Shown one piece after another: positions 1 to 64,000 of a stretch of 64,000 bases of DNA; the stretch's first letter is position 1, and each line of letters opens with the position of its first letter. Position numbers and translations under genes: made by a program. The DNA comes from Leptospira sp. (GTDB taxonomy: Bacteria; Spirochaetota; Leptospiria; Leptospirales; Leptospiraceae): positions 64,001 to 128,000 of the forward strand of contig JAWXAQ010000030.1 in the NCBI GenBank assembly GCA_034439575.1, read 5' to 3'. The notes beneath the pieces were generated by a model, which made no database searches, was not told the origin of the DNA, and saw only the letters and a list, made by a program, of their open reading frames with translations.

Positions 1-1485
1 ACGATTTAACAACAAAGCATCCGTTGTAACAGGCATTAAATTTGAAATCTTTTTTCCATTGATACTAAGATTGATATCGGAAATAGATTTTGAATCTTTT
101 ACCTCTCCAAAGATAGTGATTGGATCACCAGCTTGCAATACCCCTTCACTCAAAGACAGGTGCCAATTGGTATTTGTTAATTCTACTTTTGGCTCAGAGA
201 ACACTTTTTGCCGAAGGTGTTTTTCCATTTCGGAAGTAGAGATATCACTGCTAAAACTAATGCCTCTTTCCTTCCCTGTCGTGAGTAAAATATCCAAAAT
301 AGTTTTGTCTTTATAAGCTGAAGGAATCATAACATCTAATCGTTTAATCCAAGTTTGTGATTTTAGAATATTTTGAATTCCTTTTGGGGAAGTCTCACCT
401 GCGGTCAAAACAGAATCACTAACAATAAGCAAACGAAACGATTTGTCATCCATCAATTTTGAAAGTTCCAAAAGCGCCGCACTTAAGTTACTGGAACCTA
501 GAGGAGCAGTCTCTTTTAGTTTTTGGATGCCTTTCTCACCTGCACCATAACTAACAAGCGCTACATCAAAGCCAAAAATATATGAATCGTCTAAATTAAG
601 CTTACCTAACAAATCCTCTAAAGTCCGGATTGACTTTTTGTAGGTAAGTGTAGAGGAAGCAGAGGTATCAAAGAGAATCACTAATTTATCAAGGGGAGCA
701 TTTTCTTCTTCTGATTTACTAAAGGGAATCACTTTAATACCAAAATTTTTTCCATCCGAAGAAATCAAATTTTGACCTAACTTATGTTCAAAAAAAAAGT
801 TTTTATTTGGTTTGTAATTTTTTTTATCAAGTGAAAAAATCTTTCTTGTGATCAGTTTCCCATCATTGTCCGAGTTTTGAGAATCTGTTTTTGATTGGTA
901 TTCATCTGCATCATACATAACTTTCAATTTGAAATTTTCTATTTCAGGTAGCCCGAGTAATGGAAGCGAAACGCCAGTGCCGGCAGTGCTAAGAGCATTT
1001 GAATAAGAAATGATTAATTTTTTTTCGGATTTGGCAGGGATTGGAAATATCCTAGCACTAAATTCATTTCCGGCATCTGACTCAAGTAAGGCGGGATCTT
1101 GCTTTCTGTGCAAAAAATCTTCATAAACTCTTGTGGCTTTTTCTCTTTCTACAACTTCCCCCTCTTGCCATTTGTCTCCAATCATCATTGCAAATCTCGC
1201 CAAATTCGCATTATCTGGTAGTGTGATTCTAAAACGTCCTTCCCTCACTCGATCTTCTGGATTATAAAAACTCAGGCGAATTTCCGTAAAAACAAAAAAC
1301 CCATCCAATACGGTATTTGATTCATAAGATTTTAAAATGAGACCTGAGCCGTCCGAAGCAGTTAACGAAAGCGGTGATGCTAGATTTTCATCTATTGTCT
1401 TAATTTTGTTAGAAGAAAAAATTAAAAATGTGAATCCAATCATCCAAAGATAATGAATCTTCGCCATTTGTTTTGCACGGTTCAT
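1..1485 (-). CDS. VIT (vault/inter-alpha-trypsin) + vWA domain secreted protein, 3' end runs off window
   Basis: Not in ORF track. Manual translation from ATG at 1485 (GGAGAG RBS upstream): MNRAKQMAKIHYLWMIGFTFLIF...FYNPEDRVREGRFRITLPDNANLARFAMMIGDKWQEGEVVEKEKATRVYEDFLHRKQDPALLE...SARIFPIPA (VIT signature), later VILFDTSAS (vWA MIDAS DxSxS). I saw no stop before position 1. Confidence 0.85.
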   Translation of the reverse strand, partial: MNRAKQMAKIHYLWMIGFTFLIFSSNKIKTIDENLASPLSLTASDGSGLILKSYESNTVLDGFFVFTEIRLSFYNPEDRVREGRFRITLPDNANLARFAMMIGDKWQEGEVVEREKATRVYEDFLHRKQDPALLESDAGNEFSARIFPIPAKSEKKLIISYSNALSTAGTGVSLPLLGLPEIENFKLKVMYDADEYQSKTDSQNSDNDGKLITRKIFSLDKKNYKPNKNFFFEHKLGQNLISSDGKNFGIKVIPFSKSEEENAPLDKLVILFDTSASSTLTYKKSIRTLEDLLGKLNLDDSYIFGFDVALVSYGAGEKGIQKLKETAPLGSSNLSAALLELSKLMDDKSFRLLIVSDSVLTAGETSPKGIQNILKSQTWIKRLDVMIPSAYKDKTILDILLTTGKERGISFSSDISTSEMEKHLRQKVFSEPKVELTNTNWHLSLSEGVLQAGDPITIFGEVKDSKSISDINLSINGKKISNLMPVTTDALLLNR

Positions 1486-1676
1486 AATGCACTCTCCCTA
1501 AGAAATACCGATTCCATTTTGGCATACCTTTGCCTTCTTTGTCTGTACCTTTTTTTAGGAGAAAGGATAGAAGCGATCCGAATAATTATAGATTTTTTAG
1601 CTGGATTTTTAATAAAAAGGGAACCCGAATTTTTCCGAGGTGAATTGCAAAAACGGATCTAAATTAAAAATAAATT

Positions 1677-1980
1677 GGCACCTCGGATTTGTTATATGGA
1701 GTAAGAATTGTTACTAAACCCGAGCCCACTTTTAGCTACAATCTTTCGCATAACTTAGTATAAGTAGAATTTAATTAAATTGCGAAAGGATTTACGCATC
1801 GATCGGTGGTGCAGGGCAAATCTCGTTCCCATCTACCTTCTCTCTCACCTCCGTGCTCGATGGAAGGAATACGACATCCATTTCTCCGCTACCGATGGAA
1901 ACAAGGTTTGCATGTCCGAAGAAAGATCGAATACGAAAATCTTTTTCAATACTTTGGGCACCTCGGATTTGTTATATGGA
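1677..1980. repeat. 24-bp perfect direct repeat pair GGCACCTCGGATTTGTTATATGGA (1677-1700 and 1957-1980)
   Basis: Identical 24-mers 280 bp apart in a non-coding pocket. Confidence 0.9.
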
Positions 1981-2344
1981 TGGAACATTTTCTCAGAATT
2001 GGATTCGCTCTTCTAAAAGTGGAAACAATAGTTTGTGTCGCTTCTGTTCGTTTTATCGAATTGCATATAAAACCCAGAATAAAGTCTCTCGATCCATAGA
2101 AAGTAAGCTTTATGACCTAGAAAAATCGTTTAGCCAAATTAATCAAAAGAAGTAAATAATCAGAAAATTGAAAAAAGAATTTAAGAATTCGGTTAAACGC
2201 CTATTACAGAAGCATATTTGCTTACAATGTCGTGTATCCTAGATGGTTATGCGCAACAATTCATAAAAGAAACAAATATTGATTTATTCAATATTTGTTT
2301 CTTACTAACAATACATCCATAATGCATTGTTCCTTCGCTTCCAT

Positions 2345-3298
2345 TTAAATTTTATTAAAAATGCCAGGGGTTTGTTGCGGTTCATCTTTATACAGATACA
2401 AAATACATTCACGAATATAAGTAAATTGAGTTAGCACTTTCCAATAATAAGTATCATTTTCTAATTTGGATAAATCGATATGACAATTGAATGAATCACA
2501 AGTGCTTTGTAAGGCAATAAATTTAAATTTTATATCCTTGGAGATTAAAATCAAATAATTTTTGAACAACATTGCAGGCACGATATTCGAATTATTATAC
2601 TGAGTCATTGGTATATTTGTTTCGGTCGGAATTTCATTGATAGTCGTGCATTCTGTAGGAACCGTTAAAGAGGCGATAGACGGAGGCGAAGATTCATTTT
2701 TTTTCCCTACAAATCGAAATTTAAATTCTTCATTGTTTGTTATGTTGAATTGATTGTTAGGAGCATCTATGTAAATGGCATCCGCCGGAGAGCTTAGCAA
2801 AAAAATAACGTTAATCAAATTACTACTTTCAGTAGGCTCAGCTGGTGTATTAATAAAAACGATAAAGGATAAAATCAAAATGATCCTCTTATCACTTGCG
2901 AATCCTAATCTATCTCTATAATTTGTAAAATTAAGATAAGATGGCAACAATGCCAACAAACAAACTAAATCGCTTACGTCCGCTGTTCCCTTATTTTTAA
3001 AACCAAATTCTAAAAGTGAGTAAATCGTATCATTCCATCTTTGCGAAATATTTATTACCAAGAAAACACAAAATACTAACAAAGAATTTGCGATAAATGT
3101 AATATTCTCATTTATTTTTGAAAAAATAGTACCAATGAATGCAGTCAGTATAAAAGGGCTGAGATAGATTCCGATCAAATCGGAAATTTTTCCCGTTACT
3201 ATACCTGGAAAATATTTTTTGAAAAATAAATCATTCATAAACCAGATCCCAAGTAAAAGAATATGAGAATTTAAATTTAATATTTTTAGCGATTTCAT
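2345..3298 (-). CDS. Hypothetical membrane protein: N-terminal multi-TM domain (NDxxxK...TGKISD motif) plus soluble C-terminal domain
   Basis: ORF 2345..3442; start moved to ATG 3298 (MKSLKIL), 2 nt after the stop of the upstream lipoprotein; ~5 hydrophobic segments. Confidence 0.7.
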   Translation of the reverse strand: MKSLKILNLNSHILLLGIWFMNDLFFKKYFPGIVTGKISDLIGIYLSPFILTAFIGTIFSKINENITFIANSLLVFCVFLVINISQRWNDTIYSLLEFGFKNKGTADVSDLVCLLALLPSYLNFTNYRDRLGFASDKRIILILSFIVFINTPAEPTESSNLINVIFLLSSPADAIYIDAPNNQFNITNNEEFKFRFVGKKNESSPPSIASLTVPTECTTINEIPTETNIPMTQYNNSNIVPAMLFKNYLILISKDIKFKFIALQSTCDSFNCHIDLSKLENDTYYWKVLTQFTYIRECILYLYKDEPQQTPGIFNKI

Positions 3299-3300
3299 TT

Positions 3301-3729
3301 TTACCAAAAACTTCCTGATAAAGGTTTTTGAAATTTGCGAAATTTGATTTCCTCGAAAAAACAATTCAAACTTCGATTTGATACAACGTTGAAAATCATC
3401 GAACCTATGGCTTGTTCGGTGTTTGGTGGAGACGGAGGGCATGGCATGGAGAGAATGCTCTTAAGGCAGTGATCCACTGCACGTTTTTCAAATAGAATCC
3501 TTTTGTTTCCCTCATCGGGTGAAGGATCCTCATCGTTTCCTAATTCGCTCATAAATAGGGCCTGCCCTGGATGAAAATTACATGAAAGCACTTTTATAAA
3601 CGTAACACTCATGATTTTTTCTTCAGTATCTCTTTTGCTGATTGTAAATTCCGTATTTGGGTTGTTTGGAGGTGGCGGAAGGCAAGCAATGAAGTTTAAT
3701 GAAATAACTGTTATAAGAAATCTGATCAT
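3301..3729 (-). CDS. Hypothetical Cys-containing lipoprotein
   Basis: MIRFLITVISLNFIA-C lipobox-like signal, Pro-rich linker; coupled to downstream gene. Confidence 0.7.
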   Translation of the reverse strand: MIRFLITVISLNFIACLPPPPNNPNTEFTISKRDTEEKIMSVTFIKVLSCNFHPGQALFMSELGNDEDPSPDEGNKRILFEKRAVDHCLKSILSMPCPPSPPNTEQAIGSMIFNVVSNRSLNCFFEEIKFRKFQKPLSGSFW

Positions 3730-3860
3730 TATTTATATAAAAAACTAATTCGTAAATTCTATATCGTATGAAAAAAGAATTTCAATTTTTCAATATAAAA
3801 TGAATTCTCATCTATTTTAACTACCAATTTATTTCCATTCGAAATTTCCCCACCAAACTC

Positions 3861-3995
3861 CCGCGACACCGATTGTAGCGGAAATCCTTCCGTGATAAAT
3901 CATTTTTTTTTTATAAAACCTTGGGAAGATTGGAGCGGAAAGCGGGATCGGGTAATACAAACCATGTGACACCTAACAACCCATCCGAGTCGCCC
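3861..3995. repeat. GC-rich intergenic REP-like element
   Basis: Internal near-direct repeats GATTGTAGCGGAAA (3871-3884) and GATTGGAGCGGAAA (3928-3941), with inverted ATCCTTCC/GGAAGAT arms; related to element at 63324-63412. Confidence 0.6.
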
Positions 3996-4008
3996 ATAAT
4001 TTTAATAC

Positions 4009-4051
4009 AGAAAGGCTCCTTCCCTTTTGATTTCTCAAAGTGAAGGAGCCC
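4009..4051 (-). terminator. Intrinsic terminator after distal flaB
   Basis: GGCTCCTTC...GAAGGAGCC stem, then TTTCTGTATT on the minus strand, ~35 nt after the stop. Confidence 0.75.
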
Positions 4052-4084
4052 AGTTTTTAGGCAACTCTTGCCGATTTTGATCTC

Positions 4085-4927
4085 TTATGTATTAGATAAG
4101 AGTCTCATAATTGAATTTGGCCTAACATTTGATTGCGCGAGCATCGCCGTACCGCTTTGCACCAGAATTTGTTTCGTGGTAAACGCAACCATCTCCTCAG
4201 CCATATCCGCGTCTCTGATCCTTGATTCGGATGCTTGCATATTTTCATATGCACCCATGAGACCTTTTGCAGCACTTTCGAGTCTATTTGAATAGGCTCC
4301 CATGTCCGCTCTTTGTTTCATGATCTTCGTCAAGGCGAAATCCGCCAAAGCAATCGCCGCATCAGACTTGCCAGGTGTAGAGAGAGAAACATCCGCTCTC
4401 GACATCTTTAAAGCTTTTGCAGTCATAGTTCCAATGTAGAAACGCTCACGTTGGTTTGCGTTTGCTCCCATTTGGAACCACATCGACGCCTTCTTAGATC
4501 CTCGAGCAAAATCACCCTCAAACAGTTTAAACTTGTTAAACTCTGCTTGAGATGCAACCCGATCGAGCTCATCCACTAGCGCAGATACTTCTACCTGCAC
4601 GAGCTGCCTGTCCTCCGGGGTGTAGATTCCGTTCGCCGTCTGAATGGCAAGGGTACGAATTCTCTGAACGATTTCAGATGACTGGCTGAGAAAACCCTCA
4701 GCAGTCTGGATGAAACTCATTCCATCCTCCGTATTCCTTTCCGCCTGACGTAAACCGCCGATCTGTGATCGCAGTTTTTCCGAAACAGCAAGCCCTGAAG
4801 CATCGTCACCGGCATGGTTAATCCTTTGGCCGGTCGACAAATTCCTCATGGTCTTGTCTACATCCCATTGTGTAAACTTGAGAGAGCGATGCGATTGTAT
4901 CGCGCTCATGTTGTGATTGATAATCAT
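4085..4927 (-). CDS. flaB: Periplasmic flagellar filament core protein FlaB (distal copy)
   Basis: MIINHN...[19 protein letters not shown]...QRADMGA...[11 protein letters not shown]; 280 aa, short spirochetal flagellin; AAGGAG RBS. Confidence 0.97.
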
Positions 4928-5045
4928 TGGCCTACACTCCTTTGTGTATTACCAAATGCAGTAAACTGCGCTTAGCCGGACAATCCCTGTCCGGTGTCAA
5001 GGATGAGCATTCTCATTGCCACCTGGCAGGGAAGGCCGACCGATT
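4928..5045 (-). promoter_or_regulatory. Structured 5' leader of distal flaB with GGA-loop hairpins (putative CsrA sites)
   Basis: Minus strand: CCGGACAGGGATTGTCCGG and ACACAAAGGAGTGT (over the SD), plus TGCCAGGTGGCA, ATGAGAATGCTCAT and GCAGTTTACTGC stems. Confidence 0.6.
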
Positions 5046-5090
5046 ATCTAATTATAACGCTAAAGTTACACAATTCCTCTGTTAAATCAT

Positions 5091-5130
5091 TCGTCTCATC
5101 AAACGTGCATGAGACGATTCTTCATTTTTT
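5091..5130. terminator. Stem-loop between the two flaB genes
   Basis: TCGTCTCAT-N9-ATGAGACGA (5091-5117); the T-rich tail is on the plus strand. Confidence 0.55.
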
Positions 5131-5975
5131 TATCGAAGGAGAGACAGTACGCCTTGTGGTCGGACATTTGCCTGAGCGAGCATTGCAGTTCCAGATTGAA
5201 TTAAAATCTGGTTCTTAGTGAACTCTACGGTCTCTTCAGCCATATCAACATCTCGGATTCTAGATTCAGACGCTTGTGTGTTTTCATAAGCATTCATCAA
5301 ACCTTTAGCTGTGTGTTCCAATCTATTGAAATACGCACCTAAGTTTGCTCTTTGTTTGCTAATTCTGTTTAAAGCATCATCTAACTTTCCGATAGATTCA
5401 TTGGCTTGGTCGGCAGTTGACAGAGTCAGTGCTATGTTACTTTGACTTTTCAAATTCAAAGATTTGGCAGTCATAGTAGCGATAAACACTCGTTCTCTGT
5501 GGTGTTGATTTGGACCCAAGTGAAACCACATGGATGCAGATCTAGAACCACGAGCAAAGTCACCTTGCAGTAAATTCATTTTATTGAATTCTGCCTGAGA
5601 AGCAATACGGTCCACCTCGTCGATGAGCTGTGATACTTCTACTTGGATCATTTGTCTGTCTTCGTCCGTATAGATTCCGTTAGACGACTGAATCGCTAAC
5701 ACACGAATTCTTTGGATGATATCACCAGTCTGCGCAAGGAAACCCTCGGTCGTCTGTATGAGACTCATTCCGTCTTCTGTGTTACGTTCAGCCTGTCTTA
5801 GGCCATTCACTTGCGTTCTGAGTTTTTCAGATACGGCAAGACCGGAGGCATCGTCAGCGGCACTGTTGATGCGGAGACCCGAAGAGAGTTTCGACATATT
5901 TTTCGAAACTTCCTCGTTTTGAAATTTGAGCACGCGGTGGGAGTTAATCGCGGCTAGATTGTGATTTATGATCAT
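5130..5975 (-). CDS. flaB: Periplasmic flagellar filament core protein FlaB (proximal copy)
   Basis: [27 protein letters not shown]...[15 protein letters not shown]...[23 protein letters not shown]. Confidence 0.97.
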
Positions 5976-5978
5976 TGG

Positions 5979-6033
5979 TTTCCTCCTTGAAACTGGTTGA
6001 TCGATAAAGAGAGAGAATCCTTTCCCTCTCTCT
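5979..6033 (-). promoter_or_regulatory. Two GGA-loop hairpins in proximal flaB leader (putative CsrA sites)
   Basis: Minus strand GAGAGAGGGAAAGGATTCTCTCTC and TTTCAAGGAGGAAA (SD in loop). Confidence 0.6.
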
Positions 6034-6096
6034 GGTTTTTTTGTGTCTGGTTTTTAGGCCCTATCGTGCCCAAAATTCTCTATTTCTTCCCTTTGA

Positions 6097-6123
6097 ATGT
6101 CGGTGATTGAATATAGGATATTA
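6097..6123 (-). promoter_or_regulatory. Putative sigma28 (FliA) promoter P1 of flaB
   Basis: TAAT-N15-ACCGACAT versus consensus TAAA-N15-GCCGATAA. Confidence 0.6.
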
Positions 6124-6243
6124 ATTTGAAGATTTTGATATGCAATTAGGTTTTATTGCACTTTATTGCGGTTTTTTGGACTTTTTCTCTGACTTTAGCA
6201 CTTTATTTTTTTTAAAAAAAAGTGTAAATTTTTCCTAATAGGA

Positions 6244-6270
6244 GGATCGTCCAAATCCAAAAATCCTTGA
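6244..6270 (-). promoter_or_regulatory. Putative second sigma28 promoter P2 of flaB
   Basis: TCAA-N15-GACGATCC. Confidence 0.4.
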
Positions 6271-6578
6271 GTGTTTTTCGAAAAAACACCAGTAAACGAG
6301 GGATTTGCCTAAGAAACAAGAGAATATGGGCTCATTTGATTCTGGATAATGGAAGACTGCTCTTGAATTGAGCCTATATGGAATAAAATTTTATCTTGGA
6401 ACTAAAGAAATTAATTCAATTCGAATTGGATAAATGGATTTTAAAACGGGAAAGATTTGGAATTCGAAAATGGATCTTGTATAAGAATATAAAAAGAAAT
6501 TTTAAGAAGAAAATCAGATTTTAAATTTTAGATAAAATTTAACTTATATAAATATTCGAATGTACTAATTTATCTTAC

Positions 6579-6878
6579 TTATCTTTCCACAATGCGAAAT
6601 ATTTTTTTTCCAATGCGAAATTGGTCACCTGGTTTCAATTCATAAGGCTCTGTGATTCGCACAAATACCCCATTTTTACTATTTAAATCTTCGATATGGA
6701 TTTTATTTTCTTTGGTGCTAATCAAACAATGCACACGACTCACGGAAGGATCTTCTAAAATCAAATCACCTTGGGCACGACCAATGGCCAATTCGTTTTC
6801 GAAAGTAAACTCTTCAATAGAATTCCCTTCTCCATCTAGAGTTTGCAGACGATAGACTTTTCTTGCGTTTGCGGCCAA
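6579..6878 (-). CDS. Stand-alone FHA domain protein
   Basis: IGR...DPSVSRVH...IEDLNSKNGVFV...LKPGDQFRIG FHA signature; TTG start uncertain. Confidence 0.88.
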   Translation of the reverse strand: MAANARKVYRLQTLDGEGNSIEEFTFENELAIGRAQGDLILEDPSVSRVHCLISTKENKIHIEDLNSKNGVFVRITEPYELKPGDQFRIGKKIFRIVER

Positions 6879-7026
6879 ATTGAATTATCTATTCCCCTGC
6901 TGGTAGTATTAGTTTCGGTAGATCTTCAAAATCGCTTGATGGCACTTTTTATGACAAATTAGAACTAATATATCATTCAGTAAAATTGGCTATACAAGTT
7001 ATTTAATCCAGACTAGCATCTCCAAA

Positions 7027-8739
7027 ATGGCAAATAAGCCCCTTTCACTGGAACAAATTGTTACTCGAGTTGAAGCACTGGAGAATGAACTGGGAATCCT
7101 TAAGGCTGAAGTAAAAAAACTACAGCCAAAAGTGGACAAGAACTCAGAACCAAACATCTACAAGGTGAATCCTTCGACTTCGAACCCTCCCACAAAACCG
7201 AAATCTTTTCTTCCTGAAAGTTTAGAAAACTTTCTCGGCGAAAATTTATTTATCAAACTGGGTTTACTCACCATGTTGCTCGGTGCCACTTGGTTTATCA
7301 ATCTAGCCTTTGAAGAATATTGGATCAATGAATCGGTGCGCATTTGGCTAGGCTTAATTGCAGGCTTAAGTCTAACATTCGCAAGTTTAAGGCTCATGAA
7401 AAATTGGCCACTGATCGGACCTGCAGCCATGGGTACTGGCATCTCATTGACATTTATATCCTACTTTTTAGGATATTTTATGTATGATCTTTATACATTA
7501 ACACCAACTTTTATTGGTCTCGTTTTATTGTGTTTGGTATCCGTCGGATTATCATACATTTTGATCAATGAAGTCATATTTGTTTTTGGAATACTTGGCG
7601 CTTTTTTAGTTCCCACCTTACTTTCCACAGGTGAAAACTCATACCAGTTTTTATTTACCTATTTACTTTTGTGGAATGTTTTGTTTTTACTGATTTCACC
7701 TAAAACTAAATGGCGAATTAGTCCGATTTTACTTTTAATCGGAAACCACTTTATGTTTGGTGGCTGGGCCATAGACAATCTATCCAGGTCCAGTTACGAA
7801 TATCCTTTGTTCTTTCAAGTTTCAATATTTTTGCTATTTCTCTATAGGGAATACAAACTTGTTCCAGCACTTTCAAAGAAAGATTCACTCCTATCCTTTA
7901 TCACGATAGGACTTTCTCTATTATTTGTTTATTTACAAGCCTATTACCTCTCTAGCGTTTTCTTCCCACTCTTCCAAGATGCTTTGTTAATGAGTCTTGT
8001 CGTGGTGTATTTTGTATTTTTCTACCAAGGTTTTTCACGTTCAAAAGGAAAATCCGAATTAGAAGAATTGCATATAGGTGGCGTTGGCTTAGTGGGACTA
8101 CTCTTTGTACTGGCAAGCATAGTGATAGGTTTTGAAGGGAGAATGTTGTCACTAGCGTCTGCAAGTTTTGCACTCATCATTGGAATCGCTGGAAGTTCTG
8201 CGAAGATTCGTAGTCTATATGGAATCTCACTCATATTCTGGATTGTCACCATCCTAAATCTGTTATTTGATAGATCTATTTATGACAATGAAGAATGGAT
8301 TTTTCTGAACGGTTATTTCCTACTCTATGCATTTTCCGCCGCGATGTTATATGTTCTATCGAGGTTAGGAAAAGCACTATTAAGTATCTCAGAAATTTAC
8401 AAATGGTCTGCTTTTCCTGTTTTACTGATTGGAACATTCGCAGAAATTTATTATCATGTTCCATCCGAATATCAGATATTAGGTTACACTTCTGTATTTG
8501 CAGTTTACGGCCTTATATTTACTATTGCCGGATTTTTTTTGAAAGACAACGATCTTCGCAAAATCGGTTTATTTGCACTAAGTATCGTTATCTTAAAGCT
8601 CTATATTTATGACTTCTGGAATATGGGCATTGTGGCGCGGATCTTTGCGGGCTTCGGCCTCGGCGCGGCACTTGTTTTTGCAGGCATTCTCTACAATCGA
8701 TCCAAAAAAAATAATTTACCACCAAAGGATTTAACATGA
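7027..8739 (+). CDS. DUF2339-like polytopic membrane protein
   Basis: N-terminal coiled coil, LENFLGENLFIKLG motif, many TM helices, C-terminal KLYIYD...RIFAGFGLG. Confidence 0.85.
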   Translation: MANKPLSLEQIVTRVEALENELGILKAEVKKLQPKVDKNSEPNIYKVNPSTSNPPTKPKSFLPESLENFLGENLFIKLGLLTMLLGATWFINLAFEEYWINESVRIWLGLIAGLSLTFASLRLMKNWPLIGPAAMGTGISLTFISYFLGYFMYDLYTLTPTFIGLVLLCLVSVGLSYILINEVIFVFGILGAFLVPTLLSTGENSYQFLFTYLLLWNVLFLLISPKTKWRISPILLLIGNHFMFGGWAIDNLSRSSYEYPLFFQVSIFLLFLYREYKLVPALSKKDSLLSFITIGLSLLFVYLQAYYLSSVFFPLFQDALLMSLVVVYFVFFYQGFSRSKGKSELEELHIGGVGLVGLLFVLASIVIGFEGRMLSLASASFALIIGIAGSSAKIRSLYGISLIFWIVTILNLLFDRSIYDNEEWIFLNGYFLLYAFSAAMLYVLSRLGKALLSISEIYKWSAFPVLLIGTFAEIYYHVPSEYQILGYTSVFAVYGLIFTIAGFFLKDNDLRKIGLFALSIVILKLYIYDFWNMGIVARIFAGFGLGAALVFAGILYNRSKKNNLPPKDLT

Positions 8740-9953
8740 TCAAAATGATAACTCTCATTCTATTTTCATTCCCTATTTTTGCGGCACCTCTTTCACCGAA
8801 AAATTATAAATTCATGAAAGAATTAAAATATTCTAATTCATCAAATCAAGATTCATCTGAGCCAGGCATTGTCAGTTTGATTTTGGATGAAGAAGTATAT
8901 AAAAACTCCTATTATGGAGACTTACGAATCTTGGCTGATGACAAACCCATTCCTTATATTAGAAAAGATGTTAAAATTAAAAATCGAGGCGAAGAAAAAT
9001 TTGAGATCAAACAGATTTTTAAAAAGCGTGAAAATGAAAGTACGATATTTGTATTAGAACTTCCAAAACTTCCCAAAGATCATATTTATACATATCTGGA
9101 AGTAGATCCGAACCGTTCATATGAAGAAGAATTGCAAGTTTCTACTGGATCAAAGCCAGATTCCCTGAACTATGCTACCACTACCACTTTGTATTCGTAT
9201 GGCGAGGAACAGAATAATAAAATCATTATTGGCCCAACCAAACATAGATTTGTGAGAATCGTTGCCCCAAAAGCAAGTGAGCTTAGTTTCACATACGTAA
9301 CACGAGAAAAAATCCAATCAAATGCTTTTTGGTCTACAGAAGTAACAGAATTCACTCAAGAAACATCAGATAATACTTCCACATATTCAATTCCCAATCC
9401 AACCAGATCCCCCTTCTCCATCTTAAAGCTCAAATTCAAAGAAGGAAAATTTGAACGAGATATTAAAATAGAAGAATTTAAAAATGAAAAAAATTGGGAA
9501 ACCGTATTTGAAGGAATGGTGGATGCAAATGCAGATGAAAATTCAGATGTGTATTTATCATTAAATCAAATGATTTCTTCGACTTACCGCATCACAATTA
9601 ACAATGGTGACAACCCACCTATACATTTAGAAAAAATTACTCAGACGCAAATCAAAGAAGAGTTAGTTTTTTTAGCTCCTACAGAACAATTTTCATCTAT
9701 TAAATTGTATTATGGAAATCGTTATGCAAGAGAGCCGCAATTTGATTCTTATTTTTTACCGAACGAAACTGATTCACCAAATCTTTCCATCTCGATGGAG
9801 AACCAAACACCTAACCCGGACTTTGGGTATTCCATTATTGAGCCACCTGTTTCCGGATATATTGCCAATGGCATATTTTATCTAGGTTTTGTGGCTCTTC
9901 TTGGTATATCATTTTCGTTTTATAAAAAAGTGAAAACCGAAGTAACGCCGTAG
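8736..9953 (+). CDS. DUF3999-like secreted protein with C-terminal TM anchor
   Basis: Signal peptide, GDLRI...IPY, INNGDNPPI, LYYGN...PQFD motifs; ATGA overlap with upstream gene. Confidence 0.75.
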   Translation: MIKMITLILFSFPIFAAPLSPKNYKFMKELKYSNSSNQDSSEPGIVSLILDEEVYKNSYYGDLRILADDKPIPYIRKDVKIKNRGEEKFEIKQIFKKRENESTIFVLELPKLPKDHIYTYLEVDPNRSYEEELQVSTGSKPDSLNYATTTTLYSYGEEQNNKIIIGPTKHRFVRIVAPKASELSFTYVTREKIQSNAFWSTEVTEFTQETSDNTSTYSIPNPTRSPFSILKLKFKEGKFERDIKIEEFKNEKNWETVFEGMVDANADENSDVYLSLNQMISSTYRITINNGDNPPIHLEKITQTQIKEELVFLAPTEQFSSIKLYYGNRYAREPQFDSYFLPNETDSPNLSISMENQTPNPDFGYSIIEPPVSGYIANGIFYLGFVALLGISFSFYKKVKTEVTP

Positions 9954-9981
9954 CTAATTGCGAAATATTAAATATTACTTT

Positions 9982-11082
9982 TTAGCTAATGGAATTGACC
10001 TTTTCCATTCCATTTTTGATTTCCCATGCTTCGAGTATGGGATTCATAATCTTAAACCACAATGGTGGAATGAGTGCAATGAGGATCATTACTTCATAAC
10101 CAAATGGCAATTGTGGTGCCTCCTCAATATGCCGTAAGGTTTGGTATCTCCGACTAGCATTCGCATGGTGGTCTGAATGTCTTTGCAATTGAAATAACAA
10201 CGCATTTGAAACGAGAAAATTTTGATTCCATGAATGTATCAGACTAACTTTTTCAAATTTTCCTTGAGATATTTCTTTTCGCCTTAAACCATAATGTTCA
10301 ATATAATTTGTGAGTTCTAAAAGAAACGTAGCGATAAAGGCCTGCAGGAAAAAAAATCCTAAGACCTTCCATACTATTGTTCCAGCGATAAAACTCGAAA
10401 TAACTAGCAAAAAGCTAGCAAATCCTAAAGTGATGAGTGCATACCATAACATTTCATTTCTGTAATTTAAAACAGATAGATTCATTTTAGTTAAGCGTTT
10501 AGCTTCGATATTCCAAGCGGATAGAATCGATCCAAAAAATGTTTTTGGATAATACATATAAAAGTTTTGATTTTTTTTGGAAGTGGCTGGGTCCAATTCA
10601 GTGGAAACATTTACATGATGACCTCGGTTATGTTCTATATAAAAGTGCATATAACAAACCGTCATGTATATCATCTTTGCTAAAAATTGTTCTAAACGAG
10701 TTGATTTGTGACCTAACTCATGTCCAACGGTAATGCCGATCGCTCCTGTGATAATGCCTACAGATAGAGCAAACAACAAAAGCTCTATCATTGAATGTGG
10801 ATTAAGTGCAATTTGTATACAAGCCCATATCACAAATATAATTTGGAATATAGCCCAAGCGAAAGTTAATATGCGAAAGTATTTATCATCTTGAAGTTTA
10901 TAAAATTCATGGTCTTTAGGATTGGAAACATCTTTGCCGACAAATAAATCTAATAGTGGTAAAATCACAAAAACTGTAATTGGCACTATTAAGTAAGTGT
11001 AACCACCATTTAACTCAGCATAAATGGCGATAACTGGAAGTAAAAAGCAAAGCAAAAATGATAGACGTTTTGTCAGATTCAT
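9982..11082 (-). CDS. alkB: Alkane 1-monooxygenase (membrane non-heme diiron)
   Basis: HELGHK, EHNRGHH, NYIEHYG and LQRHSDHHA histidine boxes. Confidence 0.93.
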   Translation of the reverse strand: MNLTKRLSFLLCFLLPVIAIYAELNGGYTYLIVPITVFVILPLLDLFVGKDVSNPKDHEFYKLQDDKYFRILTFAWAIFQIIFVIWACIQIALNPHSMIELLLFALSVGIITGAIGITVGHELGHKSTRLEQFLAKMIYMTVCYMHFYIEHNRGHHVNVSTELDPATSKKNQNFYMYYPKTFFGSILSAWNIEAKRLTKMNLSVLNYRNEMLWYALITLGFASFLLVISSFIAGTIVWKVLGFFFLQAFIATFLLELTNYIEHYGLRRKEISQGKFEKVSLIHSWNQNFLVSNALLFQLQRHSDHHANASRRYQTLRHIEEAPQLPFGYEVMILIALIPPLWFKIMNPILEAWEIKNGMEKVNSIS

Positions 11083-11099
11083 AAAAATAATCTCCCATA

Positions 11100-11654
11100 T
11101 TAACGTCGAAAAAAATTTGAAATTTGCCCCAAGCCCTCAAACAAATCTAGCCACTTTGTTTCTTTGTGACGCGATGTTTTTAAAAACAAAGCTCCTACAA
11201 AAAAAGAAAGAAATGCCTCACCTGTATGGGTGTTTTTTTCTTCAGGAAAAAAACGATCCAATAGTAAGCGATACGAATTCCAAGACTCTTCCAATAATAT
11301 CGAAAGATCACTTGAATCTGCATGATGACGCCTAACATCTAACGCCAACAAAATCAAATTTAAAAAATGTGATTCTTTGGTAGAGATATAATTTAGCAAT
11401 TCCCATACACTTTTTTCACCGAGTTCAGATATCTCGGTAATTTCCTTTGCATCCTTTGCTACAAAAAATCGTACCATGGAAGAAAAGAGAGCTTCCTTCG
11501 TCGGGAAATAATGGTAGAGAGTTCCCGTCGATACGCCCAATTCCTTGGATAACTCGCGCATTGAAACGGATGCGACTCCCTTTTCCACAAAGATAGCCAT
11601 ACTTTTACCAAGCAGTTCTTCTCTATACAGCTCATGGTCAACGATCTTAGGCAT
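11100..11654 (-). CDS. TetR/AcrR family regulator co-transcribed with alkB
   Basis: MPKIVDH...SMRELSKELGVSTGTLYHYFPTKE HTH; 17 bp upstream of alkB. Confidence 0.92.
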   Translation of the reverse strand: MPKIVDHELYREELLGKSMAIFVEKGVASVSMRELSKELGVSTGTLYHYFPTKEALFSSMVRFFVAKDAKEITEISELGEKSVWELLNYISTKESHFLNLILLALDVRRHHADSSDLSILLEESWNSYRLLLDRFFPEEKNTHTGEAFLSFFVGALFLKTSRHKETKWLDLFEGLGQISNFFRR

Positions 11655-11671
11655 TTTGGTTAAAACCTTTT

Positions 11672-11690
11672 TTATCGAACGTTTGTTTTA
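11672..11690. promoter_or_regulatory. Putative TetR operator (imperfect palindrome ATCGAACGTTTGTT)
   Basis: Just downstream of TGGACA-N17-TAATTT on the minus strand, ahead of the TetR start. Confidence 0.4.
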
Positions 11691-12018
11691 AATTAAGCAG
11701 TCTCATCTATTTTGTCCATATTATTTTTATCTCACCCTCTTGCTTTATTTGCAAAACATTATCCTAGTACTTGCCCTCAAAAAGCAAGATTTCGACACAA
11801 ATCGGCTTTAGAGATTTCCCTAATTTCTCGAAGAAATTGCAAGCAATATCTCTCGCAACATAATAGGAATTTAACAGAATTAGTTACAACATGCATTCAA
11901 TTATACGAACAATTTGTACGCAAAAAAACTATTTTTAATGCAATAATTATTCCTGGATGGTAAATTAATTCTCTTTACGCAAAGATTTAATCTAAGTATT
12001 TATATTATTAAATTAGCA

Positions 12019-13035
12019 ATGGTTAATTCTGATTATAAAAAATTGATAGATCTTCACAATATCATTGATTCAGCAATGGATGCAGTCATTAGCATCAATG
12101 CCGATTTTAAAGTGATTCTATTTAACAAAGCAGCTGAAAGTATGTTTGGCTTTTCGAGCGATGAGATGATGGGCAATACCCTACACTGCATTATCCCAGA
12201 CGATACAAAATCTATTCATGATGATATCTTGCGAAGATTTATCAAAAGGTCAGAAAATAAAATAAATTTAAATACAGTCGGAAACATTCGAGGCCAAAGA
12301 AGAAATGGTGAGATTTTTCCCATGGAAGCTGCCATCTCAAAATTAAATTCCGATGATCAATTGATACTAACAGTTATTTTACGAGATATTTCTGATAGAT
12401 ACAAAGCTGAAGAAAAGATTAAAACATTACTCTATGAAAAGGAACATTTATTAAAAGAAATCCACCACCGAGTTAAAAATAATTTATTTACGATTTTCAC
12501 ATTACTTGAATTGCAAGCCAATGAATCTACGATTGATATTGTAAAAAATTCTCTTCATGACGCCTCATCTCGTGTTCGTAGCATGATGACACTTTATGAA
12601 AAAATTTACCAAAAAACAACTGATATACAAAAGATAAATTTATCTGAATATCTACCAAGTTTAATCAATGATATAGTATCTATTTTCCCTTCACCCACAC
12701 CTGTTGAAATAATTACACAGATTCAAGATATCGAAATTGATATAAAAATTGCATCCCCACTTGGAATTATATTAAATGAACTTATCACCAATACGATGAA
12801 GTATGCTTTTGTAAAAAGTGGTGATCGAAAAATTACAGTCACTGCTGAAATGATCGGACCATTGAATTGCATCATATTTAAGGATAATGGGATCGGCATT
12901 CCTGAAACCATTCAAAACGATAGGGGAACCAGTTTCGGACTTCAGATGATAGAAATTTTGGTAGCTCAAATCAATGGTAAAATTGAATTTTTGAATGATC
13001 TCGGTACAAAAATAGTGATTCATTTTCCAAAATAA
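12019..13035 (+). CDS. Cytoplasmic PAS sensor histidine kinase (HisKA_2/HWE-like)
   Basis: PAS (FNKAAESMFGFS...GEIFPME...ILRDIS), EIHHRVKNNL H-box, NELITN and DNGIG boxes. Confidence 0.92.
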   Translation: MVNSDYKKLIDLHNIIDSAMDAVISINADFKVILFNKAAESMFGFSSDEMMGNTLHCIIPDDTKSIHDDILRRFIKRSENKINLNTVGNIRGQRRNGEIFPMEAAISKLNSDDQLILTVILRDISDRYKAEEKIKTLLYEKEHLLKEIHHRVKNNLFTIFTLLELQANESTIDIVKNSLHDASSRVRSMMTLYEKIYQKTTDIQKINLSEYLPSLINDIVSIFPSPTPVEIITQIQDIEIDIKIASPLGIILNELITNTMKYAFVKSGDRKITVTAEMIGPLNCIIFKDNGIGIPETIQNDRGTSFGLQMIEILVAQINGKIEFLNDLGTKIVIHFPK

Positions 13036-13096
13036 GTCATTACGAAAATTGCCCTAAATTAGAAAATTTGTCTAATCCATATACTAAGGAATATCT

Positions 13097-13537
13097 ATGA
13101 AACTTAAGCTAATATCCGTTATCTTCCTATTTTTCCTAATTCAATGCACAGGTACAAGACCCCTCACAATTGGCCTAAAATCACAAAAACTGACACCTTG
13201 TCCTATTACACCAAATTGCATAAATTCTTTTAGTGATCCATCGGATACCATTCATTACCGCGAACCTGTTAAATATACAAAACCTCAAAGTGAAGCGATG
13301 ATGATTTTGAAAAAACGAATTTTAGATTATCCAAGAACAAATATCATAACTGAAAATCCAGATTACATCTATGCCGAGTTCACATCCTTTCTATTTAGAT
13401 TCGTGGATGACGTAGAATTTTACTTTGATGAAAAAAATAAGACCTTACACTTTCGATCAGCCTCACGTCTCGGAAGTGGAGATCTAGGTGTCAACCGAAA
13501 GCGAGTGGACGCTTTGTTATTGGACTTAGATATTTAA
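13097..13537 (+). CDS. DUF1499-like lipoprotein
   Basis: LIQ-C lipobox, CPITPNCINS, FRFVDDVEF, RSASRLGSGDLGVNRKR. Confidence 0.88.
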   Translation: MKLKLISVIFLFFLIQCTGTRPLTIGLKSQKLTPCPITPNCINSFSDPSDTIHYREPVKYTKPQSEAMMILKKRILDYPRTNIITENPDYIYAEFTSFLFRFVDDVEFYFDEKNKTLHFRSASRLGSGDLGVNRKRVDALLLDLDI

Positions 13538-13549
13538 ATTATAATCAAA

Positions 13550-16500
13550 TCACTTCTTGGCATGGATTTCTTGCAAAGAAGTGACACTATATCCCTTATC
13601 TTTCATTTCCACCAAACCATCAATAAGTGCCTTAGCGGCTTGTGCTGTTGTAAGACATGGCACTTTGTATTTAATAGCTGCTTGACGAATCGTAAATGCA
13701 TTTTCACGAGTAACGCGCGATAGTGGAGTATTGATGATTAAGTGAATTTTTTTCTCACGTATATAATCAACTACGTTTGGAAAATATCCATCGTAAATTT
13801 TATTGATTTTACTAGATAAAATGCCGTTTTCCGATAAAAATTTATGTGTTCCTTCAGTAGCTATTAATATATAACCTAAGTTAGATAGGGATCGAATTGA
13901 TTCTAATAATTCTTTTTTAGTCTTATCGTTGATCGTAACAAAAACAGTTCCTTGCTTTGGAGGTTCTTCACCCGCCATAATCTGTGCCTTAACAAAAGCC
14001 TCACCTTTTGAATGTGCGACACCCATAACTTCACCTGTAGAACGCATTTCAGGCCCAAGTATAATATCAACTCCCGGAAATTTATTAAATGGTAAAACTG
14101 CTTCTTTGACTGTAACCATTGGCGCAAAAAATTTTTTACCTAGTTTTAAACTAAGGAGCGACTCACCTAACATTATCCTAACTGCCATTTTTACAAGTGG
14201 TATACCGATAGATTTTGCTACAAAAGGAACCGTTCTAGAGGCACGAGGATTCACTTCCAAGACATACAATGTTTCGTCTTTAATGGCAAATTGGATATTG
14301 ATAAGCCCTTTTACATTTAACTCAATGGCTAACTTGTGTGTTGCGGCCTCAATTTCCTGAATCATACGATCCGATATTGATTGTGGAGGTAAAACACATG
14401 CTGAATCTCCTGAATGGACTCCTGCTTCTTCTATATGCTCCATAATTCCTGCGATAAAAACATCTTTTCCATCACACAAAGCATCCACATCCACTTCTGT
14501 CGCATCTTCTAAAAATGAATCAATAAGTATTGGGCGATCTTCAGATACTTCCTCCGCCTCTTCCATATATTTGTCTAATTCGGATTCTTCATTTACAATG
14601 AGCATAGCACGTCCACCTAACACGTATGATGGGCGAACTAAAACTGGATAACCAATTTTACTTGCTATGATTTTTGCTTTTTCTTTTGATGAGGCCATGC
14701 CATTTTCTGGAGATAACAATTTTAATTTATCCAAAACTTCGGCAAAACGTTTTCTATCTTCTGCACGATCTATTGAATCTGGACTTGTTCCAAGTATGGG
14801 AACTCCTCTCTTCTCCAAAGCACGAGCGAGCTTCAAAGGTGTCTGACCACCTAACTGAACAATAACGCCCATCGGTTTTTCTTTTAGATAAATGTTCATG
14901 ACATCTTCTAGTGAAAGTGGTTCGAAATATAACCTGTCAGAAGTATCATAATCGGTGGATACGGTTTCCGGATTGGAATTGACCATAATAGATTCAACTT
15001 TAGCATCTTGTAATGCGAAGGAAGCATGGCAACAGCAATAGTCAAATTCGATACCTTGTCCGATTCGATTTGGTCCGCCTCCGAGGATCATTACTTTTTT
15101 ATTGTTTGTTACTTCTGACTCATCTTCTTCATCGTAAGATGAATACATATAAGGTGTAAAGGCTTCGAATTCGCCAGCGCAAGTATCAATCCTCTTATAA
15201 ACGGGAACGATTTTCTTTTCTATTAAGTATTTTTCGAGTGCTTCTTCTTCTGTTTTTAGAATGTTTTCTACTTTCGATTTGGTTACATCAATCGCGGCCC
15301 CACTACGAATTTGTGCCAAAACTTCTTTTTCTTTTGCAAGGAAAGCCAATTGACGATTTGAAAATCCCGCCTTTTTCATTTTGGGTATAAAATCACGTCC
15401 GACTTTTTGGAATTCCAATTCTAACAGGTGTAATTCTTCGAATTGGTATAAAAACCAAGGATCGATTTTACAAAGATCAAAGATTTTTTCATTTGTAAAT
15501 CCGTACTTGTAACCTAACTTTACATAGAAGATTCGTTTGTCAGTTGGGCGTTTGATTTTAGCACTAAGCCATTCATCTTTTTTGTCATCCGCTATAGATT
15601 CCCATTCTAACAATTCTTTCAAATACCCATCGCTACCAAAACCAAAACGATCTATCTCGAGCGAGCGAAGTGCCTTTTGAAAACTTTCTTTGAATGTTCT
15701 ACCAATTGCCATGGCCTCGCCGACTGCTTTCATTTGAACGCCGAGTGTAGGATCGGAACCTGGAAATTTTTCAAATGCAAAACGTGGTATTTTTGTCACA
15801 ACATAATCAATTGATGGTTCAAAACTTGCTGGGGTAACGCGAGTTATATCATTTTTAATTTCATCTAAGGTATAACCAATTGAAAGTAATGCGGCAATTT
15901 TTGCGATTGGAAATCCAGTAGCCTTAGAAGCTAATGCGGATGATCTTGAAACTCGAGGATTCATTTCGATAACAATCACATCACCATCGGCAGGATTCAC
16001 TGCGAATTGTATATTTGATCCGCCAGTTTCTACACCAATCTCTCGAATGATATCAATTGACATATCTCTGAGTCTTTGGTATTCTTTATCGCTTAATGTT
16101 TGTTGTGGGGCAACTGTGATCGAATCACCAGTGTGAACGCCCATAGGATCAATATTTTCGATAGAGCAAATGATCACTACGTTGTCAGCGAGATCTCGCA
16201 TCACTTCCAATTCAAATTCTTTCCAACCGAGAACAGATTCTTCGACTAGAATTTGTGAAATTGGCGATGCAGATAAACCTTTGGCTGCAATATCTTCGAA
16301 CTCCGTTTCGTCATAACAAGTACCACCACCAGTACCTCCTAGGGTAAAAGCAGGTCGTATGATAATTGGGAAACCTATTTCTTTAGAAGCAGTTCTCGCA
16401 GCTTCCATATCAGAAACCATAAAAGATTTAGCGACTCTTAGGTTTAGTTTTTCCATAGCCTGTTTGAACAATTCGCGGTCTTCAGCTTTTCTGATAGCTT

Positions 16501-16861
16501 CGACTTTTGCGCCAATAAGCTCAACATTATATTTTTCTAATATACCTTCTTTATGTAATGCGAGAGCTAAATTCAAGGCGGTCTGGCCACCTACGGTCGG
16601 TAAGATGGCATCTGGTTTTTCTTTTTTGATAATTTTTTCTAAAACGGGAACCGTAAGTGGTTCAATGTAAGTAGCATCCGCCAAATCGGGATCTGTCATG
16701 ATGGTCGCAGGATTTGAATTGACGAGTATGACTCGAAGGCCTTTTTCTCGAAGGGCTTTTGTTGCTTGTGTGCCCGAATAATCAAACTCGCAAGCTTGGC
16801 CAATGACAATAGGACCAGATCCGATAATTAAAATTGATTTTAAATCTTCTCGTTTTGGCAT
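13550..16861 (-). CDS. carB: Carbamoyl-phosphate synthase large subunit
   Basis: [30 protein letters not shown]; two ATP-grasp halves; MGS domain. Confidence 0.99.
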
Positions 16862-16893
16862 AATTTCTTACCACTTCCTATAATTTCTCTGCA

Positions 16894-19215
16894 CTATAAG
16901 TCAGAATTCCTTAATGTCCCAGGAAGTAAATAATCTCCCGCCTCGGACGCATTTTCCCATTGCTTTACTAAGGAAAATAATTGATTTCTAAGCCCGATTC
17001 CGACAGATCCAAAGGGATAAATATTGGTTTGATTTAGTGGATCTTTGTTTCTGTCATAGAGTTCGAAAATCACACCCTTTCGGGTAGGAATATAAATTAA
17101 CTTATAATGACTGTTCTGAACTGACCTATGTTTGGCGAAAGCTATGGTTTCCTGATATGTTTTATCCGTAATCATAATTTGGAAATCTTCTTCGGCAACA
17201 ACTTGATGTAATTGTAAAATGTTCGGATAAGGAATCCTTTGTTTTTGAAAAAAATGATCACCTTTATCGGAAAACCATATCCCTGTTTCTGAATATACCA
17301 CACGATCTGGCTCAATTTCATTTCGTATTATTGATAATAATGATTTTCCAGGTCTTTCTACATCACTTGGTAAATGAAAAAATTCTAAGAGCGTAGGAAA
17401 AATATCCACAGACGATGTGATGGTTTGGATATCATTGCCAACATATTTAGAATATTCGGAAGATTTTGGAAATTTGATTAATAATGGAACTTTAGTTACA
17501 GCCTCTCCGCGCAAATGTTCGCCGTGACCTTGTCCATGAATATCTTCATACAATGCTTCACCATGATCTGCAGTGACAATAATGATTGCTTCGTCATATA
17601 AGTGTTTGGATTTTAATGATTGTATGATTTCACCAAATTCTGAATCAAAGGCATTTACAGAAGAATCAAATAAACTTCTGATTTGTTTGATTTCATAATC
17701 AGAAGGTTTTTCAGAAACTGATGGATCTACAAATTTTAAAAATTTATATTTTCCATAATAATTAGGGTCGGTGAATTTTTTATAATAAGGATATGGTGGT
17801 GAATAGGGAAAATGGACCACACTCGAAAAATACGTGATAAAATAAGGAGCATCTCCTTCCCTTCGAAGGATACGATTGAAACGATTTACAAGTCGACTTC
17901 CATCACCCCAACTTGATAATCCATCAATCTCTGCAACATAAAAGCCTCCACCAAAAAAAGATCCAGTCAATACTGGTAAAAGGAATAATTGTGATTCTGC
18001 TGTTCGTTGAACAGTCATTATTCTTGCATTAAAGTTAGGTGCCAAAACCTCATCAAAACCAAAATTAGCTCGAGGGAATATATCAGCAGCGAATCCACCA
18101 ATGGCAAAACTTTCGTATCCTATTTTCTTTAAGAATTGTGGAATCGTCGTAAAAGGAGTCCTGCCAATTCGATTTTGTTCCTCTTTGGAAGGAAACATAT
18201 CTCGAATTTTGTGACTCATGGAATATTGGCCAGTTAAAAGATCTGCCCAACTAGGGAATGTTCGCGGAATCGTTGTATGGTGGTCATGAAAAACTACACT
18301 GTCTTTAGCAAACGAATCTATATTGGGAGTGATATTTTCATTCTTTGAAACAAAACCTAATTTATCATAACGTAATGAATCTGCAGATATGATAAAGATC
18401 GGGGGTTTGTTCGGAACTCTGGATGTTAAAAAACCTGAAAAGGTATCGAATAAAAAAGGAAAAAAGATTAAAATACAAAAAAATGGTATGCTCAGAAAAT
18501 AGGTTCGAAAATGAATTTTTTCAAGTATACTTTGGAAAAGAGGCAAAGATAAAAAATATAAGAGAGAAAGATATAAAAGTCCATTTTGATGAAGGACGAA
18601 AGAGATGATGATATGTAATGTGATAAATAAATATAACTTATTCTTTTTTTCATATAACTTAAGAAATATTAGTAAAACTTGAAATAAGAATATAGCTGCA
18701 ATCAAACACTTGAAGAACAGAGGAGAAAAATGATCAGTAAAAAAATATAGCAGATTCACTGCCCAAGTATGACGAAAGTAAAAAAATTCTCCATAAACTT
18801 GAGGATACAATATAATAGAATGTAAAAAACCCAAAACATCAACAATCAGAAGATAGGCGAAGAGTAGAATTAAAAATTTTATTTTAATTTTAATAAATGA
18901 AAATTCAATAGATTCAAAACCTTTATAGTTTTTATCCTGATCAAATTTTATTTTTGCAAAGGCAAAAAAAAACAATAAACCGATATGAAGATGAAAAACA
19001 AGTGATGCTGAAAAAACTAAGAAAGTAGATTTAACATAGACTCCAAAAAATGCACCTAAGTATTGTTTGAGGTAATCAGATACATCCACTCCCATGATAT
19101 GGAATGAGGTGTTAAATAGTAGGAAAAATAGATAAAAGAATAAGGAATAAAAAAAAATCGGTAAAATAACTTTTCGAAAAAACGTGAGGGCTGGAAGAAC
19201 TTCCATTGGAGTCAT
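16894..19215 (-). CDS. Membrane-anchored alkaline-phosphatase-superfamily (sulfatase-like) hydrolase/transferase
   Basis: N-terminal TM bundle; ISADSLRYD, RTFPSWADLLTG, HFPY, ADHGE, HGEHL. Confidence 0.85.
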   Translation of the reverse strand: MTPMEVLPALTFFRKVILPIFFYSLFFYLFFLLFNTSFHIMGVDVSDYLKQYLGAFFGVYVKSTFLVFSASLVFHLHIGLLFFFAFAKIKFDQDKNYKGFESIEFSFIKIKIKFLILLFAYLLIVDVLGFLHSIILYPQVYGEFFYFRHTWAVNLLYFFTDHFSPLFFKCLIAAIFLFQVLLIFLKLYEKKNKLYLFITLHIIISFVLHQNGLLYLSLLYFLSLPLFQSILEKIHFRTYFLSIPFFCILIFFPFLFDTFSGFLTSRVPNKPPIFIISADSLRYDKLGFVSKNENITPNIDSFAKDSVVFHDHHTTIPRTFPSWADLLTGQYSMSHKIRDMFPSKEEQNRIGRTPFTTIPQFLKKIGYESFAIGGFAADIFPRANFGFDEVLAPNFNARIMTVQRTAESQLFLLPVLTGSFFGGGFYVAEIDGLSSWGDGSRLVNRFNRILRREGDAPYFITYFSSVVHFPYSPPYPYYKKFTDPNYYGKYKFLKFVDPSVSEKPSDYEIKQIRSLFDSSVNAFDSEFGEIIQSLKSKHLYDEAIIIVTADHGEALYEDIHGQGHGEHLRGEAVTKVPLLIKFPKSSEYSKYVGNDIQTITSSVDIFPTLLEFFHLPSDVERPGKSLLSIIRNEIEPDRVVYSETGIWFSDKGDHFFQKQRIPYPNILQLHQVVAEEDFQIMITDKTYQETIAFAKHRSVQNSHYKLIYIPTRKGVIFELYDRNKDPLNQTNIYPFGSVGIGLRNQLFSLVKQWENASEAGDYLLPGTLRNSDL

Positions 19216-19247
19216 CTTCCCAAACCCTCCTGTTTCGTAAACTTTTC

Positions 19248-22200
19248 CTAAGGTTCCTCTCCTGAAATCTGCAAAGATTCAATCGGTACTTCCCCGAAAA
19301 CTTCAGGTGAATACATGGCTTCCACACGTGCGCTAGGCAGGGAAAAATTCCCTATTTGGTTCAATTGGATCGTATATTCGATCACATGCTCACCTTGCGG
19401 AAGGTACTCATAAAAACTCCGAAAATGTGTGAAACTTCTCTCCTCAAAACTCGGTCCGTAAGTACTCTCTTGGCGAATCATACCACTAAGAATTTTGGAT
19501 TCTTTGGCCAATCCCTTACCCAAATGAATGGAACCTGAAGGAATCGGATCTTCTACCACCACCCAAGTTTTATCAGAATCAGCAGTTATCTGAAGACGTA
19601 TTTTCAATACATCTCCACGAGTCCATGATCCTGATTTTTTTTGAATGACTGGTATGATAGATCTTTTAATCGAATAACCACTATTTAGTGGTGACTTCAG
19701 AGGAAGTTTACTACGAGCTTGCCAAGATAACCACGGTTTGCCTTTTCCATTGTATGTGATGGAAAGATTTTTTTCTTTCTCTGTAACTGGTAGGGTGAGT
19801 GATGCACCTTCTGGTTTTGTAGGATCAAGTGGAAGTTCTTTTCCTAAATCAAAAACCGTAACCATACCACCCTGAACTTTCTCAGTTTCTAAAATTTTTC
19901 CAATATTTTCGACGGCAAGTATTCCATATGCATTACCGAGAGTGGTATCCCATTTTCCCTTAATTTGTTTTTTTAAGAGCCCTTTGATAATACGAGGCAG
20001 ATCTTTTTTATAAGAATTTTCTTTCAAAGTCCATAGAGTTAATTTTGCCATAGTGTAATCTTCTGATCCCATAATCCACCATGGAGAAGCAAAATTTTTA
20101 TCAGCAATCACAAGTTCTGTTCCTTGTAAATTCAATCTACTTCTCAATACATTGGCTAGACGTGATTTAATTTTATCATCCTTTGGAGGAATCCTAGTTA
20201 CAATTTCCGAAAGATCAATAATAGAAGAAGTGGGTAACAATTCAATATTTGAAAATAAGGAACTAATCATATCCCATTCGATGGTTTCATATCGGTATAA
20301 AGCTTCCGTCACAATTATTTTTCGTAGTACCAAATCGGCACCAAACGTATAATAATCTCCTCTTACGTTTCCAGCAAGGTATCCGCGTAAACCTTCCATC
20401 ATTTTTGTAACTATATCTTCCCGAAGATTATATCCCACGAGTTTACTTGAAGTTAAAATATAAGAAGTCAATATCTCACTTCCATGATCCATTCTTGGAA
20501 AAAATTTCACGAGGCCATTCTCATCCAAATATCCACCTAACTCTTCATCGATTTGTCTCCAATGGTTATTTGATTTAAGTCCAATCGCTTTAGAAACTTT
20601 TTGTTCCATACAATTATATGGATATTTTTGAAAATAATGCTCTACCGAGTTCATATTATTAAGTAATGAAGGCGAAACCGAAATCGTAAATTTACTACTT
20701 CCAGCCACTGCATCTATTGGTGATTTTAAACTTTCTTCAAATTTACCATCTAACTGTTGCAATCCTGCCATATAAACGGATTCTTTTGTCACTTCAGAAA
20801 TATTTTGAAAAGCTGACAATCGATCAAGTATTACACCATTTGGATCGCTTACTTCCAACTCAAATTTTCGAGATAAAGTATCTTTCGGTACTTCTAACTT
20901 CCATAAAACGGGGATACTTGAACTTGCCCCCGCGGAAATTTCTTTTTCTCCAAGGATCATTTCTGGAGACTTTTGTTTTCCACTAGAGCGAGCTACATCC
21001 ACAACTTTCAATTTTAATTTTAGATTTTTAGATTCACTAGAAGCATTGCGTATGGTAAATTCATGTTCTAGTACATCCCCTTCTCTTGCAACAGATGGAA
21101 TGCCAGAAAAAGTTTGGATGTCTTGATTTGTTTGAATGGACGTAGAACCCGTTCCAAATTCATAAACTCCCGAACTAACAACCGCTACAATCTTAAATGA
21201 AGTTAAAGAATCATTGAGTGGAAATTGAAAATTTGCTTTGCCCTCTTTATCTAATGTTAGTTTGCCCTTCCAATAAACTAAAGTATTAAATAGGGATCTT
21301 GTGGGTGATTTACCACCACTTCCCCCGCTTGGTTTCGCCTTTAAACCAAAATGTCGTCTGCCAATGATTTGCGATTGACCAGTCGAGGTAGATACATCAT
21401 GACCTCTTAACCCCATCATAGCATCCAAAAGTTTCCACGTTGGATTTGGTGAAAGTTCGAGTAATGCCTCGTCTACGACGGCGACTAACACCTCACCACC
21501 AGCTTTAGGAACTTTTCCTAAATAATCCTTAACTGCGACACTCGCGGAAACATTTTCTCTCACTTTATACTTTGTTTGAGAAGTATTTACAGAAACTGCC
21601 AATTCGTAAGGTTTCCAACCAACTCGTAATGGTGTGATTCCAAGGCGGAACGAAGGTCTCGCTAAATCAACTAGAGCCGTTGCCTTGGGTTCACCTATTC
21701 TTCCCCTTATGAGTAAGGCAGATAAATATACGTTAGGTGCATATTCTTTTTTTATAGGTATCGTAACAATAGGTTCTTTTCCAGAAACATTATATATGAA
21801 TGAATCAATGATACCTTCCCTTTCCACAGTGACTAATGCTGTTGCTTCTCTGAAAGGTGATCTCAATTGCAATTTTAAAGTTTCACCAATTTCTATATAT
21901 TTTTTTTCTGGTATGATATCCATTCGATTGTGATCTGTAACCTCAAACCACGAATCTTCTGATGAAGCAATATATGCGTTGTAAGTCGAATTTGTTTTAT
22001 ATCCATTTTGATCTTCAGCTTCAGCGCTAAATATTATCTCGCCACTCGCAGGTGCTTTCCCTTCACAAAACAAAATACCTTTATCATTTGTTTTACCTTG
22101 GCAATAGACTCCCAATTCCGTCACTTCTCTGTAATGTTCATAAGCATAATATCCACCAACTAACCTGCGTCTATTGGAATAATACTTTTGCGAATATGCC

Positions 22201-24890
22201 TTAACGGTTATTTTTTGATTCTTTTTTGGTTTATCATTTATATCTAAAGCCAAAATCTGCATTTCCACTTTATTTTGTGAAAACATCCATCCTTTGGGTT
22301 GAATTCCTATATGTAAGTCCGATACAAAAACAGGGAAGCGCCTATAAACTGTTTGTATTTCACCGGATGGATCTAAATATTCCATTTCCACATCTAAAGC
22401 TGAGTCCCCTTTCCATTCTTTGAAGCCATCAAAGGAATAAGAACCAAATCCCTTCTCATCTAAAGTTAATTTATCTGATTTAAAAATTTGTGGATGAGAA
22501 CTTGATTGACTATCTGTATCTTCTTCCGAATATCCACTCACAAGAACTTTACCCGTTTCAATCACTTCCGGATTAAATTGAAAGGCCGCATCATCGTCTT
22601 TAGGTGAATAATAAGCAGGCGATACTTGTCCTCTGATTTGAACTGGAAACAAAGATGCACCGCCTCCAGAAAGATATTGTAAATTTAAATCTACATTTAT
22701 TTTTTTAGGAGATACAAGAGGATTTTTGTTGTCTTTTAATTGTATGCCTCCACGTAACACGGGAAGGCGAAATTCTTCCACTTTGAAATTAGTTACTATA
22801 TTGCCATAACTATCATCTTCTTCAGAAGTGGGATAATATACACGATAATTTCCAAGCCTAGCATTCTTAGGGATTGTAAATTCTGATTCAGTCGTTCCGG
22901 GAAAAGACCAAACTATCGGAAAGGAATACTTTTCGCCCGATCCATCATGTTGGATCATTACTTTTTTGGGATACTTTTTTGGATCAGCGGCCGTAAGCCC
23001 AGATATGGAATGACCTCGCCTAAAGTGTTTTAGGTGAACCGTTTCTCCTGCACGAAAAAGCGTACGATCTAATACGACCGTTTGAATTTCACTTGCATCA
23101 TGATAGGAGTAGGAAGGTAAATTAAATCTCCAAGATTCTATTCCCTGATCCCAGGTGCTTGAGGTAAAAGAAACATCATCACCTTTTTGGGCAAAAACTG
23201 TAAGCCCACTCCCCATTTCATAATACCCACAGTAAGGTATTTCACCACCAGATAATTTACCAAATTTAAAAGTACCTTCTTTTCCAGTAACTCCAGTTAT
23301 GCGCGTTACACCTTTACAATCCACAATTTTTACAATGACACCAGCTTCTGGTTGTGCCTTATCAAGTGAAGTCACCCAAACAAGGCTACTTTCGCCTCCC
23401 CATTTTAGATGAACACTTAAGTTTGTAACAAGGGCACTTGATACAACATACATCTTTCCTTTCTTTTCCAAAAGATTCGCACCGAGAATATCACTGGCCA
23501 ATTCAACGACATAAAACCCTGGTTTTTCTAATGGTATGCCAATCACCTCCATCGGTTTTTTTCCGTTAGGTTTGGGAAGTGTTTGAACACTTGGTATGGA
23601 GGCACCAATGCGAGTACTAAATAAACTTTTTTCTCTCTGATGTTTTGCTAAGGCTAAAAACCACTTTTGAATTTCACTCGGATCGAGAGTACGTTGTGAA
23701 CTTAAACTTACGCTCAAATCTTGTCGAATCATAGGAATTTGTGCTTCTATATTTCTGACAGTGACTGGGATTGCTGGATTTGCATTTAATTCCAAAATGC
23801 CAAATTTTGCCGCGAATTTAGCTAGAGGCGGAAATTCAGCACTTTTCACTGTTAAAGGAAAGTTCCCTATATTTACTAATTTCCTTCCCATATCATCCGT
23901 TATACTGTCTGGTATATGTATAACGAATTCCGAATTTTCAGGAAATGGTCCCGCAAAACTTAAATATGTCGAGCCCTCATCGCCTGGTGTATCTTTTGAA
24001 TAATCAGATTCAAATATACTTCCATCTTTAGATTTTAATGTTATTTTTTTTAAATATTCTTTGGAAACATTGGAAGTAAAATGCATTCGAAATGGGAGCA
24101 TAGGTATACAATCCGATTTTGCATTCACTCTTTCGCAGGAAAAACTGACTGAAAACGGTGAACGTACTGTATAATTATGTATCTCATCTTCTGTAATCTC
24201 ACCACCTAGCACAGCTTTGATTCCTTTGCCCCATATCAATTGAATATTTTTTTGAGGAAGAAAAGTCTGCTTCGCCCGAAGGAGCAAAATATTCTTAGTA
24301 TCTTCCCTTTCTTGCGTTTTCAAAATAGTCCTTCGTTCTTTGCCATCAACTATCTGAACAGGGATCTTGTTGTTTAATTCTGCAATTGAAAAAAAAGCAA
24401 ACTTTTTGACTGAATCTAAATCTGCTTCAGCATCTAAATCCAAAATAAAAATTTGGTCTTCATCGATCACGTTACCAGAATAAGGTGAAGAATACCTTAT
24501 AGAGGGCCCGCCTGTATTGAAACTAAAAGATCTATCGCCTGTTAATATATTTCCCTTTAATGACTTAATCTCTGCATTGATATCAAATTTACAAATCACC
24601 CCACCTGGAAGCTCTGTTTCGAATTCATATACCCAGGTCGATGAATCAATCCATCTCGGTATACCAGGGAATGGACAATTTATTTTAAATAAATCAGACT
24701 TTGGTCTAGGGTCGCCTAATGCCACGATAGGTTCAGAAAATCGAACTTGAACTTGTTTTACCTGTTTGATTTGGTTTTGAGGTGAAAAAAATTCAATAAA
24801 GAGCGCGTTTGATTGCGAATAGAAATCAGATTGGAAACAAATCAAACATAGTATAAATAGAAAACTGGTGGACCTAAAGATTTGGAACAT
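19248..24890 (-). CDS. Bacterial alpha-2-macroglobulin
   Basis: MG domains (DRTLFRAGETVH, VEEFRLP, VAVVDEALL, NDSLTSF), thioester motif YPYNCMEQ, C-terminal EAMYSPEVFG; start moved to ATG 24890 (signal peptide MFQIFRSTSFLFILC). Confidence 0.93.
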   Translation of the reverse strand: MFQIFRSTSFLFILCLICFQSDFYSQSNALFIEFFSPQNQIKQVKQVQVRFSEPIVALGDPRPKSDLFKINCPFPGIPRWIDSSTWVYEFETELPGGVICKFDINAEIKSLKGNILTGDRSFSFNTGGPSIRYSSPYSGNVIDEDQIFILDLDAEADLDSVKKFAFFSIAELNNKIPVQIVDGKERRTILKTQEREDTKNILLLRAKQTFLPQKNIQLIWGKGIKAVLGGEITEDEIHNYTVRSPFSVSFSCERVNAKSDCIPMLPFRMHFTSNVSKEYLKKITLKSKDGSIFESDYSKDTPGDEGSTYLSFAGPFPENSEFVIHIPDSITDDMGRKLVNIGNFPLTVKSAEFPPLAKFAAKFGILELNANPAIPVTVRNIEAQIPMIRQDLSVSLSSQRTLDPSEIQKWFLALAKHQREKSLFSTRIGASIPSVQTLPKPNGKKPMEVIGIPLEKPGFYVVELASDILGANLLEKKGKMYVVSSALVTNLSVHLKWGGESSLVWVTSLDKAQPEAGVIVKIVDCKGVTRITGVTGKEGTFKFGKLSGGEIPYCGYYEMGSGLTVFAQKGDDVSFTSSTWDQGIESWRFNLPSYSYHDASEIQTVVLDRTLFRAGETVHLKHFRRGHSISGLTAADPKKYPKKVMIQHDGSGEKYSFPIVWSFPGTTESEFTIPKNARLGNYRVYYPTSEEDDSYGNIVTNFKVEEFRLPVLRGGIQLKDNKNPLVSPKKINVDLNLQYLSGGGASLFPVQIRGQVSPAYYSPKDDDAAFQFNPEVIETGKVLVSGYSEEDTDSQSSSHPQIFKSDKLTLDEKGFGSYSFDGFKEWKGDSALDVEMEYLDPSGEIQTVYRRFPVFVSDLHIGIQPKGWMFSQNKVEMQILALDINDKPKKNQKITVKAYSQKYYSNRRRLVGGYYAYEHYREVTELGVYCQGKTNDKGILFCEGKAPASGEIIFSAEAEDQNGYKTNSTYNAYIASSEDSWFEVTDHNRMDIIPEKKYIEIGETLKLQLRSPFREATALVTVEREGIIDSFIYNVSGKEPIVTIPIKKEYAPNVYLSALLIRGRIGEPKATALVDLARPSFRLGITPLRVGWKPYELAVSVNTSQTKYKVRENVSASVAVKDYLGKVPKAGGEVLVAVVDEALLELSPNPTWKLLDAMMGLRGHDVSTSTGQSQIIGRRHFGLKAKPSGGSGGKSPTRSLFNTLVYWKGKLTLDKEGKANFQFPLNDSLTSFKIVAVVSSGVYEFGTGSTSIQTNQDIQTFSGIPSVAREGDVLEHEFTIRNASSESKNLKLKLKVVDVARSSGKQKSPEMILGEKEISAGASSSIPVLWKLEVPKDTLSRKFELEVSDPNGVILDRLSAFQNISEVTKESVYMAGLQQLDGKFEESLKSPIDAVAGSSKFTISVSPSLLNNMNSVEHYFQKYPYNCMEQKVSKAIGLKSNNHWRQIDEELGGYLDENGLVKFFPRMDHGSEILTSYILTSSKLVGYNLREDIVTKMMEGLRGYLAGNVRGDYYTFGADLVLRKIIVTEALYRYETIEWDMISSLFSNIELLPTSSIIDLSEIVTRIPPKDDKIKSRLANVLRSRLNLQGTELVIADKNFASPWWIMGSEDYTMAKLTLWTLKENSYKKDLPRIIKGLLKKQIKGKWDTTLGNAYGILAVENIGKILETEKVQGGMVTVFDLGKELPLDPTKPEGASLTLPVTEKEKNLSITYNGKGKPWLSWQARSKLPLKSPLNSGYSIKRSIIPVIQKKSGSWTRGDVLKIRLQITADSDKTWVVVEDPIPSGSIHLGKGLAKESKILSGMIRQESTYGPSFEERSFTHFRSFYEYLPQGEHVIEYTIQLNQIGNFSLPSARVEAMYSPEVFGEVPIESLQISGEEP

Positions 24891-24960
24891 ATCTCGGATG
24901 AGTTTAAAATCCAGGACTTTGTTTGGGAATGAAAAAAATTTAAATATTAAAACGTCCTGA

Positions 24961-25770
24961 TCAATATAGTCCTTCGACTTTCCTATATAAAGCCAAATAC
25001 GACCAAAGAATAGCCACAAACAAAATAAAGCCCAATGAATAAACGCCCTTCTTCTGAATTTCCTCTTCTCCTCCCGCCCGCCAGACAAGAAAAATTGCAT
25101 TTTCTTTGGGAATATCGCCCACTACATTTCTTTTTTCAGAATCCCAAATCGATTCACGTAAAACGCTTCCCCCTCTTGCTTCATTTACAAAATCGCAATT
25201 TTCTTCAGGTTTCGCATAACATAGTGCATACAATTCAAAATTTTTGTTTGGTGAAACGCTAGATAGAATAGGAACAAATCGAAATTTTAAAACTGGTCCA
25301 TAATACTTGGATTGCCCTCTGGCTCTTACCGCGATAGGTGCTAAAAAACTTCCGCCTTTATCTTCATTCAATATAAAATCTTTTAAAAAGATATATTTGT
25401 AATGTGAATGTTTCACAACCTCTTCTGGAATCATATTTTTGATAGCAGTAACTTGTGTTATATATCCGACGAAATCTCCCAAAAATAAAATAGAAATCCC
25501 ACCGCAGAAGAGTGACAGAAAAACTGAAATTAAGATATAGTAACCAAATTTTGATATAAACGAAATTCCTATAAGTAAAAGAGGTAAAAATAATACCATC
25601 AAAGCCCAAATGGAAATAGATACTGGTAAATAGGCACCAAATGGTAAAAGTGCTATGGTAAATCCAAAAATCATAATTAGCCCGTAAACTAACATCAATT
25701 TGTTTGAAAAATTTGGATTCGGACGATTTGGGCGTCTTCTCGGTTGTGATTCAATAAATCCGAGTGTCAT
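24961..25770 (-). CDS. Hypothetical membrane protein
   Basis: 269-aa ORF, 3 N-terminal and 1 C-terminal TM segments; tightly packed in operon. Confidence 0.75.
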   Translation of the reverse strand: MTLGFIESQPRRRPNRPNPNFSNKLMLVYGLIMIFGFTIALLPFGAYLPVSISIWALMVLFLPLLLIGISFISKFGYYILISVFLSLFCGGISILFLGDFVGYITQVTAIKNMIPEEVVKHSHYKYIFLKDFILNEDKGGSFLAPIAVRARGQSKYYGPVLKFRFVPILSSVSPNKNFELYALCYAKPEENCDFVNEARGGSVLRESIWDSEKRNVVGDIPKENAIFLVWRAGGEEEIQKKGVYSLGFILFVAILWSYLALYRKVEGLY

Positions 25771-25771
25771 A

Positions 25772-26890
25772 TCAATAATCTCTTACTTTAAAATCTTTGC
25801 GAATCATCTGCCAATAATTTTCACCCTTCGATTTTTCTGATTCCGGATATGATAAGGCCAACATAAATCCCAATGGTGCTTTATAAAAATAATATTCCTT
25901 CATTAAATAATATATTAAATTTCCTGTTTCGTCTACTACTTTGAAGCGACTCGTATAATCTCCATTTTCCTCCAAACGCACAAAAGATTTTTGAAACATC
26001 GTTCTAGCATTTAATCCCCTTTCGCTATCCCAAAATCTAAAATAATCTTTTTTGGTTCTTAATCTTGGAATTTCATCGAAGGTCGATCCGATTGAAAATA
26101 GAATCTTAGAGGGAGCTTTACTTGTTAAACCAGCCTCTTGTAAAATTTTTGCCTCGTCCATTTCATCCCAATTTTCTGGTCTAAGTGGGGTTAAAAATTC
26201 AACAAATCGAACAAGTCTCATTATCGTTTTGTTTTCATAACGAAACTTTCCAGCTTGATTGCGAAATAAACCTTCATAACGAAGATTAGCTGGAATTTTG
26301 ATTTGGTATCTAAAAGTTTCAGATTCTAAATATAAATCCTGAATTTCTTTACTGTTTCCCTCGTAACAACCATATGGTTCTGTATGCACGTCAATTAAAC
26401 CTGGTTTGTGATCTAATTTACTCACCAATTTACTAACTAATTCATTTGCTTTATTTGCCCAATTGGGTGAAAAGAGTGGTTCTTTTTTGGCATGAAGCCT
26501 CTGACAAAGTCCTATTCCTTTACCAAGAAATAATGCGTCCAAGTCTCGCCTTGCCTCTATTAAAGCTTCCATTTCATAAGTGGCCAAATCTCCATCATCC
26601 AGTATTGGAAATTCTCTATGATAATCATTATCTATCGCATACGTAATTTTCATGGAAGGAAAAACATGATAGTTTCTTCCGAAAGCATCTTGATGGTATT
26701 CTATTTTGCGAGTCTCTTTGGATGAGGATATAAATCGGTGATAACTTCTTTTTTCTTCTTCCAAAGCATCTTTGATCCAAGATTTTTCAAGAAGTGGATC
26801 TACAATTAATTTCTCCTCGGAAAATAAAAAGACATTAGAGAAAAAAAGAAGCATAATTGCAATTCGCAAAAACACATCTTTTTTTTTCAA
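25772..26890 (-). CDS. Hypothetical secreted protein
   Basis: 372-aa ORF with Sec signal; 3 bp from upstream gene. Confidence 0.75.
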   Translation of the reverse strand: MKKKDVFLRIAIMLLFFSNVFLFSEEKLIVDPLLEKSWIKDALEEEKRSYHRFISSSKETRKIEYHQDAFGRNYHVFPSMKITYAIDNDYHREFPILDDGDLATYEMEALIEARRDLDALFLGKGIGLCQRLHAKKEPLFSPNWANKANELVSKLVSKLDHKPGLIDVHTEPYGCYEGNSKEIQDLYLESETFRYQIKIPANLRYEGLFRNQAGKFRYENKTIMRLVRFVEFLTPLRPENWDEMDEAKILQEAGLTSKAPSKILFSIGSTFDEIPRLRTKKDYFRFWDSERGLNARTMFQKSFVRLEENGDYTSRFKVVDETGNLIYYLMKEYYFYKAPLGFMLALSYPESEKSKGENYWQMIRKDFKVRDY

Positions 26891-26893
26891 AAT

Positions 26894-28393
26894 TTATACC
26901 TTGTATTTCGTTTGGATAAAGTTAAGTGCCATAGTAAAAATACGCGTAAATTCTTTCCTATGATCTTCATTGTTCACTCGAGAGAGTATACCTTTTAAAG
27001 TATTTTGCACCAAGTTATAGTTAGGCACATCAAAAAATGCTTTTTGGATATGTGGCCAAGCCATTCGCACCAAATTTACAAATTCAGGGCTCCCTTTTTT
27101 AAGTTCCACTATGGCCCGATCTAAGGTCATTTTAACCCATTGAAAATTTTTTAATTTCTGTAACAACATAACGAGCGTTTCTTTTTGGAATTGAGTTTTG
27201 TTTGTGATTCCTTCAAAAATTTGATCCCAACTAACAGGTTCTCCTTTTTGTTCTTTCATTAAACTGGTTCTAATTGAAATTAAAGTTTTTTCAAATTCCC
27301 CCTGTCCTCTTAACCAATTCTGGTAACCGACCTGGTCTGCTTTTTGTTGGAATCCAGAAATCATGGAGGAAAGATCAAAAAATTCTTTTAAGGTGTAGGA
27401 AGTAACCGTGGAGAGATAAGGGTCGGCAGGGATGGTCTCTTCTTCTTCCTCCATTTCTGGTGAGATATCGAGCATTTGATCAAATTCATCTGGCTCGGTT
27501 TCTGCGAGTGATGAATTATTTTCTTCGGACTCCCCGTCAAATTCTAAATCTTCTATTTCATAATCATCTTTTGGTGCGGAGGGAGAATTTGTTGGTTCTT
27601 CGATTTGTGATTCCGATACCGGTGGACCAATTTGAATGTCTAATTTTTCACCAGTGAGTGAATCGCCAAATGCTTCTACGATTTCAACTAATATGGATTT
27701 TTCTTTTTCACGAACAGCTGTTTGTTTTTTTACAGGCTCAGGCGGTGCATTCGCTTGTGTGAGAGCGGCAGTCAAGGATGTTGGTGGTGCTTTATCTGAT
27801 GGTGAATTTGAAATGGCAAGAGCTGCCTTCGCTGATTCTGCCATCAATCCTTGTGGTTCTATGATCTCGCCAGTTTTTGTATTTTCTAAAACAATCAATA
27901 TTCCATTTTGCACAAAACGATGGTCAGGTGGAAAAACGAATCCCAATCTCTCAATGATTTCTTCTGTGATACGATCAAAGTGAACTTCTGGACTTTTGTC
28001 CAATTTTTCTAATTCTTGGGCTTTTAACTTTTCTTTAACTTTTCCAAGTACATCTATAAAATTTGTATTTAAGTATGCTGAAATTTCACTTTGCGGAACA
28101 CCTAACATAGTCGCGAACTGCGGGAGGTGTTCAAAAAAATGATCCGTTTTTTTGACATTAGCCGTCATATAGGCTTTCGTAGATTTTACGATCGCATCGA
28201 TTTGAGCTTGGTCTAGTTTTTTGGCCTTTAAAATCTTTTTAAATAAATCAATGTGGGCATGAAAATAAGAGAGGAACTCGCCATAGGGAGTAAATTCATA
28301 CTCTCCTTGCCCTCGCTTTTCTAGAACTTTTTTTGAAGTGTCTGACATATTTGGGAATCTGTTCAAGACCATATTGAATTTTTCAAAGGTCAA
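26894..28393 (-). CDS. Hypothetical cytoplasmic protein with central acidic/low-complexity linker
   Basis: 499-aa ORF; helical termini and a D/E-rich middle. Confidence 0.75.
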   Translation of the reverse strand: MTFEKFNMVLNRFPNMSDTSKKVLEKRGQGEYEFTPYGEFLSYFHAHIDLFKKILKAKKLDQAQIDAIVKSTKAYMTANVKKTDHFFEHLPQFATMLGVPQSEISAYLNTNFIDVLGKVKEKLKAQELEKLDKSPEVHFDRITEEIIERLGFVFPPDHRFVQNGILIVLENTKTGEIIEPQGLMAESAKAALAISNSPSDKAPPTSLTAALTQANAPPEPVKKQTAVREKEKSILVEIVEAFGDSLTGEKLDIQIGPPVSESQIEEPTNSPSAPKDDYEIEDLEFDGESEENNSSLAETEPDEFDQMLDISPEMEEEEETIPADPYLSTVTSYTLKEFFDLSSMISGFQQKADQVGYQNWLRGQGEFEKTLISIRTSLMKEQKGEPVSWDQIFEGITNKTQFQKETLVMLLQKLKNFQWVKMTLDRAIVELKKGSPEFVNLVRMAWPHIQKAFFDVPNYNLVQNTLKGILSRVNNEDHRKEFTRIFTMALNFIQTKYKV

Positions 28394-28443
28394 GAGATTT
28401 ACGTAAGGATTGACGAAAACAATACGAGCATAAGTCTAGAGAT

Positions 28444-28713
28444 ATGAAAGCTTTGCTTAAATTAATTATTTTGTCTAGCTTGGTATTCACCTTTTCTCAG
28501 TGCCAAAAAAGAGAAGACAAAACGATCCAAAGAAACCTTCTCACCTTCGTTGTCGGTTGCACTGGTGGTTCTCTTAGTGCTTGCCAAGCAAATTGTGCTA
28601 CAACTTACCCTGATGTAACGGGCGAAAATTATCCAAATGTTTCTACTTGTAATTCAAATTGCTCAAATTACTGCAGTTTGACAAATCTTTACCTACTAAT
28701 TTCAAATAAGTAA
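28444..28713 (+). CDS. Small Cys-rich lipoprotein
   Basis: FSQ-C lipobox; C-x6-C-x3-C and C-x3-C-x3-C. Confidence 0.75.
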   Translation: MKALLKLIILSSLVFTFSQCQKREDKTIQRNLLTFVVGCTGGSLSACQANCATTYPDVTGENYPNVSTCNSNCSNYCSLTNLYLLISNK

Positions 28714-28732
28714 TAGATAACTGGACAAATAG

Positions 28733-29413
28733 CTATAAGCCGTATGCAAGTAAAGATGCGGCAACGATCCCTGCTGTTTCCGTTCGTAAAATTCCCCCTT
28801 CTAATTTCGCTCCTTGGACTTTACACTCATTCATTAAGTGAATTTCATCTTTATGAAATCCACCTTCTGGACCAATCAATGGAATCTTTTCTCTAAGCAT
28901 TGTTAATTCAAACTTCGTTTCCGAATGGGGATCAAATAAAAATAAATTCTCTTTTTCTCTACTTAGCAATTCGTTCAGTGTAAGTATTTCAAACTCTGCC
29001 AGGATTGTTTGTTTTGATTGAATCGCCGCTTCGGAAATAATTTTTTTGGCTCTATCTTGATTAAAATCTTTTCGAATCGAATGTTGGAATAGACAAAATA
29101 TGATTTTAGTTATGCCGATTTCGGTAGCTTTTTGGATAAAATAATCTAAACGATTTCCTTTCGGAAGTGCAATAGCAATCGTTAGCCGATTCTCTTTTTT
29201 TGGTAAATCAATTTGAGAAATAAAATCTAATTCTTTCTTTTTGGGAGAATATTGATAAAGATATGATTTACCAATTCCATCTCTAATTTCGATTAGGTGA
29301 TTTTCAAAACCTAACCTTCTTGCTTTTAGGTGAGAGTATTCATCACTAGTAAGTTGGATAGATTTTTCTGGTATAAATCCTTCTCTAAATAGAAGGAGAT
29401 CACCTTCATTCAT
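28733..29413 (-). CDS. rsmE: 16S rRNA m3U1498 methyltransferase
   Basis: QKATEIG, EAAIQS, IGPEGGF, ILRTETA SPOUT motifs. Confidence 0.92.
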   Translation of the reverse strand: MNEGDLLLFREGFIPEKSIQLTSDEYSHLKARRLGFENHLIEIRDGIGKSYLYQYSPKKKELDFISQIDLPKKENRLTIAIALPKGNRLDYFIQKATEIGITKIIFCLFQHSIRKDFNQDRAKKIISEAAIQSKQTILAEFEILTLNELLSREKENLFLFDPHSETKFELTMLREKIPLIGPEGGFHKDEIHLMNECKVQGAKLEGGILRTETAGIVAASLLAYGL

Positions 29414-30195
29414 CTACCTAAATTATCAACGGCAAAAAGAGAAGCATCAGGTGTGACTGATTTATCTACTTCCTGAATTTCCCAAACTGTGATACTACCA
29501 GTATTCAAATCTAACATTTCCCAACGAGATGCCTTATCCACATCTTCTACTTTGGCGCCTTCTTTAATTTTGATACTGCCATATTTTAAGTTGAGGGACT
29601 TAAATAAAATACCATCCCTGTCATGAAAATCTATTCGCGTTGGTTTTAGATCTTTTTTACTAACAAGTAAAACTAATTTTTTATAGAAGTATGGTAAAAT
29701 TGGTTTAAGGGCAATGCGATAGTACATCTCACCCGCTATTTCTAGATCTGCATTGACAACTGGATTGTAATTTGCCTGATACGAATATCCAGATAGGTCC
29801 ACGTAGAAAAATCCCGTACCCATAAGAGCTTCATACTTTTCATCATCTGTTTTGCGAAATAGTTTCGCAGACAGTACATTAAAGAAAAAAACATTTTCAC
29901 CCTCGTCTTTAGTGAGAAGTTTTGCTTCTAATCCTCGCCCCTTTCTATCAAATAAATAAAGAGCATCTTCTCCGTTAAAAAACCGATTGATCTTCCAAGT
30001 TTCAGATTGCCCATTCCTTCGAATGAGAGTGTAAGTGCCCTTAACCAAACCTTTACCAAAATCCAGTTCTTTGTCCAAACGAGCGAGTAACTCTTGTGCG
30101 GAAAGAGTCGTATCTGGTGCTTGTGCCGATACAGAATTAGAAAAAATGAATAGTGAGAAAATCATCACCAAACGTAGAGTATTTATTTTTCGCAT
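29410..30195 (-). CDS. Outer-membrane lipoprotein-sorting (LolA-like) protein
   Basis: Signal peptide; LMGTGFFYVDL and RIDFHDRDGILFK motifs. Confidence 0.75.
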   Translation of the reverse strand: MRKINTLRLVMIFSLFIFSNSVSAQAPDTTLSAQELLARLDKELDFGKGLVKGTYTLIRRNGQSETWKINRFFNGEDALYLFDRKGRGLEAKLLTKDEGENVFFFNVLSAKLFRKTDDEKYEALMGTGFFYVDLSGYSYQANYNPVVNADLEIAGEMYYRIALKPILPYFYKKLVLLVSKKDLKPTRIDFHDRDGILFKSLNLKYGSIKIKEGAKVEDVDKASRWEMLDLNTGSITVWEIQEVDKSVTPDASLFAVDNLGR

Positions 30196-30203
30196 ATTGT
30201 TTG

Positions 30204-31730
30204 TTATTCTACTCTCATCGAAGGTTTGGTATAAGAATAAAGCCCGTGGACCGATCCTTGTGCCTGAGCGGATTCTGTTCGTCTTTCAAAACGAAGTTTG
30301 CCATGTCTTAATGCATTGTGAATTTCAGGAATACTTTTGTATCCCATATCTTGGAATGATTGTCTAAGCCCTTGGATCAAATAAGGAATCAAATTTAATA
30401 CGGAACCCTTATCGACGACATAGCCAGATACACCTTGCGCCACTTTGATTTTTTGAGATTCAGAAAAATATCGTTTATCTCCACCCTTATTCATTGCTTC
30501 CAAACTTGCCATTCCACGGTATCTCTTTAGACGTATTCCATTCTCATAAAAATACTCACCTGGTGCTTCTTTTGTGCCTGCAAACATAGAACCCATCATG
30601 CACATAGAAGCCCCGATCGCGAGGGCATTGGCAATATCACCGATATTGGAAATGCCCCCATCTGCAATGACAGGAACTCCGTGTTTTGACGCGTATTGTG
30701 CCGTTTTAAATACAGCCGTTGCCTGTGCCCGTCCCACAGCCATAGTATCTTGTGTGATACAAATGGAACCTGGTCCCATTCCGATTCGCAATCCATCGGC
30801 ACCTGCGGCAATTAAATTCGCGGCCTGCCCTTGTGTGACAACATTACCAGCGATCACATCTACATTCGGAAAATTTTTCTTTATGAACTGGATCATTTCG
30901 ATTTGATAAGATGAATTTCCTTGCGCGGAATCTATCGTAATCACATCCACACCTATACTCGATAAGGCGGCAATTCGTTCTCGGGATTCTGGAAGTGTGG
31001 ATAAAGCCGCACCGACTCTCAATTTTTTTGAGTCGTCTTTGGATGCTTGCGGGAATTCTTTATTTTTTTGTAAATCACTACGACATATTAGTGCAACTAG
31101 TCTACCTTGTTTATCAGTGATAGGGAGTTTGCCTTTTTTGCTAGTTCTTAAAATATCATTTGCTTCGCGTAAACTGATACCTTGTTCGGCGGTGATCAAT
31201 TCCTTCGTCATCACCTTACCAAGTTTAACCGAACGATCTTGTTCAAAGTCAACATCTCTATTGGTGACAATGCCCACTAACTTTGTATTTTGCGTCCCAT
31301 CTTCGGTAATAGGGATACCACTGAAACCATGTTTTTCTTTGATATCATCCAAATCAAAGATAGTGTGTTCCGGTGAAAGTAAAATTGGATCTTTGATAAA
31401 ACCATTTTCGTAACGTTTTACCTTTTTTACTAATTCAACTTGTTCTTCTAAGCTATTATTATAATGTATGATACCGATTCCACCCATCAGAGCCTGTGCA
31501 ATGGCCATATCGGACTCAGTCACTGTGTCCATAGGCGAACTCATCAAAGGTCTTTTGAGTGTGATATTTTTTGAAAGTTTGGTTTCGAGCTCTACGTCGC
31601 TCGGATTGAAATCGATATAACCAGGTAACACTAAAAAATCACGGTAGGTAAGCCCTAAATTGACCGAAAAAAGCTCATCTCCACTAACTCCGTCTAAGAG
31701 TTCAATCCCAAATGGGGTGTGATTTGACAT
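30204..31730 (-). CDS. guaB: IMP dehydrogenase (eukaryote-like sequence)
   Basis: [12 protein letters not shown] pair, [10 protein letters not shown] catalytic Cys, ADGGI, YRGMAS. Confidence 0.98.
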
Positions 31731-31833
31731 AATTAACCTTCCTTTTTCTACTTTAAGTAAGAAAAGTATGGATGCAAGAGAATTTCCACCTTCCAGACGT
31801 CGATAATGTAATGAAAACCACGGTCTCTTTAGA

Positions 31834-32988
31834 ATGGAAACGATAGAGCGAACAAAACGATCCTTAGATGTTTTTTCTGATAAAGAAAAAAAACTGCACG
31901 TCCTTACAAAATTCCTTTTGAATCAGGAATTGAACATAAAGGATTCATATCCTCCTGGCGATGTATGTGTCTTAAAAAAAGTCTCGGGTGATGGAAGTAA
32001 AATCCAAGTCAGCTCAAGACCCACGACTACCTTTGCTGTTGGTCAAAAACTAACTCTCTATAAAATTCTTGGTCGTTATCTTCACTTAGAATGCACTGTC
32101 GAACAAGAGAAAGGTGAATCCCAATATATACTCACTTTGAATAAAATCGCCATTGCGAAAAAAGATCGAGATAGCCAAAGGGTATTTCTCCAACCAGGCC
32201 AAGCTTGGATTACAAACATCATTTCTTCTAAAGCAAAAATTGAAACTGATATGTTTCATATTCCGACCGCGGTCAAAGTCAATTTCCAAGACTATGAAAC
32301 AAAACTAAAAGACAAATGTGATTTTATAAAAATTTCTACTTTTTCAAGCAATGATGAAGAAAAAGTTCGCACTGTGAAAAAAACGAAAAAAAATCTTTTG
32401 ATAGAAGATGCGCAAAACCCTGCAAGTTATCAAGTAGCACCTAACGAAGATTTCATTAATTTTGCCGAAGAAGTAGATGCAGAGATTCCAAAAGAAATCA
32501 ACCAATTTCGAAATCAAAAAATTGTTTCAGAATTAATTATCCCAATACTGTATCTTAATGATGAGGATGAATCCATCCCTATCGGTTACATTCAAATGCA
32601 AAGCAAATCAGAAAAATTTGATATGATTCGCGCTATGGAAACAAAAACCATTGCCTTTGAAATGGTGGATAGAATTCGAAATTCAAATATGATAAAATCA
32701 GATGGCAAATATCCCGTTTTGGATATTTCAGAAGGCGGTCTAAAAGTAAAAATAGATCATCCTGATTTGATGTCCACCTTACCGAAGTTAAGTGGATTCC
32801 ATTTTGATATATTTTTCAAAATGCAGGCACCACTCACAGCCTTCGGGCAAATTAAATCCATTCAAAAGGATGAGGAAGGCCATTTAACAGTGGGTCTAGC
32901 CCTTGCTGGTCATTCATCTAGGATTGGTGAGAAAAAAAGATTTTTAGAGAATGTAGATGCACTTCGAAAAAATACGCAGAAGGCTTAA
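31834..32988 (+). CDS. DUF1577-like protein with PilZ-type motifs (putative c-di-GMP effector)
   Basis: RDSQR (RxxxR) and DISEGGL ([D/N]xSxxG). Confidence 0.7.
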
Positions 32989-34919
32989 ACTTCTCCGTAA
33001 CCTAAGACTTCGATAGACCATCTTTTTTCTAAATATCTTTCACCAAAAGATATCGCTTCAGGATCAATATTTTCCTTCATACTTTTCCAAAGACTTTCAG
33101 ACACTTCTCTATCCTGAAACCAAACCAAAGGCATATCTATCCCAATCTGATTTAAATTATCTGGTAGTGAAGATTTATCCATTTCCAGATAGAAAAAGAT
33201 ATTTTCATTTTTCTCCATGTTAGAAATCCATAATTTAGGTAAATCTGCATCCTTTTTGCATATAACAATGATTCGACGCTGCATATTTTCATTTCTATGG
33301 GCGAGTACTCTTGATAAATAACTTTGGGGAGCCTCATCTATTATTTTTTGAACTTTCTGAATGATAGCATCTGAGATCATAGTTTCTGTATAAAAAACAA
33401 AATCCATGGTGCAATAAGGATCAATGCCAATTCGTTTTTCTATACACATCTGCATTAGATTTAAATCCTTTGCCCAATCTTTTGATTCAAACCAAATCGC
33501 TTGGTGACGGCTACCTGGTTGTGAAATAACCTTTTGTATTTGATCTGGATTTAAATTTGAAAAATTGATATGAAAGTGATCATTAATATCACTAGCACCA
33601 TTACAAAGAAAGGGTCTCGGGAATTCGTCAACTCTACGATCTAACAAACTTTCCGCGAGCTCGAGTGTAGAGGAGATATCTTGTTCTGAAAAATCTGCTG
33701 TGGAAATGATACGATATGGGGGGCTTTGTAAAAAAATTAGTCCTTCCTTTTTGGCATCACGCCTCATCGCCGTTCCAGGCAAAACTGACAATGGAAATAC
33801 TTGCACCCATTCTTCCAGTCCATGTTCTAAAAAAAAATGTATTCCTCTTTCTACATCACTCGGTTTGTCTCCAGGCAATCCTATAATAAGGTCTAACAAA
33901 AGTTCTATCCCTTCTCCGACTAACATCTTCGAAACTTCGGCTACCTTTTCTGGATCCCCATATCTTTTTACACGTTTTAATGTTTCCGGATTTATGGATT
34001 GCATACCAAGTTCAATGCGATTGAATCCAGCTTTCGCCAATTTTTTGGCAATTTTTGATGTCACACCTTCTGACCGAAGTTCGGCGAACATAGACATCTG
34101 GTGGTCAGAATTTACTTCCGCGATAGCATCCAAAAAATTTTCGAATCCAGGACGATGGTTAAACGTAGGGTCTAAAAAAACTAATTCCCGAGCCCCACTC
34201 TCTTTCAAATGGCTGATTAGTTTTACTGTTTCATCAATATTTAAAGTTCTTAAATTTTGTGATGACTTGGGATAAAAACAATACGTACATTGAGATTTGC
34301 AGCCGCGCACAGTTTCTAGATAGGTGGATCTAGCACCATCCACAGAAAGAAATCCCGATGTATATGGGGAAGGAAAATCAGTGAGTGGGAAATCTGCCGA
34401 GACGTTATGTGTGAATTCGGACATTTTACCATTTGGCAATCTATAAGAAATATTTTCTACAGATGATAGTGGGGATTTTTCCACTAAGGATTTCATTAAC
34501 TTCCCAAAACTATGTTCTGCTTCCCCACTAACAGCGATATCATAGCCTAATTGTTCCATTAAAAATGGATTGTCAGCATTTACCTCGGGCCCGCCAATAA
34601 GTATAGTAATATCACTTTTTTGTTTTTTGAGTTCTCTCGCTAAATGAAGACTTCTTTCGGTATTCCAAAGATATAGTGAAAATCCGACATAGTCTGGATT
34701 TGATTCTAATAAAAAGTCAACAAGCTCCGTATCACCCATGTTATCCGTAATTTCTGGAGCGACAGATGTGGCGGTTAAATTTTTTATAGGTGTTTCTTTA
34801 TAGGAAAGACTTGATGCCAGGCTCGCCGCGGCGAGAGGAACATTTCCAGTCGCCGCATAATATGATGGAGGTGGCACAGGTAATTGTAATAATTGAATGA
34901 TTGCCAAGATTGTCTCCAA
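32985..34919 (-). CDS. B12-binding-domain radical SAM protein
   Basis: VGFSLYLWN...ILIGGPEV cobalamin domain; RGCKSQCTYC; DLIIGLPGD. Confidence 0.9.
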   Translation of the reverse strand: METILAIIQLLQLPVPPPSYYAATGNVPLAAASLASSLSYKETPIKNLTATSVAPEITDNMGDTELVDFLLESNPDYVGFSLYLWNTERSLHLARELKKQKSDITILIGGPEVNADNPFLMEQLGYDIAVSGEAEHSFGKLMKSLVEKSPLSSVENISYRLPNGKMSEFTHNVSADFPLTDFPSPYTSGFLSVDGARSTYLETVRGCKSQCTYCFYPKSSQNLRTLNIDETVKLISHLKESGARELVFLDPTFNHRPGFENFLDAIAEVNSDHQMSMFAELRSEGVTSKIAKKLAKAGFNRIELGMQSINPETLKRVKRYGDPEKVAEVSKMLVGEGIELLLDLIIGLPGDKPSDVERGIHFFLEHGLEEWVQVFPLSVLPGTAMRRDAKKEGLIFLQSPPYRIISTADFSEQDISSTLELAESLLDRRVDEFPRPFLCNGASDINDHFHINFSNLNPDQIQKVISQPGSRHQAIWFESKDWAKDLNLMQMCIEKRIGIDPYCTMDFVFYTETMISDAIIQKVQKIIDEAPQSYLSRVLAHRNENMQRRIIVICKKDADLPKLWISNMEKNENIFFYLEMDKSSLPDNLNQIGIDMPLVWFQDREVSESLWKSMKENIDPEAISFGERYLEKRWSIEVLGYGEV

Positions 34920-34961
34920 TCACCATAGGAAAACAAGATTCTATAATAGCAAAAACTTTCC

Positions 34962-36257
34962 CTACCGCGAAAGGACGATATCAATAAAGAGTATCAGATT
35001 ATCACCAAAATCCCGCGAAAAAGTTCGAAGCATCACATTTTCCGAAATATCGTGATACACAGGTGATATCGCCCAAGAATCTTTACTGGTTCTTGATTTG
35101 TGGATATGCTCAAAAAAATAAGGGCGCCATGACCAATTTTTGCCTAAATAAGAATAATCTGCGATTAATCCTTTTTTTGGATCTTGTGAATAGTTGGGTG
35201 AAATTTGAAAACCAAATGGATTTGTAATGTACATTCGAAAGAAATCTGAATCTTTTGAGATCTCAGACTGTCCTTTCAAATCCCATTCCCAAACTCCATC
35301 ATGCGAATCAAAACCCAGGGTAATATTTGATAACTTTGCTTTCCACCTTTCTTCCCAAATGATTTGGGATTCCATTTCTTCATTCTTTCTACCGTGGAAA
35401 TAATCTAAGGCATGACTCATCTCTTTTCTAAATCCAAATCTTTTTGCGAAGTCACGTTCTGGTTTGGCAAAATGATATCCTTGGATGTATCTTGCCCCAT
35501 AGTTTAGTGCATTATATAATTCATCATTTGATTCTATACCTTCAAAAAGTAGAGAACTTCCCAAGGATTCACCTAGTCTTGATAAGTTGAGTAGTATTTC
35601 TTTAAAATTTCTAGAGAATGTAGAACGACGTAACATTTGTAAGTCGACTTTTATAATTTCAGGATGATACAATCCAATTCTATCTAAATTCGATGCCTCA
35701 GATCCAGCATCATCAACCGCAATACTAAATCCTTCACTTCGATATAAATTCAGTATAGGTTTTAGAATTTCCAGATTTTGCTCAAACCTTTCTTCGGTGA
35801 TTTCTATCACTATCCTAGTAGGATCAATTTCTAGTTCCCTCACCTTTTGAATAGTAAACGGAAGTTTGGCGGGAAAACTTTGCAATAAATCAAACATTAA
35901 ATGAGGAGATACGTTTATAAATAATTTTGTCTCGGGCGGTGCCTCTTCTTTGAATTTTTTAAGTGCCTGGTATCGAATTTCACGATCCACTTTTTTTTTG
36001 AGTCGAAAGAGATCACTTGTTTTGTGAAAGTTAAGTTTTGAACCTCTTGCTTCATCAATGGCAAGAAAGAATGGCCCAAGGCTTAATAGTTCAGTTGTTG
36101 TCTCGAGTCGCCCAAGAACTTCGTAGCCAAAGACACCAGTGGATTCAGAAGACAATATAGGTTGAAATACAGGAACCAGTGTTCCCTTGCTTAACCAGGT
36201 CTCCCATTCATCAGTTTGTCTTAAATCTCTCTCTTGCAGAACCATTTTACTACTCAC
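34962..36257 (-). CDS. EAL-domain c-di-GMP phosphodiesterase-like protein with YkuI-type C-terminal domain
   Basis: FQPI, YEVLGR, FINVSP, IEITE, AVDDAG, IKVD, EGIE, QGY; C-terminal NWSWRPYF. Confidence 0.9.
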   Translation of the reverse strand: MSSKMVLQERDLRQTDEWETWLSKGTLVPVFQPILSSESTGVFGYEVLGRLETTTELLSLGPFFLAIDEARGSKLNFHKTSDLFRLKKKVDREIRYQALKKFKEEAPPETKLFINVSPHLMFDLLQSFPAKLPFTIQKVRELEIDPTRIVIEITEERFEQNLEILKPILNLYRSEGFSIAVDDAGSEASNLDRIGLYHPEIIKVDLQMLRRSTFSRNFKEILLNLSRLGESLGSSLLFEGIESNDELYNALNYGARYIQGYHFAKPERDFAKRFGFRKEMSHALDYFHGRKNEEMESQIIWEERWKAKLSNITLGFDSHDGVWEWDLKGQSEISKDSDFFRMYITNPFGFQISPNYSQDPKKGLIADYSYLGKNWSWRPYFFEHIHKSRTSKDSWAISPVYHDISENVMLRTFSRDFGDNLILFIDIVLSR

Positions 36258-36532
36258 AACCTTGCAAGAACGGTACCATTAAGCAAATTGTCCAAAAATA
36301 TAGCTAAATCATATACTAATATGAATGTAATGAAATCGATTACTTATAAAACGTACGCATTGTTCACAAAGATAGCATATCGTACCGATGATGAAATGAT
36401 TCATCAAAATAAGATAAACAGACCTAAATCGGCTAATGGGGGAAAGATTAATTGTGATTAGAGGATAACAATGGAGAGAGAAAAAATAAGCAAGACTCTA
36501 AAAAATCTCTAGAGCCTCACAATAAATAATTA

Positions 36533-36700
36533 TTATTTAATATCGCTTTGTCTTTGTTTTAAAGATTCGTCGAGTTTTGGTTTTTTAGAAGGTTTTGGCT
36601 CTTCCACTGGCGGAGGATTTTGTTTCACCTCATTGGACGAACAATTAACAAGTGTAATAGCAAAAATAGCCATGAGTATGGACAATGTAATTTTTTTCAT
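36533..36700 (-). CDS. 55-aa lipoprotein (missed by ORF track)
   Basis: MKKITLSILMAIFAITLVN-CSSNEVKQNPPPVEEPKPSKKPKLDESLKQRQSDIK*; AGGAG RBS upstream. Confidence 0.8.
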   Translation of the reverse strand: MKKITLSILMAIFAITLVNCSSNEVKQNPPPVEEPKPSKKPKLDESLKQRQSDIK

Positions 36701-36791
36701 TTTTGGCTCCTAATGCTAATTTTTTGCCGTGCATAAAAATGTCCACAAAAAAAGATGAATGAGCATTCAAAGTAAGGACACACAGAGATAA

Positions 36792-37391
36792 ATGGGCAAA
36801 TTTTTCGTATTTGAAGGGATAGATGGCTCGGGAAAGACAACTTTATCAAAACTTGTAGCTAATAAACTAGAAGCTCCACCGAACATAGAAATCATTTGGC
36901 ATAGAGAACCGACTGATGGCGCCTATGGAAAACAAATTAGAAATTTTTTGACAGGACGCATTACATTAACAAAGACAGAACAGATGGAACTATTTCTTAA
37001 AGATCGGCATCAATCCGTAACGGAAGTTATTCGACCAAATATCACAAAAGGAAATATCGTAATTCAAGATAGATATATTTATTCCACAGCCGCATACCAA
37101 GGTGGAAATGAATTTACTTGCGAAGAAATACTATTAAAAAACGAAGAACAAGGTTTTCCTAAACCAAATTTAGTTTTTTTTATAGATCTCACTCCAGAAG
37201 AAGCCCGCGAAAGAAGAGTCGCTCGTGGAGGAAAAAAAGAATATTTCGATGAAGACTCATCGCAAAATTTAATTTATCAAAATTATATGAAAATTTTACC
37301 AGCGAATACCGTATTCTTAGATGGTAATGCTAATTTGGAAGAACTAACAACGATTGTGTTGGAACAAATAATGTCGTACATTGTTGATTAA
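36792..37391 (+). CDS. tmk: Thymidylate kinase
   Basis: FEGIDGSGKTT P-loop, REP, DRYIYSTAAYQG. Confidence 0.95.
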   Translation: MGKFFVFEGIDGSGKTTLSKLVANKLEAPPNIEIIWHREPTDGAYGKQIRNFLTGRITLTKTEQMELFLKDRHQSVTEVIRPNITKGNIVIQDRYIYSTAAYQGGNEFTCEEILLKNEEQGFPKPNLVFFIDLTPEEARERRVARGGKKEYFDEDSSQNLIYQNYMKILPANTVFLDGNANLEELTTIVLEQIMSYIVD

Positions 37392-37495
37392 TTGTTAAAC
37401 GACATGAACAGAGCATAATTTAAACCAAAAAGTTTAAAAATTTATTTATTTACTTAAAAAAAATAAATTAGGAAATATGAAATAATAATAATATT

Positions 37496-37906
37496 ATGAA
37501 ACAAAAACCAAATTTTGATCATGCACTACAAGATTTTCTAAATTCAATTTCTAATCGCAATATTGAAACATACAAAAAGTATATAACGAATGAAAAAGAA
37601 ATGTATACAATTGTCCAAAATGGACATGCATTTATAACTTCACTTGAATTAATTTCTATCCATGAAGAATGGTTCAAAGACCTTAAGTGGATTTGGGAAG
37701 GTAAAATTGTTCGAAAGGTTGTTGGAGAAGACATGTCATTTGCTCTAATAAAATATGATTATCAAATTACGAAGGAAGATCCTCCTTTCAGTAATTGGCT
37801 AACTTATGTATTTCGGTTAGAAAATAATGAGTGGCGAGTCATACATGATCATAATACCGCATTAGATTTCAAAGCATTTGCAAAATCAGCAGGCATTGAT
37901 ATCTAA
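37496..37906 (+). CDS. NTF2/SnoaL-fold protein
   Basis: LTYVFRLENNEWRVIHDHNT C-terminal motif. Confidence 0.8.
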   Translation: MKQKPNFDHALQDFLNSISNRNIETYKKYITNEKEMYTIVQNGHAFITSLELISIHEEWFKDLKWIWEGKIVRKVVGEDMSFALIKYDYQITKEDPPFSNWLTYVFRLENNEWRVIHDHNTALDFKAFAKSAGIDI

Positions 37907-38077
37907 ATATTGTACAGTAATAGAATAATATTTATTATCGATTCATCACAAATACTTATTTTCTTATAACAATTACAAATAAACAAAAAAGAGTCCGTTA
38001 TTTCGAACAATAAAAATCTTAGCTATTATACACATAATGTAAAAATTAAGCTTTCATCAATTTATGCAAATGTTCAC

Positions 38078-38141
38078 GTCGTATAACTTCGGCCGACAGC
38101 TACGCAACACCTCTTACGCCCTCGTTTATAGGTATATGGCA
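38078..38141 (+). repeat. Degenerate attC-like element
   Basis: GTCGTATAAC...GGTATATGGCA, a GC-richer island in AT-rich DNA; its left end is complementary (9/10) to GTTAAACGAC at 37394-37403. Confidence 0.4.
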
Positions 38142-38219
38142 AATTGACTCCTGGTAGACTTCTTATCTTTTGGTTATAATTCAAAAAACAAGAATGAATA
38201 TTACTGGTATAATAACAAT

Positions 38220-38651
38220 ATGAATAGTAATTTTAAGTTATTACACAACATAAGCGAATTAGAGGGCACATGCTATATCGAATTTTTACCTGGAAAATAT
38301 ACAGGCAAGTGTTGGAATGAAAGTTCAATTTATATCAATGAAGAAACATTCTTAATATTTGAAGATTTATTTAAAGAGGTTTTAATAAACTACGACCATT
38401 ATTCTTTCAATGAAATGCCTGCATCCAAAGTTAGGTTACTTAAAGTAAAATTACATCAAAGAATCTCAATTCTAAAAAACCTTCAAAACAATTTATTGAA
38501 TGGAGAAACACTTTCTCTTCAAATTAATGAATTATTTACACAAAAATTTAAATCGAATCAAATTGAGATAATTCAAATGTTGGAGAATTTCTATGATTGG
38601 TTAAAAAAAATTGAAACTCAGAATATTCCACTTTCTATATTAGGAATTTAG
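38220..38651 (+). CDS. Hypothetical protein, very AT-rich
   Basis: 143-aa ORF with ATG start in accessory pocket. Confidence 0.7.
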   Translation: MNSNFKLLHNISELEGTCYIEFLPGKYTGKCWNESSIYINEETFLIFEDLFKEVLINYDHYSFNEMPASKVRLLKVKLHQRISILKNLQNNLLNGETLSLQINELFTQKFKSNQIEIIQMLENFYDWLKKIETQNIPLSILGI

Positions 38652-38993
38652 ATAGATCAGATTTGAATGAAAATGCCCCAAACAAATAAAATTGCATAAA
38701 TAAATAATTTTCATTCATCTAGTTAATTTTATAAAATAAGATCTTATATAAACAGATCGAAACTATTAAAAAGTATTACTAATTATTTAAATTTCAAATG
38801 TAAATTTTTAGTAATGGGTTAGTGAGTATAAATTGCATTTAAACTTGATGAATAAGCCAAAAATATTAAACTAGAAATTCTTTCAAATTGGCTATTCGAT
38901 GAAATTTCGAAAATACGTCATAATGATTCAAAAGTATAACTCTATTGATTCAATATAATATCAGAAATCCTTAATGGTAGAACTTGGTCTTAC

Positions 38994-39869
38994 CTAGTTC
39001 GTTACCTGAATCGCCATCATATCACCCTGGTTAGTATACTTTACGATTCTATCAAAAAAATATTTTTTGATTTTAAAGAAAGGATTAGCATTAGATTTAT
39101 TTGTCATTCCACTACCATACGTAATGGATTTTGGTGAATTAAAATCCAATTCTTTCAATAATTGGATCAGACCACTCAAACTATAATAATATAAGTGTTC
39201 TGGTACATTTAAATACCGCCAATCTAAACCCTTCCATTTGGCGAGGATTCCATAACGACAAGTAGAGAGGATAAGTGTACCGCCTGGATTCAAATGCTTT
39301 TTAATTTTTTGAAGTGTTTCTTTTGGTTTGTGTAGGTGTTCGATGGTCGCCCACATCGTGATCACATCATATTTATTTTTAAAATCCTGATCCCAAGCCA
39401 GAAAATCTTCTTTATGAATCTTTAACCCGAGTTTGTTCCGAGCAAATTCCACTGGTCCATCTGCGACTTCAATTCCTTCTGATTCATAACCTTTTGTGCG
39501 CATAAAATCAACAAAGTATCCAGCGGCACAACCAATATCCAGTGATCGAAGACTAACATGGTTTGAAAGACGATATTCTTTTTCCCATTTAAAAAATCCT
39601 AAGTCATTAAGATTTAATTGAAAAACTCGACTGATTTCACTTCGAATTTTATCTGAATAATAATTGTCATAACCTCTATCCGTTCTTTCTGTAAAATAGG
39701 AATTATTATAATACTTCAGCACCTCATTTAAGTTTGGTTGCGGATTCACTTGTACTAAACGGCATTTTTTACAGCGAACAATCTTAAACGATTCTCCAAG
39801 TGGACTAGCTTTTTCAAAAATAAAGTTAAATTGAGAGGAGCCACAAGTATTACAATTTACAATTTCCAT
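38994..39869 (-). CDS. Class I SAM-dependent methyltransferase with N-terminal CxxC...CxxC zinc ribbon
   Basis: CNTC/CKKC; LDIGCAAG; YDVITMWATIEHL; PEHLYYYS. Confidence 0.9.
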   Translation of the reverse strand: MEIVNCNTCGSSQFNFIFEKASPLGESFKIVRCKKCRLVQVNPQPNLNEVLKYYNNSYFTERTDRGYDNYYSDKIRSEISRVFQLNLNDLGFFKWEKEYRLSNHVSLRSLDIGCAAGYFVDFMRTKGYESEGIEVADGPVEFARNKLGLKIHKEDFLAWDQDFKNKYDVITMWATIEHLHKPKETLQKIKKHLNPGGTLILSTCRYGILAKWKGLDWRYLNVPEHLYYYSLSGLIQLLKELDFNSPKSITYGSGMTNKSNANPFFKIKKYFFDRIVKYTNQGDMMAIQVTN

Positions 39870-39892
39870 ATTTTTTTTATCGGTAATTATTT

Positions 39893-40729
39893 CTAAAATG
39901 ATTTGATTAATCTACGAATGATTAAAAAACAAAAAGACAATAAACACATAAAAAGTATGATCAAAGATGAAGTGGGAAAATAAATATCTTCTCCATGATA
40001 ATTGACACCAGTAAGACTCAGCAAAAATCCACCAGCTGTGCCAATGACTGAAAACAATACACATAAAATCGCAAGTATACGTGTTGATTTAACAATTGGC
40101 AATAGTGTAAAGACAGGAAGTAACATATGTGCAATGGAATAATAGGAACCTAAAATATTTACAGCCACAGTCACTGCGATGGATAGTATCATATAAAATA
40201 TGATATCAAAAATAATCGGATTTCCGATTTGGATTCTATATTCTTCCCTATCAAAACTCAAAAACAAAAATCTTCTAAATAATGCGATGTATAAAAACAA
40301 AGACAATAAGGCGAGCCATACACTGAGTGAATTGAGTTTCACTTGGGAAGTTAAGATATCTCCGAAATAAGAAGCCAACAAATGATTTTGGACATTCCCA
40401 CCTAATGCTAATAAAACTTGAGATAAGGATGCGAAAAAAACAAAAAGTATTCCAAGAACTACTTCTTCTTTCATGACTGTTGTTTTCCTTAATATGACTA
40501 AAGGAAAAATCAAAAGCATAGAAATCAATATAGGTGCGATTTCATTTTCCCATGACATAAATAGAGAAAAAGCTACCGAAAAACTAACTGCTTGTGATAA
40601 TGTAACACCAAAAAAAGTCATATTTCTTAATACAAGCAGTATCCCCAAAACACTCAAAAGTGCTCCGATGATACTACCGATTAAAATTTGGGGGAGAAAC
40701 AACTCCCAGTTATTTAATAAATCAATCAT
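39893..40729 (-). CDS. znuB: Zn/Mn ABC transporter permease (ZnuB-like)
   Basis: ABC-3 family pattern LLVLRNMTFFGVTLSQ...YFGDILT...LSFDRE; start moved to ATG 40729, overlapping the ATPase stop. Confidence 0.82.
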   Translation of the reverse strand: MIDLLNNWELFLPQILIGSIIGALLSVLGILLVLRNMTFFGVTLSQAVSFSVAFSLFMSWENEIAPILISMLLIFPLVILRKTTVMKEEVVLGILFVFFASLSQVLLALGGNVQNHLLASYFGDILTSQVKLNSLSVWLALLSLFLYIALFRRFLFLSFDREEYRIQIGNPIIFDIIFYMILSIAVTVAVNILGSYYSIAHMLLPVFTLLPIVKSTRILAILCVLFSVIGTAGGFLLSLTGVNYHGEDIYFPTSSLIILFMCLLSFCFLIIRRLIKSF

Positions 40730-41438
40730 GATGATGGCAGTTAGGTGGTCTCTCACCGTCAGAGATTTTATAAAATTTTCCTTCATCTATTTCAAAAATT
40801 TCATCAAATCCATCTTTCCAATCATGATCCAAACTATGAGTTATAAAAAAGAAGGCTCTAGTTTTTGGAAATAAATATTCTTTCAGTACCACTTGGAATA
40901 AATCCCTAGATTTATGATCGAGTGAGTCCATAGGTTCATCCAAAAATATCAAATCGGCTTCAGTAAGAAGAGAACGTAAAATTAATACTCGCTGCAACTG
41001 ACCTCCACTACATTCGGAAATCTGTTTATTCAAATATTCGATTACTCCAGTTCTCTCAATCAATTCCATCTGTGCTTCTGAAAATTTATTCTTTGGAAAA
41101 AAACTTAAGCCAATATTTTTTGGCATGAGCAACACTTCTTGGACATTCAAAGGATAATCCAATCTCATTTTTTTTGCCTGAGGAACGTAGGAACAAGAAA
41201 TATGTTTTGAAAAGAATAAATTTCCCGAAAGTGGACTGAGTAAACCTGTCAAGGTTCGAAAAACAGTTGTTTTGCCAGCTCCATTCCCACCAACTAATGC
41301 ATATGTTTTGCCAGGGAGAATCGTAAAGGATATATCTGAAACCACCGGAAAACCTTTCCTGTAACCAACAGATAAATGATCCGTCTTTACAAAAAATTCA
41401 TCCGTAGAAAGTAAATTATTTTGTTTTATCTGCAGCAT
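40722..41438 (-). CDS. znuC: Zn/Mn ABC transporter ATPase (ZnuC-like)
   Basis: GGNGAGKTT, YVPQ, CSGGQLQRV, LDEP, ITH; C-terminal CHHHD. Confidence 0.85.
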   Translation of the reverse strand: MLQIKQNNLLSTDEFFVKTDHLSVGYRKGFPVVSDISFTILPGKTYALVGGNGAGKTTVFRTLTGLLSPLSGNLFFSKHISCSYVPQAKKMRLDYPLNVQEVLLMPKNIGLSFFPKNKFSEAQMELIERTGVIEYLNKQISECSGGQLQRVLILRSLLTEADLIFLDEPMDSLDHKSRDLFQVVLKEYLFPKTRAFFFITHSLDHDWKDGFDEIFEIDEGKFYKISDGERPPNCHHHD

Positions 41439-42348
41439 CTCTTATTTTCTGTAAGGAAATTTTCAATGAATCTTCATACGTTTGTGCATCAGCAGTCCCT
41501 CCGACAGAGACGGGTAAAACCACAACCATACTCCCTGGAACTTTGGAAGAAACATATTCTGCATACTTCTGATTATTGTATGGTCCAATCAGTATAATTT
41601 TGATTTTTTCTGCCAGCATATAGGAAACGACTTGGTCCATATAACGAACAGATGGTGGAACACCAGGTCTTTCTTCGATTGTCAAATTTGCATTGAATTT
41701 AAATCGTGAGGCTAAATAAATAAATTGATCATGGAATACGGCAACTTTTAAACCAAAATAAGGTTCCATCTTCTTTAATTCATCTTTTGTGAGTGTTATC
41801 AGCTTCTTTTTGAAGTTATTGAAATTCTCATCGTAATAATCACCATTCATTGGATCAATTCTAATTAACGCATTCTTTATGTTTTGTGCCATCTGAATCG
41901 CATTGATTGGATCATTCCAATAATGTGGATTTCCATAGATGTGCATATCACCCATAGACCTATCCATCATAACTGCAGGTTCGCCGAGAATTTTTATTCC
42001 GAAAGATGTATCGCAATACCCAGGTTGTCCTTTTTGAATTTTAACATTGCGGGATTGTTGTTGTAAGTAAGGGATCCAACCTACTTCCATATCCAATCCT
42101 ATCACACATAAAATGTCCGCTTCATTTAACTTTACTATGAAATCTGGTCTTGTCATTACAAAGTGTGGATCATCAGTTCCACGAATCATACCATACACAT
42201 CCGCTCTATCACCTGCGACCTGTTCTGCGATATATCGTATATCGGTAATACTTGCGACCAATGAAACTTTTGCTTGAATACTTTCTGTAAAACCAAATAG
42301 GCTAAAACAAAAAAATAATAGGTGAATTAAATATCTGAATTTTTTCAT
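41416..42348 (-). CDS. znuA: Zn/Mn ABC substrate-binding protein (ZnuA/TroA-like)
   Basis: DDPHF, GDMHIYGNPHYWNDP, VFHDQFIYL, EERPGVPPS; start 42348 or 42360. Confidence 0.88.
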   Translation of the reverse strand: MKKFRYLIHLLFFCFSLFGFTESIQAKVSLVASITDIRYIAEQVAGDRADVYGMIRGTDDPHFVMTRPDFIVKLNEADILCVIGLDMEVGWIPYLQQQSRNVKIQKGQPGYCDTSFGIKILGEPAVMMDRSMGDMHIYGNPHYWNDPINAIQMAQNIKNALIRIDPMNGDYYDENFNNFKKKLITLTKDELKKMEPYFGLKVAVFHDQFIYLASRFKFNANLTIEERPGVPPSVRYMDQVVSYMLAEKIKIILIGPYNNQKYAEYVSSKVPGSMVVVLPVSVGGTADAQTYEDSLKISLQKIRDAADKTK

Positions 42349-42365
42349 TTTATACCTCATCCAAT

Positions 42366-43721
42366 TTAATAACTATGCGCGGGGTGTGAACCTAAAATGG
42401 CAACTGTCTGAAAATAAATTCGATATTCTCGAACTTCTTGAAAATCTTCTTTCGAAAAATCTTGTATATAGCGCCGCTCTAGCGAACCACGAATTTTTCC
42501 AAATTCAGAACTATGAAAAGTCATTTGCAAGGATTGTGCTTCAATCGCATTTTTTGCTGGAGTGCCATCCTTGTTTGTCAAACTTTTATCTGTTAAATAA
42601 TCGTATCTAAATCCCGCAGACCATAGTTGATGAAATTTGTATTCGGCGAAAACATAATAGCCCCATTGGTCTTTTGAAGGAGTCTTTTTTGTGAGGTATG
42701 TAGTACTATCGATTGTGTCGGGAAATATTTCTTGTTGGTACCAAAACTCAGAAAGTAACATCACTTCCCGTAGATTAGATTGATTCCAGCGAAGTACACC
42801 ATCTAATCCGTATAGATATCTTTGGTTCCGTCGGTTTGTAGTAGGTTCAAATCGTACGCCAGAAAAACCAAACTGTGTTCCCCAATTGTTTCCAAAATAA
42901 TAAAAATGTTTGAGATGCAAATAACCCATAGGATTATTTTTTGCTTCACCTTCGGTATGAGTATGTCCCCACTTCTTTCCGTTAGTAGCACCTATGACCA
43001 ATTCTTGCGTAATTTTTTTCCATGGAAACAAAATGCTAAATTCAGCACCGGTATCCATAGCAGATTCCCAACCTATAAATTTTTCGTGAACAATAGGTGT
43101 CATAGTAAATGCACGATCATGGGAATGAATTTTATTTAAACGGCCAATATCTAAAAACATCTGGCCGACTTTAAGTGAGGTGTTAAATGGTAAAAATGGA
43201 AATTGGACCCAAGCTTCATGAACTTCATAATAATACTTTCCATTTTCACCGTGTGCAGCAGCTAAAAAATTACCACGTAACCACTGATCTACGGCACCAG
43301 AAAATCCAAATTCTGCAGTTCGAATATCCAGCTTATTATTGATACGCTCGCTAGTTCCGCGTGGTTTATTTCTATCCCAAGCACCTACGATGTCTATGGC
43401 GACAGAAACATCCATCATTAGATTCTGAGATGACCTATTGACTTGGTTATTTGATTGAACCGGAGAAGTAGTTCCTCGGGAACCCTCTGAACCTTTACTT
43501 CGATTTTCTTGATCTTTTAGGTCTTTTTCCAGTTCATCTTCCCAAGTATTTGTTTTACTGGCTGGACTTACTGATTGGGAAACTTTATTTTTCGGTTTAT
43601 TATCATCGTCTAACTCTGCTTCCCATTTCGAAGTTTGTGCAAGCAGTATAACAGAAAATAGAGTAAGGAGAATGAAACTCCCTACTCTTAAAAATTTGGA
43701 AAAGAAAAAAAAGACCATCAA
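42366..43721 (-). CDS. Putative outer-membrane beta-barrel of the metal-uptake operon
   Basis: Signal peptide, amphipathic strands, GRLNKIHSHD, GHTH, C-terminal LGSHPAHSY. Confidence 0.75.
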   Translation of the reverse strand: MMVFFFFSKFLRVGSFILLTLFSVILLAQTSKWEAELDDDNKPKNKVSQSVSPASKTNTWEDELEKDLKDQENRSKGSEGSRGTTSPVQSNNQVNRSSQNLMMDVSVAIDIVGAWDRNKPRGTSERINNKLDIRTAEFGFSGAVDQWLRGNFLAAAHGENGKYYYEVHEAWVQFPFLPFNTSLKVGQMFLDIGRLNKIHSHDRAFTMTPIVHEKFIGWESAMDTGAEFSILFPWKKITQELVIGATNGKKWGHTHTEGEAKNNPMGYLHLKHFYYFGNNWGTQFGFSGVRFEPTTNRRNQRYLYGLDGVLRWNQSNLREVMLLSEFWYQQEIFPDTIDSTTYLTKKTPSKDQWGYYVFAEYKFHQLWSAGFRYDYLTDKSLTNKDGTPAKNAIEAQSLQMTFHSSEFGKIRGSLERRYIQDFSKEDFQEVREYRIYFQTVAILGSHPAHSY

Positions 43722-43734
43722 TAATCTTCTTTGA

Positions 43735-44487
43735 TTATAGAATTGAACCAGCTATGCCAATATTCGTAGAATATATGTTAAGTGATTTGATCGTAGCTTT
43801 ATTAATTTTTAATGCAATGCGATCCCCTGAAAAGTCAAATCCAGAAAGAGATGCTTCTTCGAATCCATATGTTCCGCGGGTCACAGAAGAACATTCTCCT
43901 TCCCATCCAAATATATGAGCCCCATTTTCATTGTGCACCTCTAAACAAAGTGTTTTTTCTTGAGATAATGAAGACGCCCATGAGCCAGCTCTTCCGCCAA
44001 GTGATGATGTTGCCCCTGTTGCTAATTTCTTTTTAATTTCACTGGGTGTGATTTGAAATGTTGGACCCGAGAAGCTGGTCGTTGAAGGCAATATAACATC
44101 GATTGTAGAATCGCTCGCAGCCAATACATAAGTGATTTGAATGCTCGCTTTTTTCTCACCACCAGTGCTTGATAAACTTGAAGAATCTCTAATCAATGTT
44201 GATGTGTCACCAGTTCCGACGATCCCACCTAACAACTGAACATTGGATGCAGTAAATCCAGCTAATTTTAGGGCTGCAGCAGATGGGCCACTACACTGAG
44301 TAAAATCGAATCGCGTACCATTTGTAGGTTGAGCAGAAATGGATGTTCCCGCAGAACAAACAGCATTATTTGAAAGTGCCAAAAGAAGAGTTTCAGCTGT
44401 TTTATCTTCTTCTTCTTTTTGAAACAATTCAGCACAATTAAAAGTAAAAAGTAAGGTTATAGAAAAAAGTAATAAATTTTTAAACAT
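43735..44487 (-). CDS. Hypothetical lipoprotein, first gene of metal-uptake operon
   Basis: FTFN-C lipobox; VHNENGAHIFGW; AAGGAG RBS. Confidence 0.8.
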   Translation of the reverse strand: MFKNLLLFSITLLFTFNCAELFQKEEEDKTAETLLLALSNNAVCSAGTSISAQPTNGTRFDFTQCSGPSAAALKLAGFTASNVQLLGGIVGTGDTSTLIRDSSSLSSTGGEKKASIQITYVLAASDSTIDVILPSTTSFSGPTFQITPSEIKKKLATGATSSLGGRAGSWASSLSQEKTLCLEVHNENGAHIFGWEGECSSVTRGTYGFEEASLSGFDFSGDRIALKINKATIKSLNIYSTNIGIAGSIL

Positions 44488-44511
44488 AAATATCTCCTTT
44501 GGTCAGGTAAA

Positions 44512-44560
44512 CGCAACACAATTGCAAATGCAACAAAGTTTTATTTGCAACACTGTATTA
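44512..44560. promoter_or_regulatory. Triple Fur-family (Zur-like) operator, 17-bp period
   Basis: CGCAACacaATTGCA (44512), TGCAACaaaGTTTTA (44529), TGCAACactGTATTA (44546). Confidence 0.7.
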
Positions 44561-44582
44561 TTTAGAAAAATATTTTAGGTTT

Positions 44583-45584
44583 CTATGCCAACAAATATTT
44601 AGCGTTTTTGTATAGGATTTTTGCCTTGGCAGTATCGGAAATAGGCAAATTTAACAGATTACAAATGGGGTGTGAAACATTATAAGGAATGTTTGGAAAA
44701 TCAGAACCAAAAAAAATACGATCCTGGAACCTATCTAATAAAGGAATCGCAAAATCTGTATTTTCACCCGTAGCCAAAAAATCCACAAACACCATAGTGG
44801 TATCCAGATACAAATTGGAAAATTCCTCCAGTAGTGCCGCATAACCTTGAATTTCATGTGCACCCATATGAGCGATGATCACTTTCAGATTTGGATATTT
44901 CTTTATAAATGGATAAAAAAATTGTAAGCCTGTAAATTCTCCAGGTTTTGGAGCAGTGCCAGTATGTATAATGATGGGAATTTGACATTCTTGCAAATAA
45001 GAAAATGTCGGAGCTAATTCTCGTTCGTTGAGATCAAACTTACCTACTTCACAGTGAAGTTTGAATCCTTTAAATTCGTAAACTTCAACTGCTTTTTTCA
45101 CATAATTTAGAGTATCCGATTCAGGATAAAATGTCCCGAAGGGAATGGCTCCTATCCAATTTTTGTAATTATTAAATGTCCAATCGTTTAACCAGGATGC
45201 CATTTCCTTCTTATGAGCATAATTTAATGTTGTAAATTGGTAAATTTTATTTCTATGTAGAGATTCAATTCTATGTTCTTCCGAAAATCTGTAAGCGATC
45301 GGCCAATTCACCCCATCAAACCAACGCCAAATCAATTTCATTACAAATTCTGGAAAAAAATGTGTATGAATATCAATGATATGCGGAATATTCAACTTCT
45401 CTAATAAAGGAAGGTGAGGAGGAATGTCTTCATCTGTAATTGGAGGAAATGATGATTTATCTTTCCATTCAAAAGGAGATTTCAGACGAATGTCTGCTTG
45501 ATTAACAGTTAAAGGAAATTCATCCTTGTTCTGACCGAAGCAGGCAAAACAAGGATGAATCGATTCAAAAGGAGAAAATTCCAA
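44583..45584 (-). CDS. Amidohydrolase family protein (Amidohydro_2-like)
   Basis: IDIHTH, GFKLH, IIHTG, IAHMG, FGSDFP. Confidence 0.88.
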   Translation of the reverse strand: MEFSPFESIHPCFACFGQNKDEFPLTVNQADIRLKSPFEWKDKSSFPPITDEDIPPHLPLLEKLNIPHIIDIHTHFFPEFVMKLIWRWFDGVNWPIAYRFSEEHRIESLHRNKIYQFTTLNYAHKKEMASWLNDWTFNNYKNWIGAIPFGTFYPESDTLNYVKKAVEVYEFKGFKLHCEVGKFDLNERELAPTFSYLQECQIPIIIHTGTAPKPGEFTGLQFFYPFIKKYPNLKVIIAHMGAHEIQGYAALLEEFSNLYLDTTMVFVDFLATGENTDFAIPLLDRFQDRIFFGSDFPNIPYNVSHPICNLLNLPISDTAKAKILYKNAKYLLA

Positions 45585-45596
45585 TCGAATATTTTC

Positions 45597-47354
45597 TTAG
45601 GCGTGAACTAAAGTTTTTTTCTTTCCTCTAATTTTCGTTAGATTGGATTCAATAATCGCAGAACTATCTAATATATAGTTATTTGTTAAATTCTTTCTAT
45701 GTTCACGACGCTCGACTTTCGAACGGCCTATGCTTCTTTCCAGAAGTAAACTAACATGAAATCTGGCTGCGGATTCCACAACTTCAAATGCTAATTCATC
45801 TCTCAAACCACTTGTGTCGATTTCTGTGAATTCTTTGACTACTGTTTCAAACTTGGAAAATAAATCTTTCAATTCACTAGATACGGTAAATTGATTCATT
45901 TCTTCATTTAAATAGGCTCTAAAGATTCCTGACTCTGACATACCAGAAACAATACCACCAATGCAAGCAACAGTTTGTAATTGAGTGGTACCTTCGTAAA
46001 TATTCGTTATACGAACATCTCGAAAGATTCTCGCTACATCATAATCTTCTGTATATCCCGCTCCGCCGTGAATTTGTACTGCATCATAAGCTACAGTATT
46101 TGCGAGTTCTGTAATATAGTATTTTGAAAGAGGAGTGAATAAACCTGCAAGTTTTTCCCATTTTTTGAAAGATTCATCTTTTCGAATGTCTTTCTCTGAG
46201 ATACCATTCATTTTGCCTCGTTCTTCTTTCCATCGGTAAAGATCTACAGCACGACTTGCTTCATATAGAATACAACGCATACCAGCTACTTCGCGTTCCA
46301 TACGATCTAACATTTTTTTAACAGCAGGAATTTGTTCTATAGGTTTGCCGAATTGAATGCGCTCAGAGGCATATTTTTTTGCTTCAAAATAAGCGGCAGT
46401 TCCGATGCCCATGGCTTGTGCTGCAATATTTAACCTTGCTTGGTTCATCATGGCCATAGAATATTTTACAAGTCCTTTGCCCTCATCACCAATAAGGATA
46501 CCAGGACTATTTTCAAAAACCACTTCGCAAGTCGGAGAACAATGTAATCCCATTTTTTTCTCAATGGATGCTACAAATACATCCTTTGAGTGAACTAGGA
46601 AAAAGGAAAGTCCACGAGCGCCACTTGTTGTAGATCCAGTTCTTGCAAGTGTTAAGATGATTGATGGGATTTCGTTGAAACCACAAGCATGAGTTATGAA
46701 TCGTTTCGTTCCAGTGATGCGCCAAACACCATCTTCGCCTTTGATAGCTTTTGTCTGTAAATTTGGTAAATCTGAACCGTAATTAGGTTCCGTCAATGCC
46801 ATCGCCCCACACAATTCACCAGCGGCCATTTTAGGAACATATTCATGAATCATTTCATCAGTTCCAAATCTTTCAACAGTTTCGGCTAAATTCATACATC
46901 CGAGTGTAATGGCAAGTCCACCATCTGCACGAGACACTGCTTCAGATAACATTGATTGTACGACAGATGGTAATCCTAGACCACCATAGTGTCTGTGAAT
47001 TCCATAAGGTAATAGACCCGCTGATTTAATCTTATTAATTACATCCACCATTTCTTTTGGAAATGTAACTTTGCCATCTTTGTATTTTAATCCCTCTTCA
47101 TCCATAGTTTTGGCAACTTGGGAAATTTCTTTTCCAGAAATATCACCAGCAGCTTCCAAACTTTGACGGTAGTATTCGATAGCATCTTCATAATTTCCTG
47201 GCGCATACGCCAATTCTTCTTTTCCGTTTTTTTGGTATGTAGCAAAGTCAGAAAAATTATCTTCATACGCTTCAACGATTTCATTCCAATTCGTTATCGA
47301 ATCAAAATGATCTTTTAAATCTTCATTATCACTAAAATAATTATTTATAATCAT
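45597..47354 (-). CDS. Acyl-CoA dehydrogenase
   Basis: [36 protein letters not shown]. Confidence 0.95.
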
Positions 47355-47442
47355 AAAACTCTCCTAAATAGAGTAAGGCTTTTATCAAATTTATCTTGAT
47401 TGCAATTGATAACAAACAAATTTTTTTGCGAAAATTGGTTCG

Positions 47443-48975
47443 TTATCTAATCTTTTCCGACTGTTCTGAAATTTCCTGAATCTGATCTTGAAGTGTTCGA
47501 GTGTTATTTGCCACCAATTGCACTGCGTCTTCAATACTTTGGGCGGCTCTCATTACTTCTTGGTTACCAAGACTTTGTTCTTTCGCGATAATTTCTAATT
47601 GAGAAGAAAGTTCTTTCAGTTCACGCTGTGAAGAAACGACTCGGGCATTAAGGTTTTGCATTTCAATGATTTTAGCATTAAATTTCTTTACACTATCTTC
47701 GATATGCTGAAGTTCTCTTTGTTGGTTGTCTGCCATCTCAGAGGCATTAGCTGCCGATCGATTTCCAATTTCTAAATCGGATCTAGATTTTAATATCGTC
47801 TTTGAAATAATACTCGCGTTATTTGCAGAATTTTCTGCCAATTTTGCAACTTCTTGCGCCACAACAGCAAAGCCTCTTCCATGTTCACCAGCCCGAGCCG
47901 CCTCAATAGATGCATTTAACGCGAGTAAGTTTGTTTGATCGGCGATTTCTTTCATGATTTGGTTTACATCTTCGACTTTTTGAAAGGAACCTCTCACTTC
48001 ACCAAACGCTGCATTAAGTGAAGACATGGAAGCTGTCACATCTGCACTAAAGCTAGATGATTGGTTGATTTGTGAACCAATTTTTTCTATTTGATTTCGG
48101 ACTTCTTGGACAATGGAATCCAATGTTACACTTTCTTCATTTAGTTTTTCTATTTTGTAATATTGGTCTTTTACAAATTGAGCAGAATTTTCTGTTGATT
48201 GGGAAATTTCTGTTAAGGAGGCGCTAATTTCTTCTATGGATGCTGCTTGTGATTGAATTTGCAAATTGAGTTCTTCGGTGAATGATTTAAGTGAAACTAC
48301 AGAAACATTTAATTTCTCTGCAATTTTTACCATATTTGCCTTTTGGTTCTCAACTATATTTGCATGTTCGTCTGATTTTGTTTTCGCATCCATAGCCTGA
48401 TCTCTAACGCTGATTAGGAGACCAACAATTTGACTCATAGCATAAGTTGCCATAAGTAAAAATATTACTTTTACGATTTCAATAGGAAGTGAAACTGCAT
48501 GGGCCAATTGGTGGGTGTCAGGTCTGTCGACAAATTGAATTCCCATTTTGTATGCAATGATTAATGCGAAGATATCCAATGTTGTTATCAGTGATCCTAT
48601 TAAAATGGTACACTTTTTTGAGAATAAAAATCCTGAATAAAGAATCACAAAAAAACAAATCGTATAATTGATGCCTAATTTTAAACTAGCAGCTGTGAGG
48701 TCAATGTCGATAATACTTTGGCCAATGACGCTGATGGAAGTAAGCAAGACATCTAATAAAAGAAAATAAAACGCATACGGTTCTTGACTTTTTCTAATTC
48801 GAAACCATTGAACAAATGCGGCTATACCATACATGACAGTGCAAAAAACCATGATGCTAAGTTGGTCAATTCGAAGTGAACCTAACGAAGATATGATTCC
48901 TAAGGTGTATATGACAAAAAGCATAATACGAATCGAATTAATCGTTTTTGCTGCGTTCTTTAGGTAATGATCCAT
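47443..48975 (-). CDS. Methyl-accepting chemotaxis protein with multi-TM N-terminus
   Basis: [33 protein letters not shown]. Confidence 0.95.
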
Positions 48976-49050
48976 TCTTCATATTGGTTATAAAGTAAAC
49001 ATTCTGACAAGCGATTAGTCGTTTCCTAGATACATTCTGCCCAAGCGCAA

Positions 49051-49132
49051 TGCAACTAAGTTGCAAAAATTGTTTGACGAAAATTCATACAATTTCATAA
49101 TGCAACCAGATTGCGTTTGCAACATAATTGCA
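49051..49132. promoter_or_regulatory. Sigma70 promoter bracketed by three Zur-like TGCAAC-N3-RTTGCA boxes
   Basis: Boxes at 49051-49065 (perfect palindrome), 49101-49115 and 49118-49132; TTGACG (49074)-N16-CATAAT (49096). Confidence 0.75.
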
Positions 49133-49154
49133 AAGAAGGGAAACAGGTCGCATA

Positions 49155-49670
49155 ATGTATATATATTTAGGAGATAAAAAAATCAAAGTCTATGAGAATC
49201 ATCTTAAAAAAGGTGAACCATTGGATGTCAAATTTACCCTTCCCCCAGCGTATAACACGAAGAAATTTTTAAAGAAAAATGATATCAATAAGGGTCTTGT
49301 CATTTTATCAACTCTTCCGAATATCAAATCCAATGAATGTTCGACTCAAGTATTGGATTTGGAAACAGAAGTGAATGCCAGAAAATTAAATGCAAAAATA
49401 TTTCATATTGCTTGTGATTGTCCAAATCATTGGGATGAAGTAAAACAACTCCATCCATTCTTAAAAGCGAAAGGATATACTTTTGAATTGGCCAATCAAA
49501 ATGATATAGAAAATTTCAAACAAACATTAGGTGTTGGAGTCTATGGCTCTAAACGAATAGTCCATGGTCTTTTTGCTTTTTTGGATGGAAAACTATTATC
49601 TTCTTATATTCCAAAACAACAATATGGAACTCCGAATGTAAAAAAATTTCTAAATTCATTGGATATTTAA
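49155..49670 (+). CDS. Divergent thiol-peroxidase (Tpx/peroxiredoxin-fold) protein
   Basis: LSTLPNIKSNECSTQ aligns by eye with Tpx PSxDTxVC; IACDCP with SxDLP; RIVHGLFAFLDG with LARAVFVVD; start moved to ATG 49155. Confidence 0.65.
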   Translation: MYIYLGDKKIKVYENHLKKGEPLDVKFTLPPAYNTKKFLKKNDINKGLVILSTLPNIKSNECSTQVLDLETEVNARKLNAKIFHIACDCPNHWDEVKQLHPFLKAKGYTFELANQNDIENFKQTLGVGVYGSKRIVHGLFAFLDGKLLSSYIPKQQYGTPNVKKFLNSLDI

Positions 49671-49680
49671 CGAATATTAC

Positions 49681-49712
49681 AGCTTAATACATTGATGAAA
49701 ATGTATTAAGCT
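49681..49712. terminator. Hairpin between convergent genes
   Basis: AGCTTAATACATT-gatgaa-AATGTATTAAGCT, 13-bp stem. Confidence 0.65.
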
Positions 49713-49721
49713 TGATTCTAA

Positions 49722-51293
49722 TTATTTATTTTTATTTCGCCAATTGTTCCATTCTGATTTTGTTCTGAAATGTTCACCTGTTATTGCAGTTAACGCATAG
49801 TAGGTGATTTTTCTTTTATCCGCATTATCTGAATTTAGAATTTCAAAAAGTAAAGGTAAGGATTCTTTGTTTTTTAATTTCGCGATTTCTTCTAGTGCTG
49901 GTCTAAAAACATCAGGATCGTTTGATTTTGCATACTTCTCGATGACAATTCTTGCAGAATCATTTTTAATTTGGCCTATGGCGGATAAAATTTGAGGAGC
50001 CATCTTTGGTCGATTTGACATAAACGCTTCAAGAGTAGCGAGAGAACTAACTTCCGCTATCGCACCTATCGCTTCCAATGCAAAAGAAACAAGTTTCGGA
50101 TCTGAATCATTTAAGGCAGCTTCCAAATCGGGAAGCGCTTCTTTGGCTCCTAAAATTCCAAGTGACCATGCCGAGCCATATCGTCCTTCTTTAGATTTTG
50201 AAGTTAGAACTTTCCGTAAAACAGGGATAGATCCTTTATCACCTAACCAACCAAGGGCTTCGGCAAACAAATCTCTTTCGGGAGTAGACTCAAGGATTAA
50301 CATTTGTTCTATTTTTTCTCTTCCTGGTTTATACTTTTGACGCCCTACGATTTTTGCAGCACTACCCCAGGCAAATTTTTTGTCAGAATTTAAAAAGCCA
50401 AGTGCCTTTTCTCCTGCCTCAAGAGAAGGGATTTCTGACAGAACATCAGTTACATACATTCGAGTTTCAGATTCATCGATGGCGAGAAGTGGAAATACTA
50501 AGGATATTGCTTTTTTATCTCCAATTTCTATCAGAGCTTGTGATGCATTTTCTTTGCCTTTGGAATAAGGGTGTTTCAAAGCACGAACTAGGATTTCTAC
50601 AGCTTTATAGCTTTTGATCCGGCCTAGAGCTAAGTAAGCTGCCGCTAAGGTCGGACTCTCATCTTGAACATCGGTTAATTTTATAAGGTATGATTCAGCC
50701 GATTTAACTTTAAGTTTACCCATTGCCATGGCAAAATTTTTATCTTTCTCGCGATCTTTATTTTTTAAAGCTAGCGCGAGTATAGCAGATCCTTGGCTTT
50801 GCGCATTGATTTGAACTAATGTATCTACGGCAATTAAGCGAAGTGTGGCATCTTCTGAATTCAAAAGAGGTGTTATGTGGGAGCCTGCACTTGGATCTTT
50901 CATTCTTGCCAATGCGTCTAAATAAACTTCTTTCGGATTTTCTTTATCCGATCCAAGTAACAAAGCGATAGTTTCGGTTGATTTTTTATCCGATAACTCT
51001 CCGAGCGCAATTGCAGCCCCAGCTCGCACACCTGGCTCTTTATCTTTTAAAAAGGATCTTAGTTTGGGGATACTTGCTTTTTCCTTTCGACTGCCTAATT
51101 GGATGGTGGCTTGAGAACGTATAAATACATCTTGGGAATCTAATTGTTTTAAAAGTTCTGCGCTTGAAATTTCTTCTTCGTTCATTTCTTCTGGAACCGA
51201 ATTTTGTGGTTCAGGTTTTGGTTCACAGTTTATCATAGTAAATGTGCTTAGTGCGAGAGAAAGTACCAAAAGAATTTTTATTTGTTCATTCAT
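49722..51293 (-). CDS. HEAT/PBS-repeat lipoprotein
   Basis: Repeated VRxxAAxALG units; MIN-C lipobox; start moved to ATG 51293. Confidence 0.88.
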   Translation of the reverse strand: MNEQIKILLVLSLALSTFTMINCEPKPEPQNSVPEEMNEEEISSAELLKQLDSQDVFIRSQATIQLGSRKEKASIPKLRSFLKDKEPGVRAGAAIALGELSDKKSTETIALLLGSDKENPKEVYLDALARMKDPSAGSHITPLLNSEDATLRLIAVDTLVQINAQSQGSAILALALKNKDREKDKNFAMAMGKLKVKSAESYLIKLTDVQDESPTLAAAYLALGRIKSYKAVEILVRALKHPYSKGKENASQALIEIGDKKAISLVFPLLAIDESETRMYVTDVLSEIPSLEAGEKALGFLNSDKKFAWGSAAKIVGRQKYKPGREKIEQMLILESTPERDLFAEALGWLGDKGSIPVLRKVLTSKSKEGRYGSAWSLGILGAKEALPDLEAALNDSDPKLVSFALEAIGAIAEVSSLATLEAFMSNRPKMAPQILSAIGQIKNDSARIVIEKYAKSNDPDVFRPALEEIAKLKNKESLPLLFEILNSDNADKRKITYYALTAITGEHFRTKSEWNNWRNKNK

Positions 51294-51363
51294 AAACTTA
51301 TCTAAATGATAAAACGTAGGTTTGATTTGTAAATTCCAATAATCAAAAGATATTGTTTGGCTC

Positions 51364-51405
51364 AAAAATAAAAAAACGTGAGCCCTTACTACAAGTGCCC
51401 ACGTT
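51364..51405 (-). terminator. Intrinsic terminator of SGNH/partner operon
   Basis: Minus strand AACGTGGGCACTTG-ta-GTAAGGGCTCACGTT followed by TTTTATTTTT. Confidence 0.75.
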
Positions 51406-51436
51406 CTATAGCGTTTTGGTTCTTATGTGCTAAAAC

Positions 51437-52114
51437 TTAGCTTTTCGGAACTTGACTTCTTACATCTTCCAAAACAGAAAGTTCTTTTTTCCAGAGAGAA
51501 ATATCTTTCTGTGCATTGATCTTATCATTTGCATTCGGCTGATTATTTTCCATCCAATATTCAACCATCTGAATTCGAGATTGAAGTTCATTGATCTTGA
51601 AATCAAAGTAGGCTCTCTGTTTTTCTGGTGCTGGTTTTTTAGGCTCTGCTCCAGGAGTGGAGCCAACTTCAGCCCATTTATTTTTAGATAAATCTGCGGC
51701 AATGGATGCGTCCATAGCAGTAAAATCATCTAATGTTTGTGCTGCGGCTTTCTCTTCAGCCTCTGTTCGAGTTGGTCTCATTTCCCTTGGAATATAAAAA
51801 TTTTTCGGATATTTAGCCGCAAATTCTCTCCATTCTTCTTTAACCTTTTCTTTACGATCCGGTTTTCTTTCTAAGGCAAATGGCCAAAGAGTTTCCGCCT
51901 GGCCGAGCTCTTCATCTTCAGGAGTTGGAGCATCAGCAAATTCAGGATCATCAAACAAAGACTTGGCGGTCGATCGAATCGATCTATCCTCATCACTTAA
52001 ATTATTGTTCTTTGTTTCTTTTTCTTCTTTGCCACCGCTAAAAAGAAAAAAGGTTACAAAGACTAGAGCCAAAAGCCCTAGTCCTCCAATTATCCATTTG
52101 TTACGATCTGTCAT
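51437..52114 (-). CDS. Single-TM-anchored helical hypothetical protein (partner of SGNH hydrolase)
   Basis: N-terminal anchor WIIGGLGLLALVFVTFFLF; charged helical body; GAGG RBS; 16 bp after upstream gene. Confidence 0.8.
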   Translation of the reverse strand: MTDRNKWIIGGLGLLALVFVTFFLFSGGKEEKETKNNNLSDEDRSIRSTAKSLFDDPEFADAPTPEDEELGQAETLWPFALERKPDRKEKVKEEWREFAAKYPKNFYIPREMRPTRTEAEEKAAAQTLDDFTAMDASIAADLSKNKWAEVGSTPGAEPKKPAPEKQRAYFDFKINELQSRIQMVEYWMENNQPNANDKINAQKDISLWKKELSVLEDVRSQVPKS

Positions 52115-52130
52115 AATTGTTCCTCAAGTC

Positions 52131-53396
52131 TTAAGCAAATATTGATACAACCCAAGAAATTGCCTGACCGAAAATGTTTTCAGTTAGGAATTTTTTAAGA
52201 TCAACTGGATTTCTATTGAGTGAATCATAATACCATGCAGTGTATTCGCTCACTTGCGGAATTGTATATCCATAACGAGAGTTAATTGCTTTAATTAACT
52301 CATTCGCAAATACAGAATGACCAAACATATTTGGGTGCACACCATCTAAACCAAAAACACCTGGTTGGTTAGGAAGTGGCCAATTCGCACGAGCATTACC
52401 TGGTGTGTATCCCGTTGAACTTCTGAGTGGTCTGCCGTTTTCTTTCATGTCATCAAAAATTACTTTCAAATCAGCAACGGCAAATCTCATAGTTGCACCT
52501 TGCGCTTTGATTTCATTGTTAAGCATAGTTAGGAAATTTGAAATCGTTGCGATTTCGGTCGCATCTAAAACTTGGTTCGGATCAGAAACGGATCCTCTAT
52601 AAAAAGCTTTAAGTCCAGAATAATTGGCACGACCATTTGGATCAGTGTATCTTTCTAAAAATGCGATAGCCGTTACGTTAGGAATCGTAAATAGAACTCC
52701 ACCTTTCAGTGAACCCATAACAGACATTCTGCGGAAAAATTCACGAATATCTCTTTTGTATCTTGCTTCATCTAAACAATCCAATGATGTATGAAGAGCA
52801 GTACAAAGAACATGGTTTGCACCCGCTGTTCCAAATAGGAAAGTTGGTTTCACTTTTTCCATGATTTGTGTTTGGGTTCCAGCATCACGAAGTCCGAATT
52901 GGTGGAATTTGTCTGGTTCTTTGCAATCTTGAACAGTTACCCAACGGTAAGTGTAATGATACCAAGTTCTCCAATACCAATCTTTCTCTTGTTTGGTGGC
53001 AGTGATGTCTTCACATTTTCCGGATGTGCGAAGTAAAGTCGTATATTCAGCGCCAGTAATACCAGCATGCGAAGGCAGAGAAACGGTAGCTTCATTTCCC
53101 CCGATAATTGATGAGGCAATACAGAAAACACCGCAATCCCATTTCAAAACATCTTCTAAGTTTACATAAGGGCCTTTTAATACATTATAAGAAACCGAAG
53201 CGCCTGCTTGTTTCGATACGAGGACAGGATAGGCCCAATCTTGGGTCTTTTTTTCGACAGTAACACCGAAAAATCCATGACTAAGGGAATCCCCAACTAC
53301 ACCCACTTTTTGGAACATTTCTGCTTTGGTTTGTGACCAAACCGGCATGGTTGAAATTAGGGCGAAAAAACTCCCTATTGCGATGATTTTCTTCAT
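52131..53396 (-). CDS. Secreted SGNH/GDSL-type hydrolase
   Basis: GDSL block I, GAN block III, DGVHP block V; signal peptide from ATG 53396 with GGAGGA RBS. Confidence 0.85.
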
Positions 53397-53631
53397 TTTA
53401 TCCTCCGAACGAAACATATTTAACACATTTACGCCATTTGTATCATTTCTATGCTTTTTTGAACCAGTGTCAAGATTTTTGGCAAAAAATTTCCAAAAAA
53501 ATAGCCCATTATGTCCAATTTTTGTTCCCTAAATCTTCGATTCCAGTCCTCTCGTTGATTAGGAACTATGGATAAGGTTTGCCAAATTAGGGAAATCCTA
53601 AGAATCTCTTAACATAGTAAAGGCGGGCCAA

Positions 53632-54114
53632 TTGTTATCTAAAACCATATTCGCATTTCTTATCTTAACGTTTTCCCTAAATATAACTTCTGTATATGCA
53701 GAGTCCAAAAAGAAAAAAACGGAACCTTCTGGAAATCAAGAATTGCTCTTGGAGACTCTTGGCACAGTTTCTGTCCAAGGTTTATATCTCAGTTATATGG
53801 CGATGGGAAGTTTATCTGATGGATTTGTGGTCCAAAGTTATGATACAGAAACAACAAAAATCGTAATGACCACTTATATAAATCTTGCGAGCACTTGCAA
53901 AGACCAGTTAAGCAAACTTACATTAGATGGAAACCTAAGTAAAGAAGATAAAAAGATATTAAAGGAAATAGAAGTTTCCTATGGGTATCTTATCGCACAA
54001 GGGAATGCCTTGTTAAATTATATCCAATCTGGTAGCGAAGAAGAACTCACAAAATTTGAATTCAATAGGAAACAAGCAGGAAACAAAATTGATCAATTAA
54101 TCAATGCTAAATGA
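53632..54114 (+). CDS. Hypothetical secreted helical protein
   Basis: Signal peptide ending VYA; 160-aa ORF. Confidence 0.75.
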   Translation: MLSKTIFAFLILTFSLNITSVYAESKKKKTEPSGNQELLLETLGTVSVQGLYLSYMAMGSLSDGFVVQSYDTETTKIVMTTYINLASTCKDQLSKLTLDGNLSKEDKKILKEIEVSYGYLIAQGNALLNYIQSGSEEELTKFEFNRKQAGNKIDQLINAK

Positions 54115-54134
54115 TTGGCGAACATAGTTTAATT

Positions 54135-55220
54135 TTATGATTTGGGAGAAACTATTTTTCGTAAATCCTTCCAAATTTTTAAAAATATCAGAGTCCATAT
54201 AAACATCATAATGGAAAAAAATAAACTCGCAAGATTTGGATTTTGTAAGGCGGTCGAAAGAATGGAAACTATTTCTTTTCTAAGGAGAATGAAATGAGTA
54301 GTTCGTGTTATAATGCCATAGATTAAAAATAAAGAGAGCGCATACTGACTGAGATCTAGAAATAAAAATTTCCAAAGTTGATTCAATAGATTTAGACTAT
54401 CAACTTTAGAACAGGATTGAAAAAATAAATACATGAGTTCTATGACGCAAGTCGTCAAAAAAACAAAAGTCAAATTCCAATTTGTTTTATTGGGAGGAAA
54501 TTCAAGATATAATACGAATCCGACTGCTAAGTAAAAAATGAATTTCCAAATGATTCTATAAATAGAATTTTTTTGACTCTCTTGGTAGGCAGCAAAAGCG
54601 CCTAAACTAACAGATAACAAAGCTGAAATAGAAGTAATGAAACCTTCTGGATCATAAAATTTTGTTTCATTCCATAAATGTTCACCAAACAAAAACCTAT
54701 CCAATTTGGCACCGATCGTATCTTTTATCGGAATTGGTATAAAACTAAAATGGGAAAAAGCATAATTCCAATGTACATTGATAATTGATATTAAAATCGA
54801 AATGCTTATGATCCAATAGAATGTTTTTTTTACACCAAAGTATTTTAAACTCATGGCAAAAATAAAATAACAAAAGCCGATTCTCTGCAAAACTCCCGGT
54901 ATCCGGAAATGTTCAAAATCAAACTTGGGAAATAAAGAAAGAAAAATCCCGAGGCCAATCAGTATGAAAGATCGATAGAATATTTTTAATGTGTAATTAT
55001 TGTTAGTTTGAATTTGATTTTTTTGGAATGATAAAAGAATACTATATCCGACTACCCATAAAAAAATGGGAAATACAATGTCTGCAACTGTGATACCATC
55101 CCACTTCGCATGTTTAAGTGGTGAATACATATTTCCCCAAGAGCCAGGGAGATTGACTAGTATCATCAAGAATACAGCTAAACCTCGCAAATGATCTAAA
55201 GCTGAGTTTCTAATTGACAT
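54135..55220 (-). CDS. HGSNAT/NagX-like membrane acyltransferase
   Basis: LDHLRGLAVFLMILVN, HAKWDG...DIVFPIF, PGVLQRIG, DPEG. Confidence 0.88.
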   Translation of the reverse strand: MSIRNSALDHLRGLAVFLMILVNLPGSWGNMYSPLKHAKWDGITVADIVFPIFLWVVGYSILLSFQKNQIQTNNNYTLKIFYRSFILIGLGIFLSLFPKFDFEHFRIPGVLQRIGFCYFIFAMSLKYFGVKKTFYWIISISILISIINVHWNYAFSHFSFIPIPIKDTIGAKLDRFLFGEHLWNETKFYDPEGFITSISALLSVSLGAFAAYQESQKNSIYRIIWKFIFYLAVGFVLYLEFPPNKTNWNLTFVFLTTCVIELMYLFFQSCSKVDSLNLLNQLWKFLFLDLSQYALSLFLIYGIITRTTHFILLRKEIVSILSTALQNPNLASLFFSIMMFIWTLIFLKIWKDLRKIVSPKS

Positions 55221-55225
55221 CTAAC

Positions 55226-56107
55226 CTAAATAAAACGACCATGTAGATCGAAATTGTTCAATAAAAACAAAAGTGTTGTTTCTTCACTTTCGTCGATCAA
55301 GGCTCCGTTTCCTTTTATATAAGATACAATATCAGAACGGTCTTCGGCTTTGACTTTTACTAGTTCGCGTAACATTTGTGAGAGTCTGTTTCCATTTCTA
55401 TCTCTGGGAGGTAAATGCTTTTCATTTTCAATCACAAATTCTGATTTGATCTTATTGCAAAAGTTATCCCAAACTTGCACAGAATCCAATATTAGTTTCA
55501 ATTGATTTCTTTTTACCAATTCGGTTTCATCACCATCTTTTGCACCTGATACCATCATCATTTGCAAATAATAATAGAGAGTCGGGCTATTGAGAAGAAT
55601 TTTACGAATTTCATTTTCACGTAGATTGGAAAAAATTCCAAGCAAGGCATTCATAGTCATAGAATTTTGTTCTAAGAGATCAAAATAAGCTTCCCATGTT
55701 TGTGGATCTAAATTTGCAAGTAGGTGAATTTTTAAGGTAGGATCTTTATCCATTTGTTCTGCCAAAGATAAAACGCGCAAACTTTGTTCAGAATTTAGCA
55801 TATTTTTAATATCTCTAAAATAGGCTGTAGAGTCAAAATTCCCAGACATGAATTGTTTACCAAAACCGAAGTAGATAAATTTCAAAATCAGATCTGCTGA
55901 GAATTTAGGGGAATTGAAAAGTGAAATGGTTTTTTCTTCGCTTCGACAAAGCCAAAGGTATTCAAAAACTAAATCAGCAAATCCATCATCTGACTCCATT
56001 TGAGCCACCCATTCGATGATGGAATCATTTTCATACAAATGCTCAAATAGATTGAGTAGTTCGTTTGGTGATGCATGTTTCCAGAAGTCTGATTCTTTCC
56101 AACGCAT
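55226..56107 (-). CDS. Hypothetical helical protein
   Basis: 293-aa ORF, 5 bp upstream of the acyltransferase. Confidence 0.75.
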   Translation of the reverse strand: MRWKESDFWKHASPNELLNLFEHLYENDSIIEWVAQMESDDGFADLVFEYLWLCRSEEKTISLFNSPKFSADLILKFIYFGFGKQFMSGNFDSTAYFRDIKNMLNSEQSLRVLSLAEQMDKDPTLKIHLLANLDPQTWEAYFDLLEQNSMTMNALLGIFSNLRENEIRKILLNSPTLYYYLQMMMVSGAKDGDETELVKRNQLKLILDSVQVWDNFCNKIKSEFVIENEKHLPPRDRNGNRLSQMLRELVKVKAEDRSDIVSYIKGNGALIDESEETTLLFLLNNFDLHGRFI

Positions 56108-56199
56108 ACCATAAAAGTAGAACTTTTCTAAGAAAGAGTCAAGCGATAAGAAGGAAAGAAAATATTAAATGCGAATATTAGTTCATTTTTATAAATGAA

Positions 56200-56592
56200 T
56201 TAATTCTCTTCTATCCAAACAGCATGTACAGTATCAAAGTATTCTTTAACGTTTTTAATCTTTCCCTCTTGAAGGGTAAATAAAAAATGATAATGATTAT
56301 TATATGATTTACCATTCGATTTACGTTTTGCATGCGATTCGGCAATCACACTCACTCGGTTTTCTTCTGATGTCATTTCACCTAACGTAAATTTAAACCC
56401 ATCAAAAGCACGGAAAATCATTTTTAAGCCCATACTGATTTTTCGTTTATCATAATTTCCTGATACAGGAATATTTCCGAGTATCCACCAATCTAAATCT
56501 TCGGCGAATAATTCAAAGGCTTCGCTCATCTTCTGCTCGTTTAAATAACCAAAAAACTTACCTATTAACTCTTTGTTTGTATTTGTATTCAT
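56200..56592 (-). CDS. SnoaL/NTF2-like protein
   Basis: YNNHYHFLF...GKIKNVKEYFDT; AGAGGA RBS. Confidence 0.88.
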   Translation of the reverse strand: MNTNTNKELIGKFFGYLNEQKMSEAFELFAEDLDWWILGNIPVSGNYDKRKISMGLKMIFRAFDGFKFTLGEMTSEENRVSVIAESHAKRKSNGKSYNNHYHFLFTLQEGKIKNVKEYFDTVHAVWIEEN

Positions 56593-56605
56593 CGATATCC
56601 TCTTT

Positions 56606-57166
56606 TTATTTTTTTCTTAACACACAAACTTTCATTTGCTCTTTCATTCTATCTATGACTTTACGATCTTTCGTTAAAGAATATAAACGTAGTCCACCTA
56701 GATACAACATATACAATTCTAAACTTAAGGATTTTAATGGATCTGATTTTAAGTCCGATTTGAATCTATTAATGCAAGTTTCTATGGTTTCTAAAACATG
56801 CTGTACTGCTTTGTTTCGATACATATCAAATTGGGGAAGATGGGAAACTTCACCAGAAAAAAGTGCAATAGGACAATCCTTTCTGGATGAGTTTCTTTGG
56901 TTTCTAAGTACAAAATTTACCCATTTTTCAATGAAATCATCCAAACTATTCGCCTTGTCCAATACCTTCAGCATAACAATGCCTTGTTGGATAGACAAAT
57001 AATCCAAATATTCAAAACCAATATGATCTTTTGATTCAAAGTGATCATATAGTGTTTTTTTGTAGGCACCTGCTTTTTCTAAAATTTCAGAAATCCCAGT
57101 CGCTTGGTATCCCTTTTCTCTGAACAGGGTGAAAGAACTTTCCAATATTTTGTCTTTTGGCTTCAT
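56606..57166 (-). CDS. TetR family regulator (NemR/ComR-like)
   Basis: LFREKGYQATGISEIL...KTLYDHFESK; DCPI motif; start at ATG 57166. Confidence 0.9.
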   Translation of the reverse strand: MKPKDKILESSFTLFREKGYQATGISEILEKAGAYKKTLYDHFESKDHIGFEYLDYLSIQQGIVMLKVLDKANSLDDFIEKWVNFVLRNQRNSSRKDCPIALFSGEVSHLPQFDMYRNKAVQHVLETIETCINRFKSDLKSDPLKSLSLELYMLYLGGLRLYSLTKDRKVIDRMKEQMKVCVLRKK

Positions 57167-57173
57167 ATTTTTT

Positions 57174-57226
57174 GTAGACCGATCAGTACACTTTTGCAAT
57201 ACCAGTTATTAGACCGATCGTTTCAC
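57174..57226. promoter_or_regulatory. Two TetR operators TAGACCGATC(A/G)
   Basis: GTAGACCGATCAGTAC (57174-57189) and TAGACCGATCGTTTCA (57210-57225) between divergent TetR and hydrolase; resembles TAGACC-N4-GGTCTA. Confidence 0.7.
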
Positions 57227-57276
57227 TATTTCGGATTTAAAAATCCAGTAGGACAAATTTTCACGGGAGAAAAAAA

Positions 57277-58224
57277 ATGTCTAACACATCTTTTCAAATC
57301 AAAGCGAGAGATGGATATCTTCTCACTTGCACATATTTCGAAGCTTCAAATTCGAAGGCTCAAATTGAACAAGTAATTATGATATATCCAGCAGTGGGTG
57401 TCAAACGTGGATTTTATGGACCACTGGCAAAATATTTATCCCAATCAGGATTTCACGTTTATACTATTGATTATCGTGGAATGGGAGATTCAGGCGATCC
57501 AAAATTAGTAAATGATGGGATGTATACTTGGGCCACTTTAGACATGAATGCATTGCAAATGTATGTAAGCGAAAAACATAAAAAAGCAGATTATCATATC
57601 ATTGGGCATAGTGGAGGTGGCTGGTTACTTGGATTTATAAAACCTCTGGCAAATTTAAAAAGCTTAACATTCTTAAATGTTGGTGATGGATATTTCAACT
57701 CTTTCCCTTTTCCTAAAAATTTACAAATTTATTTATCTTGGAAATTTTTAATCCCATATGCGATTAAAAAACATGGAGTATTGCCAACTAGCAAAAGTTA
57801 TTATGGAACTACTTTGCCGAAAAATATAGCCTTGGATTGGGCCACATACGGATTAAAAAAAGATTTTATCGAAGACTTCTCATTGAACCCTCGCGGTGCC
57901 TATCTCTCTGCTTATATGATTCCGAAACTAGCAATTAGTTTTTCTGATGATGAGGTTTTGGGAATTAAATCTATCAAATCCATATTAAAAAAACTAGACG
58001 CCAATGATTTAACACATGTTCATGTTCAACCTAAAGAAATTGGTGAAAAAGAAATGGGACACTTCGGATTTTTGAAACCAGGGCAAAGAAAAAATTTATG
58101 GCCAAGACTTGTAGAATGGATTCAAACGGGAAAGTTTCCCCAAGTCAAAATTGAAACAACTGCTAATTTAGAAATGAAATCCGTTAGAACAAAAATTCTG
58201 AAAGAAAGAACACAAATTAATTAA
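57277..58224 (+). CDS. Alpha/beta-fold hydrolase
   Basis: DYRGMGDS, GHSGGG nucleophile elbow, DDE, MGHFGF. Confidence 0.9.
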   Translation: MSNTSFQIKARDGYLLTCTYFEASNSKAQIEQVIMIYPAVGVKRGFYGPLAKYLSQSGFHVYTIDYRGMGDSGDPKLVNDGMYTWATLDMNALQMYVSEKHKKADYHIIGHSGGGWLLGFIKPLANLKSLTFLNVGDGYFNSFPFPKNLQIYLSWKFLIPYAIKKHGVLPTSKSYYGTTLPKNIALDWATYGLKKDFIEDFSLNPRGAYLSAYMIPKLAISFSDDEVLGIKSIKSILKKLDANDLTHVHVQPKEIGEKEMGHFGFLKPGQRKNLWPRLVEWIQTGKFPQVKIETTANLEMKSVRTKILKERTQIN

Positions 58225-58241
58225 TTTCCCAGTATATTGAT

Positions 58242-58282
58242 TGGGACTAGGAAATTCAAATTTTTCTAGTCCCATTTTTTTA
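58242..58282 (+). terminator. Intrinsic terminator
   Basis: TGGGACTAG...CTAGTCCCA followed by TTTTTTT. Confidence 0.85.
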
Positions 58283-58466
58283 TTTAAGGTAGTTCTTTAA
58301 ACTACTAGAATAATAGATTAATTGGAATTTTAAACCATTGATTAGTAGTCTCATAGACATCATTTCATCTATTTGTAAAAAATTGTTCACTCAATCCTAA
58401 TTATTTGTAATTTAGCATTTGCCAAACTATGACTCAGATTTCAAAGTACGATTGGGAGATTCCATA

Positions 58467-60008
58467 TTGAAATCATTATTCCTTAAATACTATCCTTTTC
58501 TCCTTGTTATTTTTCCATGTTTACTTGCAGAACTGCTTGGAGCATTAACCGTATTTTCAGGCAAATATTTGATTGCCGAATATCTTCTTCGTTTGCCAGA
58601 ACGAAGTATGGAAATGAGCAGGTTAGAAATTTCGCTCATTATTATATTGGAAATTACCTATGTAACTAGCAGCCTACTTTTTCTATTACCCATATTTAAA
58701 GTTTATAAAAATTTAAATACCACAGATACAGATTTGTTATTAAAAGCAAAAACTAGAATCTATAATTTCCCTGCCTTTTTAATCATTTCTGTTTGGATAT
58801 TGAATGTATTGGAACATTGTCTTTTCCTTTTTCTAAAACCAGAATTTGTTAAAACGATACCATTTAGTTTTATCGCTTTGGTTTCAACAATCGTTACTGC
58901 AGTGATCATTTATTATTCATGTGAATTTTTAAATCGTTTTGTATTAATTCCCCATTGGTTTCCCGATGGGAAGATAAAAGTAAAATGGAAAATTCATGTG
59001 CCTTCCCTATTCCTGCGTTTTGGTGATACATTTCTCGTGAGTGGTATATTGCCAATTATTGCCATTTTAGGCATTCTTCTTTTGACTTTGTCGACAGGTG
59101 TCCATGATGAAAAAGAACTAGAAAGAATATTTTATGTTTGTTTGGTTGTGGGTGGTATTTTTTGGACATTAGGTGGACTATTAACCTTTCTAAACAGCAA
59201 AACTTTTTTATCACCTATTGCCTCTATGCAATCTGCATTAACTGAATTTTCTGAAGGAAAATTTGCAACTCGCATCATCGTTCATAGTGATGATGCCTTA
59301 GGTGTTTTGGAAGCCGCCGTAAATCAAATGGGCGAAGAGTTAGAAGAAAAAGAAATTATAAAAACCATTTTTGGACATTATGTATCCCCTGCAGTTCGGG
59401 ATCTAATACTTGGTGGAAAAGTAAATACCGATGGAGATCGCATTGAGGCTGTTATTTTATTTACTGATATTCGTTCTTTCACAGCTTTATCAGAAAATCA
59501 CGCACCGGAAAGAATTGTAAAATTATTAAATATTCACTTCACTCGTATTGTTGATATTGTTAGTCGCAATGATGGCTTTGTGGATAAATTTATTGGTGAC
59601 GCCGTAATGGCAGTGTTTGATGAAGAACTAACACGTGGACATCATAGGCTATCAGCACTACGAGCAGCGGCTGGTATATTAAAAGAATTGGAAGATACGA
59701 ATACAGAAATTGCAGAGCTTGGTTTCGCACCGATTAAAATTGGCATTGGTATGGCAGCAGGACCAGTAATACGCGGGAACATAGGTTCTGAGAATCGACG
59801 TGAGATGACGGTGATTGGTGATACAGTCAACTTAGCCAGCCGATTAGAATCAGCGACAAAAGAATTCGGTAGTCCCATCCTTATGACAGAATCTTCTTTT
59901 GATACGGCCTGTGCCGATTTTAAATTGATAAAAAAAATATCTGAAGAGGCACTTAGCATTCGCGGGAAGTCTAATTTAGTAAGAGTATTCGCATTGGATC
60001 TTGCATAA
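58467..60008 (+). CDS. Membrane class III adenylate cyclase with HAMP domain
   Basis: 6 TM, HAMP, FTDIRSF, DKFIGDA, TVIGDTVNLASRLE; TTG 58467 has a GGAGA RBS (ORF open from 58419). Confidence 0.92.
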   Translation: MKSLFLKYYPFLLVIFPCLLAELLGALTVFSGKYLIAEYLLRLPERSMEMSRLEISLIIILEITYVTSSLLFLLPIFKVYKNLNTTDTDLLLKAKTRIYNFPAFLIISVWILNVLEHCLFLFLKPEFVKTIPFSFIALVSTIVTAVIIYYSCEFLNRFVLIPHWFPDGKIKVKWKIHVPSLFLRFGDTFLVSGILPIIAILGILLLTLSTGVHDEKELERIFYVCLVVGGIFWTLGGLLTFLNSKTFLSPIASMQSALTEFSEGKFATRIIVHSDDALGVLEAAVNQMGEELEEKEIIKTIFGHYVSPAVRDLILGGKVNTDGDRIEAVILFTDIRSFTALSENHAPERIVKLLNIHFTRIVDIVSRNDGFVDKFIGDAVMAVFDEELTRGHHRLSALRAAAGILKELEDTNTEIAELGFAPIKIGIGMAAGPVIRGNIGSENRREMTVIGDTVNLASRLESATKEFGSPILMTESSFDTACADFKLIKKISEEALSIRGKSNLVRVFALDLA

Positions 60009-60026
60009 GCGCATGAGCAAATAAGA

Positions 60027-61169
60027 ATGAAAATTTCTAGAAAAAAATTGATTTTAAATTCTCTCATTGGTGCTCTTGGCATTGGCGTTTCCTCATTTAT
60101 CGCAAAATTATTTTTATCAAATCAACGAGAGAGTACTAAAATCATGAATCCATCTTCTATTAAAAGTATTGTCCAAATGGGTTTCCAATGGCAAACTGCA
60201 GATCCATTTTTATTTTGTGTGCATCATGAAGATTTTTACCCCAAAGGAAATGCGATCATGGGCCCGAATTCTCCCCTTTCTGGTAGAAATATTGGCCAAG
60301 ACTTTACTGTAAAAGATGGCTTTCGAATGTATCATGGAGAAAAAATTCCAGGTTTCCCAAGTCATCCGCATAGGGGATTCGAAACCGTAACAGTTGTTCG
60401 TTCAGGTGTAGTTGATCATTCGGACTCAATGGGTGCAGTGGGAAGATATTCAAATGGTGATGTGCAATGGATGACAGCTGGATCAGGCGTTCAACATTCA
60501 GAAATGTTTCCTTTGTTAAGTGAAGAAAAAGAGAATACTTTGGAATTATTTCAAATATGGTTAAATTTACCCAAAAAAAATAAAATGGTGAATCCTCATT
60601 TTACTATGTTATGGAATGAATCTATCCCCAAATTAGAATTTAAAGATAAAAATCAAAAATCCACCTTTATCGAGTTAATTGCTGGTAAAATTGGAGATAC
60701 TAGTCCACCTCTTCCCCCACCTGATTCTTGGGCAGCAGATCCCGAAAACTCTGTGCAAATTTGGATTATTAAAATGCAAGCAGGTGCTAGTTGGAAATTG
60801 CCTGCACATCAAGCGGATCTGAATCGAAATCTTTATTTCTACAGAGGAACCAATTTGCAAATTGAAGGCCAAAGTATTCCAGAATATCATAAAACCGAAT
60901 TAGAATCCCATCATGAGATTAGTTTATTTAACGCTAGTTTGGAGGAAATACAATTACTATTATTAGAAGCACGTCCCATCAAAGAACCAGTGGTTCAGTA
61001 CGGACCATTTGTTATGAACACTCGGCAAGAAATTGAAGAAACTTTTGCAGACTTTCAAAGAACACAGTTTGGTGGTTGGCCGTGGAAATCTTCTGAGCCT
61101 GTTCATGATCGGAAACAAGGTCGTTTTGCAAAACACGCGAATGGCAAGGAAGAATTTCCTTCCGCTTAG
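60027..61169 (+). CDS. Pirin family protein
   Basis: GFPSHPHRGFETVT, HSDS, QWMTAGSGVQHSE, QIWLNLP, YGPFVMNT; alternative start 60144. Confidence 0.93.
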   Translation: MKISRKKLILNSLIGALGIGVSSFIAKLFLSNQRESTKIMNPSSIKSIVQMGFQWQTADPFLFCVHHEDFYPKGNAIMGPNSPLSGRNIGQDFTVKDGFRMYHGEKIPGFPSHPHRGFETVTVVRSGVVDHSDSMGAVGRYSNGDVQWMTAGSGVQHSEMFPLLSEEKENTLELFQIWLNLPKKNKMVNPHFTMLWNESIPKLEFKDKNQKSTFIELIAGKIGDTSPPLPPPDSWAADPENSVQIWIIKMQAGASWKLPAHQADLNRNLYFYRGTNLQIEGQSIPEYHKTELESHHEISLFNASLEEIQLLLLEARPIKEPVVQYGPFVMNTRQEIEETFADFQRTQFGGWPWKSSEPVHDRKQGRFAKHANGKEEFPSA

Positions 61170-62419
61170 TATTTGTTATAGTATGCACTTTGAAGGATAG
61201 AATCGCAGATTCTTCCTTTCGCACCCGTGTTTATTTTTAATAATTGATTACTCGTATGAGGAATGGCGATGATATTACCCTCAGGCGTGACTACTCCATC
61301 ACCCCATTTATTACCACCACTTATGGATGTTTCCAATAATGACATTAGGTACGTTTCACTATTGATCACTAAAATATTAGAAATATCAGATGGGAATGCA
61401 TAGACATTGCCATCAGGTCCAAGAGATGCACCCCTCCATTTGGAATTTGCTTCGATCGGGGTTTTAATAGAAAACATAGCATTTGTTTCTGGATCCAAAA
61501 TTAACAAATAATTACTATTAGATGGGACAAAAAGAATTTTCCCATTCGGAAGCAAAACTCCATGCCGCCACTTCCCAGTTCCAGAAATAGTTACATTAAG
61601 CATACTTACAGAATTAGATTCTGGATCAATAATAAGGATGTCATTGCCATCAACGGGGATTCCATAAATTTTTCCATTTGGGGCAAGGACAGCTCCTTCC
61701 CAAAGATTAGTTTGCGAAGTCGTAAAAGGGATAAGGCTAGTTGAGTTGTCTGATGGATCAATCACCAAAATTGAATTAACAGAGATAGGAATGGCGTATA
61801 TTTTTCCATTAGGTGCAAGAATACCTCCTCTCCATTTATTTGATCCACTTAATGGACTCACAATATATTCGCTAGTTCCTCTTTCTGGATCAAAAACTAA
61901 AATAGAATCTGCATTTCTAGGTATTGCGTATATTTTTCCGTTAGGTGCGAGCACTCCCCCTTCCCATTTTCCGGAACCAGACAAGGATATTGGCAATACA
62001 TTTATATTATCTATTGTTGAATCATAACTTAATATTGAATCTTCATTATAAGGTATTCCATATATTTTTCGATTTTTACCCATCACTCCGCCTAACCATT
62101 TTGCAACATTGGATACTGGAGAATCTAAGGTCGAGAAAGACGTTACCTCCTTTCCGAGAGCTGACTGTTTATATAGTTCTCTTTGTACATACTTCCATTT
62201 TTTTGGTTGAATCACTTCGAGTGTTGTTAATTGGCATATCCCTGGTAAACTTATTTTTGCTCCGCAATATGCAGATTCATCCTCTTGGATTAATTTTAAT
62301 GTAAAAATATTTTTATAATCATCGTTTGTCGGATCACAATTGTTTTTTAAATCCTCTGCTTGGCAGTGAGTTAAAAAAAATAATACTGCAAATAGAGATA
62401 AAATCTTTTGAGCTTTCAT
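61166..62419 (-). CDS. Lipoprotein with 7 x ~44-aa W-x-GGVLAPNGKIYxIP repeats (beta-propeller)
   Basis: LTH-C lipobox, NNCDP, seven recognisable repeats. Confidence 0.85.
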   Translation of the reverse strand: MKAQKILSLFAVLFFLTHCQAEDLKNNCDPTNDDYKNIFTLKLIQEDESAYCGAKISLPGICQLTTLEVIQPKKWKYVQRELYKQSALGKEVTSFSTLDSPVSNVAKWLGGVMGKNRKIYGIPYNEDSILSYDSTIDNINVLPISLSGSGKWEGGVLAPNGKIYAIPRNADSILVFDPERGTSEYIVSPLSGSNKWRGGILAPNGKIYAIPISVNSILVIDPSDNSTSLIPFTTSQTNLWEGAVLAPNGKIYGIPVDGNDILIIDPESNSVSMLNVTISGTGKWRHGVLLPNGKILFVPSNSNYLLILDPETNAMFSIKTPIEANSKWRGASLGPDGNVYAFPSDISNILVINSETYLMSLLETSISGGNKWGDGVVTPEGNIIAIPHTSNQLLKINTGAKGRICDSILQSAYYNKY

Positions 62420-62585
62420 ATGAATTGATTACTTAATTAGTATAACACAATCTTCAATTAGCTTCGTCTTACCTTCCAAGTGAATACTGATTTTTTTATT
62501 ATTGGCTTAAGCATGAAGCCGAACTTAGCTTTTAAAAAATTTCGAAAACCAGATGTTTGATTGAGGGAAAGGGGAATATGTGTTA

Positions 62586-62645
62586 GAGGGGGGATGCGGA
62601 ACTGCCCACGAGCCACTCCCCTCCACCCAAACTCGGGTGGGGGAT
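62586..62645. repeat. GC-rich palindromic intergenic element
   Basis: GAGGGGG...CTCCCCTC and CCACCC-aaactc-GGGTGG stems in AT-rich DNA. Confidence 0.55.
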
Positions 62646-62723
62646 CGATCGATTATCGGCCCTATTATGTCTCATCAAATCCATTAAACTCCATACAATT
62701 TAAACCTTACCTATCAAAATATC

Positions 62724-63230
62724 TCAATCAATCTTCACTAAAAGAATTTTGAATTTTTTCCCATCTTCCGTTAAATTCGTGTTAACGTTTACAGTTTCCG
62801 TCTTAAACGTGCAGAATATTTGTTGGCAGATCAAATCATTGTTAAATTTTTTAGGATTCGAATTTGAATTTATTTCTTTCGATAATACGCTGAGTTTACC
62901 CTTGTAAGGTGACTTCGTATCGCTGGCCCTTGAGATCGTGAGATAAATGGAGATTTGATTTAATGTTTGAGTGCTACTATCTTCTCTAACTTTAATACCC
63001 AATTTATCCCATGCATAATACAATCCATCGTCTCGCGTTTCTTTAAGATCATATTTTCCAAAAATATTTTCGTAATCTTCAATTTTGAAAGAGACATTCA
63101 ACTTGTCATTGTTAACGTATACACCTTCCTCTTTGATATTGATACTAATATTCTTTCCGTTTATCTCTTTTGCAATCAAACCAAAAGTGAAAAGAAAAAT
63201 TAATGCTAAAAATAAATATTTATTCTTCAT
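62724..63230 (-). CDS. Hypothetical secreted protein
   Basis: MKNKYLFLALIFLFTFGLIA signal; GGAG RBS; YAWDKLGI motif. Confidence 0.75.
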   Translation of the reverse strand: MKNKYLFLALIFLFTFGLIAKEINGKNISINIKEEGVYVNNDKLNVSFKIEDYENIFGKYDLKETRDDGLYYAWDKLGIKVREDSSTQTLNQISIYLTISRASDTKSPYKGKLSVLSKEINSNSNPKKFNNDLICQQIFCTFKTETVNVNTNLTEDGKKFKILLVKID

Positions 63231-63323
63231 ACATAGCTCCATGAATTTCTGAAATTAAGTAATTCTATTTGAGAATTGTTTATTGTCCACTATCATATTT
63301 TTAGTAATGTTCTATATAAACTT

Positions 63324-63412
63324 GGGCGTTCCCAATGGGATAGAATTTTCATTATTAATAGAATAAGGGTCGGGCTCTCCCTCAGGCACGGCCTCCGGTC
63401 GATCCCTAACGC
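63324..63412. repeat. GC-rich REP-like element related to 3861-3995
   Basis: GGGCG...GGTCGGGCTCTCC...GATCCCTAACGC; same outline as the reverse complement of 3861-3995. Confidence 0.5.
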
Positions 63413-63475
63413 ATTAGATTGTTACTTATAAGTAAATTCTGAATTTATTCAAATACTGAAATACGAATCTGAGAT

Positions 63476-63946
63476 TTATAAACTATTTTTCATTAAATCC
63501 ATATTACTTGCATAAGGAATAAATATTTCAGCGATAAAAACATTGTCTTTGATTTGCGAATTCACTTTTCCTTCTAGTTTTTGCAATCGATTACCTATAC
63601 TTTTCAAAGAAAGAAATTTATTTTCACTTTCCTCATTGATTTGATTAGTTTGATAAATCCGTATTTCATTAACTACTAGATCAAGACGCCAAATCGATTC
63701 CCCGAATCCATATTTTAAATCATTTGTGCAAAGTTCATAAAGCATATAGTAAATATCTAAGAAATAGATTCTATTATTAGATTTCAAATGTACTGATTGC
63801 AATGTGGAAGAAAGCTTTTCAGAAATATTAAAATCAAATTCTCTACCGGCATCAAAATACCGCCTAAGTAATGTTAAATTTAGACCAGTTAGAAAATTTT
63901 CATAAGTTAAATTCAGATCTTCGATAGATAATAATTGATTTCTCAA
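63476..63946 (-). CDS. Hypothetical protein, AT-rich
   Basis: 156-aa ORF, TTG start uncertain. Confidence 0.55.
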   Translation of the reverse strand: MRNQLLSIEDLNLTYENFLTGLNLTLLRRYFDAGREFDFNISEKLSSTLQSVHLKSNNRIYFLDIYYMLYELCTNDLKYGFGESIWRLDLVVNEIRIYQTNQINEESENKFLSLKSIGNRLQKLEGKVNSQIKDNVFIAEIFIPYASNMDLMKNSL

Positions 63947-64000
63947 AGATTTAATTATAGAAATAACTCTGTATTGAAGTTGAGGTAATAATTCATTTAT

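Follow-up and report, generated by a model that had tools for sequence, protein, structure and literature searches.

In the canonical Zur regulons of E. coli, B. subtilis and Acinetobacter, operators that overlap the promoter repress znuABC-type zinc importers and a COG0523 chaperone, and ZigA of Acinetobacter is Zur-regulated. In E. coli, several Zur dimers bind to a single operator cooperatively (PMC6103462). The box closest to the elements analysed here is that of Desulfovibrio, where the ZUR consensus ATGCAACnnnGTTGCAT was predicted computationally upstream of znuABC-zur in two species, with a divergent Fur-family protein assigned to it, a single box per operon and the regulator gene within the operon (Rodionov et al. 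2004, PMC545781). The Fur family of Leptospira comprises PerRA, PerRB, Ffr1-3 and PerRC; saprophytic species possess PerRA and PerRC, Ffr1 and Ffr3 contain two CxxC motifs and an Arg in the DNA-binding helix, the Zur-like Ffr2 is reported in pathogens only, and the sequences of the non-PerR paralogs do not allow prediction of their function (PMC8638967). The consulted sections of that paper assign neither an operator nor a metal to any Ffr protein. Our literature search, within the text it covered, returned no study on zinc regulation in Leptospira, and a term look-up in the searched text of Zur reviews yielded neither the strings GCAAC and GTTGC nor the names Leptospira and Desulfovibrio.

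Here we analysed a 64-kb stretch of DNA from Leptospira sp. (the window, to whose positions all coordinates refer) that contains two arrays of TGCAAC-N3-GTTGCA-type boxes, one upstream of a metal transport operon and one upstream of a gene for a thiol peroxidase (Tpx)-like protein. The arrays are most likely conserved Zur-type operators, i.e. sites of a zinc-sensing Fur-family repressor. The box type had already been predicted for the Desulfovibrio ZUR, and the leptospiral arrays are a new instance of it. They share with the Desulfovibrio box the 6-3-6 (7-3-7) palindrome in front of a znuABC-type operon (PMC545781), and by eye box 4 of the window matches 16 of the 17 positions of ATGCAACnnnGTTGCAT, a consensus that the sequence-only reading had named and that is indeed in print upstream of znuABC-zur (PMC545781). 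In contrast to the single Desulfovibrio box with its regulator gene in the operon, the leptospiral boxes form abutting arrays in a 17-bp register at two promoters, with no regulator gene nearby in the window. They also differ from the AT-rich boxes of canonical Zur (e.g. TAAATCGTAATNATTACGATTTA), to which they are unrelated.

Architecture of the two box arrays

Array 1 consists of three boxes, none of the six boxes being assigned to a strand. Box 1 (44512..44526, CGCAAC-aca-ATTGCA) is closest to the operon, 25 bp from its start codon, and is followed by box 2 (44529..44543, TGCAAC-aaa-GTTTTA) and box 3 (44546..44560, TGCAAC-act-GTATTA). Array 2 comprises box 4 (49051..49065, TGCAAC-taa-GTTGCA), a perfect palindrome, box 5 (49101..49115, TGCAAC-cag-ATTGCG) and, in the 5' leader and 17 bp after box 5, box 6 (49118..49132, TGCAAC-ata-ATTGCA). 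The spacing is exactly 17 bp both within the first trio (44512/44529/44546) and between 49101 and 49118, and both trios exist as the sequence-only reading had described them, except that boxes 2 and 3 are only half-boxes: their left half is perfect and their right half degenerate, box 3 having three mismatches to the pattern, which leaves boxes 1, 4, 5 and 6 as the only two-sided ones.

The exact pattern TGCAACNNNRTTGCA gives three strand matches at two sites in the window (expected 0.00), a number reached in none of 100 dinucleotide shuffles. With up to two mismatches allowed, the window as a whole shows no enrichment (15 strand matches vs 9.66 ± 4.24, with 12 of 100 shuffles reaching 15), and 10 of these 15 lie inside the two arrays. 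Nor is the hexamer TGCAAC over-represented in the window (18 copies vs 25.03 expected); six of its copies fall inside the arrays. Two TGCAAC pairs exactly 17 bp apart were found vs a shuffle mean of 0.007, and none of 300 shuffles reached two. The looser test for neighbouring half-sites less than 100 bp apart is not significant (four seen, matched by 21 of 300 shuffles). A weight matrix derived from the six boxes, and thus circular for them, ranked them 1-5 and 7 in a scan of the window. Rank 6 is a lone site at 6141 with 14.7 bits, within the range of the shuffled maxima (mean 13.9, highest 16.8, 20 shuffles), so that the scan reveals no third array in the window, in agreement with the earlier claim that such arrays occur nowhere else in it.

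Both arrays coincide with promoter-like sites, which are consensus matches whose number is no higher than in shuffles. The site of the metal operon (44557..44585, minus strand) consists of TAGAAA, a 17-bp spacer and AATAAT, matches the consensus at 9 of 12 positions and is one of two such sites in the array 1 region (shuffles 1.4 ± 1.1). The -10-like hexamer is overlapped by the degenerate half of box 3. The site of the Tpx-like gene (49074..49101, plus strand) matches at 10 of 12 positions, with TTGACG at 49074-49079, a 16-bp spacer and CATAAT at 49096-49101. Box 4 ends 9 bp 5' of this -35 and the first base of box 5 is the last base of the -10, meaning that the boxes bracket the promoter as had been proposed. 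Common to both promoters is an array that begins at the -10-like hexamer and extends downstream; the inverted repeats thus overlap the -10-like hexamer and the leader of a ZnuABC-type operon, as expected of a Zur operator and as in the canonical regulons.

Promoter alignments of array 1 covered four Leptospira species and those of array 2 covered two, the window included in each case, and orthology of the downstream gene was confirmed. In the orthologous promoters of the three other species the half-sites show no change and the N3 spacers vary, at a coding DNA identity of only ~69-73%, which supports the view of the boxes as regulatory operators. The half-sites of box 1 are unchanged across the four species, and box 2 is kept in all four, down to its degenerate half, which on the gene strand reads TAAAAC/TGAAAC. 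Box 3 is shared by the window and Leptospira sp. 'Mane' (locus L060) and missing from L093 and L104. The counterpart of box 4 at a second 'Mane' locus, L061, is CGCAAC-N3-GTTGCG at the identical position, and the -35 block TGTTTGAC of the Tpx-like gene is kept there as well. That the sequence is kept without compensatory change fits a protein-DNA contact and not an RNA hairpin.

This pattern bears on the idea that the palindromes are RNA leader hairpins, terminators or functionless repeats. Each box can be read as a hairpin, boxes 5, 6 and 1 to 3 would enter transcribed leaders, and a terminator scan calls box 4 (49051-49065) terminator-like because its hairpin is followed by T's. Box 4, however, lies between divergent genes and therefore terminates nothing, boxes 2 and 3 are unable to form a hairpin, the arms are conserved in sequence while the loops vary, and Rfam gave no match, the sole hit having E = 0.87. 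As the linkage to Fur-like genes moreover spans phyla among the scan matches listed (see below), we regard this explanation as very improbable.

Genes next to the arrays

The operon behind array 1 lies on the minus strand and begins with a 250-aa lipoprotein (43735..44487) of no known family (atlas cluster 'Lipoprotein', Spirochaetota), orthologues of which adjoin the arrays in L060, L093 and L104. It is followed by a putative outer-membrane protein of 451 aa (42366..43721) without a Pfam family, which belongs to the atlas cluster 'Outer membrane protein' and is 73% identical to its L060 orthologue; neighbouring atlas clusters are named TonB-dependent receptor family or porin, names that serve as leads only. 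The remaining genes encode a ZnuA-family substrate-binding protein (41416..42360; PF01297, E = 1.5e-46), an ABC transporter ATPase (40722..41438; PF00005) and an ABC-3 family permease (39893..40786; PF00950), for which the best NCBIfam models are AztC, AztA and AztB, respectively, each below its cut-off. The best solved relative of the substrate-binding protein is Synechocystis ZnuA; three His residues align and the fourth metal position carries no Asp. Among cluster A-I binding proteins, an Asp in the metal site marks Mn/Fe binders. Judged by its three His and the missing Asp, the substrate-binding protein of the operon is of the zinc type.

Array 2 precedes the gene of a 171-aa protein (49155..49670, plus strand) whose true start is the ATG at 49155 and not the TTG at 49128, because the homologues begin at the aligned Met. 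Its AlphaFold2 model (mean pLDDT 91.3) has thiol peroxidases as top Foldseek matches (TM 0.81 to 2xpd, 14% identity). With Tpx, an atypical 2-Cys peroxiredoxin, the modelled protein shares the peroxiredoxin fold, a peroxidatic Cys in the motif P-x3-T/S-x2-C and a conserved Arg; Ser59, Cys62 and Arg134 are invariant among the homologues. It differs from Tpx in being only 12-19% identical, in three additional invariant residues, His84, His100 and His137, and in its variable second Cys, as no resolving Cys is conserved and the Cys pair 87/89 is absent from several family members. A further difference is the placement of the gene under a zinc-type operator. No Pfam family reached its cut-off (AhpC-TSA 20.4 bits vs 26), and searches yielded neither an NCBIfam match nor a PDB sequence match. 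The protein belongs to a small family of 21 members, all of them carrying the organism name Leptospira. Its modelled fold is Tpx-like, but we do not file the protein as Tpx.

In 'Mane' (L061) the homologous cassette of upstream box, -35, -10, two boxes and ATG precedes a CobW/COG0523 gene, whose 405-aa product scores 628.7 bits vs a cut-off of 600 for the ZigA zinc-metallochaperone equivalog. One promoter cassette thus has ZigA behind it in 'Mane' and the Tpx-like gene in the window, and the expectation that COG0523 genes are among the box targets holds in one related species. Divergent from the Tpx-like gene is a methyl-accepting chemotaxis protein (47443..48975, minus strand; PF00015), an arrangement that recurs in L061. 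For the chemoreceptor gene a single -35-like element can be read by eye, with box 4 lying ~41 bp upstream of it, and in the window and L061 no box was seen by eye to overlap a readable promoter of this gene.

These genes allow for a different signal, namely that the boxes bind a Fur-family sensor of peroxide (PerR-like), manganese or iron, with the operon importing Mn or Fe and the Tpx-like protein being an ordinary oxidative-stress target. A thiol-peroxidase-like gene would be unusual for Zur and would suit a peroxide regulator, and this second target retains the fold with the catalytic Cys and Arg. In addition, Mn and Fe are also among the substrates of ZnuA/ABC-3 transporters, and both the ATPase and the binding protein of the operon score on Mn models, albeit below the cut-offs. 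The three-His site without Asp and the ZigA equivalog behind the same cassette argue against this possibility, to which the regulators discussed below are also relevant.

Box arrays in other phyla and the candidate regulator

Scanning public genomes for the tandem pattern yielded at least 119 loci, 80 with 2-kb flanks and 39 short; the matches listed include four from Leptospira and leave out most genomes of the genus, pathogens included. A Fur-like gene adjoins the array in 15 of the 119 listed loci (11 of 80 flanked, 4 of 39 short), and in 13 of these 15 the array is located 21-85 bp 5' of the Fur-like start codon. Fur-like and/or ZnuA, ZIP, ZrgA, CobW, TonB-type receptor or ribosomal protein S14 genes accompany 17 of the 78 flanked listed loci from outside Leptospira. 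The proposed link of the boxes to the Fur family is thereby strengthened, as other phyla show the same tandem array in the promoters of Fur-family genes and next to zinc-uptake genes. Hallmark genes of zinc limitation are hence found in the window (ZnuABC-like), in L061 (ZigA) and, among the matches listed, in other phyla (ZnuA, ZIP, ZrgA, CobW and TonB receptors). At their free flanking positions the boxes from these matches carry A/T (A/T-TGCAAC...GTTGCA-A/T), as does the Desulfovibrio box (PMC545781).

None of the 334 frames of the 64-kb window matches the Fur family (best E 0.11), no Fur-like gene occurs at the 'Mane' arrays L060 and L061, and the 120 relatives listed of the array-linked Fur-like proteins include no Leptospira names. 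This leaves room for a different kind of reader in Leptospira, a MarR, TetR or other regulator that shares the TGCAAC-N3-GTTGCA site or arrived at it by convergence. The window holds two TetR genes, though far from the arrays, and at a Paenibacillus locus (L010) a tandem array of similar kind is flanked by a MarR and an MFS gene; a similar site is therefore usable by another regulator family. This single MarR gene, however, compares with Fur-like genes at 15 of the 119 listed loci, and among the matches listed the box is identical across phyla, flanking A/T included, which makes a reader from another family quite unlikely.

The array-linked Fur-like proteins have both features of leptospiral Ffr1 and Ffr3, the pair of CxxC motifs and the Arg of the DNA-binding helix (PMC8638967). 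Against their profile, L. interrogans PerRA (5nl9) is comparatively weak (5e-10 vs 9.6e-24 for the best). The array-linked proteins differ from canonical Zur in that they reach no curated NCBIfam cut-off, that of Zur included; they score about equally on PerR, Fur and Zur models, and in profile comparisons the solved Fur and PerR proteins come as near to them as Zur does. Consequently, zinc as the signal rests on the neighbouring genes and not on the regulator sequence. The equal scores, like the presence of PerRA and PerRC in saprophytes (PMC8638967), could speak for a peroxide, manganese or iron sensor. The array partners in other phyla are, however, ZnuA, ZIP, ZrgA and COG0523 among the matches listed, and the published prediction for the TGCAAC-N3-GTTGCA box is ZUR (PMC545781). 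We therefore consider a sensor of these other signals unlikely, and hold with good confidence that the boxes are operators of a zinc-responsive Fur-family repressor that would be a Zur in function. The box-binding protein should come from the pool of PerRA, PerRB, Ffr1-3 and PerRC. That the source organism is a saprophyte is suggested by the relatives of the Tpx-like protein and by the orthologues in L. yanagawae and L. abararensis; if so, the candidate regulators are Ffr1 or Ffr3 and not Ffr2, because Ffr2 is reported in pathogens only (PMC8638967).

We infer all four elements of the mechanism proposed here, i.e. repression, the zinc signal, cooperative side-by-side binding and the identity of the leptospiral protein (Ffr1/Ffr3 in saprophytes). 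Zinc-bound dimers would sit on 15-17-bp inverted repeats, (A/T)TGCAAC-N3-GTTGCA(A/T), and at each of the two promoters a run of two or three adjoining boxes, their centres 17 bp apart, would span the region from the -10 to the transcription start and leader, so that RNA polymerase would be excluded or blocked. The additional box upstream of the Tpx-like -35 probably makes the complex more stable. Zinc shortage would release the repressor from the boxes, allowing the uptake route (lipoprotein, outer-membrane protein and ZnuABC-type importer) and the Tpx-fold protein to be made.

In a broader and tentative reading, which we think has a modest chance of being correct, a compact Fur subfamily outside the curated models reads TGCAAC-N3-GTTGCA in at least seven phyla including spirochaetes, dimer beside dimer at 17 bp, the leptospiral cassette is portable (ZigA or Tpx-fold), and the Tpx-fold protein with its invariant Cys62, His84, His100 and His137 is a zinc-starvation protein. 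If this were true, the Tpx-fold protein could be a peroxidase that shields zinc-freed thiols or a metal-handling stand-in for ZigA, and the divergent chemoreceptor might join the zinc response.

Through the link between box and Fur-like genes across phyla, an operator type predicted in 2004 for two Desulfovibrio genomes gains broad support, and regulon turnover is cleanly illustrated by a conserved promoter behind which ZigA and the Tpx-fold gene have been exchanged. For the genus Leptospira the arrays represent a first candidate zinc regulon, and they supply defined probe DNA together with two target promoters for testing each leptospiral Fur paralog.

Two box arrays and the genes beside them

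The sequence-only reading had described six operator-like boxes in two arrays with a 17-bp period, and all six were found again at their positions, the 17-bp steps being exact. Array 1 consists of box 1 (44512, CGCAAC-aca-ATTGCA), box 2 (44529, TGCAAC-aaa-GTTTTA) and box 3 (44546, TGCAAC-act-GTATTA), with the left half alone intact in the latter two. Array 2 comprises box 4 (49051, TGCAAC-taa-GTTGCA), box 5 (49101, TGCAAC-cag-ATTGCG) and box 6 (49118, TGCAAC-ata-ATTGCA).

The exact box pattern yielded three strand matches at two sites in the window (G+C content 35.4%), compared with 0.00 in 100 dinucleotide shuffles. When up to two mismatches were allowed the window total was unremarkable (15 strand matches against 9.66 ± 4.24, 15 being reached in 12 of 100 shuffles), and 10 of these 15 matches lie inside the two arrays. 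The half-site TGCAAC occurs 18 times (25 expected), six times within the arrays. Two TGCAAC pairs are spaced by exactly 17 bp, against a mean of 0.007, and none of 300 shuffles reached this number; a looser count, of half-sites no more than 100 bp apart, showed no significant clustering, its observed value being reached by 21 of 300 shuffles. A weight matrix built from the six boxes gave no convincing seventh site, in agreement with the sequence-only reading, which had noticed no further array in the window. The best further hit, a single box-like site at 6141-6157 (ATGCAAT-tag-GTTTTAT) some 166 bp upstream of a minus-strand flagellin gene (5130-5975), was rejected as a seventh box, its 14.7 bits being inside the range of shuffled maxima. 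A search for RNA families returned no match.

A five-gene operon on the minus strand follows array 1 at a distance of 25 bp; the array itself is contained in a 95-bp gap. The five genes encode a 250-aa lipoprotein (Atlas grouping), a 451-aa protein grouped by Atlas with spirochaete outer-membrane proteins, a binding protein of the ZnuA family, an ABC ATPase and an ABC-3 permease. The closest solved relative of the binding protein is Synechocystis ZnuA, and the three metal-binding His residues are aligned. An Asp at one position of such binding proteins marks Mn/Fe binders, and in the alignment the window's protein has no Asp there. A gene of the LIC_20245 lipoprotein family is also present in the window. 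On the same strand as the permease gene, and separated from it by 23 bp, follows a methyltransferase gene (38994-39869), which may share the transcript. An amidohydrolase gene (44583-45584) and an acyl-CoA dehydrogenase gene (45597-47354) are transcribed towards array 1, and a scan of the 95-bp gap found no terminator-like site; read-through from that side into the metal operon would encounter the boxes.

Array 2 separates a chemoreceptor gene on the minus strand from a plus-strand gene (49155-49670) for a 171-aa Tpx-like protein; homologue alignment shows the ATG at 49155 to be the true start of the latter gene. The protein reached no curated family cut-off in Pfam or NCBIfam, and a sequence search against the PDB gave nothing useful (best E-value 1.4, to an unrelated chain). 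Its predicted fold is of high confidence (mean pLDDT 91.3), and the fold search, from which alone its placement among thiol peroxidases derives, matched the model to these enzymes with a TM of 0.81 at 14% identity. We found 21 relatives, the named organisms being Leptospira ognonensis, L. ryugenii, L. levettii and Leptospira sp. In their alignment Ser59, Cys62, Arg134, His84, His100 and His137 are invariant, unlike the Cys pair at 87/89.

The promoter scan gave consensus matches at both arrays, the number of such matches not being above that in shuffles: TAGAAA, a 17-bp spacer and AATAAT for the operon (9 of 12 consensus positions), and TTGACG, a 16-bp spacer and CATAAT for the Tpx-like gene (10 of 12). 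In the operon promoter box 3 reaches with its degenerate half into the -10 element, from where boxes 3, 2 and 1 extend to 25 bp from the start codon. At array 2, 9 bp separate the end of box 4 from the -35 element, the first base of box 5 is also the last of the -10 element, and box 6 is in the leader.

Conservation in Leptospira and a gene swap behind array 2

We scanned public genomes with the tandem pattern YGCAACNNNRTTGCNNNTGCAAC and obtained at least 119 loci, including 80 that have full 2-kb flanks. Four of the loci listed are from Leptospira: L060 and L061, 4.8 kb apart in Leptospira sp. 'Mane', L093 in L. abararensis and L104 in L. yanagawae. They share about 69-73% identity with the window in coding DNA. 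In L060, L093 and L104 the lipoprotein orthologue adjoins the array, and L060 also contains that of the outer-membrane protein. In alignments of the Leptospira arrays with the window the half-sites are invariant and the three-base spacers variable. The counterpart of array 1 in 'Mane' has the window's three boxes together with their degenerate halves, and those in L. abararensis and L. yanagawae have two boxes; the overlap with the operon -10 element would explain why the degenerate half of box 3 is kept between species.

As in the window, L061 is flanked by a chemoreceptor gene and, on its other side, by a HEAT-repeat gene, and it aligns with the window throughout the upstream box, the -35 block, the two abutting boxes and the start codon. 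The gene behind this cassette (2040-3257), in the slot of the window's 49155-49670, encodes a 405-aa CobW/COG0523 protein that scores 628.7 bits against the equivalog of the zinc metallochaperone ZigA (cut-off 600); no match to the Tpx-like protein was found in L061. Judged by this comparison of the window with 'Mane', a predicted ZigA is replaced by a predicted Tpx-fold protein gene behind one conserved promoter.

The sequence-only reading had also considered a link to the chemoreceptor. The divergent arrangement on this side is likewise present in L061, as is the sole readable -35-like element of the chemoreceptor gene (TTGTCA, minus strand, 49005-49010). We do not conclude that the boxes control this gene, because that element is 41 bp from box 4, though the divergent arrangement is conserved. 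A block upstream of the chemoreceptor gene, ATTCTGACAA...ATTAG (window 49000-49020; L061 about 1890-1910), is kept in both species and on the gene strand reads as the -35-like TTGTCA. On this reading the gene would probably start at an ATG slightly downstream of the listed ORF start, and the leader would be very short.

Tandem arrays and Fur-like genes in other phyla

The 80 flanked loci contain 294 ORFs of at least 100 aa, which were scanned with Pfam in sets of 150 and 137 after exclusion of seven from L060/L061; five ORFs of L060/L061 were scanned separately. A FUR domain adjoins the array in L001, L037, L039, L040 and L079, and a profile made from these five matches placed a Fur-like frame beside the array of 15 loci among the 119 listed, namely the flanked loci L001, L016, L037, L039, L040, L053, L056, L063, L068, L077 and L079 and the short loci L083, L092, L115 and L116. 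For 13 of these the Fur-like start codon follows the array at a distance of 21-85 bp; in L037 the array is located between the Fur gene and znuA, and in L039 upstream of a two-gene operon with the Fur gene last. Other neighbours are ZnuA (L037), ZIP together with ZrgA (L040, L053), ZrgA (L068, L077), CobW (L056, L063), TonB-type receptors (L001, L013, L024, L025, L036, L044) and ribosomal protein S14 (L035), the latter being adjacent only, with the array downstream of S14. In this planctomycetotal locus (1562-3238) the array is flanked by the S14 gene and by one for a flavin-dependent oxidoreductase (Pyr_redox_3). Altogether, among the matches listed, 17 of the 78 flanked non-Leptospira loci have a Fur-like gene, one of the ZnuA, ZIP, ZrgA, CobW, TonB-type or S14 genes, or both. 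By their record titles the loci presumably belong to Bacteroidota, Clostridia, Planctomycetota, Beta- and Gammaproteobacteria, Actinomycetota and Acidobacteriota. L001, L037, L039 and L089 have an extra full box 8 to 40 bp from the abutting pair, and this combination of a separate box with a tandem pair is the layout of the window's Tpx-like promoter.

Most other scan matches were rejected as operators, being internal to long ORFs and apparently due to chance; six from Betaproteobacteria (L026, L034, L038, L054, L081, L095) represent one conserved stretch at a 2-oxoglutarate dehydrogenase E1/E2 junction. L010 (Paenibacillus forsythiae, 1990-2100) has a similar tandem array between divergent MFS-transporter and MarR genes, and no Fur gene was found near it; an unrelated regulator with a look-alike site may act there.

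Common to the eleven array-linked Fur-like proteins that were aligned (134-151 aa) are the D-R-x-T-x-Y-R helix and two motifs, H-x-H-x2-C-x2-C and, at the C terminus, C-x2-C. Among solved structures their profile finds Fur, PerR, Zur and Nur proteins (best 9.6e-24), with L. interrogans PerRA at 5e-10 only, and none of the array-linked proteins reached a curated NCBIfam cut-off. A profile search with the eleven found 879 relatives; the named ones among the 120 listed are mostly Rhodocyclaceae, and no Leptospira name is among these best 120. The box is linked across phyla to what sequence comparison predicts to be an uncurated Fur subfamily.

A probable Zur-type operator in Leptospira

The Desulfovibrio Zur box named in the sequence-only reading is indeed in print: PMC545781 predicts, for two Desulfovibrio genomes, a ZUR site ATGCAACNNNGTTGCAT upstream of znuABC-zur. 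In 26 boxes from Fur- or zinc-linked loci the free flanking positions are A/T, as in the Desulfovibrio site, and only these flanks count in the comparison since the core positions were fixed by the search expression. A term look-up in Zur reviews found none of the half-site strings, and a literature search, judged by the titles listed, found no published work on leptospiral zinc regulation.

The 64-kb window contains no Fur-like frame. According to PMC8638967, saprophytic Leptospira have the Fur-family paralogs PerRA, Ffr1, PerRC and Ffr3, whereas only pathogens have Ffr2 and PerRB, and Ffr functions are not predictable from sequence.

In our best reading, a zinc-loaded Fur-family repressor would bind as dimers to the abutting inverted repeats from the -10 element downstream at both promoters, and at the Tpx-like promoter the box upstream of the -35 element would assist it. 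The centre-to-centre distance of 17 bp corresponds to about 1.6 helical turns, suggesting that neighbouring dimers would occupy different faces of the DNA without clash. E. coli Zur binds cooperatively with more than one dimer, as stated in PMC6103462; cooperativity would also let the half-degenerate boxes 2 and 3 be occupied.

The proposal of a Fur-family, Zur-like operator is supported by the conservation in Leptospira, by ZigA behind the cassette and by the links to Fur and zinc genes across phyla. On these sequence comparisons the boxes are probable Zur-type operators of the class predicted for Desulfovibrio, now found in Leptospira as tandem arrays.
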